From the NCBI GenBank assembly GCA_024137785.1, contig JAHRHZ010000264.1, positions 28,295,907 to 28,359,906 on the forward strand: DNA of 64,000 nucleotides, given 5' to 3'. Source of the DNA: Ginglymostoma cirratum (lineage: Eukaryota). The notes beneath the pieces were generated by a model that searched no databases, was not told where the DNA came from, and was given only the letters and a program-made list of their open reading frames with translations. Position 1 is the first letter of the stretch, and each line of letters begins with the position of its first letter. This document shows positions 1-64,000 of the stretch, in pieces. Made by a program: the position numbers and the translations under genes.

Positions 1-530
1 GATAAGTAACATTCATACAACATAAATGCAGGGCAATGACAATCTCCAACAAAACAGAATCCAAGAGAATCATCTCTTGACATTCGATATCATTGCCATC
101 ATGAAATACCTTACTTTCAACGTCCTGTGGGTCATCACTGACCGTAAACTGAACTGGACTAATCACATAAATACTAGAGCCACAGGGGCAGGTCAAAGGC
201 TAGACATTCTGCAGCAAGCAACACACCCCCTGACTGCCCAAAGTCTGTCTCCAACTACAAGGCACAAGTCAGGAGTGTGATGGAATGGTTCCCTTTATCT
301 GATGAGTGCAGCTCCAACAATACTCAAGAGACTTGACACTGTACAGGACAAAACAGCCCACTTGATTGGCACCACATCTACAAGCATCCATTCCTTCCAC
401 CACTGACGCTCAGCAGCTGCAGTATGTGCTATTAACAAGATGCACCGCAGAAATTCACCAAATATCCTTAAACAGCACCTTCCAATCCCAAAACTACTTC
501 CATCTAGAAGGACAACAGTGGTTAGCAATT
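1..530 (+). mobile_element. Crack/L2-like LINE fragment, same family as 54380-55550
   Basis: ITDRKLNWTNHIN...QRLDIL...LTAQSLS; other copies near 4500-5220, 7140-7760, 8150-8700, 20020-20700, 29130-29500 (-), 49490-49820 (-) and 59720-60240 (-). Confidence 0.75.
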
Positions 531-1299
531 CAAGCACAATGTTAGCATTCATTTCAAGAGGGCTAGAATACAAGAGCAGAGATGTACTGCTCAGGCTGGT
601 AAGACCCTGATTTGACTACATTTGGAATATTGAGAGCAGTTGTGGACTTCATATCGAAGAAAGGATGTGCTAGCTTTGGAGGGGACCCAGAGGAGATTTA
701 CCAGCATAATCCTGGGATCCGAATCATGTCCAGTAGTAAGGGAGCCAAGTTTTCAGCTTGTTTAATGATTTCAGGATGAGATATTAATTGAAGAAAATAG
801 CACTGGGTTAATGCAGGAATTTTCTGAAAAGAAACCAATTACAGTTGTTCCAACTAAACAAGGAGCTTTAGCATAGAGACAGGTGTGACACTTTAATGAG
901 ATCTGTGTGCTGTGAAGTTGCTGTGGGGGTAAAAGGATCAAATCTTTGTTTCTGGCATTTGTCATAGAACAATTTCAAATGGTTCTTATATAGTGTAACA
1001 TGGTTCAAGTCTTTCTTTTGTGTGGAATAATCATTTAAGTTTTTTTAAAAAAACCCATATTAGCAGCCTCTGTGAATTATTCATAAAAAATTATGGTCTA
1101 TCAAACCAGGCCTCACTGTACAGTCTGATGTGTCTAGTATTACCATCAACTGGGATTATGTTGAATAGCTTGCAGGAACAGGTTTGACCACCAGTCAGCT
1201 CTGCAAAGCAATTTATTAAGTTTCAGAAACTCAATCAAATATCTTCAGCTTACCTAACTCCCAGATGAGTCTTTAAGTTAGGGTTCATGGAGCTGGGGC

Positions 1300-2350
1300 A
1301 GGGGTAATATATGAGCTAGAATGAATCTTTTAACAGATATGAAATAAGAATAGGGATAAACAGAGAATATTCAAATTGACAGGCTGTGACTATTGAAGTG
1401 CCATAAGGGTCAGTGCTGAGCCTCAGTTATTTACAGCCTATTGTAATGACCAAGACAAAGAGACTGAAAGTAATGTACCTAAATTTGCTTATGATAAGAC
1501 TCGAGATTGTAAACTATGAGATCACAAAACAGCTTAAACGTAGGAAAGTTAAGCAAATGAACAACCTTATTCTACTTTAAAATTAAACATGGAGTAATTG
1601 ATGAAGTGAAAGGTTATTCACTTTGATACTGAGAACAAATAAGCAGAATTTTTTATAAATCTGAGAGATGTTGGTGTTCATAGATTTGGGTCTAAGATAA
1701 ACAAAGTTTGCATGCCGGTACACCATGGAAGCTAGGAAGGCAAATGGCATCTTACTGTTTATTGCAAAGGAAAAGGAGATTAGAGTACAAGAATAAGCAA
1801 GTCAAGCTACTATTGTGCAGGATTTTTTTGAGACCGTATTTGGAGCAGTGTGCAGTTTTGGATTCCATATTTAAGGAAGGATATAATTGCATTGGAAGCA
1901 ATGCAGCAAAGGCTCACTCGATTGGTTCCTGGGTTGTCCAATGATGAGAGACTGAATAAACTGGGTATATATTCACTGGACTTCAGAAGAATGAGACCTC
2001 ATTGAAGTATAAGATTCCAAAGACGACTGACAGGGCAGAGAGACCGATTGTTTTCCTTAGCTGCAGAGCTTAGAACAAGGGGGCAGGGTCTCGGAATAAG
2101 GACCCGATCATTCAAGCCTACGGTGAAGAGAAATTTCTTCACTCGGAATTGTAAATCTTTGGACTTCTTTACCCTACTTCTCTACTCCACTGAATACACT
2201 TAAGATGGATTGATTTTCGATTTCTCAGGTAATTAAGGATGTAGGGAGTGGGAAGATTTGTTGAAACAGATGATCAGCCATGGTTACATTGAATAACAGA
2301 GCAAGCCTGACAGGTAATATGATCTATTCTTAATGTATCTTATGTTTGTT
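1300..2350 (+). mobile_element. CR1 LINE, decayed 3' portion
   Basis: GVPQGSVL-like, KFAxD and LEYKNK..RPYLEQC segments; CR1 3' UTR. Confidence 0.75.
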
Positions 2351-2474
2351 AAAAAAGAATTTAAGTCACTAATTTTAACTGCCCTTCCTATCGGCTCATC
2401 GTGGTGCCTTATTATACTTTAAAATAAAACTTTCCATCAGCATGCTTCCAAGACAGACCTTTAGATTCTTGTTC

Positions 2475-2657
2475 AACACAAAAACAAAGTTGCTAGAAAA
2501 GCTCAAAAGGTTCTGAACTGGGTTCTGAGGAAGAGTCACCGGACTCGAAACGTTAACTCTGTTTTCTTCTTCACAGATGCTGCCAGACCTGCTGAGCTTT
2601 TCCAGCAATTTTGTTTTTGTTCCTGATTTACAGCATCCGCAGTTCTTTTGGTTTTTA
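2475..2657 (+). mobile_element. Short Penelope-terminus insertion (family A) with partial inverted repeat
   Basis: TSD tttagattcttgttc (2460-2474) / tttagattcttattc (2658-2672); same sequence as the PLE terminus at 24400-24554. Confidence 0.8.
2520..2559 (+). ncRNA. Minimal type I hammerhead ribozyme motif, intact core
   Basis: GGGUU-CUGAGGA-A-GAGUC(ACCG)GACUC-GAAA-CGUU-AACUC. Confidence 0.8.
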
Positions 2658-4136
2658 TTTAGATTCTTATTCTCTCTTTACCCAGATATCTCAGTCCGGA
2701 CCACTTCTTCTCACTAACACCCCTGTTCCCTCTCCCAACCCTGGGCTGTATAGTCTTATTCATGCTCTTTGCCTGCTCTCAATCCTGGCTGCAGCCACTT
2801 TCACTCAAAATGATAACCATAGCACTCAACATTCCAACTTCACTGGGAAACTCCTGTTAAACCTTGTCAGACAAACCATGTGGCTAAGTTTAGTGTCTCA
2901 CAACATCATGGCTTCTTCACTCTTCACGTCTGACATTGAGTTTCAATCATCACAGAAACACAAACTTTCTTATGGGGGCTTGGGTGCATCATCATCTTTG
3001 GTAACAATATTTTAACTTAATCTTGATAAGTTTCCATTGACTTCTTGACTGTTTAAACCATTATTTTTGATTTTAAAGAAGTTGGAACACACCCTTAAGC
3101 CTGAAATTTAATGCTTCTGAGCAATGAATGGATAATTTTATTCTGAAATTAAATACAGAATAAAAATAATCACCATTGGCACAAAATACAAAGAAATTGT
3201 ATAACGCTGAAATGATTGGGTACACCATATTTGCAGACAGTTTTGATGATGGGTTCTTCAGTCACTTTAAGCGACGAATACGCAACAAAAATGGCTATTT
3301 TACAGTTTAGGCATATGTCTGAAGTTAGGTCAAGTGTCAATTTGCAAAACCAATAGCAAATACTGCCAATGAAATCAGTGTTAGAGGGCTAGATTAATCC
3401 TGCTATGACGTCCGTTTTCATGACATGACTTAAAACGTAGCTAACATTACACATTTGATTCTACAGTTTGCGATATGCTGAATTTAATCATGCCTGTATT
3501 TTATGCTGATGGAATCAAATCTAACACAGAAGAAAATTATCCAGATCCAAAACTAATTATATTTACTTATTAATTATGAGCTGCCCATTTTCCTGCACCT
3601 GGCTATGCGGGTTCAAAGCTATGCGCAAACAACTCTCCCAACCTGGAACCTCAGTCTTTCTGCAATTCAGTTCAATTCACAATTTAGCAGTATTATCTCT
3701 TGAGCAGTAGGTGGGCATCATGACAGTCTGGCCCTGGTTGAATTTTTCTGCTGCTCATCATGGAGCTCTTTCAATATCCAAGAATTCATAACCTGGGACA
3801 GGTCCACAGGCAACTTACTTGTTTTGTTTAAAAATATCAAATATGTCCTATTTTGTCCCAACAAAGTAAACGAACAGTTAAACCATGACTATAATCCAGC
3901 AGTAATCGAGTATGTGGCTTTCCTTGCCCTCCATGTAATGCTTTTATACATACAAATTAAAATATCTTGCACCATAAATGCAAAACCTTAATAAGACTAT
4001 GTCTGTGTAAGTGCTTCAAAATTGGATCACACTGAATGTGTGGAATTAAGTACTAAATATGAAGATGATCTATACACTGCACATGTACAAAAAGGGAAGA
4101 ATTCACTTCAAACAATGCCCAAAACATTAAACTTAC

Positions 4137-4319
4137 CAAGTCATCGGGAGCATCTGCATGAAGACTGTTAACATGAATGTAATCCTTTTGTATGGAGAAG
4201 TAGTGCTGAATGTGTTCTGGAATAGCACTTCGGTCAATCTTGTTGGGTAATTGAGTGCCCAGCAGAAAACTATTATTCAAGTCCAGCATCTGAACGTTAA
4301 GGTTCACCACCTTTTTACG
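4137..4319 (-). CDS. MIPEP: MIPEP coding exon 6 (183 bp); gene continues beyond the left edge
   Basis: CAG|RKKVVNLNVQMLDLNNSFLLGTQLPNKIDRSAIPEHIQHYFSIQKDYIHVNSLHADAPDDL|GTAAGT. Confidence 0.96.
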
Positions 4320-7300
4320 CTGTAAAGATAAGACACAATATGTGCATAGATACATGTAGAAGGAACAAAAAGTGGAGGAGAGACAGAGTAGTGGAACTTC
4401 AAGCCATAGTTTACGTATTATAACTATTTGACAGGTGCACTTTGTGTGAAATCACTGATGCATGGTCCACAATATTTCAGTCATTAAAATGAATGACTAC
4501 AACTTCACCAGCTTGGAATGATAATTAATATTTGCATCACGTAACTGCCTGGAAATGATCATCTCCAATGATGGCCTCTTGGTATTCTAGGACATTCCTA
4601 TCACTGAATGCTTCACTTTTAACATCCTGGGTGTTAGCACGGATCAGAAATTGGACAGGACCATCCATACAAATACCATGGCTACAAGACCGTGTCAGAG
4701 ATTAGCAAGTTTGATGTGAAAGACTCGTGTCTCGACTCTCCAAAGCCGGTCCAAGGCATGAGTCAGGCGTGTGATGAAATACTCTGCACCGACTTGATGA
4801 ATGTAGTATCAACACAAGCACTCAACACTATCTGCATGTCCCATCTCAGACCTTCAACATTCTCTCCCTTCACCATCAACACAATTACAGCAGTGCATCT
4901 CATCTAGAGAGAGTATGCTGCAACAACTCAGCAAGGCCATCAGACATACCTTCCATACCTACAATCTCTAGCATCTAAATGCCAAGGGCAACAGATATGC
5001 AAAATCATCATCTGCAAGCTCCACCCTAACTTACAAATACACTGTCATTCTTACAGTGTCACTGGGTCAAAAACTGGAATACCCTCCCCAACTGCTACAT
5101 GGATGCCCCTTCACAGCAATTCAAAACAACAGTTAATCATCACTTGTTCCAGGATAAGGGGCAGGCAACAAATACTGGCCTAGCCAGTAATGCCCACATC
5201 CCACTAATGAATTTGAAAAATCCAATGTATGTTTTGGTATGTACCTCCATGTTTCTAACTTAAGTTTAATCTTTCAGAATTAGCTTGAAATAGTTAGAGG
5301 AATATGCGGTTACTGAAAGTTTGTTGTACTGGAAACTGCTTAAAGTTTAATTATTCTGGAAACAAACCTAGTAGAATGACTTCTTTACTGGAACAACTAT
5401 TCTAAGCTGGTGGCAAGTGCAGCTCACCCAAAAAGGGACCAACATCAGATGCAGCATGTGCAACTGTAGGATAACAACTGGATAAATACTTGAAACAAAT
5501 AAACTTAAAGAAAACTTAGTATTTTTGGTTAACCGTTTCAATTAAAAATGTTGCTAAATTGTGAAAGTTCATGGGACATGGAAAGAGAACAGAAATTATT
5601 CTAATAAATAACTCCATGCCTCAATAGTCCAACAAGGAATTAGAACTTGTTCAACTGGAAAGCCTTTGTGGAACAACTCTGGGAATAAACACCCGACAAC
5701 AAGAATAATGAAGCGTCTATAACAGGGTTTTGAGGCTAAAGATGGAATATTTCAAGACAGTTATGGAACTAATTGCTGGGAACATAGAATGATAAGGAAA
5801 GATGATGTACAAACAATAGCAGGTAATTTTGAAAGCTCCATGATCTCCCAGCAAATGAATACATTTACTCAGTGATTCACAGAAAGAAAACTTCACATTG
5901 TAATAGCTACTTCAAATGACAATAAGGCCTATCAAGTTAAACCCTGAGAGAAAGATATAAAAGTACTACAATTGGAAAGACTTCAGTGCAATTCGGCAAT
6001 GGAGGGGAACTGTTGAAAATGGAACAATGACAACCTTCTTCACTCACACCTGACTAGTTCATGTAGATGCAAAGAGGTGAAGCGCTGTGTCAACAGGAAG
6101 AAGGAGAAGAGTTGTTTGGGCCTGCCAGACATTCTACCCAACCTGAAACAGTACTCATGACTTCACACGATCATATATTTTCCCAAAGTCACGACTGGCA
6201 ACTTATAATCCTTTTCTGTTCTTTTTTCTTCTCTATTGGACAGTCATAACAGGACTGGCAGTGGTCATTTAGTCAATTAAGCATAATATTCATACATTTC
6301 CACAAAGGGGAAAAAGAAGACTTCATTAGCTAAAGCTACCTGAAGTGGTTAGTGTGTAGGATAAAGCAGAAAAGAAACAACAGAGGTCAGCTTGATAAGA
6401 AGGGAGAAACAGGTTTAACATAAAACTTAGAGGGGAAAAAAAAGGGAAATAAAGGGCAAAGAGACAGCATGAGAATAACTTGGCAGCTAACAATGAAATG
6501 TAAGGTTATGCTGTACTTCCATTGGTATTTTATTAGTAAAAGACTATCAGAGAAGAAGTAGAGACAACAGCGTTAATATGAAGATCAATTGATGTAGGCA
6601 GAAGGGATGGCTTACCTAGTAAGTGAATAGCTAGAGTCAGCAAGAAGATTATTAGAATACTGGACAAGATAAACTGTATCAAGAATAGATAGCAGAAAGG
6701 CTGATGGTATTTGAAATGGCTACATCATTTGGGCCAAATGAGACGTACTTTTGGATTGCTCAGAGAGGTAACCAGCATAAATTAGGAAAGGGCTCGTCAC
6801 AATTTTCAAAATGTCTTCAAGTTCAGGGATAGTGGTATAGGAATGGGGGTGAATTGTAAATGTTACAACCATGTTCAAAATAGGAGAAAAGAATAAACTT
6901 GGCAGTTACACACAAGCCAATTCAATGTCAGCAACAGAAAGGTTTTTTAAGAAACAATAATTACAGAGATGGATATGGACTAATACAATGACAGTCAGCA
7001 TGGAATTAAGAGCAAATTGTGCTCACCTAACTGGTTCAATCAACAGATCATTACAACAATTGTCACAGCTATGACCTACAACAACATCCCAACTCAGCTG
7101 ACGAGTTGTTCTCTCAGACTAATTACACCACTGGCAAAGCTGAACCACTAATGCTACAACACTGACATCTACCGACCAAAGATCAAAATTACCCAAGTAC
7201 GTCCTGTCCACGAAAAAACAGGACAAATCTGATCCAGAAATTAACGGTGCATCAGGTTATTCTTAATCATAAGCGAAGTGATGGAAGTATCACTGAAAAT

Positions 7301-9199
7301 GCTGTCAGCTGGCACTTAGTTATCAACAACCTGCTTCATAACGTGCACTCTGGTTTCCAGATTTCCTGAAGCCTTGGTACAAACAAGGGGAAACAAGGGG
7401 AAACAAAAAGACACAGGTGAGGCAAGACAGTGTCTTCCCTTGACATCAAAAGCGGCCCTGTAAAAGTAAAGTCACTGGGAATCAGTGGGGTAGAGGGACC
7501 AACTTTCCACCAGCTGAATTCATGACTAGCATAACGGGCAAAGATTTTGGTTGCTGCAAGTGCTTCAAGTTCCTCAGGACAAAGAGTCAGTCCAAGACTC
7601 TTTAGCTGTTGTATCAATTACGTGCTTTCTGAAATGAGGTCTTCACTGATAATTGCATATTAATCATCCAGTTCCCTCGTCAACTCCTCAGGTACCAAAA
7701 TTAATTTGGGGCAGCATGCAGCAAGATCTCAAATAACATGCACCGGCAGCATAGGAACTTAGGAAATAGGCGCAGGAATAGACAGTTAGGTCTCAAGACT
7801 ACTCTGCATTCAACTAGATCATGGTCGATCCTCTATCTCAACACTATTTTCTGACACTACTTCCATATCCCTTTATGGATTAGACAAAGAGAAATATATT
7901 GACCTTCATCTTGAACACACAATGAGTGGGTCTCCACAGTCACCCCAGGCACGGAATTCAAAAATTCACCACCTCTGAGGATTCACCCTCAGAGTAAAAA
8001 TCATCCGGTCCTTAATGACCTGCCCTTTTTCAGAGATTGTGTCCTCTACTTCTGGATTCCAAGTCAGGGAAAGATCCTTCCTGCATTTGCCCTGTCAAGC
8101 CCTATAAGAATTTTGTTCAAACAAAATTAGTGTCTTTCAATATAGTGACTAACACTTCTTTTTGGCATTTAATGGCCTTACCATCACTGAATCATTCAGG
8201 ATCAATATCCTGAAGGTCAACAATGACCAGAAATGGAACTGGACCAGCCACATAAGAGTCAAATATTTGACAATAAGTGACTCGTTTCTCTCTCTCTAAA
8301 GCCTACTGACTATCTGATGGGCACTATACGGGGTGTAATGCAATAATATGCACTTTGCTGGATGAGTGAAGTTTTACTAGTACTCAAAAAGCACGACAAC
8401 CTACAGGACAAAGCAGCCTATTTGACAGGTATACCTTCCTCCAACATCTTAAACATTCACACGGTCCACTACCAGTGCACCAAGGCTGCAGTGTGCATGA
8501 CCTACACGGTGCATTCTAACAACTTTCCAAAGCTTTTTTGGCAGCATATCCCAAATTTGCGACCTCTACCAACCAGAAGGTCAGAGGTAAACAGTTACAA
8601 CCAGCACCTGCTAGTTCGGCTCCAAGTCACACACCATCCTGACTCAGAAATGTATTGTAATTCCTTCATCATCACTCAGAAAAAAATCCTAGAACTCCCT
8701 ACGCAAGAACCAGATCTTAAAAATATTTTTATTTTTAGAAACTGTTGACTGAAACGAGCAAGAATTGTTCAAAAACCAGTACTTGAAAGGGTGGTTACAG
8801 ATTTGTAAAGTAAGTAAGCCAACATCCATGACAAGCATCATGTATACAACCGTTATGCCAAGTACTAATTTAAATTTGAGTTGTTTTGGAGCCAAGTGAG
8901 TTACTGATGCAGCTTTGTTGGCAAGAAGCTGATTAATCTATTAATTCACGAGCAGTTACTGATTACAGAAACTTTTTTGCCTGCCAACAACTGTGTGATT
9001 TGTTCTCAGGTAACTCAGCTGCCTGGAGTTGGGAACAAATTAGAGTGAGAGTGACAGCGTGACAGATTCGGCTTTTCCCCAGCTCACGAGCAGTCTCTCT
9101 ATTCCCTGCAGTCAAAATTCACTGTAAACCTGGAGGAAACCAGTTTATCTTTACCGCACTAGCCATTCTATGCTGTGATTTTTAACTGGTCAGCTTTAA

Positions 9200-10195
9200 A
9201 GTGAGCTTGGACAAACATGGATTGTTTTGGCTAGACCATCGGAGGCTGAGGGGCGACTTGATAGAAGTATATATAAAATTATGAGAGACATGGATATTTG
9301 GATATTCAGAGTCTTGTTCCCCAGGATGGAAATGTCAAATACCAGGGGGCACAGGTTTAAAGGGGAGGGGAGGAAAATTTAAGGGAGATATGCAAGGAAA
9401 GCTTTTTTCGGAAAAGAGGGTGTTAACTGCCCGGAACATGCCACCACGGGAGGTGGTAGAAGCAGATACGTTAGCAAAGTTTAACAGAAATTTAGACAGA
9501 CACACGAACAGGTATGGGATAGAGAGGTATGGGCCATGTGCAGGCAGAAGGGGTTAGCTTAGAATAGTATCATGATTGGCACAGACATGGTGGGCCAAAG
9601 GGCCTGTTCCTGTACTGCACTATTCTAGAAGAATCATAAAGATGACCTCAACAACAGGGATCGGTTCTGGGTCTTCTTTGGCTTGTCATTTATATAAATG
9701 ATTTGGATGAGAATATAGCAGGCATGGTTAGTAAGATTGCCAATGGCTCCAAAATTGGTGGCAAAATAGACAGTGAAAATTTTCTGAGATTACAAAGAGA
9801 TCTTGATTAAATGTGTCAATGGGCTAAAAATGGCAGGTAGAGTTCAATCAGGATAAATGCAAGGTATTGCATTTTGGTGTAACAAACAAAGGCAGGGCTT
9901 ATACAATTAATGGTCAGGCCTTGGTAGTGCTGTAGAACAGAGGGATCTAGGGGTGCAGGTACATAAAATTCTTTGCAGATTGCATCCATATAGACAGGGT
10001 GGTTAAAAAAAGGTGTTTGGCATGCTTGCCTTCATTGCTTAGTCCTTTGAGTATAGGAGTTGGGAAGTCATGTTGAGGTTGTACAGGACATTGGTGAGGT
10101 CTGTTCTGGAATATGGTGTCCAGTTCTGGTCACCCAGTTATAGGAAGGATATTATCGCGCTGGAAAGGCTTCAAAACAGACTTACCAGGATGTTA
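9200..10195 (+). mobile_element. Two CR1/HER1 LINE fragments
   Basis: LRGDLIEVYKI-like 3' end at 9240-9630; RT C-terminal segment (LYRTLVR..LEYGVQFWSP) at 9650-10195; tail resumes at 11020-11070. Confidence 0.8.
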
Positions 10196-10289
10196 GATAA
10201 CAGGGTGTAGAGCTGGATGAACACAGCAGGCCAAGCAGCATCAGAGGAGCAGGAAGGCTGACATTTCGGGCCTGGACCCCTTTTCTCCT

Positions 10290-11020
10290 CTTGGCATAGA
10301 GGAGGAGGAATACCTCTTCCAAGTGTTCAGTGATAATGGATATCCAAAGAACTGGGTCAGGAGATGCCACAGGAACAGCATCAGAAAGATTCTACACGTC
10401 CCGACACACTCATCACACTACCCTACATCAGGAACACGTCAGAACTCACCACAAGACTTCTATGACCGCTGGGCATCAGAATGGCACACAAACCCACATC
10501 AACCCTACGACAAGCGCTCGCCCGAACTAAAGACCCACTCCCCGCCACGGACAGGACCAATGTCATCTACAAGATCCCCTGCAGAAACTGCGAGAAACAC
10601 TACATCGGACAAACAGGAAGGAAACTAACAACACGAGTACATGAACACCAACTGGCTACGAAAAGACACGACCAATACTCACTCATCTCAATCCACATGG
10701 ACAAGGAGAACCACAACTTCGATTGGGACAACACCAAGATCGTGGGACAGGCTAGGCAGAGACAAGCACGAGAATTCCTGGAAGCATGGCACTCCATGAA
10801 GCAGGCTATTAATAAACACATTGAACTCGACCCCATATACATACCATTATGAAGGAAACCCGGAAGTGAGGCAATCCATCGCAATGGACCCCAGAGTTTA
10901 AAAGCCAGGCGGGAAAACACACTGACGCTTCATCAGAGGCTGCACTGAGGATGTTACCAAGCACGGTAACGAAATGTCTGCGGAACAACAAACCAGCTCG
11001 ACGAGCCAACCAACCTCAAA
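10290..11020 (+). mobile_element. Penelope-like element (Poseidon-type), 5'-truncated: RT thumb, GIY-YIG endonuclease and 3' terminus
   Basis: NVIYKIPCRNCEKHYIGQTGRKLTTRVHEH...REFLEAWHS...INKHIELDPIY; hammerhead motif downstream. Confidence 0.9.
10940..10983 (+). ncRNA. Minimal type I hammerhead ribozyme motif (PLE terminus)
   Basis: CUGCA-CUGAGGA-U-GUUACC(AAGCAC)GGUAAC-GAAA-UGUC-UGCGG; 5-bp helix I, 6-bp helix II. Confidence 0.8.
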
Positions 11021-12118
11021 TGGACTGGTTAGACCGAAGGGTCTGTTTCCATGTTGTATGACTCTATGACAAACCATATTAACCAGGCAGGCACAAAGCA
11101 AATGGAATTTAATGAATAAAGGCATACAAAAGACAGAACACTGCAAAACCTACAATCTAACAAAAGCCACAAATCATAAAACACTAGCTTGATTTTAAAT
11201 GTAACATTGATGTTCAAGTTGGAAACACGGTTTAAGAAGTGTGTAAAAACTTTGGAGTGGGTGCAGGATGGATTGACAAGAAATAGTTTCAGGGTCGAGG
11301 GATAACAGTTACACAATAGAGAGTTGCAAGTAGTGGTGTTCTTCTTGGAGTAAATAATGTTCAGAGAAAAAAAACCCAAAGAACTGCAGATGCCGAAAAT
11401 CTGAAACAAAAACAGAAATTGTTGGAAAAACTCAGGAGGTCTGCCAGCTAGGTTAAGAGAAGATTTGATAGAAGGATTTGAAATCATAAAAAGTTTATAT
11501 TTAGAACAAAATAAAGAGAAAATTATTCCAACAGATGAAGCGTCAGTAATCAGAAGACAGAGGCTTTGGGTGATTGGCAAAAGAACCAGAAGTTTCTTTT
11601 TCTATATGTACGCAAGTGGTTAGGATTTCGAATGCACTGTCTGATGGTGTAGTGGTAACAGATTCAAAAGTAGCTTTCAAGATGAGGTTGGATTAAGACT
11701 TGGACAGAAAACAAAATGCATGGTTATAGGGAAAAGCCAGGGAAATGGATTAACTCTGCTCCCTGAAAGAACCAGGGCAGGCAAAATAGCTTTCTGTGGT
11801 ATAGAACTGTATAATAATTCTCCAAGATCATATGTTTAATAGACTCTCCTTCAGAAACATGAAATAATAAAGAGAATCCCAGGGCTATAATCCCTATTAC
11901 CTTTATGTGTTATTTTAACAGAATTTAGGATGTAATTAAGATGTTTTATGCCCTTGTTAAACTCTCTTCTATGTGTACAACAGCAAGGTACTTGCTGTGC
12001 ACTTCTGTAGCAAAAACAAAAATGTGCATTAAGTAAAAGTTTGACATTTTACAACAAGGAAGTTCTCTTAATTTCTCGGCTCTCAACCAACACTATAAAA
12101 GGGGCAGATTATCTTGTT

Positions 12119-12243
12119 AACACAATATGGAGCTGGAGGAACACAGCAGGTCAAACAGCATCAGAGGAGTAGGAAAGTCGACATTTCAGGTCGGGACCCT
12201 TCTTCAGCCTCTGACTCCAGCATCTGCAGTTCTTGCTATCTCT
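12119..12243. mobile_element. Short PLE family B-like terminal insertion
   Basis: ggagctggaggaacacagcagg...tttcaggtcgggacccttcttcag; TSD cagattat(c/t)ttgtt (12105-12118, 12244-12257). Confidence 0.75.
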
Positions 12244-12381
12244 CAGATTATTTTGTTGTTATCAGAGTGTTATATGTAGTACATTGCTGTCCTAAAGTCA
12301 GTTGCCAGATTTCCCTACATTGACGTGTAGCCACTGTAAAAAGTACTTAAATCAACTAGAAAAGGTTTTCAGCACCTTTCA

Positions 12382-12552
<171 letters not shown>

Positions 12553-13618
12553 TCAATTAAATGACAATTTTTAAAAAGAGCTCAATTTTACAGTGTTATT
12601 TTTCAACAGGATAAAATTAAACATGTCAACTTTAGTTCAAAAAATTACTTGCACTAATATATCAGAACTGTCACGACAAAGTACCAGGTTAAAAACATTC
12701 CATTGAGTATCTTAATCAAAAGGTCCAGTGTTACAGGTCCGAATGTCCAAATATCATAATTATCAGAAAACTGGGCTTTCCTATAAAGGTCTGTGTATAA
12801 ACTTAACGGAATATATTTTAAAAACTAACTTAAAATGGACAATTTGGCTAAATTCTGTATTAGTAATGTGGCTCTGGACTAGCAATTCATTTCATGCGAT
12901 GGAAAAGGGGAAGACAGAGAACGGTAAGGGACTAGGGGAGGTGAAAAAAAGTGGCAGGAATGTGGGGGGGAATGCAGGAGAGAAAAAGAGCAAGCGTGAG
13001 AGAGGACAGAGAAAGAGGGGCGAGAGAGAGTACAAGAGGGAAAAGAGATGTATTTGCATCTTTCATTAATTAAGGAATCCAAAGCTGCACACAACATTCA
13101 GGGTGTAGTCTCACCAATACCTTGTATGACTGAAGGATAACATCTTTTAATTTTTCTCTCACGATAAAGGATAGTATCTCTCAAGCCTTGCTGATTACAT
13201 ACATTACAGCATACTTCCATTTTGTAATTCATACACCAGGACACCTAAATCCCTCTGCACCTGATAATTCTATAATCATTCTCCATTTTAATGTTACTTT
13301 GCTTTTTCATTCTTCCTGTCAAAGTGAACAATTTCACATTTTACCACCTGCCAGATTTTTGCTCACTTACTAAGCCTATCTATACCTGTCTGCAACTTCC
13401 CTGCCTTTTTCACATTATACTTTCCTATTTGTCACGTAAAGTATGAATGACTCCGAATGAATGTGTACCTACTAAAATAACCCAATGAGATAGCTAGAGG
13501 CTACCACAATCCTTTCCTCATACTTTGAATTTCAGCCCTGTAACTTCATTTAGGTATAACATGTGTGATTTTGTCAGATTGTGGGTAAAAGGGAATGGGA
13601 AACAGAACATAAAAATAC

Positions 13619-13705
13619 CTTGTATCTGGATCCAGTGAATCAACGGCTTCTTTATCATTCAATAGGTTTTTCAAACTGTTACAAAGTTCAATATTAGTGT
13701 TCAAT
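13619..13705 (-). CDS. MIPEP: MIPEP coding exon 4 (87 bp)
   Basis: TAG|LNTNIELCNSLKNLLNDKEAVDSLDPDT-R|GTATTT; phase 2/2. Confidence 0.96.
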
Positions 13706-16480
13706 CTAAGAAGAAGAGAAAAGTAGCACACTGTGAATGTTGTATTATTTAGTGTACTGTATCAAAAATGCAGAGAGAAAAATCACAAAATACATTCAAT
13801 ATTAGCATCAACCAATAGACAAACTTTAAACAGTGCCTACTTTAGTTAGTAGTGACTTGTTACATTTTAGGCCTGTATGCTGCATGAGTTGAACATGTTG
13901 TCGATGCAGATATTCATCAGACACTATTTTTTAAATCTGTTTGACTTGATTCTACTCCTGCAGGGTCAGTCCCTATGTTCCCCGTTGAAGGTACCATTGT
14001 GCTATGCACGGATAGATTTAGTGTTGGAATCAAAAGTGATACTTTGCACCTTCAGTGAGAAATTGATCATATCGTCAGGACCTGAAGAACTTCCAACCAA
14101 AATTTGATAGTCTCATTAGTGGATCAACACTTCTTTCATAAGTAACATATTCTCCATTTCCATTGCTCACAGAATATGAACTCAATTGGTTTGGATACAG
14201 TTGCTGCTGCAGCTCAGAAGTTTACAATAACTGTACTCTGTCAACAAATTGCTTCCTTTGCATACCGACCCCTTTCCAGAGGATCATACATAGTGAATTT
14301 GAATCTGCCTAATATTTTCCACCCATTGTTGGTGCCGGAATTAGGATTTAAATAATTGCTAAATTTATACTGTAAAATGGCACAAAGAAGATAGTGAACA
14401 TCAGTGGCATCAACATGTGGAACAATTCAAGAATACAGGGCTGTCAACACTTATAAATAAGGCAAGCATGACATTTTGTCCACTACAAGAGCGTTTGCAG
14501 AAAGCAAACAATCATCAAATTGTCCAGCTGAGCAGGCTGGTACAAGATAATCTGTCCCAATAAGTATATGTATCTTACGCCCAAAATCTAAATTAATATT
14601 TACTACATTTGTACATTGTATGCATTTTAAAAACATTTCCATTGCAAACGTAACAAAAGGAGACATACAAGTACAGACTATGTCAGTTGGACGTTAAAGG
14701 ATTCAAATACACACGGAATTATTTAGATTGACTATCACAAATCAATTTGTTATGTAATCCATGCATTTACTTGAAAATGCACAAGGAGCTGAAATATATT
14801 GCTACTTAGAGTAACAAATAAGTGTTTCAAATATATTGGTGTCAATTTCCTACTGCAGCCTGTGGCAAACAATGAAGCTATTACATAATCATGAGAATAT
14901 TTCATGCTATGATTAAATAGCAGAGTTGTTTTGTTCCCCAACAACTCGAAAAACACATGCTGATTTCTTATTGTCCACATGCATCGGTCACACTATTATC
15001 ATCATCTTCTAATGTCTAAAATAAGCAAGTATGAAAATTTCCACAATACTATAATTAAATTTGTCCATTGGACTGCTCTTGTGCTTTTATACCTTTATTG
15101 ATGCTTGTACCATTTATATGTGTCAGACTTTCCCAAATCATTTGTACTTGACATTGTTGACCAGTGCCATAACTGAATTGTGTAATTCAATGCAAAAGAT
15201 GACAGCGATAAACATTCGCTCCTATTACATTGATCACCACATTTAAATAACACAAAAATAATATGAAGTGCAACACACATATGTAACTACTGGAATGAAA
15301 ACATATTAGCAAAGGAGGGCAAGACTGCAAAGATTTCCCAACTGGGGCATGACAAGGTGTGGGTGGTGGTGGGGAGCAGTGTGAGAACAGACAAGCAAGA
15401 TCAAGAGCCACAGAAGTACCTTCAGAGTCCAAAGGAAATATGAAGACACGTTTACAAAAACCATTGATAAGGCTATTCCACCAATACTCATATTTCAAAT
15501 ACCCTCCTGCCCCAACCCCAATAACCTCATCAAACCACAGGGGTCCTTTGATTTTCAGCATCTTTATTAATGCTTCATACTTCTGGTAGTTGGAATGGGA
15601 GAAACATCTTGCATTTATACAGTGCCAGTTATGTTTTTTTCAAATGTCCCAAAGGACTTCACATCCAAATGAAATGCCCTTGAAATATAACTGCTGATCT
15701 TCTACATAAACATGGTAGCTAAACTGCACGTTGCAAGTTTGCACGAACAATTATGATACTGACGCATTTTTGGGTGTTTAAATTTCTATCAGTTTCTGCA
15801 GAGGGTATGAGACCAGTTGATCTGCTTGAGCTCTATCTCGTCTATTAATGCAAAAGTTTCTCCTGTGGCAATTGATGTTCATGTGAAAATTGAGAACAGT
15901 TAAACAAGTTGCTACTGGAGGCATGCAAATCCTATATCAATGCAGGAAGGTTAAACATTCTGAGCTTATTAATTTTACCTGTTATTTGAAGCCAATAAGA
16001 TTAAACTCTACCATTGTCTTGGAGCCCAAACATCTCAGAATAAGGTTGTGAAAAGATGTTTACAACCTTATTATTAATCTATAAAGCTCAATGAAAAAAA
16101 ATTCAGTATATCTCTAATACAATAAACATTAAAATATTAATTGGGCTTTTCCCATTACACAGATCAAAATCAGTTAAAGCCCAGAAGGTACTAATGTCCA
16201 CAGACAGAAATCACATTGAGTCTACAGGTTTGGACAAAGTTGCATTTATTTCTGAGTGCTCCATAATTGCTGAATAACCCAATACTACCCTCTCATAAGA
16301 ACTGCTATTTGATTGAAGGGTCAAAATTAGATACAAATCTACACCTCAAGTACATCTCAGTTTTAGTGGCTGTAATTTAGGAAGAGTGGACTAATGGCTT
16401 CACTTCTCTTTTGGTTTTCTGCAATTACACGGTTTTAATTTGTGCAAATAGTTTTTGCACTGTAAATTCTGAAAACGTAC

Positions 16481-16569
16481 TTTTCCACCGCTGTGCCAAT
16501 GGTCATACAAGTGCTCTCCGCTGCTTCTCGAAATGAAGAGTCTGGATGTGCTACCTTAACAAAATCTGC
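16481..16569 (-). CDS. MIPEP: MIPEP coding exon 3 (89 bp)
   Basis: TAG|[30 protein letters not shown]|GTACGT; phase 0/2. Confidence 0.96.
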
Positions 16570-17279
16570 CTAGTATGAAAGATACAGTGATGAGTGTCAA
16601 GATCAGGTAACTTTTCTATTAATCATAAACAGTTATTTACCTAGAAATATGTAATCTTTATTTTTATAGTCCAATGTTGAAAAAGGATAACAGACCTAAC
16701 ATTTTGAAGCTTCAATCAATTTGCAAATTTAAATTGCTCATACATACAGATGTTGCAGAAAGAATGATATTACCATATAACAGTATCACAACAAGCTGCT
16801 AGTCCGTGAACATCCACAGAAAGCAAGTTTATATAGATCACTGTAAGACAGTCCAATTTCTAAAAATAACAAGCCACAAAGCTGAATGAAATGTCGGTCC
16901 TTTCAAAGGTATGCAATCTACCAATATTCTGCACGATGAAATTCTGGTCATAGTTTTGATTTTATGTGGGAATCATATACAAAAGAAAATTAATGTTATC
17001 AGAAGAAGTTAGAGCATCTGAAAATACACCAAAGATTTTAACTGGGCAATGAAATTTGTGAAAATACAAAATTCCAAATAGGAAAAGTGAAAGAAGATTA
17101 AGCAAAACTTTATTCGCCACTTAGACAGCAACATTCCTGGCAATAGCTCAATTCCAAAGGTTCAAAATTAAGTGCAATACAATTCACAACAGCAGGTAAT
17201 GTCAAGCTTATTTGATCCGAGTAAGTGGTCACTAATAAAGCATTTAAAGTAGTATTGAATATAAAGAAAAATACACGAA

Positions 17280-18330
17280 GTAATAGCCATACTGCACAAT
17301 CCAGGAAATTATCATGATCTACAGGATTCATTTTTCAAGATTCTACAGACTCTGGAACAGATCCTATAGATTGGAGAGTAGCTAACATAACCCCACTATT
17401 TAAAAACAGGGAGTTATAGACTGGTTAGCTTGAGATTGGTAATTGAGAAAATGCTAGAATCCATTATAAAAGATTTAATAGCAGCGTACTTGGAAAACAC
17501 TGACAGGATTGGACAGAATCAGCATAGATTTACAAAAGAAAAGTCATGTTTGGCAAAACTACTGGATTTTTCAAGATTTAACTAGCAGAGGTGAACAGGG
17601 GTACCATTGGATGTGATTTACTTGGATATTCAGAAGGTGTTTAACAAGTTTCCACATAAGAGATTAGCATGTAAATTAAAACGCATTGTGGGTAGTGTAC
17701 TGACGTGGATAGGGAACTGGTTGGCAGACAGGAGACAAACAGTAGGAATAAACTGACCATTTTCTGAATGTCAGCCAGTGACCAGTGGGGTACCACAGGG
17801 ATCAGTGCTTGGACCTCAGATAACCATAATACAGGTAGTTCTGTTATAACGCGTGTTTCGCTAATGTAAATTGGCTGTAACGGGGTTGATGAATTGTGGA
17901 TGCTGTTTGGATAACACGAACTTTCTGCTATACAGATAAAGCAATTTTCTATAGCGATTTCCCTGTAACACAACTTTCTATGGTGATTTTCTTTAGTGCA
18001 AGGTCATGAAACAATGCAACTATTGCGTTATAGGAGAACTACCTGTATGTATTAAATGATTTAGACGAAGGAACTAAATGCAGTATCTCTAAGTTTGCAG
18101 ACATGACAAAGCTGTGTAGGAGGGTGAAATATGAAGTGCAAAGATGCTTCAGCGTGACTTGTAAAGTCGACCGAGCGGGAAAATGTATAAGAGATGAAGT
18201 ATGATGTGGTTAAATGTAAGATTTTCTACTTTCTTAGCAAAAACAGGAAGGTAGATCATTATCTGAATGGCATTACATCGGGAAAGGGGGGGGTGGTGTA
18301 ATAAGACCCATATGCTTTTGTATACCTGTC
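17280..18330 (+). mobile_element. CR1 LINE RT fragment
   Basis: DWRVANITPLFK; QHxFTK.KSC; YLDIQK; SGVPQGSVLGP; interrupted by the MITE. Confidence 0.85.
17832..18045. mobile_element. Tc1/mariner (Tigger/pogo-like) MITE, 214 bp, nested in CR1
   Basis: TIRs caggtagttctgttataacgc / gcgttataggagaactacctg flanked by TA on both sides. Confidence 0.85.
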
Positions 18331-18441
18331 AAAAAGGAAAGCAAAACTAATTTAGCTCCACAATTAGTGACTACCAAAGTTGAAAAACGTATATACTTAA
18401 ATATAGATACGTATCAATAAGGAAACGTTATCACTACTTAC

Positions 18442-18615
18442 CAAATCAGCAATTCTACAAAGACAGTCAGAAAGTCTGTCAAAGATTTGAACAACTTGAG
18501 GACCAGGTGGTGTTCTGCATGCTTGTTCCACTAACTGCTCCATTTCATTCAAGGCATTTTCTTGGGCCACCTGAAATCCGACTGGGGAGTTCAGCTCATG
18601 TACACCAAAAAGACC
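18442..18615 (-). CDS. MIPEP: MIPEP coding exon 2 (174 bp)
   Basis: AG|[58 protein letters not shown]|GTAAGT; phase 0/0. Confidence 0.96.
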
Positions 18616-18899
18616 CTTAATGATAAAGTAAGAAACTTTAGTTCACAGAAAGTGTTCATACAGTTTTTTTAAAATGACCACAAGACATCAGAAGGTACTT
18701 TACAACAGATAAAAGTGGTTTTGAAGTGTTGCCATAGTGGTAGTACAGGAAATGCAGCAGTCAATTTGCTGTTTGTGGAACGTGATGTGTGCAATGTATT
18801 AATGATCAGGTAATTTTTTTTATGATGATTAAAAGGTAAATATCGAGCAGGACAATGATCTGTGGTAGCACTGACATTAATGATTTAGTATGCCAAAAT

Positions 18900-20005
18900 C
18901 TTCCAATCTTTCACGATTCAGGGGAGATGCCAGAGTATTGTAAAATGGCAAACGTGACACCCTTACTCAAAAATGATGCAACGGTCGTTCCAGAAACTTC
19001 AGGTCAAACAGTTTACCATCAATACAATGTAAGGTTTTAGGAACAATAATCAGAGAGAAATTAACAGACACTTGGAGAGATCGATGTTAGAAGAACCAGC
19101 ATGAATCTCAAAAAAAAACAGATAGTGCTTAACTAATCCTTTGGAAATTCTGAGGAAGTAACAGAAAAGGCCAATGAAGGGAATATAGTAGACGTTGTCT
19201 CTGCAAATTTTAAGGAAGGTTTTGGCAAAATACTTTTTAAAAAATTGGTTAACAAAATTGAGATCCATAGAATAGGATGTCTTCAAAGATTAAAAAGATG
19301 ACTTAAGGACAGAAAACCACAAGTATTGGCAAATGGTCATTTTTCAGACTGCAGAATGGTGGACACTGACAAAAACATCAGTGCTAGAGCCATTGTTTCT
19401 TTATAACATTTATAATTGGGAAAATGTTAGTCTAATATAAAGGATGTAATAGCAAGGCATTTAGAAACACAAAATATAATCAAGCAAAGTCAGCATACTG
19501 TCATGAATGGAAAATCATACCTGACAAACTTATTACTGTTCTTTAAGGAGCTAACAAGCTGTGTTGATAAAGGGGAACCAGTAGTTTTAATACAGTTAGA
19601 TTTCCAAAAGGTTTCTAAAAATTTCAATTAGGTACCACACATAAGGCTACATAATAAGAGCCCTAGTTGTTGGGAGTAATATATCAGCATGGAAACAGGA
19701 CTGGCTAACTAACAGAAGACAAACAGTTGGATAAAGGGGGAATTTTCAGGACGGCAATGCATAACTAGTGGAGTAGCACAAGCATCAGCACTGGGACTAC
19801 AATTATTTACAATGTGTTATTAATTTGGATGACAGAAGTGAATGTACTATTGCCAATTTTGCAGATGACACAAAAATAGATGAGAAGACAAGTAATAAAG
19901 ATGGCATAAGGAGTCTACAGAGGAATACAGGCAGGTTAAGTGAGTGGGCAAAAACATGGTAGATAGAATATAATGTGAAGTTATGCATTTTGGCAGGAAG
20001 AATAG
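18900..20005 (+). mobile_element. CR1 LINE RT fragments
   Basis: KMANVTPLLK; IANFADDTKI. Confidence 0.75.
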
Positions 20006-21190
20006 TCGAGCTGATGGCCTAGTGGTATTCCCACTACATTACGAATCCAGACACCAGGTAATGTCTTAGAGAACTGGCTTCAAATCTCACCATGGCAAAT
20101 GGTGGAATTTCAATTCAAAAAAAAAATCTGGGATTAAACATCTAATGATGAGCATGAAATCACTGTCAATCATCAGAAAAAATCTTATAGGTACGACAAG
20201 TGCATTTGTCCATGACTGCACTGTCCTTATGGAGACAAAGTTCTGTCTTCACAGTGTAATACCTTATACCGTTTTGTTGCCACTGTCACAGTGCTAAATG
20301 GGACAGACTTTGGACAGAGCCAGCAACTGAAAACTGGGCATCCATTAGTTACCATGGGCCACCAGAAGCTGAATCACACTCCAATACAAGCTGCAACCTC
20401 ATGACCGTGAAGTCAGGGAATCAACATTCCTTCCATCACAAAGTCAGAAGTGGGGATGTCTGCCAATGATTACACACAATGTTCAGCACCAATCATGACT
20501 GCTCATACATTTATGCAGTCCACGTCCAAATGCAGCAGACAGGGACAATGTCCAGGTTTGGGCTGAAAAGTAGCAAACAATATTCACACTACACAAACTA
20601 CACAGGCAATGATCATCTCCAACGAGAGCATCTAACCACAGCTCCTTTGCTTTCAGTGGCGTTACCATCACTTAACACTCTGGGTGTTACCATTTTAATC
20701 CATCTATTCAGTTTGGTCAATGTGGGAAAGTGTGAGGTTATGCACTTTGGTAGGAAGAAGAGGCAGAGACTATTTTCTACATGAAGAAAGGCTTCAGAAA
20801 TGTGAAGCACAAAAGGCCTTAGAGTCCTGCTTCAGGATTCTCTTAAGGTTAACATGCAGGTTCAGTTAGCAGTTAGCATGTCAAATGGAATGCTAGCATT
20901 TCAAGGGGGCTAGAATACAAGAACAGACATGTGCTGCTGAGGCTGTATAAGGCTCTGGTCAGACCGCATTTAGAATATTAGGAGCAGTATTAGGCCCCAT
21001 ATCTAAGGATGGATGTGCTGGCCTTGAAGGTGGTCCACAGGAGATTTACAAGAATGATCTGGGGATGAAGGTCTTGTTAAATGAGGAGCAGTTGAGGACT
21101 CTAAGCCTGTACTCAACGGACTTTAGAAAGATGGGAAGGATCTCATTGAAACTTACAGAATATTGATAAGCCTGAATAGATTGGACATGG

Positions 21191-21422
21191 ATAACACAGT
21201 TTGGAGCTGGAGGAACAGCAGGCCAGGCAGCACCAGAGGAGCAGGAGAGTGGACATTTCGGTTCGGGACCCTTCTTCAGAAATGGGGCTCTGAAATTTCT
21301 GAAGAAGTGTCCCGACCCAAAAAGTCTGCTTTCCTGCTCCCCTGGTGCTGCTCGGCCTGCCGTGTTCCTCCATCTCCACACTATGTTATTTCAGACTCCA
21401 GCATCGGCAGTTCTTACTATCC
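21191..21422. mobile_element. Palindromic PLE-terminus insertion (two inverted copies) nested in CR1
   Basis: About 21191-21283 and 21295-21389 are inverted copies; TSD tagattggacatgga / tagagtggacacgga. Confidence 0.8.
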
Positions 21423-23120
21423 TAGAGTGGACACGGAGATGTTTTCACTAGGAGAGACTAGGGCCCGAGAAGACAGCCTCAGAGTAAACAGGCGGCACTA
21501 CAAAATTGAGATGAGGATGAATTTCTTCAGGCAGAGGGTAGTTAATCTGTGGAACTCATTTCCACAAAGGGCTGTGGACGCCAAGTCATTGAGTGTATGT
21601 GAGACGGACCTAGATAGGTTGTTTGATTGCTAAGGGGATCAAGGGTTACAGGGAGATGGCAGGAGCACGGGGGTGAGAAATATGTCAGCCATGATCAAAT
21701 GGCAGAGCTGAACGCCCTAATTCTGCTCCAATAGCTTATGATTTTATATGCAGACAAAATCAGAGATATGTCAAAATAATAGTATCTGAATAGTAGAGTA
21801 TTTCAACTTCCAGTTTATCAACAGGGATAGATGAAGTATGAAAGGCTTAGAGGGGTCAGGAGAACTTTTTAGAAAGTGTAGAAAGTCTGAGAAGAGAGAT
21901 AGTGGTATTGAACTTAATTTTAAGGACCAAAACCAGGCAAGTCACGGATGTGGTGGTGGGAGAGCATTTTGTGACAATGATCACAATTCAGAAAGGTTTA
22001 AGTTAATTATGGATTAGAAGTTTGAATTGGAGGAAGGATGATTTTAATAAAACAAGACAGGATCAGGCCGAAGTGGACTGGGAGCAGCTACTTGCAGGAA
22101 AATCCACATCAGAGCAGTGGGAGTCATTCGAAAGAGTAACAGTGAGAGTGCAGAGCCAACATTGTCCAGTAAAGGCAGAGTACACATGTTCCTGAATGTC
22201 AATAGATGTACAAGACTCAATAAGAAAAAAAAAGCTAATGGTAGATACCAAAGACATAAAATGGCACATCTCCTACAGAAATATAGAAAATGCAGGGAGT
22301 TGCTTGAAAAATGCATTAGGAGAGCAAAGAATGGGCGTCAAAAAACATTGGTGAGTAATAATAAGAAATTCCAAGGGCATTTTATAAAGTACATTTCAGC
22401 AAGAGAATAACCAGAGAAAGAGCAGGGGCCATTAAGGATCAAAGTCATTATGTGCATGTGTTTTTTTTTAATTCGCTCATGGAACATGGGAGTCACTGTA
22501 TGGCCAGCATTTGTTGCCTGTCCCTAGTTGACCTTGACTGTTGAAGTCCATGTCCAGCAGTTTAAGGAAGCAGCTCACTACGAGCTTCTCAAGGACAACT
22601 AGGGTTGGTCGATAAATACTGGCTAGCCAGCAATACCCACATCCCACCACTGAATTTAAAAAATATATAGTTGTGTGAAGCCAAGAAACATAGTTGAGAT
22701 TCTAAACAAGTGCTTTGTATCTGCATTCACAGTAGAAAAAGACAACTTTTGTCTAGAAATCAGGGAGACTAATTATGATATATTTGCATAAATTAGCACT
22801 GAGAGGGAGGAGTTACTTTCAGTTTCAGCAGCCCAAAAATGGATAAACTCCCAGGCCCAGATGAGATGTATCCAAGGCTGCTGTGGGGAACAAGGAAGGA
22901 GATTGCAAGGGCTCTATCATTACTTTTCAAATCCTCTCTGGCCACAAGAGGTGCCAGAGGACTGGAACAGAGTGAATGTGCTGCAATTGTTCAAGAAAGA
23001 TGGAAGGGATACACAGGAAACTACAGTCCAGGGAATCCAACATCTGTGGTAGGGAAACTATTGGAAAAAATTCTGAGGGACAGAATTAATCTCCTTTACA
23101 GAGGCAAGGATTAATCAAAG

Positions 23121-24554
23121 TTAACGTTTCAGGTCCGGTGATCCTTCCTCATAATTGATGGTGGCTGGGAAGACATCGGTTTATATGCAGAAAATAGGGA
23201 GGGGGATGGGGTAGGGAGTAAAAGATAGGATACAGCCCGAAGAGAAAGAGCAGTCGGAGAGACAAAGGAATTGATAATGATCCGGCTAGGAGGGTGAATA
23301 GTTGTTTATAGGGACTGTTATTGACAAACAATAGGTAGTGTGTAAAGGCAGGCTATGTAATGACAAGGCCTGGAGTGTGGGGTAGGGGGTTAGGACATGG
23401 GAGAGTTTAGGCCTGAAAATTATTGAACTTGATGTTGAGTCCAGAGGGCTGCAGTTCCCCAAGTGGAAAAAGAGGTGTTATTCTTCCAGCTTGCATTGAG
23501 CTTCGCTGGAACACTACAGCAAGCCAAAACACAAAGATGTTGGCCAGGGGACAGGGTGGTGTGTGAAAGTGGCAGGCAACAGGTAGCTCAGGGTCTATTT
23601 TGCGAGCAGAACGTGGATGTTCTGCGAAGTGGTCACCCAGTCTACACTTCATTTCCCCAACGTAGAGGAGACCACATTGTGAGCAGCGAACGCAGTCGAC
23701 TAGGTTTTGGGAAGTGCAGGTGAAGTGATGCTTCACCTGGAAGGTATGTTGAGGCCCTTAGATAGTGGGGACGGAGGAGGTAAATGGGCAGGTGTTGCAC
23801 CTTCACCAGTTGCAGGGGAAGGTGCCGTGAGGGTGAATGAAGAGCGGACCAGGGTGTCCCTGAGGGAACTGTCCCTGCAGAAAGCGGACAAGGGAAGGGA
23901 GGGGAATGTGTATCTGGTGGTGGCATCTCGCTGGAGTTGACAGAAATGGTGCCTGATGATCTTCTGGATGTGGGTGCTGGTGGGACAGTTGGTAAGGACA
24001 AGGGGAACCCTATTGCTGTTGCCGCAGGGAAGAGAAGGGGTGAGGGCAGATGTGGGGGCGATGGCTCGGACCCGGTTGAGGGCCTTGTCGACCATGGTGC
24101 TGGAGAATCCTCATTTGAAGAAGAAGGTAGACATGTCAGAGGCTCCCTGGTCGAATTTGGCTTCATCTGAACATATGCGACGGAAACGGAGAAAGTGAGA
24201 AAATGGGATGGAGTCTTTACAGGGAGCAGGGCATGAGCACAGGCAGCTGTGGGAGTCAGTGGGTTTATAGTAGATATTATGGCCAGTCTATCCAACTGCT
24301 GTTCTCTCTCTTTGGGCTCTATCCTATTGTTTACTCTCTACCCCATCCCCATCCCCATCCCCCTCCCTATTTTCTGCATATCAATCAATGTTTTCCCAGC
24401 TACCATCAGTTCTGAGGAAGGGTCACAGACCCGAAACATTAACTCTTCATTTTTTTCTTCACAGATACTGACAGATCTGCTGAGCTTTTCCAGCAACTTC
24501 TGTTTTTGCTCCTGATTTACAGCATTTACAAGAACAGTTCTTTCGGACTTTTTT
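23121..24554 (-). mobile_element. Penelope-like element (Neptune-type, family A), truncated, with inverted terminal (pLTR) copy
   Basis: RVPLVLT..HIQKIIRHHFCQLQRD; FTCTSQNLV.CVRCSQCGLLYVGE.KCRLGDHFAEH..LPVACHF (GIY-YIG); 24290-24445 is an inverted copy of 23121-23260; perfect 15-bp TSD aaggattaatcaaag (23106-23120, 24555-24569). Confidence 0.9.
24408..24444 (+). ncRNA. Hammerhead motif in inverted pLTR (helix III CpG-decayed)
   Basis: AGUU-CUGAGGA-A-GGGUC(ACA)GACCC-GAAA-CAUU-AACU. Confidence 0.65.
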
Positions 24555-26003
24555 AAGGATTAATCAAAGATAGTCAGCATAGTTTTGTAAAGGGAGATCA
24601 TGTTGAAGAAACGTCATTGAAATTTTTAAGGTGACTAGATGAGTAAGGAATGGGGGGAGTGCATTTAACATAGTCTATATAGACTGCAGTAACACTTTTG
24701 ACAAGGTCTCACATGTCAGACTGGTTAAGAAGCTAAAGGCTTATTGGGATCAAAAACATAAAGGCAGATTATCTGAACAGCAATAGTGAGGGGAAAGGGG
24801 GAAGTACAACAAGACCTGGGTGCCCTTGCATATAAACCACTGAAAATAAACATGCAGGTGCAGCAAGCACTGAGGAAGGCAAATGGCATGTTGGCCTTCA
24901 TAGTGAGAGGATAGGAGCAGGGATGTCTAGCTGCAGAGGATCATGGTGAGACCACATCTGTGGTATTGTGTACAGTTTTGGTCTCCTTATCAAAGGAAGA
25001 CATTCTATCTACGGAGGGAGTGCAATGAAGGTTTACCAGACTGATTCCTGGGATGGCAAGTGTGATGTATGAAGAGAGATGGGTTCAGTTAGGACTATGT
25101 TCACTGGAGTTTAGAAGAACAGGTGGGAATCTCTGAAATTTATAAAATTCTAACAGGACAAAGAGTAAATGCAGGCAGGTTGTTCCCAACAATGGCGGCA
25201 GCCAGAACTACAGGTCTAACAATATGGGGTAGGCCAATTAGGACTGAGATGGGGAGAAATGTCTTAACCCAGAGAGTGGTGAGCCTGTGGAATTCTCTGC
25301 CACAGAAAACAGCTGAGGCCAGAATATTAAGTGTTTCTAACAATTTAGATATAGTTTTTAGGTTTAAAGCAATCAAAGGATATGGAGAGAAAGTGGCAAC
25401 AGGGTACAGAGTTGGATGATCAGCCATGATCATATTGAACGGTGAAGTAGGTTCAAAGGGCCATATTCCCTGTCACCTATTCCCACATCTACTTTCTGTG
25501 TCTATCCAAAGCAGATTGTCAAATTGGATTCAAAATTGGCTTAATAGCAAAACGCTGAGGATGATGGTTGAAGGGTATTCATGTGACTGGAAGCTTTCCA
25601 GTGCCGGGTCCTTCACTGTTTGTTGTGTACTTAAGTGACCTAGACGTGAATGTAGGATGCATGATTAGTAAGTTCACAAATGATGCAAGATTTGGGTGTA
25701 AATAACGAGGGAAGCCTTAGACTACAGGACAATATAGACCAGCTGATCAAATGTGAACAGAAACGAATAGAATTTAATCCTGAAAAGTAAAGTGATGCAT
25801 TTTTCATACAATCATAGAATCTCTACAGTGCAGAAACAGGCCAATCGGTCCGTCGAGTCTGTACTGACCATCCTTGAGTGCTGTCAAAACTCTTCGACCT
25901 TATTAGAAACGCCTCCATTAAAATTCAATGCACCAGCCAGGCTCAGCTTTAACAGTTTAACGTGTAGCAACCTCGTGCACATTGCATAGGAAGTGTCACT
26001 CAC

Positions 26004-26153
26004 CACGTTCTTCCCAAATATATCCACCTTTCTCCTCGGTTGATCGTTGAAGGCCGCTCCCACCGGAGACCATGAAGTGGAGACATTTCTGTAGGTTTTG
26101 AAGCGACCAGTTTGAATACATTTAAAAAATGTCAGCAACTGCCGGTTCAACAT
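26004..26153 (-). CDS. MIPEP: Mitochondrial intermediate peptidase, coding exon 1 (50 aa, includes mitochondrial targeting peptide)
   Basis: ATG at 26153 encodes MLNRQLLTFFKCIQTGRFKTYRNVSTSWSPVGAAFNDQPRRKVDIFGKNV; VSTSWSPVGAAFN matches vertebrate MIPEP; donor GTGAGT, phase 0. Confidence 0.95.
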
Positions 26154-26380
26154 GTCCAGGAACTCGGGCTCCAACACAGGCCAAGGGCTTCCGTTATCGC
26201 AAACCACTGCGCCTGCGCGCCGGAGCTACAGCCTTCTGGGAGTTGGAGTTCTTGGCCATTTCCCCGAAGGAGCATGCGCGGTGTTAAAACGTGTCCCGCC
26301 AACCTGGTAACTTCGTGGGAGAAACGGGCACGAGGCTGCGAAGGAGTAGGTCCATTGAAACATTTCCCATCCAGCCATGC
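26154..26380 (-). promoter_or_regulatory. MIPEP 5'UTR and CpG-rich promoter
   Basis: Local CpG enrichment; NRF1-like TGCGCCTGCGCG 26208-26219; ZNF143/THAP11-like ACTCCAACTCCCAGAAGGC (minus, 26231-26249); ETS core CGGAAG (minus, 26188-26193). Confidence 0.6.
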
Positions 26381-26689
26381 TAAGAGTGGTGTAAGGGGAA
26401 TTTAAGATTTTGGGAAGACGGGAGTGACTGGGAAGCTTTGACATGAGAAGGGGAGAATGGAATGATGTGTACCTGAAAATAAATAGGGTTTAATGAGAGA
26501 CGTATTATTTAAGGCATCTGGTACATTTGAGTCTTGGAGGTGGCTGCTTTGTGCAATACTTCTGCTTGATTTACAAAAATGGCTGGACGTTATGGTCACT
26601 TGTTAATTCAGCATAACATCTTGCTGTCTTGCTAACATCTCTGTCCTAATCTTACTGCAATTTTTCAATGAAGGCATAAAGACGTCGGG

Positions 26690-27070
26690 TACCTGGGTAT
26701 GTTGGAGGAACCGCACCTTGTTTTCCACTTAGGCACTCATAGCCTTCAGGGTTCAATAACTTCAGGGCATGAACCCTAACCTCAATTTTGATTACTCCTT
26801 CTTGTCAGCACCTTGTTTGCTTTCAGCAGAGCAGACCTATTTTCTGCGTTTAACATCTGCCATTAACAATTACTCATTATTTATATGTCTTCATTATCTA
26901 TATCACCAGATTGGTGACTGTAGTGGTTCTGTGTCCTACTTTTCAGTCTGAACTGGAAAATTTTGACAACATAACTTCCATTTCCAACCCTCTCAGTTTC
27001 ACATGGGCCATCTCTGACTCTTCCCTTCCCTTTCTTGACTTCGGTGTTTCTGTCCTACCAGTAGGTTATC
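26690..27070 (+). mobile_element. Old PLE fragments (GIY-YIG C-terminus and RT)
   Basis: EEPHLVFHLGT; ELENF...LSFTWAISDSSLPFLD. Confidence 0.6.
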
Positions 27071-28329
27071 AATTAAGACTAATTATTATAATTAACAATT
27101 ATTATATAATCTACATCATCAGCATATCTATCAATATGCCACAGGCAGAAAGAGAGGGACAGGCTGAAATTTTTAAAAGCTATATTACTTGCTTAAATTC
27201 TTGTTTTGAAATCGGTTCTTGTCAAATTTTAAAATAGCCGCTTTGAATACAGATTGAGCAAGTTGACTGCTTCCAGAATTTTCTAGCAAGTATTAAGACA
27301 AAAGCAAATTCATCACCTCCTGGAATGTGACATTCTTTATATAGTATGAATATTCCAAACAACCAAGACAGTTATATTAGATATTTTACCATCACCAGTG
27401 TGGAACAATAGAATTACACAAAACCTATTATATCATGACTCAATTCAAATTGCTCACAGTTTGTCTACTGCAAAACATCACTGATTTCTGACAAGAGGGC
27501 ATCAAATGGAGTAATTACTCCAAACATTAAAATTGCTGATAAAAGCCAGTAAGCCCACAGCAGATGCACAAATGGGCCAGTGGCCTCAGCTGTCCATGAC
27601 AGGCTTTAAGGTGCATCCACACAAACACTGTAGACATCACCATAGTCATTACATAGTCACATCATTGCCAGTGCATGCATAGACTGCCATGCTTTTATTT
27701 TAAGTTAACTAGTTAGGCTGAGAATCTGGAAGCACAGGCAAATGCCATTACTGGGAGCAGGAGTGGGGTGGCGAAAGACTTTTATTACAGCTGAAGTTGA
27801 GTCCACCAGGAGAAGGAAAGAGGTTTGAACCAGAAACCAACCTCCAGTTTGTCTGGGGGTGACAAACTGTTGATTGAGAGGCTACCGGGGTGTAGGAAAG
27901 AAAGAGAGAGGTTGATAGGATATAGGAGATGGTGCTGCAAAGTAGAGAGATCAACTTCAAACAAAAATAAAACGTATTTTGTCATACAGAGTATATTATT
28001 TTACATCCTGCAGCTCCATCTTCAGAGAGGCAGATGCTTTCTACCACTTAAGAATAATGTTGGTTTGTTTCTGCCTCTTGCTTAACCTAGATTGGATATT
28101 CATAGAATAATCTGCTGACATCAAATCCACTCCATTAACTGAGTGTCTCAATTTAAAGCTTATGTCACATGACTGAAACTGCTGGTCTGTTTGGATCACC
28201 TTTAATTATGCAGTTTTGACATTTATTCATCGATCTGTTTCTAACACCAGAAGAGTAAGCACCCCCGCACTTAGTTAAATGCCTACCTGTGCTCTTACTA
28301 TCTCTTGAAAACGTGATTTTTGGAAGGGT

Positions 28330-29110
28330 ACCTGTGTTTCACTTGAAAAATGAGCCAACTCCCTGCTTACAAATACTATACCTTCCCCCGCCATTTGACT
28401 GCATCTGAACATCTGCCACAGGGACTTCTGTGCACAGCCAACTAAAACAACCTCACCTGGAAAAGGGTGGTCTCCAAGTTATTCAGCCCTATACAATGAA
28501 GGATATTTCTGTTTGTAATTTTGTCCTGCCATCAAATTCTCAAAATGGTAGTAAATGTTCTTGAGCTTTAATGTGGTGCAATACAGCAGGGTGATAAGAA
28601 TAATGTCCCAGTGGAGGTTTACTTCAGTCTTCAGTTTAATGCCATGCTGCTTCCAGACACAAGCATGGAGTCAGCCATAGTCAAAAGTTGCTTCATAGAT
28701 GCTTTCACAGTTATGTTCATCAGTGGTGGTATCCCTAGAAAGCCCATGACCGATATATGAGAATTTTTCAGCAGCCTTGAGATGGTGCCATCAACAATGA
28801 TGTCTGGTGCTTCTTAACATGCACCTGCTATAGGCTGAAACATAACATTGGTCTTGGAGATGCAGATTTGAAGATTTGGCAACAGTTGAGAAATTGTTCA
28901 TCATAGTTGTCATCAACCTAAGCAAGTGTTGATCAATAGACATCCTTTGTTTTCCCTTGATGTCTTAAATGCAGATGGCACAGAAGACTGCTGCAAAATA
29001 AAGACATTGTCATTGTCACCAGGATTCCAACCATTGACCTGTATGATTTTCTGCTGTGCAGTGAGGAAGTGAAATGCCTGACAATTCTGAAATTGGTTAG
29101 TGTTGACAGA
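28330..29110 (-). mobile_element. Ancient RTE LINE RT fragment
   Basis: Minus strand ISKTNVMFQP...PDIIVDG...VWKQHGIKLKT...ITLLYC, resembling RTE KKTEVMYQP / RVW..RGI.L.TK / TLLYG; many frameshifts. Confidence 0.6.
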
Positions 29111-29635
29111 TGGTTTCTCTTTGTTCACTAGTTAGACCAGTATTTATTGCCCATCCTTAGTTGGTCTTCAGAAGTTAACGGTGAGCTGCCTTCTTAAACC
29201 ACTGCAGTCCATGTGCTGTAGGTAGACCTATAATGCCATTAGGGAAACAACTCCAGGATTTTCACCAAACCACATGTAAGGGACGGCAATATATTTCCAA
29301 GTCTGGTGGGTGAGTGGCTTGGTGGGGACCTAGCAGATTGTGGTATTCCCTGCTGCCCTTGTCCTTCTCAATGGTCATACTTGTCAATTTGGAAGATGCT
29401 GTCTGAGGAACTTTGGTGAATTTCTGCAGTGCATCTTGTGTACGGTGCACACTGTTTCTACTGAGCATTGTGGTGAAGGGAGTGGATACTTGTGGATGGT
29501 TTGCCAATCAAGTAGGATGCTTTGTTCAGTAATGTGCTGCATCCTGGAGAAGCCTGAAATCCATGTCAAGTTGCATGTTTTCTCTGCTGTCCTCTCGCAA
29601 ACTCAAGTCCACAGTGACTCTTACCAATTTTTATA

Positions 29636-30250
29636 GATGCACCAGAGAAAGTATCCTATCCAGATGAATCACAGCTTGGTATGGCAACTACTCTGCCACA
29701 AGAAATTACAGAGAGTTGTGAAAACAGCTAGTCCATCACAAAAACCAGCCTTCCATCCACTGATTCTGATAACACTTCCTGCTGCCTCGGGAAAGCAGCC
29801 AACATAATCATAGACCCCTCCCACCCCCGTTTATATGCTCTTCCACTTGCTTCCATTGGGCAGAAGATACAAAAATTTGAAAACGAACCAACAGATTTAA
29901 GAGATAAAAGGTACTGCAGATGCTGGAGAATCCGAGATAACAAGCATGGGGCTGGATGAACACAGCAGTTTTCCTGCTCCTATGATGCTGCTTGACCTGC
30001 TGTGTTCATCCAGCCCCATGCTTGTTATAACAGATTTAAGAACAGCTTCTTGCCGCCTGTTAGACTTATGAAAGGACCTCTCATATATTAGAGTTGATCT
30101 TCCTCTGCACCTTCTCTATACCTGTAACATTATATTCTGCAATTTTTCTATTAGCCTTAAGTAAAATATGATTTGCCTGGTTAGCACGCAAAACAGTACT
30201 TTTCACTGTATCTCTGTACATGTGACAATAATAAATCAAATCAAATCAAG
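29636..30250 (+). mobile_element. Rex1/Babar LINE 3' fragment with (AAATC)n tail
   Basis: RCT.ESILS..ITAWYGN; KAANII.DPSHP; LLPLGRRY; RFKNSF. Confidence 0.85.
29903..30028. mobile_element. Short PLE family B fold-back insertion nested in Rex1
   Basis: Perfect 32-bp inverted arms; TSD aacagatttaaga (29890-29902, 30029-30041). Confidence 0.8.
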
Positions 30251-32789
30251 AGCACATCTGCAGCTATGGACACTTTCACAGCCATTGGTAATGTGATCAT
30301 TGCTGTGCTCTGAATTTGTAGTAATGGGTCCATTAAGTGGCAGACATCAATGAAGATGTGTGTATTAAGTGTAAACATTTCACATTGTTCAAGAAACTGC
30401 TATGTGCAAAAGACTTGAAGTCAGTAAAAACTTTTTCAGGATCTATCAAACCTCTTCTGCAGACTTTTGAACTTCAAACAACTCCAGAAAGCACAAAACA
30501 GTTCGAGTATTATATATTCATGTAAGAGTTGATGATTGCTTTAGTCTTTGTAGGAGAGTTCTTCTTCCTACTAAACAGTTGTTCAGTCGTTGTGCAGATA
30601 AGAGAGGGGAGTTGAGCTCCAAATTGGTACTGCAGGCATCAAATTGGTGTTGCTCACTAATTGTCAAGATCTGTGGCTCTGTTTACGTGAAATGTTCCAC
30701 TGTGTCTATACTAATGCACCCACCAATCCAGTATCCACAACCATTCATCCCACAGTGTGCTCATGAATATAGCTATTTTAGAACTCTGGGGATATTCATA
30801 GTGCCCAAAATGGGCATTAATGAGTCCACATTTTCACTCAGAAAATTTTTCAATGTGCAATGAACAATGACAAGGTCACTATTTTGTCCGTTATAATTCT
30901 CAGGCATTGTCAAAGTCATAGTCCACTAAGACCATGCAGGCTGCAGCTGTGGTGCATTCCAAATTAAGAGCTCACATTCTCAAAGAATTTTCACTAATTA
31001 AATTTGAAAGTTGGCTTAAAGAACTCCATTCATCCATTGACAAGACTACTGCTTGAGTCTGTGACCATGCGCACACTAAAAAAGTAACAAATAATTCTGC
31101 CAAGACGTATGGAGAAATTAGTAATTTTAAATTTTAACTTTTAAAAAATTATTTTGTTACCAAAGGCAGTATTCAGCATAGAAGAATAATTGTAGCTTAC
31201 CAGAATTTTCTGAAAAAGATAACTGCCACATAGAAGGTCATTGGATGAAATACATAGAAATAATGTTGCATGTTATTATGTCATTCAGTGCAACTAGTCC
31301 TTTGTCATTGTTTCTACTCCATATGAGCAAATAATCTAGTCGTGTTTTCCACATTCCTTCATCCGTCTACCTAAACCAACTGTGAATGTTGACATAGTTT
31401 TCGTGTCAAATAGCAACTTTTGTAGCTGTCTGTGTAAAGAAGTTTCTCCAGCCTTCCATTATAAATCACTTTATGAATAAATGTTTTCTCAGAAAAAACA
31501 CATCTGCAACAGTGGAAAACCCTCTCATCATCCCAAAACAAAATTAGTTTGAGACATCGGTGTCACCTGTCAAAGATCTAATCCCCTGAGGCTGCATCTG
31601 TTTGTGACACAAAGAACCACTGGGAATTTACTGCAGCAGGTTTTTTTGGTTTTGTTTTTGTGTTTGCTTTTCTCCTAAGTGAACTTGTAATGGCGTCTCA
31701 CAAACAGCGATCAGCACAATCTCACTTAAGACTCACGAGAAAGCGCAGAGAGTTTGAAAACAAAAACACAAATAAAATTTGTGGCAACTGCTCATTTATG
31801 AATTCTTGAATATTTGTGTACACAATAGTTCCCAAATAAAATTTATTCTAAAGAGCTAAACTAGCAAGATTTATCAACGTAACCTGTTTGAGATTTAGAG
31901 AAAATTTAATTGATGATGAGATTTTAATCAAAGCCTAAAATTATTTATTCATGCTGCGAATATTAAGTTATTTAATTGTGTGAGTAATGAATTAAAAATT
32001 CAGAACTTTTATTGATTCCGATGAGGAACTAGTTGGGTTTGGCATGAATATATTTCTTCAGTTAAAACATGTAACTTTATTTCTAACAATATTGGCATTC
32101 CCATTAAATGGTGGATCTTATTAGAATTAATGTTACTTCAAAATTATTTGCCATTAAAATTCTTCAGAGGTCCAACTAATCTCTTGTCAAAATTCCACTG
32201 GGAGATTGGCAGAATTGAAAAATAATCCAGGCCTGGTTTTGACAGGAAGGACCTGGCAACCCCACTCCATGGCAGGCACCCTGAGTTTCCAGCCAGAATA
32301 GGCAGTTGGTTCCTGGAGTTATATTTACAATCGCTTTCTGTTCAACTGCATGATTTGTACTTGTTGCATTTACTTGTAGAAGTGGGTTATTGTCTTTTCA
32401 GACTCAAAATTAGTTACAGACATTTGAGCTAACTAATCACAGCCTGACCATCGTATTTGTATGTCACTTATACTGAACATGTCTTATCTCACGCAAGGCA
32501 AGCATTTGTCATTTCTACCACAGTTCTGAGGAAGCGTCACCGGACCCGAAATGTTACCTCTGTCTTCTCCTTCACAGATGCTGCCAGACCTGCTGAGCTT
32601 TTCCAGCTACTTTGTTTTTGTTCCTGATTTACAACACCCGCAGTTCTTTCAGTTTTTATTTGTAATTTCTAAATGTGATCAGTGCATGGCTCAGTTGGCA
32701 CCACTCTGACATTGAATCATAGGCTGTAAATTGAAGTCCCACTCTGGGACATAAGCATAAAATAGTTAAGGTGAATATAACACCATAAG

Positions 32790-33820
32790 CTATAGAAGCA
32801 GAATTATGCCATTTAGCTCTTTGATTCTGCGCCACCATTTGAACATGACTGATATGTTTCTCGACTCAGTTCTCGTGCCTTCTCCCCATAACCCTTGATC
32901 CTCTTAACAATCAAGAACCTGTTTCTGTCTTAAAATGTTCATTAACATAGCTTTGACAGCACTCTGTGGCAATGAGTTCCACAGATTTACAATGCTTTTG
33001 GTTGAAGAAATTCCTCCTCATCTCAGTTCTAACAGGTTGACCCTTCACTCTGAGGCTGTGTAGTCGTCTTTACTATTAGTGCAAACATTATTTCCATGTC
33101 CACTCTATCCAGCTCTCAATATTCTGCAAGTTTCAATGAAATCTCCCCTCATCATTCTAAACTCCATCAAGACACAGAATCCTGAACTGCTCCTCATACA
33201 ACAAGCCCTTCATCTCTGGGATCTTTCTTGGAAACCTCCTCTGGACTCCCTCCAAGGCCAGCACATTCTTCCTTAGATATGGAACCCAAAACTGCTCACA
33301 ACAGAGCCTAAACAGCCTCGGCAGTACATCTCTGCTCATGCATTCTAGTCCTCTTGAAATGAATCCTAACATTGCATATATCAAATCTTATCAACGACTG
33401 AGGACAGGATAACCAGCCTATAATTTGCTGTTTTCTTCCTCCCTCCCTTCTTAAACAGGAAGGTTACGTTAGCTATTTTCCAGTCCTCTGAGACCATCCC
33501 TGATTCCAGTGATTCCTGAAAGATCACCACCAATGCCTTTACGATCTCCTCAGCTGTCCATTTTAGAACTCTGGGATATAGTCCATTTGGTCCAGATGAT
33601 TTGTCCACCTTGAAACCTTTCAGTTTCCCAGCACCTCCTCCTTAGTGATGGCATCTACGTTCACCTCTGCCTCCTGAGTCTCTTGAAGTTCTAGTATTCT
33701 GTTGGTGTCTTCCACATTGAAAACTGATGTAAAGTACCTGTTCAGTTCCTCTGACATTTTTTTGTTCCCCTTTACTACTTTTCCAGCCTTATTTTATAGT
33801 TCATTTACAGCCCTGATGAG
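32790..33820 (-). mobile_element. CR1 LINE fragments
   Basis: DKSSGPNGLYPRVLK...EDWKIANVTFLFKKGGRKKTANYR; ALEGVQRRF. Confidence 0.85.
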
Positions 33821-33879
33821 ATATCCAGAACCTGGGTATCAGGCATACAACACAACCTTAAGAACTCTCTATGACGTGG

Positions 33880-34540
33880 AGATGCTGGTGTCGGACTGGG
33901 GTGGACAAGATCAGAAATCACACGACACCAGATTATAGTCCAACAGGTTTATTTCAAGCCACAAGCTTTCAGAGCATCTCTCCTTCTTCCAGTGTCGGTG
34001 AGAAAGGTGGCATCAGAAATAGAATTTATAAGTAAAAGATCAAAGGGTCACAGAACAAATGAGAATGTATTAAACAAACCTAAGATGCTGTTAACTCTTT
34101 AATTAGTTAGAAGCTTTTAATTGTTTAATATGTATATGTAAATCCCCAAATTTCTTTCAAGTCACTGCCCTGAGAGAACTAAAGGTATTATCAGTGTAAA
34201 GAAGAGGTGACATTTTAGGTCAGACAATGCATGTTAAGTGTGAGGCTTGTTTAGAACCTGTTTACGTTTTGGTTTGGAGTCAGACTGGTTTTAATTCTAA
34301 AGAAGGAATTTATATAACGACACATTGACTGATGGTCTATAAATTGTGTGCTTTTTGAACAAAATAGAATGTATCTGCAAATGCAAATTCACCCCATAGA
34401 TTTATGCGCACGTGTGTGTGTGAGAGAGACAGAGAAAGAGTGTTTTGTGTATGTGTGTGTGTGTGGGAGAGAGAGAGTGTTTTGTGTGTGTATGGGGTGG
34501 GGGGATTGTGTGTGTTAGAGAAAGAGAGAAAGAGAGAGCG
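33880..34540 (-). mobile_element. Third PLE family terminal fragment with degenerate hammerhead and TG/AG microsatellite
   Basis: Minus strand gaagaaggag(agatg)ctctgaaagcttgtg...aaataaacctgttggactataa; recalled as a shark PLE terminus. Confidence 0.5.
34410..34540. repeat. Compound (TG)n/(AG)n microsatellite
   Basis: Alternating gtgtgt and gagaga tracts. Confidence 0.9.
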
Positions 34541-35070
34541 CCTTCGGGACTCTCCATCCAGGCCACTGAGAACAGTGTTGATTCCCCTGATTGTACTATC
34601 CCCAATTACAATTACGTTTTTCTCCTAGCTTTTGAATGATTCCCTGTGCCATGGCGGTATGGTCAGTTTGCTCATCCTCCCGACAACCCACACTGTCATC
34701 TACAGGGAGTAAGCTTCTCAAAACTGCTCGACAAACTCAAGGACTGAGGCTCCTTCAGCATTAACTCCTGGGTCCCTCCACCTGCCTCACTTATAGTCAC
34801 ACTTTCCTATCCCCCACCACTGACTGAATTCAAGGCAGTTAATCTAAGAAGTATGACTGCCTCCTGAAACACAGCATCCAGGTAATTTTCCCCCTCCGTG
34901 ATGTGGTGCAGTGTTTGAAGCTCAGACTTTAGCTCATCATCTCTAAGCCAGAATTCCTCAAGCAACCAAAACTTGCTACAGATGTGGTCACTCTGAACCA
35001 CAACGGGATCCACCAGCACCCACATCTTGCAGTTAAAACAAATTGCCTGGATCGGCATCTCTAATTACTC
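34540..35070 (-). mobile_element. CR1 ORF1 N-terminal region (zinc finger/leucine zipper)
   Basis: CFNCKMWVLVD..DHICSK.WLLEE..LR.DELKSELQTL. Confidence 0.75.
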
Positions 35071-35639
35071 AGTTCTTAACTTGATTTTTAAAAATTTTGT
35101 ACTGGTCATTTAGTTTGCACCCTGCAAATATTTCCCTGGTTTACCTTCAGTCTGAAAGTAACCTGTAATAGATAGTCAACTTAGTTGCTATCATCTTTCA
35201 ACAAACTTAACAGTTCTCCTGTGATGTCACTCTCGTGCTGGCTGCTGACATTGGGTTTCAATTTATCCTGTTAAAAAAAATTATAAACTATGAGCCAAAA
35301 CAAAAGCAAGCAAAGTTGGGCGGATAGGCCGTGTTAAATTACACATAGTGTCCAGGGATGCATAGGTTAGGTTTGTTAGCCATGGGAAATGCAGGGTTAC
35401 AGGGATGGGTCTGGGTGGTGTGCTCTTCAGAGGGCTAGTGTGGACTCATTGGGCCAAGTCGCATGTTTCCACACTGTAGGGATTCTAAAACAGAAACAAA
35501 ACAAAAAGCACCTCTTCCCCTGTGCACCAAATTCCCACATTGCATCTAAATTCCCCAAACTGTAAGCTCACTGGGGCCATGTTTCATTACGAATGTGATC
35601 ACTCCTTTCTGTCCATGCAAAGTTTACATTTCAGTGCAG

Positions 35640-35950
35640 CACTATGCAGTCCTTCCGATGCGACGTTAGATTGAGTTCACCCCTGCTGTTTTAGTTGGCT
35701 GTAAAAAAATCTTATTGCAAGATTACGAAGCAAAGAAACTTATACCTATTGATCTTGTCCAATATTTATCCCTCAATCAACATCAGAAATACAAACTACC
35801 TGGTCATTAACAAATTGCTCTTTGTGGGAGATTGTGTGTGCTGTGATTCTGCATTAGAACAGTGACTACACTTCAAAAGGTACATCATTGGTTAAAAAGT
35901 GCTTTGGGATGTTGGATGGTCATGAAATATGCTATATTAATGCAAACATT
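35640..35950 (+). mobile_element. Deu-domain SINE fragment (SacSINE1/AmnSINE-like)
   Basis: caatatttatccctcaatcaacatc...ctggtcatt...tttgtgggag...gtgactacacttcaaaag...gctttgggatg; similar fragments near 12250-12400, 15605-15760, 18670-18855, 44960-45150, 47380-47870 and 61930-62550. Confidence 0.55.
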
Positions 35951-37144
35951 TCTTGCTTTCCTTTTTCTAACTTGTCACATGACCTGAAAGATTATTTATG
36001 TACTTTAGAGTGAACATACATTAGCATTTAACTTTGTGATTTATTTCCTTATTTGTGCATACCACATAAAAATTGTAAATGTTTGATGCAAACTGAATAG
36101 CTATTCATTTATGTAAATTATAATTAGTTTCTTTTTCTATACCTTCCAGCAATATTGATACCATGTTCATCATTTACAATGAGCTATTGAATTAACACGT
36201 AGCATTCATATGGCTTGGATAAAAGCTCTCATGTTATGGAATCAGTGAAAGGCTTTTTTTAGACCGTTCAGCAATTGAAATATGAACTGGAGTAGGCTTC
36301 GATCTGGCATCACTAATTAAAAGAATATCATGGCTGACATAATTGAGGCCTCAACTTCACTTTCCAGCCTGCCCGTCCCATTCCACCACAAACAACTCCC
36401 CTCTCCACCCCAAAAAAAGCCCTCTATTCCTGTGCCAATCAAAACTCTAATTCTTGGACGCATTCAATCACCTGGATCCAAAATGGCTTAGCAGTGGGAG
36501 GCAGAGGGTGGTGAAAGAAGGCTGTTTGTGTAACTGGCAGCCAGCGACTAGTGTCCAGTGGAGTAACACATGGATCAGTGCTGGGCCCTTTGTTGTTTGT
36601 GACATATATATGGGATATAGATGAGTGTGTGGGAGGAAATGACAAGTAGGTTTGCAGATGACACGAAGTTTGACCAGGTAGCTTTGCCAGTGCAGACTTA
36701 ATGCGCCAGAAAGCCTCTTCTATACTGTATGATTCTGTGATTCTACCTTGCCTCCATTGCTGTCAGGAGAAGGGGAAAATCTAATGACACACTGAGAGGA
36801 GAAATTCCTCCTTAGCTCTGCTTTAGAGGGAGACTCCTTACTTTTGACATATGCACCTAGTTCTAGACTCTTTCACAATGGGAGACATCCTCCCAATATC
36901 CAATTTGCAAAGTCTCCTCAGTAGCTCAATTTTCGTAAGGTAACCTTTCGTTCATCCAAACTCCATTGAGTATAGGCCGACGCTGCTCATCATGAGACAA
37001 TTTCTTTATCTCAGGAATCAACTAAGAAAACCTTCACTAAACTGTTTCCATTGCAATTTTATCCCTCATTAAGCTAGGAAAGCAAAACTGCATACCATAG
37101 GCCAGATGTGGTCTCAATACCGTCCTCAGTAGCAGTAGCAACGG

Positions 37145-37890
37145 TTTTGTTTTCTTTGTTTTCTGTCTTGCTTTTTATCTTTTTCTTTTTTTTTACTTAC
37201 CTCTTGTTGGAGAGCTTGGTCGCAGTGACAGCATCAGCAGCAGTGAGTGAGCCCAGCGCAGACTTGAGTGGGCCCAGTGGGGACTCATGACGGTGACATC
37301 AGAGGCAGGTTTGGGTTCCTGGCAGCTCCTGCATTGTCGAGGCGGTCCTAGCGGAAACTCATGGCTGCTGTGGCAGAGGTCAGTTTGGGCTCCTGCCGGT
37401 GTCTGTGTCCAGCACAGATTCATGGAGGTGGTGGCAGAGGTGAGTTTGGGCCCAGTGCAAGCCCCGTCAGCATTGGCAGCAGCTGCATCAGTGGGGTGGG
37501 CCCAAAACGGACTCATGGCAGCAGTTGAGTCAGGTTTGGGCCAGTATGGTACCTGACGGCATCAGTGGCATCGGCATTGGCAAGGTTCATTGCAAACGCA
37601 TAGAGGCAAGGGTGTCGGTGGAGGTGGGATAGCGCCAAAGAGGGATGACTTTCGTTCCAGTGGTGGCAGTGCACCAAAGGAGATTTGTACCTGGCCACTG
37701 GCCCATGGCAGAGCACTTAACAAGAAGGACTTGAAAATTGAACACATTTTCATTATTTCCTTCTTTTTTCTGCCTTTATATTCTATGTTTTGGTTTATTT
37801 TTCTGTGTTTTAAGTTTGTGCCGGAGAGTGGCGACACTATACACTTTTCACTGCATTTTATAACAAAATACATATGACAATAAATAAATC
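37145..37890 (+). mobile_element. GC-rich non-autonomous retroposon with Rex1-like 3' tail, inserted in a minus-strand CR1 (36780-38150)
   Basis: Tail cacttttcactgca...tacatatgacaataaataaatc resembles the Rex1 tail at 30198-30245; degenerate internal repeats. Confidence 0.55.
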
Positions 37891-39769
37891 TACAGTTCTC
37901 TACTTTTATACTTCATTCATCATTCAATAATCAACAACATTCTATTTATTTTCCCAATCGCTTGCCATACCTGTGCGCTAGCTTTTTATGAAAGGACACC
38001 CACATCCCTCTGTATCATGGATTTCTGCAGTCAGTCCTCATTTAATCAGTATCCTGCTTTTTTAATCTTCCTTCAAAAGTGAACAACCTCAAATAATCAA
38101 ACAGCTGGCCAACTCACTTATCGTATCTATATGCCTTTGCATTCTCTTTAGGTGGAATTTTCCTCAACTTGGTGTCACATGAGTAATGGCAAGAAAAGTG
38201 AGAAAATACAGTGAGAATTAAAAAAATCAGAACCGTGGACATAGGACAAAGATGAATGTTTTGCATGGTCAGTTAAAGAAGTTTCTGTCAAATCATTAAA
38301 GCAGCTGCCAAAGATCATAATCTCTGCATTTTTTTGTTGAGCTACATGAGAATTGGCATTGCATAAATCAGATTAGAAAGACAGTTGTGGGAGAAATGGG
38401 TTCAAATCTGTGGGGCACTAGCACCAGTACTGGAGAAAGTGGGATTTGTACCCATAGGATGAATTATGCTGGGGATAGTTTTCTTAACAAATGCAAACTA
38501 GAGCAGGAATGATAATTTTAGACTAAATAGTAGGACAAAGGAACAAATTTAGGAAGATGCAGTAAATCAAAAGAGTCAAGGACAAAGACAAAGATATTAG
38601 TACGGGAAATGATGAACAAATGGTGATAGGAAGGGATAAAGAGTAGAAACCTAAGAGTCAATCAACAGAAAAGGCTAGAATTCACAAAAACAGTAAAAGA
38701 ATAGGACTAAAGGCTCTGTTTCTGTATGCATAAAATTTAAAACAAAACAAATGAACTAAGAGTGCAACCAGAAATAAATGAGTAAGATCTGGTAGCCATT
38801 ACAGCAAAGCGTGGCAAAATCACATGACCTGAATCTTAAAGGGTACAATTTAGGAATGACAGTAAACTAGGAGAATTTGAAGAGGTGGCTCTGTAGTTAA
38901 CGATGATATTTGCACAAGAGGGAAGGATTACCAAAGTTCAGAAAATCAAGATATGGAAACAGTTTGAACAGGAATAAAAAATGCTAAATGTAAGAAGTCA
39001 CTTCTGGGATTGTATACAAGCCCCCTGACAATAACCACACAGTGGGGCACAAATAAAGAAATTATGAGAGCTTATAAGAAAGGTCGGGAATATTGAACGG
39101 GTAGAAGGCAGCCTAGATGAGGAGCTCTAGAATACTTTCAGACTAGGTCCTGAGGAGGCAGTGGTGTAGTGGTAATGCAGTTGGACTAATAATCTAGAAA
39201 CCCAGGCTATGCTTTGAGGACATAGGTTCAAATCCCACCATGGTAAAATTAGAATTCCATTTTTAAAAAAAGCTGGTTGAATGATAACTGTGCAACCACT
39301 GCTGATTATCATTTTTAAAAATCTGATTCTTTAATACACTTTAGGGAAGCAACTCTGCTGCCCTTACCCGGTCTGGTCTACAAAAATCTGGGTAACTTTG
39401 AAATGTCCTCTGGGCAATTTGGGATGGACAATAAATGCTGCCCTCGCCAACTGTCTATGTTCCGTGAATGAATTGAAAAAAAAACTGCATTTTGAAGCTG
39501 ACCAGAGAGGAAGCTACATTCGAGCTAGTATTCTGTAATGAAATAGGATTAATGAATGATCTCCTAATGAAGACACCCTAGGTAGCAACAATCATAGTAC
39601 AATTAAATTTTATATTGAATTTGATGGAGAAGGGACTGGGTTCTGAGATGAGTTTTCCAGAAGTTTAAATATGGAGAACTGTGATGCCATGAAAGCAGGC
39701 CTGGCTGATGTGAATTGGAAAATTAGATCACAGAAATGTAGGGGCAGACTTTTTTAAAATATTAGAATG

Positions 39770-40290
39770 AGAATATCCTTTATTGTCACTTGTACTACAA
39801 TATAGAAGGACAGGAGTACAGTGAAAAGTTTTTACAATAGCTGCCTTTTAATGGCGCCATCTTAGGGACAAGTACCTAGGTACAAATCTTACAGAGTAAA
39901 CAAAAGTGGTCCTACACAAAGAGGATTAAAGGAAAGCATAGCATTAGTTACAGAGGTAGTTACAACAGAGTGAAAAGGTTTTAAATTACAGTCCAATAAC
40001 AGCAGCTCAGCATGTGGCACCAAGCCCATGTCCAGCAATTCTCCCGCATCGCTCCAGCCTCCAGTCTGTTCTTCACCAGCACTCAGCAGCAACCAGGTAA
40101 GTCAACACTGTACCGGAATTCGTAACTTGGCCCCTCCATCACTCCAGGACTCTGCCCCACCATTGCTCTGGGGACACAACTTTTCCAATACTTGGGGGTT
40201 TTTGTCCCCTCTGTCGCTCCGGTACACGGCCCCGTCGCTCCAGGGATGCAGCCTCTCCGATGCTCCAGGATACAGCCCTCTGTCACCAGA
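39770..40290 (-). mobile_element. Second non-autonomous element with Rex1-like tail, inserted in a plus-strand CR1 (38330-40820)
   Basis: Minus strand aacttttcactgtactc...tacaagtgacaataaa; about 22-bp degenerate tandem repeats at 40210-40290. Confidence 0.55.
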
Positions 40291-43087
40291 ATACACAGAA
40301 TAGATGCATTTCAGTAAGTAAAAAACATTCCACAGGATGGACCCACCATCTATGATTAACTAGAAATGTAAAATGTTATAGCAAACATTTGACCAAAAGA
40401 AAAAAAACATTTAATTGTGCAAAGGCAGGTCTCAGGTCAGAAGACTAGACAGCATAAGGAAGGAGCAAAAAATTAGACCACATGATAAAGCTATCCAACA
40501 ATATAAAAATGGAAAGGAAAAGTTTTCATAATTCAAAGAAAACTGTTAACAGCGTAAGCATTGATCCCACTAAAAGTCAGATGGGAGAATTAACAACAGA
40601 AAATAAGGAAATAGAAAATTAATTGAACATGTATTTGCATGTCTTCATTGTAGAGGATACAAGTAGCATCGGGGAAGCAAGGATAAATTAGGGAAAGGAA
40701 GGGGGTGAGAAACTCAGGATAATTACAATCACCAGAGAAGTGTTACTGAGTAAAATGTTAGATCTCCAGACTAACAATTTCCCAGGTCCTGATGTGCTTC
40801 ATCTTAAGACCTTAAAAGGTAACATATGACAGATGATGAAGACATCGTTTCCACTTCCCACAGCACCTTTATAAGTTTTACAATTTGTAGCTCACTTATA
40901 GCCATCATTTACCTGTTATTATGTCATTGCTGCTATTTCTACATAATTTGAGATACCAATGTTCTTTTTGTGAGAACCAATGGCGTGGTGCAAATTGTCT
41001 TTGAACAGCATTGAACCCTAAGCATGTTCATTCTCTTGTGCATTTCAAACGCACAAAGAAATAATTGCAATTTAAATGTGACTGGAGTTTGCAAATGCAT
41101 CCTTCATGTATTTTCTGCTTCAATGTCCGAGCGTTCAGCAAATTTGGAACCTTCACCATACTCCTACCAAACTGACACCTACTCCACTCACCATGGGTAT
41201 GTTCCAGTCTTTTACCAGTTGGCTATTTCGCAATTAGAGAACAGGTAGTGATGACAGTGAATGCAGCTCACACTATACACCTTGCTTCACTGTTCCTTAA
41301 GCTGTTATGTAGAATGGAGGAGCAGAGCCAGCGATTTTGGAGAAGTGGAGTTTTCATCTCTGATGTGTTGCAGTCTTTGGTGGTAACAGGTTTTGTCCTT
41401 CCTTTGGGCTGATTTAGGCAAATTCCTGGTTTTCTCCCAAGAAGATGATGGCTCATTTCCTTGAATCCTCTCTTTCTGTCCCTCTCCCCAGCTAGCCCTG
41501 TTGACATACATTATTTTGGGGATTGGCCATCTGTGCTGTGTCAATCACCTGTCTAAATCGTCTTGGCCAGTGAGCACGAACAGCTACTTATGATGCCAGG
41601 TTGACCAATGTCTCCTTGCCCACCTTCATTTAGGGTTAGTTTTCATTCCTTTTAAGATCAAAAACTTCTTCTTTTTCAAAACACTGCACTGATAATAGGG
41701 TAGTGTGGCACCTGATAAATCTTTGACCTAAGTTATGACCTCGGTGATTCTTATAACCTTTCCTTTGTTTTCATACGCAGGAGACCTGTTTATATTTGCA
41801 GAAGGCCACTTACTCAGGCTATGCAGAAAATTCTCAATATAAAACACTGAAAGAATTTCAGTTGTAATGAGGACCCGAATTTCCAACAAACTGAATGTGT
41901 GTTTGGAGAGCAAGTGAGCATCTTAAAGTACAACCTGACCAAATGCATGATGCCTTTCCCATCCTTGCAGCAACTGTTCAAGACTAGTTGCCAGTGCACC
42001 TTGCACTGAAGGTCTGTACTGTCAAAGCATTCTGCAAGTGGGTCGGCGAGGTGCAATGATGATCTGGCTGGTTGCCAATTTCTGTTGACGAGAGGCTTAT
42101 GCAGCTGGTGCCCATGGATTATACCCTGAGACGTTGTTGCATGGTGTCCATGGAGGAGGCTTGTCATAGCCAGCAGTGAGCTAAAGTTGCCAGATGCCCG
42201 CTCTGACTTCCACCTCAAGAATTCTGTCTGTCTAGTTTGCTCGGGGTGGGTGGTAGGATGCGAAGCTGCATATTAATGAAGAAAAATGTGCAACTGGTAA
42301 GGTTTTTAACAGGCAATAATTTGCCTTAATAGGCAACTTGCCACTACCTAGCAAGAATTTTACTCAGCATCCTTGGAGAAGCTGCCTGTCTTTTACTGGG
42401 ATCTGATTACGGTCTGGAAAATATTTCTTTCTAGCTGGAGCTGCCCCCCTGTTGGTTTTGGTGACCAACTTTCAGGAGCAAAGGTATATAAGAGTGTACA
42501 CCTCAATCGGGTTGATTTTGGCAAGGTGACAAAAGGTTGGTAGAGAGGAGGACCAGGTAACCAGAGCTTTGGGATATTTTGGACAGCAGAGAAGCAGTAT
42601 GGATGCTCCCAGAGCCATCAGCAGAAAATGTGCTGGTTCTTTGTCCAGCATGTGAGCAACACCATCCAGGAAGCATAGGTTGATCTCTGTCCTGAGTCCA
42701 CCTAGATGTGCTGAGGACCAAGGTGACCCTATTTGATCAGAAGTCACTGCAAACAGAATTTCCCACTGGTTCAGAGGTCTTGAAGTATTATTTGGTGTCT
42801 CTGCTTCTCTTAGAAATTCCCTCAATGCATTTGACTCTGTTCAGAGGGGTACTAAATAAAAACTGGAAGAACTGCGGATGGTTTAAATCAGGAACAAAAA
42901 CAGAAGTTGCTGGAAGCTCAGCATGTCTGGCAGCATTTGTGAAGAAAACAGTGAGTTCTGAGGAAGGGTCACCGGACTCAAAACGTTAACTCTGTTTTCT
43001 GTCTGGACACATGCATTTTCAATCAAAGGTTTTATGTGTGGGAATCCTTCCATGTATTTTCAGGGATTTGGCGTGAAGAGTGTTGCA

Positions 43088-43395
43088 AGGTGTTTAGCAC
43101 TGCTGCCTTACAGAGCCAGGGACCCAGGTTCAATTCCAGCCTTGGGAACTGTCTGTTTGGAGTTTTCACGTTCTCCCCGTGTCTGCGTGGGTTTCCTCCG
43201 GGTGCTCCAGTTTCCTCCCACATTCCAAAGATGTGCAGGCCGGATGGATTGACCAAGCTAAGTTGTCCATAGTGTTCAGGGATGTGTAGATCAGGTAGGT
43301 TATAGGGGAATGGGTCTGGGTGGGATGTTGTGAGGGTCTGGGTGGACTTGTTGGGCTGAAGGACCTGTTTCCACACTGTAGGCATTCTAAATCTA
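43088..43395 (+). mobile_element. HE1-type tRNA-derived V-SINE
   Basis: tRNA-like head (ttagcactgctgcc..ggttcaattcc), V-domain gggtttcctccgggtgctccagtttcctcccaca, CR1-like tail cctgtttccacactgtag. Confidence 0.9.
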
Positions 43396-43721
43396 AAAGG
43401 TGCAGTGCTAATAAATCTTGTGTATGTAATTTCACAAGCACCCAGGCTGTTTTTAATCACTTACGGTCTGGATGAATCCACATTCCACATATACACAGAG
43501 TGTGATAGATTGTAGTTCCTCATGTTTTTGGCTACCCTTCCATTCCCATGCTCTTGACCTGTCATGGGCATTTGGAGCAGGTGGAGGAAACTCCTTAAGA
43601 TTTTGTTCCTCGTTGTAGTCAAAGATTTTAATTCATGAATCAAAGTTGAACCCAGCCCATGGGAGTGGTTAATTGTCTTTCTTCCTTTTATCTCTGGTTT
43701 TGTGACATGAAGGTCACCACA

Positions 43722-44058
43722 GGGGTGGCACCATGGTTAGCACGGCTGCCTCACAGCACCAGGGACCCACATTCGATCAATCACTTGGGTAACTGTCTGT
43801 GTGGAGTTTGCACATTCTCCCTGTCTGTGTGGGTTTCTGCCAGGTGTTCTGGTTTCCTCCCACAGTATGAAAATGTGTAACTTAAGTGGATTGGCCATGC
43901 TAAGTTGTCCAAGTGTCCAGGGATGTGCAGGTTAGATGGATTAGCCATGGGGAATGCAGGTATAGGGTAGGAAGGTGGGTCTGGATGGATGCTCTTGGTG
44001 GGTTCATGTGGACTTGATGAGCTGAATGGCCTGCTTCCATACGGTAGTGATTCTATGA
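43722..44058 (+). mobile_element. HE1-type V-SINE, second copy
   Basis: Same head, V-domain and tail, more diverged; partial copies at 35320-35490 (+) and 52580-52840 (-). Confidence 0.85.
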
Positions 44059-45949
44059 ATAATTATGAGAACCAAGATCACACATGCTTTGTGAACTCTC
44101 TTACAATCTTCACAAATCTGTGCACATGAACCACCAGGACCCTCTGTTCCTGCATATTCTGTAGAACTGTATCATTAACTTTTTATTGCTTCTCTCTATC
44201 ACTTCTGCCAAAATGCATCACCTCACTCTTCTCTGGACAGACTATCGGCGGATGAATTTTGTCTCATCTGTTCACCTACGTCTTGATGTGGCTGATTTGC
44301 ATCATCCTCCCTGCTTGCCACAACCACAAATTTGGCGAACTATGGAATTTTATACCGGATTCCAATATACAAGTATGGAAAACTATTTACCACAACTCTT
44401 ATTTGTCTTGTCCAAATATTTGTCTTCCATTAAATCATATTTTTAAAACAGAAAATGGAGGATATATGTGGAAATTTGAATCATTACAGGCATGAACATA
44501 TGATTCATCTGCAGAAAGTTTCCATGCAATTAACACTGAGGGCCTCAGTCATGCTGAATTTTCTTCCACTCTTGCTTGGCTTGTCTCCAATTTTCTTACT
44601 TTGTCCTCCTGCCCAGTCAAGTATACTTCAGTGTAAAGCTGGATGGATCAATTTGCAGTATTAACTAGTCTGAGCATTAATTTTGTGCCAAAGAAACTCT
44701 GCATTCTTTTAAGGGGCTATCACTAGTTATTGTTGTTCAATTAGTTAATTTGTTTTGATTGATCATTCAAGATAGTATACTTTTGGAAACATTCACAGTC
44801 TCTCCCTCCCTTGGTAGCTAATCTTTAATGTTAGGAGAGTTTTAAAAGGAAATGCCCTTTTTTACACTAAATGGTTTTCCCTAGTGGAAATATTATCACC
44901 ATAATTGTGATCCCTAAAGGAAAAAAAGAAATCGTTCAAATAGCATGGTGATATTTCATGACATCAGGATGAGAAATAAATATTAGCCTGGACCACAGGT
45001 AAAACACCTCTTCTCTTCTTCAACAGCATTCTTGAAATCTTAAACCTTCATCTGAGGCAGTAAAAACGGACCAAGGTCTCAATTTCCCACCTACAGGTCT
45101 GGACGTCTGACAGTGCAGCAATCCATTAATTGTACACTTAAGTGTCAATCTACATCTATCTAATCATTTCACAAGTGCACCATAATTTGCTTTCATTATT
45201 TTGCTCAGAAATCTATTCAAAACATTTGCATCTTTTATTCACAAAGGGTGGGGATTCTGGACAGATGGATCCCTTCTCCCCCGACAACCTGTTGGGTTTT
45301 GTTGATTTGTACTGATTGGGAATATTTAGCAATAGAACACACTAAGTATGCTAGCATCTATCCACTTCATCCATTGGTATTTCACCACCATGGTGCCTTC
45401 TGTGGCACAGTGGTAGTGTCCCTACCCCTCCAAGGCCTAGGTTCAAGACCCACCTGCTCCAGAGGTGTATAATAACATCTCTGAACAGATTGATTAGGAA
45501 ACTAGGTTCAATGCCATTCACTGGAAAACGTGTGCTTATTTTCCTATCTTATTTGCAGGATCACATTTAATCTAACTCCCTTTTAATCTGCCCAGATAAC
45601 TGCATTGTCTAAATCACTAACTTTTGAGCTATGGCTGTTGTGTTTTCGTGCTCGGCAATTTCAACAAACTTGACTCCTTTGCACTTAATTTTTGAGTCTA
45701 CCATTTATTAACGCAGGAAGAGTGGTGATATCGGATCTGGGTTCTGTGGGGCCCAGTCTGTACTCTTGCCCTCTGCAGAACACCATCCATCCCAGTCCCC
45801 AAACACAACCCAATCCAACTCCCCCCTCTCCCCTCCCCTTCTAAAGTATATGTCACTTTTGTGCATTCAACCGGTTTCTGATCTATTCCCAGGTGTTTCA
45901 TGTAGGAGTTTTACTAGGTTGTAAGTACACCTGAGCAGAAATGTTTTTC

Positions 45950-46289
45950 TCCCTTCTCTAGCCAACCGGAGGATGACGCAGGCACCAAGTAGGAAGGGGG
46001 GGGGGGAACAAAACAAATAACTAGACAAAAGAAACTTATTCAAAAACAGCTTCCAGTCTGTCTTTATTATGTAAGTGGAAAGGGAGTACAATTGGATATC
46101 TGTTGAGATGCATGCGTTTGAGAGCGAATGGTGAAGTTTGGAGATAACCCCTTGTCGTGCAACACCGGCGAATGCACTGGGGAGCCGCTGTGGTACAAAT
46201 ACAGGGCAGTCCAGCAGGAGCTGACACTGCGCTCACAAGCTCATTCTTAAACTGAACCTGTTGGGGAGCTGTCAGTAATCCGGACGAAC
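45950..46289 (+). promoter_or_regulatory. Putative promoter/5'UTR of the anoctamin gene
   Basis: Repeat-free, modestly CpG-enriched sequence upstream of the ATG; CRE-like TGACGCA near 45975. Confidence 0.35.
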
Positions 46290-46568
46290 ATGACGGAAAA
46301 TATCCCAGTTATCGACTATGTGTTACTCTATGAATGTGAGGACGGATGCAGTGATCCTTATGCTAAACAGAGGAAGGAATTTCTGAGAGCGGTGCAGAAC
46401 ACCGGGCTGCATTTAGAGTTCAATATATCCAGGGACGAGTGGGAGAAAGAAGCGCAGACTGGGCGGAAAATAGCCAGAGACAAGTATCGAATTGTTAAAA
46501 TCTATGCTCCGTTTGAGCTCTTAAGCCAAACAGCTGAGAGGATGAGATTGAAGATGCCTTTGGCAGGG
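46290..46568 (+). CDS. Anoctamin/TMEM16-family protein, coding exon 1 (93 aa)
   Basis: aacATGA start with upstream in-frame TAA (46248-46250); IDYVLLY and VKIYAPFELLSQTAERMRLKMPL are anoctamin N-terminal motifs; donor GTAAAG, phase 0. Confidence 0.88.
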
Positions 46569-46762
46569 GTAAAGTTACACTGACTTTTTTTTAATTTCGT
46601 GAAATATTTGCTGCAGTAGACAAGAAGTATTCAATGTAAACCTGTCTCCAGATTTAAATTATTTTTAATTGCTAGGACCGTGCTCTGGTTTTTGCAATTC
46701 CCGCTCGTTAGAAACGTGCCCTTCTGTGCTCTTGTTGAACAAATATATAAAGCTTGAGGCTG

Positions 46763-46840
46763 TATCGGAGATAACAGGAACTGCAGATGCTGGAGAATCC
46801 GAGGTAACAAGGTGTAGAGCTGGATGCACACCTTGTTATC
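46763..46840. mobile_element. Very short PLE family B fold-back insertion
   Basis: taacaaggtgt...acaccttgtta inverted arms; TSD aaagcttgaggctg (46749-46762, 46841-46854). Confidence 0.75.
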
Positions 46841-48829
46841 AAAGCTTGAGGCTGAGCTGCTGCTAAATTGCAAAGCTTTTAATTCAAGTATTCTTCATCA
46901 TTTGGGGTTTGTTACATATTTCGCCCCGTTTTAACTGAGTTAAAACCAGTCTCGTGGAGATAGTCAAATGTAAATTAGTGACCAATTATATTGCATGGAA
47001 CAAAAGCTACAATTCAGAATTATTCCGCGGATCAGGCAGCATCTGTGGGGAGAGAAACAAAGTTAACATTTCAAGTCGGCGACCTCTTGACCTTTTTTGA
47101 TCATTTCTCATCAGTTATGGTTAATCTGAAGCTACAGTCCTGTTTCAGTCTCCAGTACTGCCTGACCCTGTTTTGTAAGAGGTTCTGCTTTTATCATCGA
47201 TATTGACATGCTGTTTTATTACCTTTCGACACACTAAATAACCCAACTTTTCAGTTGGGAATGTTCCTTCAACGTGGAAGCATCCGATTAGGGAATTGAC
47301 TGACTGAAATAATTTTGAATGTATACTGAAATGGAATCCCAGTGTTACCGATGTAAATATGACAAAAAGAGAGTTGCGTTGATATAATGTGCTGTGCTTT
47401 TAATTAATGCCTCAAAGCCCTTCACAGGCAATTAAGTACTTTTTAAGTGTACTTAAGTTGTAATGTTGAGAATGAAACAACTATTTGTTTACAACAAACT
47501 CCCACACAATTGATGATGGGTTGTTGGACTCCATGTCTGCTTTCTTCCCACAAGCCACCAGGCATGTTGAGTTTCTCCAGTAATTTCTGTTTCTGACCTA
47601 CATATCTGTTTTGTGATTTTTAAAAAGAGAAATATCGCCCAACCCGAGGGAGAATTCTCCCATCTTCAAAATAGTGCTATGAGATCATTGTGCCCACTTA
47701 AGCAAATGGTATCTTGTTTTTGGCTGCCATGTCTAAACGAGAGCATTTTTCAATGATGGCACTTTCTCAGAAATGCACAGTTGAGTCAAACTTGATTTTT
47801 GCATCAGGGCCCTGATGAAAGGCTTGAAGTTTGGAACTTTAATTTGGAGGAAAGAACCAACTGAGGCCTTGTGCTACAAGTGAAATGAAAATTCTCTTTG
47901 ATTTACTACTTTTACTGCAAACCTTCTGGTCAAATAGATATTCAACTTATTTATCATGCAAGACACTTTTAGGATGAATTTTGCATCGAGTGGCTCTTCA
48001 TTGAACTCCTGGATGTGGCAAGGTATGCATCTTATTCTGCAATAGTTAGTGGTGCAAAATAGATGAAGCTACCTGTCTCATCAAAAGAAAATTGGTTTGC
48101 TTTAACAACAAAAAGCACTGAGTAAACTGGCACAAGGTACAATTTCTGAAATGTTTCCTGAGAAAATAGACAATTAAGTCTGAGTAAAAATAAACTTTCA
48201 AAATTAAAGTGCTCTAATTACTAAATCGCAACACAGCCTGGGAGAGGGATTAACCACTTCAGCATTCTGATCTCTTGTGGCTAGAGGTGTTTCAGTAATC
48301 TAGTGACCCTGATCTATAACTTGGCAGCCCACCAACTCTCTTCGGTTGCAGACATGCTTGGATTTAGTTTTTTATAAAAGAAAGGATTATTTGATCAATT
48401 GTTTGTGCCAGCCCTAAGTGTGTCATTCAGGAGGCTGTCTAAAGTGCAGGTTTTGCATCTATTGAACCTTCAATCTGCTCGAAGCAATGTCTTGTTTTGA
48501 GAAGAGCTGGTTTGGCAGCAGACTATGTATGTTTGATTGCGAACAAAAGAATGTTAAAGTGCTCGGAATTAGCTACATTGCTATGCTTTCTTCCTCTGTA
48601 GCTCTGTATTTTCTACTGTTTAGAAGTATCTTTAAAAGTAACAGTATTCTTTGCCTCAACTACTTCCTGTGCCAAACTACTCCCACGCACCCACCCCCCT
48701 CCCGCCCCATGTGGGAACCTTGTGAAATCGTTATAAATTCATCACATGAGGATATTCCTGAACACTTTTTTTTTTGTTTGCAAAAATTCTCAATTTCAGT
48801 TATGGTCTCCTCACTATGGGAAATATGAT

Positions 48830-49330
48830 GTTAAGCTTAAAAGGGTTCAGAAAAGATTTACAAAGATGTTGCCAGGCTTGGAGTGTTTGAGACTCAGACT
48901 ATTCAGCCTCTCCCCATAGCTATTTCCTCCCTCCATGTCAGAGGCTGAGGTGTGACCTTTTTTATAGAAGCTAATAAAATCATGAGGGGCATGGATAGGG
49001 TGAACAGCCAAGGCCTTTTCCCTAGGGTAGGGGAGGCCAAAACTAGAGGGTATAGGTTTACGGTGAGAGGAGAAAGATTTAAAAGGGACCTGAGGGGCTG
49101 TCTCTTTCTTGCAGAGGGTGGTGTGTTCATATGGAATGAGCTGCCAGAGGAAGTGGTGGAGGCAGGTACAATTCAACACTTTAAAAGGCTTTTGGATGGG
49201 TATGTGAACAGGAAGGGTTTAGAGAGATATGGGTCAGATGCTGGAAAATGGGACTAGATTAATTTAGTATCTGGTCAGCATGAACAAGTTGGACCGAAGG
49301 GTCTGTTTCTGTGCTATACAACTCTTGACT
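48830..49330 (+). mobile_element. CR1/HER1 3' end
   Basis: KIMRGMDRVNSQGLFPRVGEAKTRGYRF.VRGERFKRDLRG..WNELPEEVVEAGTI; tail ggaccgaagggtctgtttc. Confidence 0.9.
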
Positions 49331-50352
49331 CTAAATAATCCACCCGCATTTTGGTCCAAGTGCAACAAATTTTTTAAACCTTATCTTAGTTTCCTGTTGA
49401 CTGTTCATGAATTTAGTAATTTTAGACACATTCAGTTTATGAAAAACAATGGGAGTAAACATTTTCTTAAGTTTATTGGGGAAATTGTAGGTGGTGTGCC
49501 TGTATATCTGTTGTCTTTTGTCCTTGAAATGGCTTTGGGTTTGGAAGGTGCTGTCTAAGGAGCTTTGAATTTCTGCAGTGCATCTTTTGTAGATGGTATA
49601 CATGGCTGGTACTGGGTGCCTGTGGTGCAGGGAGTGAATGTGGTGCCTATCAAGTGGACCGCTTTTGTTCTGGGTGGTGTCAAGTTTCTTGTGGTGTTGG
49701 AACTGCATCATGCACACATCCAAGCAAGTGGGGAGTACTCGATTGCACTGCTGACTTGTGCCTTGTGGATGGCCAACAGGACTTGGAGAGTCGGAAGGTG
49801 AGTTACTTACTGCAGTATTCCTTGCCTAGGACCTGCTTGACGTCTGTTAAGCTGCCCATGGATTTTAACATGGAAGGAAATATGCCTCCTTGGATTCTGT
49901 AATGGATAGGTCTGAGTAATTTTCCTCCACATCTCCCAAGACAAGGAATGGCCCCACCTCTCCATTTTCATGCTTGATATGGGCTTGGGGATTGGACTCG
50001 CTGTTTTTCTGAATCGTATCTTCTGCATAATGGGTCATACATCTTCTTTAAGACTTTAGCAACAAATTCTGGTCAGAATTATGTGGACTTCTGTGGAAAT
50101 CAAGAGGAAGTGAACTGCTTGGGAAAGGTCTGTCAGTCTGTCTTGAATTCTTGGTAAAGTAGATTTTTGTGCTACTTTTTTTTTTGTTTCTAAGTGAAAC
50201 AAAAGTAGTGCAGAATCTACTTCTTTTTAGTGTCTCAAAAGACAATGACCACAGTCTCTTTTGCTCCTCTTTATAAAAACTGCCAAAGGATATACCTCTC
50301 AGATTGCCAATCCTGATATAGCTAATGGGTAATTGTTCTGTTTTGTTCCAAG

Positions 50353-50520
50353 GGTGTCGATGTGAAATTGCCTGGGCGCTTTCAGAGGTTCATGGCTCGT
50401 TTTGCAACTGAGGTCGTAGTCAACTTTATCAGTGCACACTATGAACACAACAAAAGGCATCTGTTCCGAGGATTTGAAAATGAGGAAACATTTTTTCGCC
50501 CTGCCCTGAGATCTCTAATT
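50353..50520 (+). CDS. Anoctamin-family exon 2 (168 bp)
   Basis: AAG|GVDVKLPGRFQRFMARFATEVVVNFISAHYEHNKRHLFRGFENEETFFRPALRSLI|GTAAAT; TFF-x3-RS-x-I motif. Confidence 0.88.
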
Positions 50521-51421
50521 GTAAATGCAGAATTCTGTTATGATACATTCTTAATTTTTAGGATTACCTTTCGGAATAGTTATGTTGTCTATTTAATCTT
50601 AATCTTCTACCAAATGTATGCTGTATTAATCAAACCACAAATGCAATGAACATCTCTCAAACCAGACAGTCCCCATTAATTGGAGTGATGGATATAACTT
50701 CAAATTGGCCAGAGAGGCAATTTGGAGTATCCAAATACTAATACTTGGGTTTGCAGATCTGACTATTCATTCAAAACTGTTAACATTTATATTTGTGTAA
50801 CAAATTTGTTAGTTGTTTTGAACAAAACAACTATGAATCAAACCATTTTGTTAAACTCATTTGCCACATAAAAATAAGAAAACATTAGTGTCTTGTAGAT
50901 TTGGTTGGGGGGGGGGGGTGTAACGAAAGCATGGGCTTTCGGTCCTTTTAATAACCCTATGTAGCATACGTTTGGACAGTCTGTCTCTACAGCTCAAAAC
51001 TACACAGGATTCAGATTGTTCATTCAAATTACAACACGGGCTTTTTAACAAGCTGTGATATGGAGTACAAATGAATTTAAATTTGAAGTGTGAACCTTGG
51101 GATGTGGCAAAGAGAGCAGTGGAAACATTTGAGGCACAAGGTGGCAAAGGTGTGAGTGAGCATTCTGTAGTAATGGTACTAAGATTAGGAATAGATTCAC
51201 TTTATAATGTTGTGGAAATAACAACATTAGTTTTGTGTATACTTTCCACAAGAATTTGTTTGTGCATGTGTATATTGCTGTATTACCACTTAGCTGTAAT
51301 CCATTGCCATAGATCCCTTACAAGATTGGTGTTAAATGAAACAAATTTTCAGATAGAAAGTAACATAAAGGAGGATGTTCTAAAGTAACTCTTATTCTGT
51401 TTTTATTTTTTTGTTTTGAAG

Positions 51422-51476
51422 GTTCATTACATCCTCACAAACATAGCTATAGACGTTAAGACTGCTGATACAGAAG
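51422..51476 (+). CDS. Anoctamin-family exon 3 (55 bp)
   Basis: Strong T-tract, AAG|VHYILTNIAIDVKTADTE-|GTAACT; completes the RSLIVHYIL motif; phase 0/1. Confidence 0.85.
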
Positions 51477-52957
51477 GTAACTTTTTTAGCTTTGGCAAAC
51501 GGTTGTTACCTGTGTTCTTTAAATCTTTGTTTAGAACAGAAAGTGTCATAAATATAATTTGAAAAACTTAGCCCCTTGACTTTTGTGCCATAATTATGGT
51601 TATAATCTAAACCTTTTAGAGATGGCTAACACTTCATTAAGAATGAGGAAATGTTTGTGAAACTCATGTCAGTGATTGCACATAATCAGCACTCTTGGCT
51701 CTGAACTGAAATGGGTTGAATTTCTGTTGCAGCAACAGCTGTGTTTCAGGATTGCTTAGTTCAATGAGTACAACCTGTTCATTATTAATAGCTGCAGGGA
51801 TGTGCTACATCAGTAGGTCAGTCATGTTTTTGGGCCCTTTTTCCTGATTAGGTGTGTAGGTAGTCTATATGTTGTCATTGTTGAATTATCGGTATAGTTA
51901 GCAAAGTTTTATTTAGAAGTGTTTCAGCATAGGAGGTCATCATCAAATTTATGTAATGCTGGCTGTTGATGATTTGTTCTACCTCCCACACCTTTTTCTT
52001 GTCCCTGCAATATTTGCTAAATGCCCTTTTAAAGCTACCTTTTTAAAATCAATTTTCTTTGCTTTTTGGGTAGTGAATTCCAAATCCTAATGACTTATCA
52101 CATGAAGGGTTTTTTCTTCCATCAGTATTGATTATCAATTGCCTTGAATCAGTGACCCTGGTTGCTTATGGGCCAACAGTATTGGAAACATTGTCTTTAT
52201 TCTGTAGAGACCCTTCATGATTTGGAACATCTATTAAATCTCTTTTCCTTTCTCGAAAGGAAACTGAAAGCAATTCCCATGTTGTTTGCACAATGTTTCA
52301 TTTGGTGTAGCTATTCCACAGTGCTGTGGGAAGTGGAGTTCTGACTTTCTGATCCAGCAGCAGGTTTTTTTAAATAGTGATTTATGGTTCCAAGTCAGGG
52401 TCCTGTTCCTCTGAGGCACTTGCCGGTCAGGTGATTGGGTTCCCAAGCAGTATCCCAGAATGGCTTACTACTTCAGTCTTTATTTATCCATGTGGAGCTC
52501 CATTGTTGTATTAGGTGTTTGGTCAACTCTATTTTGATGGACAAAATGGACACCACCCAGAATACTTTTCCATAAGGGATGGAGTCTCCACAATGTGGAA
52601 ACAGCCTGTTCAGCTCAACGAGCCCACACTGAGCGTCAGAGCATTCAAGCTAGATCCATCTCTCCTCTTCCGCCTCCATCTCTATAGCCCTGCACTTCGT
52701 GTGGTTGGTGCACCTAACCTACACATCCCTGAAAACTATGGGTAATTTAACATGGCCAATTGGAAGTAAACCCACATAAATAGTTACCTAAAAGTGGAAC
52801 TGAACCCATGTCCCTGGTGCTGTGAGGCAGCAGTGTTAACTGCTGAGCTGCAACATCATTCTTTTCTTCCACGTTTTCATTGAGGTATAGGAAAAGTATA
52901 TTAATTTTGAACCTTCATCCTCTCTGTCCAATTCAAATAAGATTATTGTGGTTACTT

Positions 52958-54189
52958 GTGATAACAAGGTGTAGAGCTGGATGAACACAAGCCAAGCAGC
53001 ATCAGAGGAGCGGGAAAGCTGACGTTTCAGGCCTAGACCCTTCTTCAGGAAGGGGGTTCTGAAATAGGGAGAGAAGGGGAGGTGAATAGAAGATGGATGG
53101 AGAGGAGACAGACAGGTCAAAGAGGCGGGATTGGAGCCAGTAAATGTGAGTGTAGATGGGGAGTTAGGGAGGACGGACAAGTCAAGGGGATGGGATGAGG
53201 CTAGGAGGTGGGGCTTTAGGTGGGAGGAAGGACAAGTTAGGGAGGCGGGGACAAGCTGGGCTGGTTTTGGGATGCTATAGTGGGAGGGGAGATTGTGAAG
53301 TCCACATTGATACCATTGGGCTGCAGGGTTCCCAAGCAGAATGAGGTGCTGTTCCTGCAACCTTCGGGTGGCATCGTTGTGGCACCGCTGGAGGCCCAGG
53401 ATGGATATGTTGTCTGAGGAATGGGAGGGGGGAGTTGAAATGGCTCACGACTGGGAGGTGCAGTTGTTTAGTGCAAACCAAGCGTAGGTGTTCCACAAAG
53501 CCATCCCCAAGCCTCTGCTTAGTTTCCCCGATGTAGTGGAGGCCACAGTGGGAACAGCGGATACAGTATACCACATTAGCAGGAGTGCAGGTGAACATCT
53601 GTTTGATGTGGAAGATCTTCTTGGGGCCTGGGATGGAGGTGAGGTGGGAGGTGTAGCACTTCCTGCAGTTGCAAGGAAAAGTGCTGGGTGTGGTGGGGCT
53701 GGAGGGGAGTGTGGAGCGGACAAGGGAGTCCCGGAGAGAATGGTCCCTCCGGAAAGTAGATAAGGGTGGGGAACGAAAAATGTCTTTGGGGTCGGATTGC
53801 AGATGGAGGAAGTGTCGGAGGATGATGCGTTGGATCCGCAGGTTGGTGTGGTACATGAGGACGAGGGGGATTCTGTTTTGGTGGTTATTGCGGGGAGGGG
53901 GTGTGAGGGATGAGTTGTGGGAAATGCGGGAGACACTGTCGACCACTGAGTTGGGGGGTGGAATTTGTGGTCCTCAAAATGAGCACATCTGAGATGTTTG
54001 GGAGTGGAAAGCCTCATCCTGGGAGCAGGTGTGGCAGAGGCGTTTTTTCTTGTTTTTGCAAGAAGGTGGGTGGGAGGAGGTGTATTCTAGGTAGCTGTGG
54101 GAGACGGCAGGCTTGAAATGGATATCCGTTTCCAGGTGGTTGCTGGAGATGGAAACAGAGGTCCAGGAAGGAGAGAGAAGTATCAGAGA
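52958..54189 (-). mobile_element. Penelope-like element (Neptune-type, family B), 5'-truncated
   Basis: RIPLVLMYH..IQRIILRHFLHLQSDP..FTCTPANVVYCIRCSHCGLHYIGETKQRLGDGFVEH; flanking repeat tggttactt (52949-52957, 54190-54198). Confidence 0.9.
53017..53050 (-). ncRNA. Hammerhead motif in PLE family B terminus
   Basis: Minus strand CUGAAGA-A-GGGUC(UA)GGCCU-GAAA-CGUC; helix I weak. Confidence 0.6.
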
Positions 54190-54379
54190 TGGTTACTTAA
54201 TCTATTGCATCCTAACCTTTATTTTAGGATTTGCTTTGCATTGCCTCATGAACACACTCGCCTTGGGTAATCGCTTCAACTAATTCCTAAATTCAGTTAT
54301 TTTTGAACACATCACTTCAATGTATGCATTATTTTAAAGGCAGGCTTAAAAGTTTGGTTTCCCCCCAGGGCCACTTAGC

Positions 54380-55550
54380 TCCTGTCCTCATTACAGCCGT
54401 AGTTCAAACATGGATAAAAGAACTAAATTCCAGAAGTGAGGTGAAAGTGATGTCCAAGGAGCCCTAGCAAAACGGGAATGGATGGGTATCAGGGGACAAA
54501 CTCTCTGATGGCTAGTCATAACCTGACGACACAGGAAGATGGTTGGGGTTGTTGGAGGTTAATCAGCTCAGCTCCAGGACATCTCTGCAGGAGTTGCTCG
54601 GGGTAGCATCCTCAGCTCAACAATCTTCAGCTGCTTCATCAATGACCTTCCCTCCATTATAAAGTCAGAAGTGGGGATGTTCACCGATTGATGGCACAAT
54701 GTTCAGCACCACTTGCAACTCTTCAGATACTGAAGCAGTCTGTGTCCAAGTGCAACAAGATCTGGACAATATCCAGGCTTGGGCTGACAAGCAGCAAATG
54801 ACATTCGTGCCACAAATGCTAGGCTATGACCATCACCAATAAGAGACAATCTAACCACCACCCCTTGACATTCAACGGTGTTGCCATCACTGAATTCCCC
54901 ACAATCAATATCCTGGGGGCTACCAATAGCCAGAAACTCAACTGGACTCTCCACATAAACACAGTGGCTACACAACAGGTCAAATGCTAGGAATACTGTG
55001 GAGAGTAACTCACCTCCTCACTCCTCAAAGCCTGTCCACCATCTACAACGCAATTATCAGAAGTGTGATGGCAAAGTCCCCATTTGCCTGGATCAGTGCA
55101 GCCCCAACAACACTCAAGAAGCTTGACACCATCCTGGACAAAGCAGCCCACTTGATTGGCACTGCATTCACTCCTCCACCACCAACACTCAGTAGCAGTG
55201 GACTATCTACAACAGGCACTGCAGAAATTCACCAAAGCTCCTCAAATCGCACCTTCCAAACCCACAACCACTTCCATCTAGAAGGACAAGAACATTAGAC
55301 ATATAGGAATACCACCTTCAAGTTTCCCTCCAAGACACTCACCATCCTGACTTGGAAATATATTGCCATTCCTTCACTGTCACTGGGTCAAAATCCTGGA
55401 ATTCCCTCCCCGTTGGCAATGTGAGTCAACCCACAGCAGGTAGACTGCAGCGGTTCAAGAGGGCAGCTTGCTGTCACCTTAAGGGCAACTGGGAATGGGC
55501 AAGAAATGCTGGCTGGCCAGCCAGCAACTCCCGCATCTCTCAATGAATGG
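54380..55550 (+). mobile_element. CR1-group (Crack/L2-like) LINE, 3' part of RT and 3' end
   Basis: LGILWRVTHLLTPQSLSTIY..IRSVM..SPFAWISAAPTTLKKLDTILDKAAHLIG. Confidence 0.85.
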
Positions 55551-56200
55551 GGGGGGGGGGGGGGGCCCAAGAAAAGTAGAAGTAGGCCAATCAGCCTATC
55601 GAGTCTGTTCTGCCACTCAATAAGGTCATGGCTGAGTCTGTCTCCCCCTTCACTTGCCCTCCCTCCCCCTCATGCTGGACATTGCCATTTAGATCTATTA
55701 CCAACATCACCATCACCTACTTGCAAATCTTTGATCTATGGCTTATACCTGGTATTTGCTACAGCTTGGCATCTCTCTCAAACTTAACTTTTGCATAAAT
55801 GTGTTTCAATAAACGTCACCTGGTCCAGGAACTTGCATGGGAAATGTAAATCCTATATTGCAAAGTTGCTGAATTATAAAGCAATGCATTAGCAGATATA
55901 TTCCAATCCTTTCCACCTGATAGGAAGCCTCTTCTCCTAGGAATGTGTATTGGGCAGTCGACATTCAGATTTTTAAAAATTGTCAACTATGACAATGGTG
56001 GCAGCTAATAGGCACATAGAGGAAGGAAGATCTGAAGTGAGGGTCATTTCAACACGAGTAACCAGTGACTCTGCCTCATCTAGAGAATCTTAGATACATT
56101 ACCAAACTTAGTGGAGAAGGTGCAATGTTGAAAGCAAGAATGTGTAATGTAAATAAACTTGCTGTTGATGAACCATGGATTTTTTTTTAAACTGAAATAG

Positions 56201-56359
56201 TTTCTCGTCTTGGAGTAACAACACGCAAGGTTAGAGGAAAGATTCCAGCTCTGCCATACTTGGTTATGAAGAAGGCGTTTAAATCTGCTTTTATACTGCA
56301 TGACTTGAAAACATGCCAATCTGATGTAGATTCTAGCCAATCATCACCTCGAGACAGGG
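56201..56359 (+). CDS. Anoctamin-family exon 4 (159 bp)
   Basis: TAG|(V)SRLGVTTRKVRGKIPALPYLVMKKAFKSAFILHDLKTCQSDVDSSQSSPRDR-|GTGAGT; AFxLHD motif; phase 1/1; not in the supplied ORF list. Confidence 0.85.
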
Positions 56360-57689
56360 GTGAGTAGAAATCCTGTTCAGTGTGAATACCAGATATTTTA
56401 ACTTAATAGGTGTTCACATTTCTTAAGTAATACCAGAAGGCTTTGAAAACACTCATCACTAATAAGTGATGAGAGAAGCAGAGTTAATGTTTTGGGTCTG
56501 TTGACTTTTTTAAAAATTAAATTAAAGCTGCTGACATACACTGGAGTTCAGATCTGTAGTTGAGTATGTGGCCGGTCACGCCTGCTCCACTAAAGACGAT
56601 CATGGCTGATATCAGGGCTTCAGCTCAAATTCCTGCTCCTTTTTCATGTCCCCGACAGAGCAAAAATGTGTCCAGCCAAGCCTTAAATGTATTCAGTGGT
56701 CCAGCATCCACAACTCTCTGGGGTAGAGAATTCCACAAGTTTGCAACCCTTTTGAGTGAAGTAATTTCTCTGTCCTAAATGACCAACTGTATACCCAGTC
56801 AGGCCCCTTGTATGTCTTTGAGACCATTTCCTGTTCTTCAAAGTATCAGAGAATATAGGCCCAATTTACTCAGCCGTTCATTGTGGGACAGCCTCTTCAT
56901 ATAGGGGCCAGTTTTGATGAAGGGTCATTGGACCTGAAATGTTGGCTCTGCTTTCTCTCTATTGATGCTGCCAGATCTGCTGAGTTTCTCCAGCAACTTT
57001 TGTTGTAGTTTTGGATTTCAAGCATCCACAGTTCTTGGTTTTATTTTCAAGGTGATGTTGAAATTGTATATGACGTTTTGTAGATCTCAGGAGTATTGTG
57101 GCACCTAAACTATACAAATTACAGGAAATACTTGAATGTGTTGGAGAGAGTGAAGTAATTCACAGGATTGGTTCCAGGAATGAGAAACTCCAGTTATGTG
57201 GATAGCAACATACATCACCTCACTTCTCTGCAGTGAATCTCGACTGTCATCTATCTACCCACTCCAAGTTGTAAATGTCATACTTCCATGTTTTTATCAT
57301 ATGCCACATAAAACACTAGTTTTGGCGTAAAATTCACAAGAAAGAGAATTAACTTCTGCAAACAAAGCAGTACTGCAGTACAAAATGCATGTCCTTAGAA
57401 AATTTGCAGTTAGAGAATCGATTCTAATTTCAAAAGATGAAGATTTTTGTTTCAAGCTACTTTTTTTTGAGGGGAAAAAACACAAAACGAGCAAACTGTT
57501 GGGATTCTGGGATTTTGAAGTTTATGGGAAAAATCAGGAAGTCACTAAACAGGGTAGAGAATCTGTACCTTTCCACTTAACTCTAACATCAATATACTGA
57601 AGAAATTAATCTGTAGGGAGGACACCAGTTGCACAAGAGATTCTAGATTTGTTTTTAATGGTGTGGGCAACAGGATAGTTATTGGAGTG

Positions 57690-58125
57690 AACTGTGTAAA
57701 ATATTGAAAGTGGGGCTGTTCTTCTTGGAACGAAAAGCTGAGAGGAGATTTCAGGTTTTCCAAGTAAAGAGTGGGTTGGATAGAGTAGATAGAAAGAATC
57801 TGTTCCTGGCTGTAAAAGGAACAAGATTGAGAAGGCATAAATTTAAATTTGTGCATGTGAAGCAAGGAGTTGAGGGGGAAATGCTTTTTCCCTCACAGCA
57901 AGTAGTAAGGGCATGGAATGCACAACGGGAAATGTGGTGGAGGCAGCTTTGATTTCAAGCATTCAAGAGGGCATTAGATTATTTAGAATTAGTTTGCAAG
58001 GATATGGTTTGGGGGGGCGGGGAGGGCAGTGCCAGGGGACTAAGATTGGCACAAGGTAATGTTTGTTTGGAGAGTAGGGTCAGGGATGGCAGACAGAATG
58101 GTATCCTTCTGCACTGAAGCAATTC
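57690..58125 (+). mobile_element. CR1 3' end fragment
   Basis: GLDRVDRKNLF..TRLRRHKFK..SQQVVRAWNA. Confidence 0.75.
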
Positions 58126-58407
58126 TGAGTTGGTTTCCTAGCTGACCATCAAATCTCTGCATTATTAAAGTCCTCCAGCCAGGTCAGCCTTCTCTCCATA
58201 TCCTTTCATTAGTCATGCAACTCTCAATATGATGTATTGTCTCCCTTCATCCTAGGGAGGTTTTTTCATGGTTTGAATATATTTTCAAAAGGATGTCCAA
58301 ATTCTAGCACATGACTTCAGGTTAAGTCTTTCAACATTCTGCATTATTACAAGTTCCCTTTAGCTTTCTAGTCTCACTAGTTGTGACAGCCAGAATCTCG
58401 TTCATCT

Positions 58408-58520
58408 AAGATAACAAGGTGTGGGGCTGGATGAACACAGCAGGCCAAGCAGCATCATAGGAGCAGGAAAGCTTGATGTTTCGGGCCTAGACCCTTCATC
58501 AGAAAACTTTTATCTCTCTC
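58408..58520 (-). mobile_element. Short PLE family B terminal insertion with hammerhead motif (58472-58507)
   Basis: Minus strand CUGAUGA-A-GGGUC(UA)GGCCC-GAAA-CAUC; TSD atctcgttcatct (58395-58407, 58521-58533). Confidence 0.8.
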
Positions 58521-60321
58521 ATCTCGTTCATCTGTCTGTTATGTTACTTCTCATTGTATTCCCTGCTTCGTTAACTGACGGCTTCTCCGTTTTTAGACTG
58601 CTTTCCTAGTAACTATTAAAAGTGTGGAAAAAGCTCTATTTTTCACTTCAGAAAATTTGCTACCTCTGCATCTTTAAGCTCACCCAGAAGCCAAGTTACA
58701 GAATATCAATTGACATGTTTTGAGAGTGCAGACCACTTTCAAGTTTGTTAACTACTGTCTGCATGACTGAAGCATAGTTGCCTTTTTAAACCCATCCCTT
58801 GCAGTCTTGTGTGGACTACAAATTTGATATTGCTCCAGATTGTACTGCAATCAACTCTCTCTCTGCTTACTGAATCCATAACCAAAAAGATCATTTTGTG
58901 CCACTGAGCAGTGGTTATCATCCAAAAGTACCGAATGGGAAACTACCAAAAAAAAAATCTGATGTTAGAAACAAACCTGAAACAACTGCATCTTTGGAGA
59001 GATGGAATGAAACACTTTACAGTGCTTTTCAGTCACTTGAAAACAGAACACTCATGGAAGGAAGAGGCACTCAGTAAATATTTGGTGTGTGAAGCCTGTT
59101 AAGTGATTCCTGTGTGCGCTCTGCAACAATCAGCAATATTAACCTTCAGATGTGTATATAAAAGTCTGCTTGTGGTTCAAATCCGCATCCCCTGCCCTAC
59201 CCCACACTTATTTGTAACTGTATTTCTCCCCCCCCCCCCCCCAACCTGTTTTATGGTTGTCTTATCTGGTCTCTGATTTTGGAATGGGTGCAGAGGAGGG
59301 AATGCACTCCCCTACATCATTTGAGCAGGTTTTTCTTCTCTCTCTCAATAGTAGATAAGAGATCAGGAAATGTTTAGCATTCACACAGCAATTGGAAAAA
59401 CCATTCTCTCAGCTGCCATTGTTTATCCTGACATTTTTAACTTTGTTACCCCATGTGGAGGTATTCCTTCTGTCAGCTGAGCACTTTAATGAGCCTTGCT
59501 GAGATGAGGAGCTCAATATCTGAAGAATCACCTTGAGTACCACTTTCCTTATCAACACCATCCATTATTACAGCATTTGTTATACTGCAAGCCATGTTGT
59601 ATCCAATGGCTCTTCACAATTGTTATCAACAATTTTTTTTTTTCTTTTACAAAGCTGTATGCATGAGAATATTTAAAGGTAACTGTTTAAAAGAATAGCT
59701 CTTTTTAATTTTGGGTGGTGCTGTCCAGACTATCATTTCTTATCCCTAATTGCCCTTCATGGTGGTGAGCTGAAGTAATGGTGTGCGGTTTGGAGAGGAA
59801 TGGGCATGTGGTTGTATTCCCATGAAATTTTCTTTGTCCTTTTGAGAGGGATGAGGTTGTGGGTTTGGGAAGTTGTCAGTGGAGCCTTGGTGAGTTGTTG
59901 CAGTGGCACACTACTGCCACGGTGTTGATGGTGAAGGAGGTGAATGTTGAAAGTGACTGGAATGGCGATCCAGTGGATGTCCAGTTCCTTGTGTTGGAAC
60001 TGCACCTATCCAAGCAAAGGGAGAATATTCCATCGCACCCTGATTTTATCTTTTTATGCCCTGCTGACAGGCTTTTGGAGTGACAGAAGGTGAGTGGCTC
60101 ACCATGGAATTGCAAGCTTTCTACCTGCAGTTTTGGCCACAGTATGCATAGCTGGTCCGGTTGAGCCTCTGGTCAGTGGTAACTCCCAGAACTTTGAGTA
60201 TGATAATGCCATTGAATGTTAAGGGGTAACGATTAGATTCTCTCAACAGCAGTTCATTATTGCTCCAACAATGATCGTGTTTGTCTGCATCTGAAGTTCT
60301 AATGTACCTGACTTTCTACAG

Positions 60322-60535
60322 GTGGCACCAAATCAACCACTCCTACGAATGAATGGACAATGCTTAATGACTTGTGGGCAAACACCTATCTGAAATTCCA
60401 GCCCCTTTGGAAAATACGAAATTACTTTGGTGAAAAAATTGCACTTTATTTTGCTGTGATGGAAACACTTCTAATTAGTCTCATTATCCCTGTGTTCCTT
60501 GGCTTGGGTGTTTTCGTTTATGGTCTTTATTGCAG
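60322..60535 (+). CDS. Anoctamin-family exon 5 (pre-TM1 motif and TM1)
   Basis: CAG|(G)GTKSTTPTNEWTMLNDLWANTYLKFQPLWKIRNYFGEKIALYFAVMETLLISLIIPVFLGLGVFVYGLYC-|GTATAT; hallmark QPLxxIRxYFGEKIALYF; phase 1/2. Confidence 0.93.
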
Positions 60536-62107
60536 GTATATATTTTTTTTCTCAATTACTTTTCAGCAGAATGTGATTTATGTTTTGGTGAACTTTATAT
60601 GCTTGAATGGTATAATATGGTGGTACAATTTGTAGTTTCCAGATCACCACTCCCCAAACATCACAGCTCAGAATAAATAGCAGTGTTTGCTGGATGACAA
60701 CTTTGAGGTGTTTTGACATCCTACTGGAATATTCCACAAGGTGGAATGACAGACTTGTAACAGTCAATTATCCTAATAGTGAGAGCTTAATTTATCACCT
60801 TAGGGGAGAGGTGGTGAGCTCAGGCTAGTTGCTTATTTATTGGATACACCTGATATGTTCAGAATTATCATATTGCTTAATTTACAACTACAGCAAAATT
60901 CTGCCTAAAGAACAGAGTTTTCCTCCATAACACAGACCCAGCTGTGTGAATGAACATAGCTGCAGGAAAGTCCATTCTCCTTCTGCAGTATTGTACAGCC
61001 TTCCCCCTTAATATTGTGCATGAGGTGAAATGACAATGGGATAGTTGTCACTTAGGGTATGTGATGCTTGTGAATCAATATGGACCCTCTTCGTGGAAGG
61101 TATAGTAAATGCTCATTCCACCCCGTAAGACCTAAATTTGCTTATAGGAAAGGATATTAGCCAGTACAAAGAAAGCTCAAGAGTCTTGTGGCTGATGTAT
61201 TCTTAAAGGACTGTGCCAGATTATTTTAGAATTGCTCCTACAGTTCATTCTCCCACCTAAGCCTCAGCAACTATTTACGTGCACAGTCTTAAAATTATGA
61301 ATCACACCCTCAAAATAAGTGACTGACCATTTAGGGCTGAGATAACAATACACTACTGAAGGTACTTGTTCTCTTGGAATTCTTTACCTGTAGCACTATG
61401 TAAATGGTCAGCTGTTGGTTTATACTACAACCGGTTGATTTTTAAGATTTTGGGATATGAGGGAAATTGAGAGATGTGTGGACAGTCACGGGTAGGAATG
61501 TGTTTTCTGAGGCATAAGTTGAGTCATGCCCTTACAAATTGTGCAGAGACAAAGTGGTTAACTTCTGCTGCTCGTTCTTGTCACTGAGTAGCCATACCTT
61601 TTCAAGCGTCACTAGTATAAAACCTATGCACATTATTTTGTACGGATCAATTTTGAAGTTTGGGTGCACATTGTAAACAATTGTTGGCAATAAAGAAAGC
61701 TTTCTTTCCATTACCTCAAATGTGGGGTGAAACCTTCAGAAACCTTTTTTAACTATAATGAAGATGTTTAAATAGTCTCTTCATAATTAACCTCACCCCC
61801 GCCACCAATAGTTCACAGTTGCAATGCATCTTAAGTTGGTTTGTAAGTCTCAATTTTTGAGTTTGAGCTTTACATTCCTAAAGTCCAGATCCTGATCATG
61901 CATTTTGCTTTAAAATATATTTGCAGATTATCTCCTTTTCAAAATCTTCTAGTCCAATCATTAAACATTGCCCTATTGGAAATGCTTTCAGGTGAGGCAT
62001 TAAACAAAAGTCCCATTCGCTGTCTTGAGCGGGTTCAAAAGACAGCATTGGCACCATCTCAAGGAGTTCTCCCTGATGTTCTGGCCAATACTTTATCCTT
62101 GAATGAG

Positions 62108-62194
62108 ATAGCAAGGTGTAGAGCTGGATGAACACAGCAGGCCAGGCAGCATCCGAGGAGCAGGAAAGCTGCCGTGTTGGGTCTGGACCCTTCT
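62108..62194 (-). mobile_element. Short PLE family B terminal insertion
   Basis: Perfect 16-bp TSD tttatccttgaatgag (62092-62107, 62195-62210). Confidence 0.8.
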
Positions 62195-62244
62195 TTTATC
62201 CTTGAATGAGCCTTATTGAAACCAGTGTTGCTTAAACCAATTAT

Positions 62245-62430
62245 AAGCAAAAATAAAAACTGCTGGAGAAGCTTTGCAGCTCTGGCAGAAGTTCTGAAGA
62301 AGGGCCCCTGGACCTGAAATTTTAACTCTGCTTTCTCTCTCTTCACAGATGATGCTACACCTGCTGAGTTTATCCAGCAGTTTCTGTTTCTGTTTCAGAT
62401 TTTCAGTATCCAGTTCTTTGGTTTATTTTG
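62245..62430 (+). mobile_element. PLE family A-like terminal insertion with degenerate hammerhead
   Basis: gttctgaagaagggcccctggacctgaaa...ttcacagatg..ctgctgagtt..ccagca; related copies at 32521-32660, 42860-43000 and 56910-57045. Confidence 0.7.
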
Positions 62431-63455
62431 ATGCTTTAAACCAGTTATTTGGCTATTATTGCATTGTTGTTTTGAGAGCCTAGCCGTGTGGAAATTGGTT
62501 GCGTGTTTCAGGTATAACAGTGACCATATTTCAAGCCCATCGCTTGAGATTTAGGTAACGTAGGTCCTCACTTTAAAGTTGTGGTTGCTTTCCTGAAAAT
62601 CGTGACTTTAAGTAAAAATTGGTTCCCATAGAACAAAATTGTTAAACCTGTAGTTAGATTCTGTGTAGGATCTTGTTTCTGAAGGAAAAGAACATATAAA
62701 ACATTTTGCCCTATAAGTTGTAAATATTTCAAAATCCTTATTGGTAATAAATCTTTAAATTTGAAGATACAATCAAAAACTAACTTGCTGCATACAGTGC
62801 AAATATGCATTTCTTGCTGGTAATCCTGCTTATCAAAGCACCTGCCCCCTAACACTTCTAGTTGTTACTGAGTTGTGGGCTGTACACCATACCCCTCTCC
62901 CTGACCCATTCTCTTGACACTTGCTTATTTGGACTTGCACTCCTATTTAAGATTCAGCTCCAAAAAAGCTGCAGCTTTTGAATTAGAAGTGGTCAGACTC
63001 TTTGTGATGTGTTTTTTTTTTAAAAGAAGTGCTGTCTCCTTTCCTGAATCCGTATGGCAAGTGAGGACTTTAGAGAAGAGCAGTATTGAAAGCTAATTTT
63101 ACAACAAAACTTGGATTATAGAATCCTCAGCAGTCCTAGCATATTGGCACACTCCCACAACACCAGAGCTCCAGCTTCACATTAAATCTGGGTCTTTATT
63201 GGGAACACCAGTCAAAGAGAAGGAAGTAGCATGTTGGGGAGGGGGTGGAATGCTGCAACATGGCAGTCCAGGATTAGAGGTGGTGCCAATCAGATCTCAG
63301 GAAATTTTGTTATGAGAAATCTCTTATGCTTAACAAGATTACAGCCTTTGTTAATTTACCAACCTCAAACTGAAACAATGTTATATGGGGCAGCTTTAAA
63401 TGAGGACTTAGGATTCCTTTTTCTGTCTTAATATAATTCTTCTTATCCTTTTCAG

Positions 63456-63578
63456 TATATCTTGTTACAATGCCAGCAATGACCTTGATGAGATTTTGCG
63501 TGGACATAATTTCAACAATATCTGTTTGTCTTCAAACTTGATCGCCGAAGTGGTAGACACAGCTGTGGATAGAATTCG
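63456..63578 (+). CDS. Anoctamin-family exon 6 (TM1-TM2 extracellular loop); gene continues beyond the right edge
   Basis: Pyrimidine tract, CAG|(S)ISCYNASNDLDEILRGHNFNNICLSSNLIAEVVDTAVDRI-R|GTAACT; open in the phase-2 frame required by exon 5. Confidence 0.72.
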
Positions 63579-64000
63579 GTAACTATTCACCATGACTTTT
63601 TGAGATACGTTTATGTTTAAATACTGCAAGTGTTTCTGATCCACTTAACTTGAATAAATATTGGTATATTATTGTTTACTTATACACCTGAGTCTTTACA
63701 CAAGTTTGCTGCAAATTTTAAGGTATCGCACTCTTACAGGTGATACTTCTTATTTTATTTGTTTGTTATGTGCTGTGGAAAATTTTGCAATGCTAATGAA
63801 TAATTGTTGAGTAAATGGTATTGTCACTTTAGATTATGTCATGTGTTCAAAAGTAGGTGTTTGATGGAAGATTTTTGGTTAATTTCAGCTCCTCTGTCTG
63901 CATAAACTTCTTATCCTGTCACCACCATATTCAAGTGCCTTTTGAGTGAAGAGTCTTTCTTCCCTTAGAAAATCATTTGAGATATTATCACTTGGTGTTT

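Follow-up and report, generated by a model that had tools for sequence, protein, structure and literature searches.

One of the closest described systems to the locus studied here is the TMEM16L subfamily, which Yuan, Zhu and Kadowaki (bioRxiv 10.1101/2022.04.22.489151) reported from ctenophores, molluscs, flatworms, chelicerates and nematodes, with no insect members, and considered lost in vertebrates, their vertebrate sample being human and zebrafish. According to these authors, the proteins have both Pfam domains and a TM6 without Gly, with Met at that place in the anemone protein, and Biomphalaria possesses a linked TMEM16L pair. Their model of the anemone protein has a wide gate (8.6 A), and the kept acidic ligands were taken as Ca2+ activation. 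ANO11 of Himmel et al. (eLife 2023, PMC9904763) is, in the available portion of that article, likewise a separate, pre-bilaterian group whose function is undescribed.

Other information comes from ANOH-1 of C. elegans. In the accessible parts of two reports (PMC11830769, PMC4464654), this protein is described as a homolog of ANO1 or TMEM16F and as a component of a Ca2+-independent mechanosensory chloride channel, whose fast touch currents require K588. ANOH-1 also promotes phosphatidylserine exposure, and the touch defect of anoh-1 animals is rescued by human ANO1 and not by ANO6; direct force gating, as its authors state there, is still to be shown. Among studies of fishes, a paper on the lamprey gill (PMC11993260) treats only ANO1 in its accessible text.

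Exon structure, splicing and the tandem paralog

The window, meaning the whole 64,000-nucleotide stretch of Ginglymostoma cirratum DNA that was analysed, contains the first part of an anoctamin gene on the + strand, referred to as gene A (Table 1). The initial annotation had proposed six in-frame exons giving about 330 aa, and this was confirmed: all have AG acceptors and GT donors with matching phases, the joints agree with sequencing contigs, and the spliced product is a stop-free peptide of 332 aa. Because 13 further exons past the window edge complete the frame, the six-exon frame is not due to chance. The complete gene has 19 exons and encodes 809 aa. The peptide carries IDYVL from residue 8, as had been noted, together with the three other motifs then listed. 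The short N-terminus is not, as first thought, a mark of the subfamily; it is an elasmobranch trait, since the motif starts at residue 9-15 in 12/12 elasmobranchs checked, at 20-121 in invertebrate members and at 25-30 in ANO9.

Table 1. Gene A and its downstream paralog, in window positions except for entries prefixed C264
Feature	Position	Strand	Evidence
Gene A 5' UTR, part of first exon	46229..46289, may start further upstream	+	X2 contig, sequence
Gene A coding exon 1: start codon, dimerisation domain begins	46290..46568	+	Anoct_dimer PF16178 E 2e-12, X2 contig
Gene A exon 2: dimerisation domain	50353..50520	+	splice model, Anoct_dimer below cut-off, X2 contig
Gene A exon 3, 55 nt	51422..51476	+	splice model; 53-nt gap between X2 contig pieces fits
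Gene A exon 4	56201..56359	+	splice model; X2 contig over 56199-56358
Gene A exon 5: pre-TM1 signature, TM1	60322..60535	+	Anoctamin PF04547 E 1.8e-8, run-contig comparison
Gene A exon 6: TM1-TM2 extracellular loop	63456..63578	+	splice model
Gene A intron 6, start	63579..64000	+	gene continues past window edge
Gene A exons 7-19: TM2-TM10 and stop	C264:28362306-28401674, outside window	+	gene model
Paralog B, ~22 exons, ~850 aa	C264:28418820-28489336, outside window		gene model

Of 10 sequencing runs listed, none is recorded as RNA, and only the splice joints of contigs were used as evidence of splicing. In run X2, a contig of 585 nt aligns to exons 1, 2 and 4 of gene A without mismatch and leaves out the introns, and runs X2 and X6 contain three GT..AG joints among exons 10-13; contigs with gene A splice joints were obtained from two organisms, one of them 4577 nt long. 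The X2 contig is also identical to 46229-46410, with zero mismatches, where a TAA lies in frame upstream of the ATG, although this particular match could be DNA because no intron is crossed there. For exon 4, acceptors at both 56201 and 56216 keep the frame, and the X2 contig supports the former. Trees and alignments used an 804-aa model based on acceptor 56216, its difference from the 809-aa form being five residues of a loop; this model has 760 positions identical to whale-shark XP_048453821.1. Both domains of the TMEM16 family, Anoctamin and the dimerisation domain, are present in the exons and in the whale-shark protein P0001, with no Pfam match on exons 4 and 6 of gene A.

A second, tandem gene, which the initial annotation did not mention, lies 17 kb downstream of gene A. 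Paralog B is intact and 54% identical to gene A, and its model is stop-free, with exon count and length approximate at the 3' end. Upstream of gene A, 1530 open frames were found; a Pfam scan of the 150 longest gave no match, and no neighbour gene or synteny was identified there.

Position in the anoctamin family

The gene had been proposed to fall outside ANO1-10, and two trees agree. With LG+G4 and 47 rows, genes A and B belong to a clade of 22 rows (100/100), and with the mixture model LG+C20 and 32 rows they belong to a clade of 16 rows (100/99). The canonical rows were drawn from this genome's own loci, because the representative search contained few canonical vertebrate anoctamins. The partners of the pair come from chimaera, bichir, paddlefish, hemichordate, echinoderm, mollusc, chelicerate, nematode, cnidarian, ctenophore and choanoflagellate, so that the predicted retention in cartilaginous fishes is borne out by the tree, as is the likeness to echinoderm and mollusc proteins; the expected amphioxus relatives did not appear among the named matches listed. 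Gene A is 44-46% identical to the proteins of Lingula, Ptychodera and Acropora and 35% to that of Caenorhabditis, against 26-36% for the 20 canonical rows listed. Searches of the ESM Atlas returned generic "Anoctamin" clusters only.

Gene A is also separated from the individual canonical groups. The marks of ANO1/2 (Lys at the K588/Q559 site, a Gly hinge and an extra TM6 residue) are missing, being replaced by His, Phe and no extra residue, and ANO1/2 form a separate clade in the 47-row tree. Four loci of this genome (C52, C85, C86 and C43) form a separate ANO8/10-type group, the best PDB match of C52 being ANO10; as C52, C85 and C86 served as the outgroup of both trees, the separation from ANO8/10 rests on an unrooted split. 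Nesting inside ANO7 or ANO9 was looked for and does not occur: grouping the vertebrate members with ANO7 as one clade was rejected (AU p 2.3e-6), and so was grouping them with ANO9 (AU p 6.4e-5), both being separate in both trees. The true ANO7 of the shark genome is at C4 and C114 and ANO9 at C62:43.1-43.25 Mb, which makes the NCBI name "anoctamin-7-like" misleading. ANO7/TMEM16G shares the domain layout of gene A at about 30% identity, but it belongs to another clade and other loci, has other intron positions around TM1, and possesses the canonical Gly hinge and Asn ligand that gene A does not have.

Two other accounts of the gene's identity were considered. It might be a rapidly diverging copy of ANO7 or some other ANO1-10 gene, displaced in the trees by long branches, as might be read from the NCBI labels of its relatives ("anoctamin-7-like", "-4-like", "-10-like") and from a profile search in which the best matches outside the clade were mostly ANO7 proteins. 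We regard this as very improbable, because the AU tests and the mixture-model tree reject a duplicate of ANO7, the mollusc, brachiopod and coral proteins are closer to gene A than every canonical row, and union with other ANO clades is absent from every tree built (the AU test was run for ANO7 and ANO9). A dying gene, with exons open in the window and broken or silent downstream, is hardly credible either: for frame and splicing it is refuted by 19/19 intact exons, by the spliced contigs and by full-length orthologs in many sharks and rays.

The subfamily, which the initial annotation held to be uncharacterised in vertebrates, most likely has a name already: the gene pair likely represents the ancient TMEM16L/ANO11 group in vertebrates. 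Like TMEM16L, the clade has both Pfam domains, five acidic ligands, no Gly hinge and a tendency to tandem duplication. It includes ctenophore, cnidarian, mollusc, flatworm, chelicerate and nematode rows, with a Centruroides protein among them, and leaves the insects Tribolium, Drosophila and Cacopsylla outside. The TM6 hinge Gly occurs in 0/103 clade rows, compared with 18/24 canonical rows having a residue there, and Met occupies the site in Acropora, Desmophyllum, Dendronephthya, Nematostella and Rhopilema. In Biomphalaria, two clade genes share a chromosome and their accession numbers differ by two. The name rests on range and features and not on a shared reference sequence; compared by accession, the five NCBI Macrostomum entries collected here include 0/3 of those named by Yuan et al., who counted five genes. 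ANO11 was compared by its description in the available text of Himmel et al., not by members. Contrary to the reported loss in vertebrates, the clade is present in cartilaginous and early ray-finned fishes, and the TM6 Pro-Lys pair and the loss of two Asn ligands, noted here, are absent from the main text of Yuan et al. Besides sharks, rays and chimaera, the vertebrate holders are bichirs, reedfish, paddlefish and sturgeons, a range wider than first noted; in searches of limited coverage, no teleost, lobe-finned or amphioxus members were found.

The clade likely also holds ANOH-1, probably a studied member of the subfamily, which was placed via Caenorhabditis proteins that match its numbering, on a long nematode branch (1.29). 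In one of these, C. remanei EFO94383.1, the TM6 site is Lys588, the N-terminus is 19 residues longer, as in ANOH-1b, and, once a three-residue insertion is allowed for, Arg610 and Arg617 correspond to ANOH-1 R607 and R614. The TM6 pore lysine (ANOH-1 K588, ANO1 K645) is K604 in gene A. The Caenorhabditis proteins have clade, TM6 signature and pore lysine in common with gene A at about 35% identity; the selectivity site is Gln in ANOH-1 and His in gene A. This placement suggests that ANOH-1 is an ortholog of neither ANO1 nor TMEM16F/ANO6.

Calcium site, TM6 and candidate functions

Structure prediction for P0001, the whale-shark ortholog, gave a model (pLDDT 89.4, pTM 0.89) that has a TMEM16 fold according to Foldseek (E 1.6e-27), and its best structural match is TMEM16F (Z 32.7, rmsd 3.4, 616 aligned), with TMEM16A about one Z lower. 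Gene A resembles the scramblase-channel TMEM16F/ANO6 (PDB 6QP6, 6QPB) in fold, TM6 register, pore lysine and five acidic positions; its TM6 aligns with that of TMEM16F without gaps, and the extra TMEM16A residue is missing. The two belong to different subfamilies, however, and gene A has Phe for TMEM16F G615, Lys for N620, Val for both N621 and F518, Ser for Y563 and His for Q559, with Asp in place of E624 and of E699. The Ser that replaces Y563 also occurs in the channel-type ANO2 row, a point against the scramblase reading given below, and small residues occupy the F518/L547 gate site throughout the clade. The five acidic Ca2+ ligands of gene A are D612, E663, E666, D695 and D699 (809-aa numbering), each kept in 15/15 paralog-A rows. 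Among 103 clade rows, which are relatives and not independent draws, the N620 site is Lys or Arg in every one, from ichthyosporean to shark, and in 0/23 canonical rows, and the N621 site is Asn in none, against 21/23 canonical rows.

The reading that we favour, and hold to be fairly probable, is that of an intact, spliced shark TMEM16L/ANO11 member outside ANO1-10, predicted from sequence and model to be a lipid scramblase with chloride passage and weakened Ca2+ control. The product would be a ten-helix membrane protein, forming a plasma-membrane homodimer as other TMEM16 proteins do, in which the groove of TM3-TM7 would scramble phospholipids and pass chloride. As the five acidic ligands are kept, Ca2+ is likely still bound; with Lys608 and Val609 in place of N620 and N621, Lys608 would likely substitute part of the bound charge, and the fewer or weaker Ca2+ contacts would leave the gate less coupled to Ca2+. 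TM6, having the proline P607 and no glycine hinge, would bend at P607; against the proposed mechanism, fungal scramblases have no glycine hinge either, yet their TM6 moves upon Ca2+ binding. Two of the three inner-gate sites hold small residues (V508 and S553), which would promote an open groove that lets lipids through, and replacement of TMEM16F gate residues by alanine gives constitutive activity. Because pore Lys604, the equivalent of which is needed for ANOH-1 currents, is kept, chloride flow is likely.

The rescue of the anoh-1 defect by ANO1 and not ANO6 argues, by analogy, against the scramblase part, as it favours a channel role in the touch assay. A member of the same family serving purely as a chloride channel, which force opens via CIB and ankyrin partners as reported for ANOH-1, and with no real scrambling, would also fit the chloride-dependent, Ca2+-independent touch currents requiring K588 that the accessible reports describe, and both the Lys604 equivalent and the selectivity-site His in 15/15 paralog-A rows. 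We nevertheless find this unlikely, since the gate residues are small clade-wide, TM6 lacks the extra residue, ANOH-1 promotes phosphatidylserine exposure in those same reports, whose authors regard its direct gating by force as still to be shown, the modelled anemone gate is wide, and the pore lysine, present in 15/15 paralog-A rows, is kept in 4/14 and lost in 10/14 paralog-B rows. Conversely, the full acidic set of paralog A, read by Yuan et al. as Ca2+ activation, and the best fold match to TMEM16F would suit an ordinary Ca2+-activated scramblase of this family, like TMEM16F or TMEM16K, in which the TM6 changes are gating-neutral. That is improbable given the invariant basic residue at the N620 site, the loss of N621 and the two Glu-to-Asp exchanges, which point to a constrained, rebuilt site, and given that 5/14 paralog-B rows are without the E670 ligand.

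Genes A and B would also differ in ion selectivity. The selectivity site is His in gene A and Glu in gene B, where the pore lysine is replaced by His, and Lys at the selectivity site favours anions. A bolder and rather doubtful proposal is that the eleventh vertebrate type is the true ortholog of ANOH-1, a force-gated chloride channel or scramblase in which a built-in lysine takes the place of a Ca2+ ion and would let the protein open without a Ca2+ rise, with elasmobranch copies leaning to anions (His/Lys) in one case and being non-selective or cation-leaning (Glu/Gln, pore lysine often lost) in the other. The vertebrate range of the clade overlaps that of fishes with ampullary organs. As to a role in electroreceptors, no paper was found by literature search, the supplements of PMC5429088 (paddlefish lateral line) and PMC13069148 contain no anoctamin term, and searches of limited coverage found no clade member in lungfish or amphibians.

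Vertebrate anoctamins thus comprise ten types in mammals and an eleventh in cartilaginous and early ray-finned fishes, which likely predates animals and which, contrary to the published statement of its loss, was hidden under wrong automatic names. The suggestion that ANOH-1 is an ortholog of neither ANO1 nor ANO6 bears on the transfer of worm results to humans. The clade provides a TMEM16 in which nature has rebuilt the Ca2+ site and dispensed with the glycine hinge; as the members of the tandem pair differ at selectivity and pore residues, it makes Ca2+-independent gating and the distinction between channel and scramblase directly testable.

Structure, splicing and tandem duplication of the gene

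The six exons proposed in the initial annotation were found at their places, bounded by AG acceptors and GT donors, and their phases agree to give 332 aa without a stop; exon 1 matches Anoct_dimer and exon 5 matches Anoctamin above the Pfam cut-offs. Thirteen further exons occur in the 200 kb beyond the window, which spans C264:28295907-28359906, and the complete gene (gene A) has 19 exons with GT-AG introns throughout. Exon 4 has two in-frame acceptors 15 nt apart (see the table), and 760 positions of the shorter, 804-aa model are identical in the whale-shark ortholog XP_048453821.1.

Contigs of public sequencing runs leave out the introns of gene A precisely. In run X2, exons 1, 2 and 4 are matched with zero mismatches by a contig of 585 nt; run X6 comes from a related organism and has a contig of 4577 nt that includes exons 1, 2 and 5. 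Further downstream, exons 10-13 are linked by three GT..AG joints in each run, and X6 has the exon 13-14 joint as well; the contigs are evidence of splicing and carry neither tissue nor expression level. Gene A is real and intact. Upstream of it (window 1-46200) lie 1530 open frames; the 150 longest gave no Pfam match, a search that short exons of a neighbouring gene could escape, and many of the frames resemble decayed retroelements.

A second gene (gene B) has the same orientation and begins 17,146 bases past the gene A stop codon. The two are 54% identical (426/782 aligned positions) and have at least 15 of the 18 intron positions of gene A in common; the gene B model is stopless, with an open-ended 3' end. 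Two exon searches of the genome returned A and B as the only close loci. In 10 other sharks and rays, the contigs that carry the A-type and B-type genes have equal lengths, a hint that the two share a chromosome there as well. Two NCBI models of paralog B, P0014 (1034 aa) and P0020 (1026 aa), hold about 200 surplus residues, which match in part repeats scattered in the region and are probably retroelement pieces taken as exons.

Phylogenetic position and taxonomic range

Milenkovic et al. 2010 (PMC2974728) state ten vertebrate anoctamin paralogs. The nurse shark genome contains about 15 anoctamin loci besides A and B (see the table), and partial proteins were built for 12 of them. Gene A groups with none of the named loci, in keeping with the earlier proposal that it lies outside ANO1-10.

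Exon 4 acceptors of gene A and other anoctamin loci of the nurse shark genome
Feature	Position	Strand	Observation
Exon 4 acceptor	window 56201		809-aa product; used in X2
Exon 4 acceptor	window 56216		804-aa product; fits whale-shark model and piece lengths of the X6 contig
ANO1	C63:1.9 Mb		groups with named ANO1
ANO2, presumed	C91		tree position, motifs
ANO4, presumed	C21		tree position, motifs
ANO5, presumed	C62:3.0 Mb		tree position, motifs
ANO6	C20		matches ANO6 in the PDB
ANO7	C4 (L046-L049)		groups with shark and teleost ANO7
ANO7	C114 (L056-L060)		groups with lungfish and mammal ANO7
ANO8, presumed	C43		tree position, motifs
ANO9	C62:43.13-43.25 Mb		groups with named ANO9
Anoctamin	C62:43.37-43.42 Mb		adjacent to the preceding locus
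ANO10-like	C52		best PDB match ANO10
ANO10-like	C85
ANO10-like	C86:11.02 Mb (L021:767-2665)	-	intronless 633-codon open frame; long branch
Single exon	C267:8.84 Mb (L037:4480-4809)		TM1-like, altered motifs; no second exon in 20 kb

Gene A and its relatives form one clade with 100/100 support (LG+G4, 47 rows), and with 100/99 in an LG+C20 tree of 32 rows that takes in nematode and choanoflagellate proteins; several own-genome rows in these trees are less than half filled, and the root was placed on the ANO10-like loci. Nesting within ANO7 or ANO9 was named beforehand as an outcome contrary to a separate subfamily; trees forced to unite the vertebrate members of the clade with either are rejected in AU tests (p 2.3e-6 and 6.4e-5, respectively; 22 rows). 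The vertebrate members track the species tree, with ray-finned fishes separated from cartilaginous fishes (100/100) and then A from B; the chimaera protein leans weakly to paralog B (82/32).

The ANO10-like frame on C86 looks like a retrocopy that is still open, and the exon on C267 is possibly a remnant. Because the two ANO7 loci group with different vertebrate sets, teleost "ANO7" and tetrapod "ANO7" may be different paralogs.

When the TM region of the whale-shark protein served as query, the best 120 of 602 matches began with elasmobranchs, reedfish and paddlefish (55-56%). They continued at 42-51% with proteins of brachiopods, echinoderms, hemichordates, annelids, molluscs, flatworms, scorpions and cnidarians, and included no named teleost or tetrapod. 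Cluster look-ups added bichir, sterlet, beluga sturgeon and chimaera among vertebrates, and also tick, octopus, leech, sea spider, Nematostella, Caenorhabditis, one choanoflagellate and one ichthyosporean. A vertebrate profile search added Chinese sturgeon, and its scores then fall from more than 400 bits to those of named ANO7, ANO1 and ANO9 proteins from teleosts, lungfish, amphibians, reptiles, birds and platypus; being word-limited and having missed 3 of its own 10 input rows, it is weak evidence of absence. Of the unnamed representatives from an exhaustive search of 50% clusters, those shorter than 1300 aa were placed in trees (two longer ones were left out), and none joined the vertebrate branch; a relative that reaches 50% identity with the protein of shark or paddlefish would stay hidden inside their clusters. 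Given these two limits, loss of the clade in teleosts and tetrapods is likely, short of proof. The choanoflagellate (P0205) and ichthyosporean (P0232) proteins group with the clade, the latter on a long branch placed by FastTree only, so the clade may be older than animals.

Among the subfamilies of the Yuan et al. preprint (10.1101/2022.04.22.489151), only TMEM16L matches this range: TMEM16M mostly lacks the dimer domain and is absent from molluscs, TMEM16N is cnidarian, and TMEM16O is ecdysozoan. The mark given there for TMEM16L, a TM6 without glycine (Met in anemone), was found in the clade; the name follows from range and features, and none of the three Macrostomum accessions named there is among the five from the clade. 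An ANO11 clade was also named by Himmel et al. 2023 (PMC9904763). We consider it highly probable that gene A belongs to this TMEM16L/ANO11-type clade. Its proteins are already public, under such names as anoctamin-7-like, -4-like and -10-like, and in the literature searched, mostly outside subscription journals, no paper was found that places a vertebrate in it, and "TMEM16L" was found in the Yuan preprint only. The subfamily itself is described but little studied, and its vertebrate member is new.

Working residues and proposed activity

The predicted model of the whale-shark ortholog has the TMEM16 fold. With site roles in TMEM16F numbering taken from reviews (PMC8835819, PMC8640346), the five acidic Ca2+ ligand sites are kept across the clade, with Asp instead of Glu at E624 and E699. 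In TM6, counted over 103 rows (one additional row is gapped there), the N620 site is Lys or Arg in all, the N621 site is never Asn and nearly always hydrophobic, the preceding residue of the N620 site is Pro in 99, and the hinge site is Gly in none; as the rows are kin, such counts measure conservation and not separate events. Small residues occupy the F518 and Y563 sites of the gate, Val and Ser respectively in gene A. The selectivity site Q559 is His in 15/15 paralog-A rows, Gln in 7 and Glu in 7 of paralog B, and Gln in 59/69 invertebrate and protist rows. The pore lysine occurs in all paralog-A rows and 4/14 paralog-B rows, and is replaced by Glu in paralog B of rays. Five paralog-B rows, from four named rays and one unnamed source (P0016, P0018, P0019, P0025 and P0026), lack the E670 ligand, and in rays paralog B may have lost Ca2+ binding further.

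Given the family assignment, the gene A protein is most likely, at fairly good odds, a scramblase of the TMEM16F kind through which chloride passes as well. It would reside in a membrane as a dimer, where the fixed lysine, if suitably oriented at the Ca2+ site, would do part of the job of bound Ca2+, and its scrambling and current might differ from those of paralog B. Two other readings are live. An ordinary Ca2+-gated scramblase would accord with the conserved acidic ligands; the invariant Lys or Arg at the N620 site speaks against it. A pure force-gated chloride channel is the other, and here Caenorhabditis is informative. The Caenorhabditis cluster of the clade is unnamed; its C. remanei protein EFO94383.1 has Lys588 in TM6, a longer N-terminus like that of ANOH-1b, and arginines that match R607 and R614 of ANOH-1 after a three-residue insertion, so C. 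elegans ANOH-1 (UniProt G5EBW3) very likely belongs to the clade. ANOH-1 is reportedly needed for Ca2+-independent, chloride-dependent touch currents, which also depend on ankyrin, CIB and residue K588; the touch defect of anoh-1 worms is rescued by human ANO1, unlike ANO6, and gating by force directly is described as still putative (PMC11830769). According to another study (PMC4464654), ANOH-1 also promotes the exposure of phosphatidylserine by necrotic neurons, as would suit a scramblase.

As a probable TMEM16L member, gene A contradicts the published claim that vertebrates lost this subfamily, and likely re-anchors ANOH-1.
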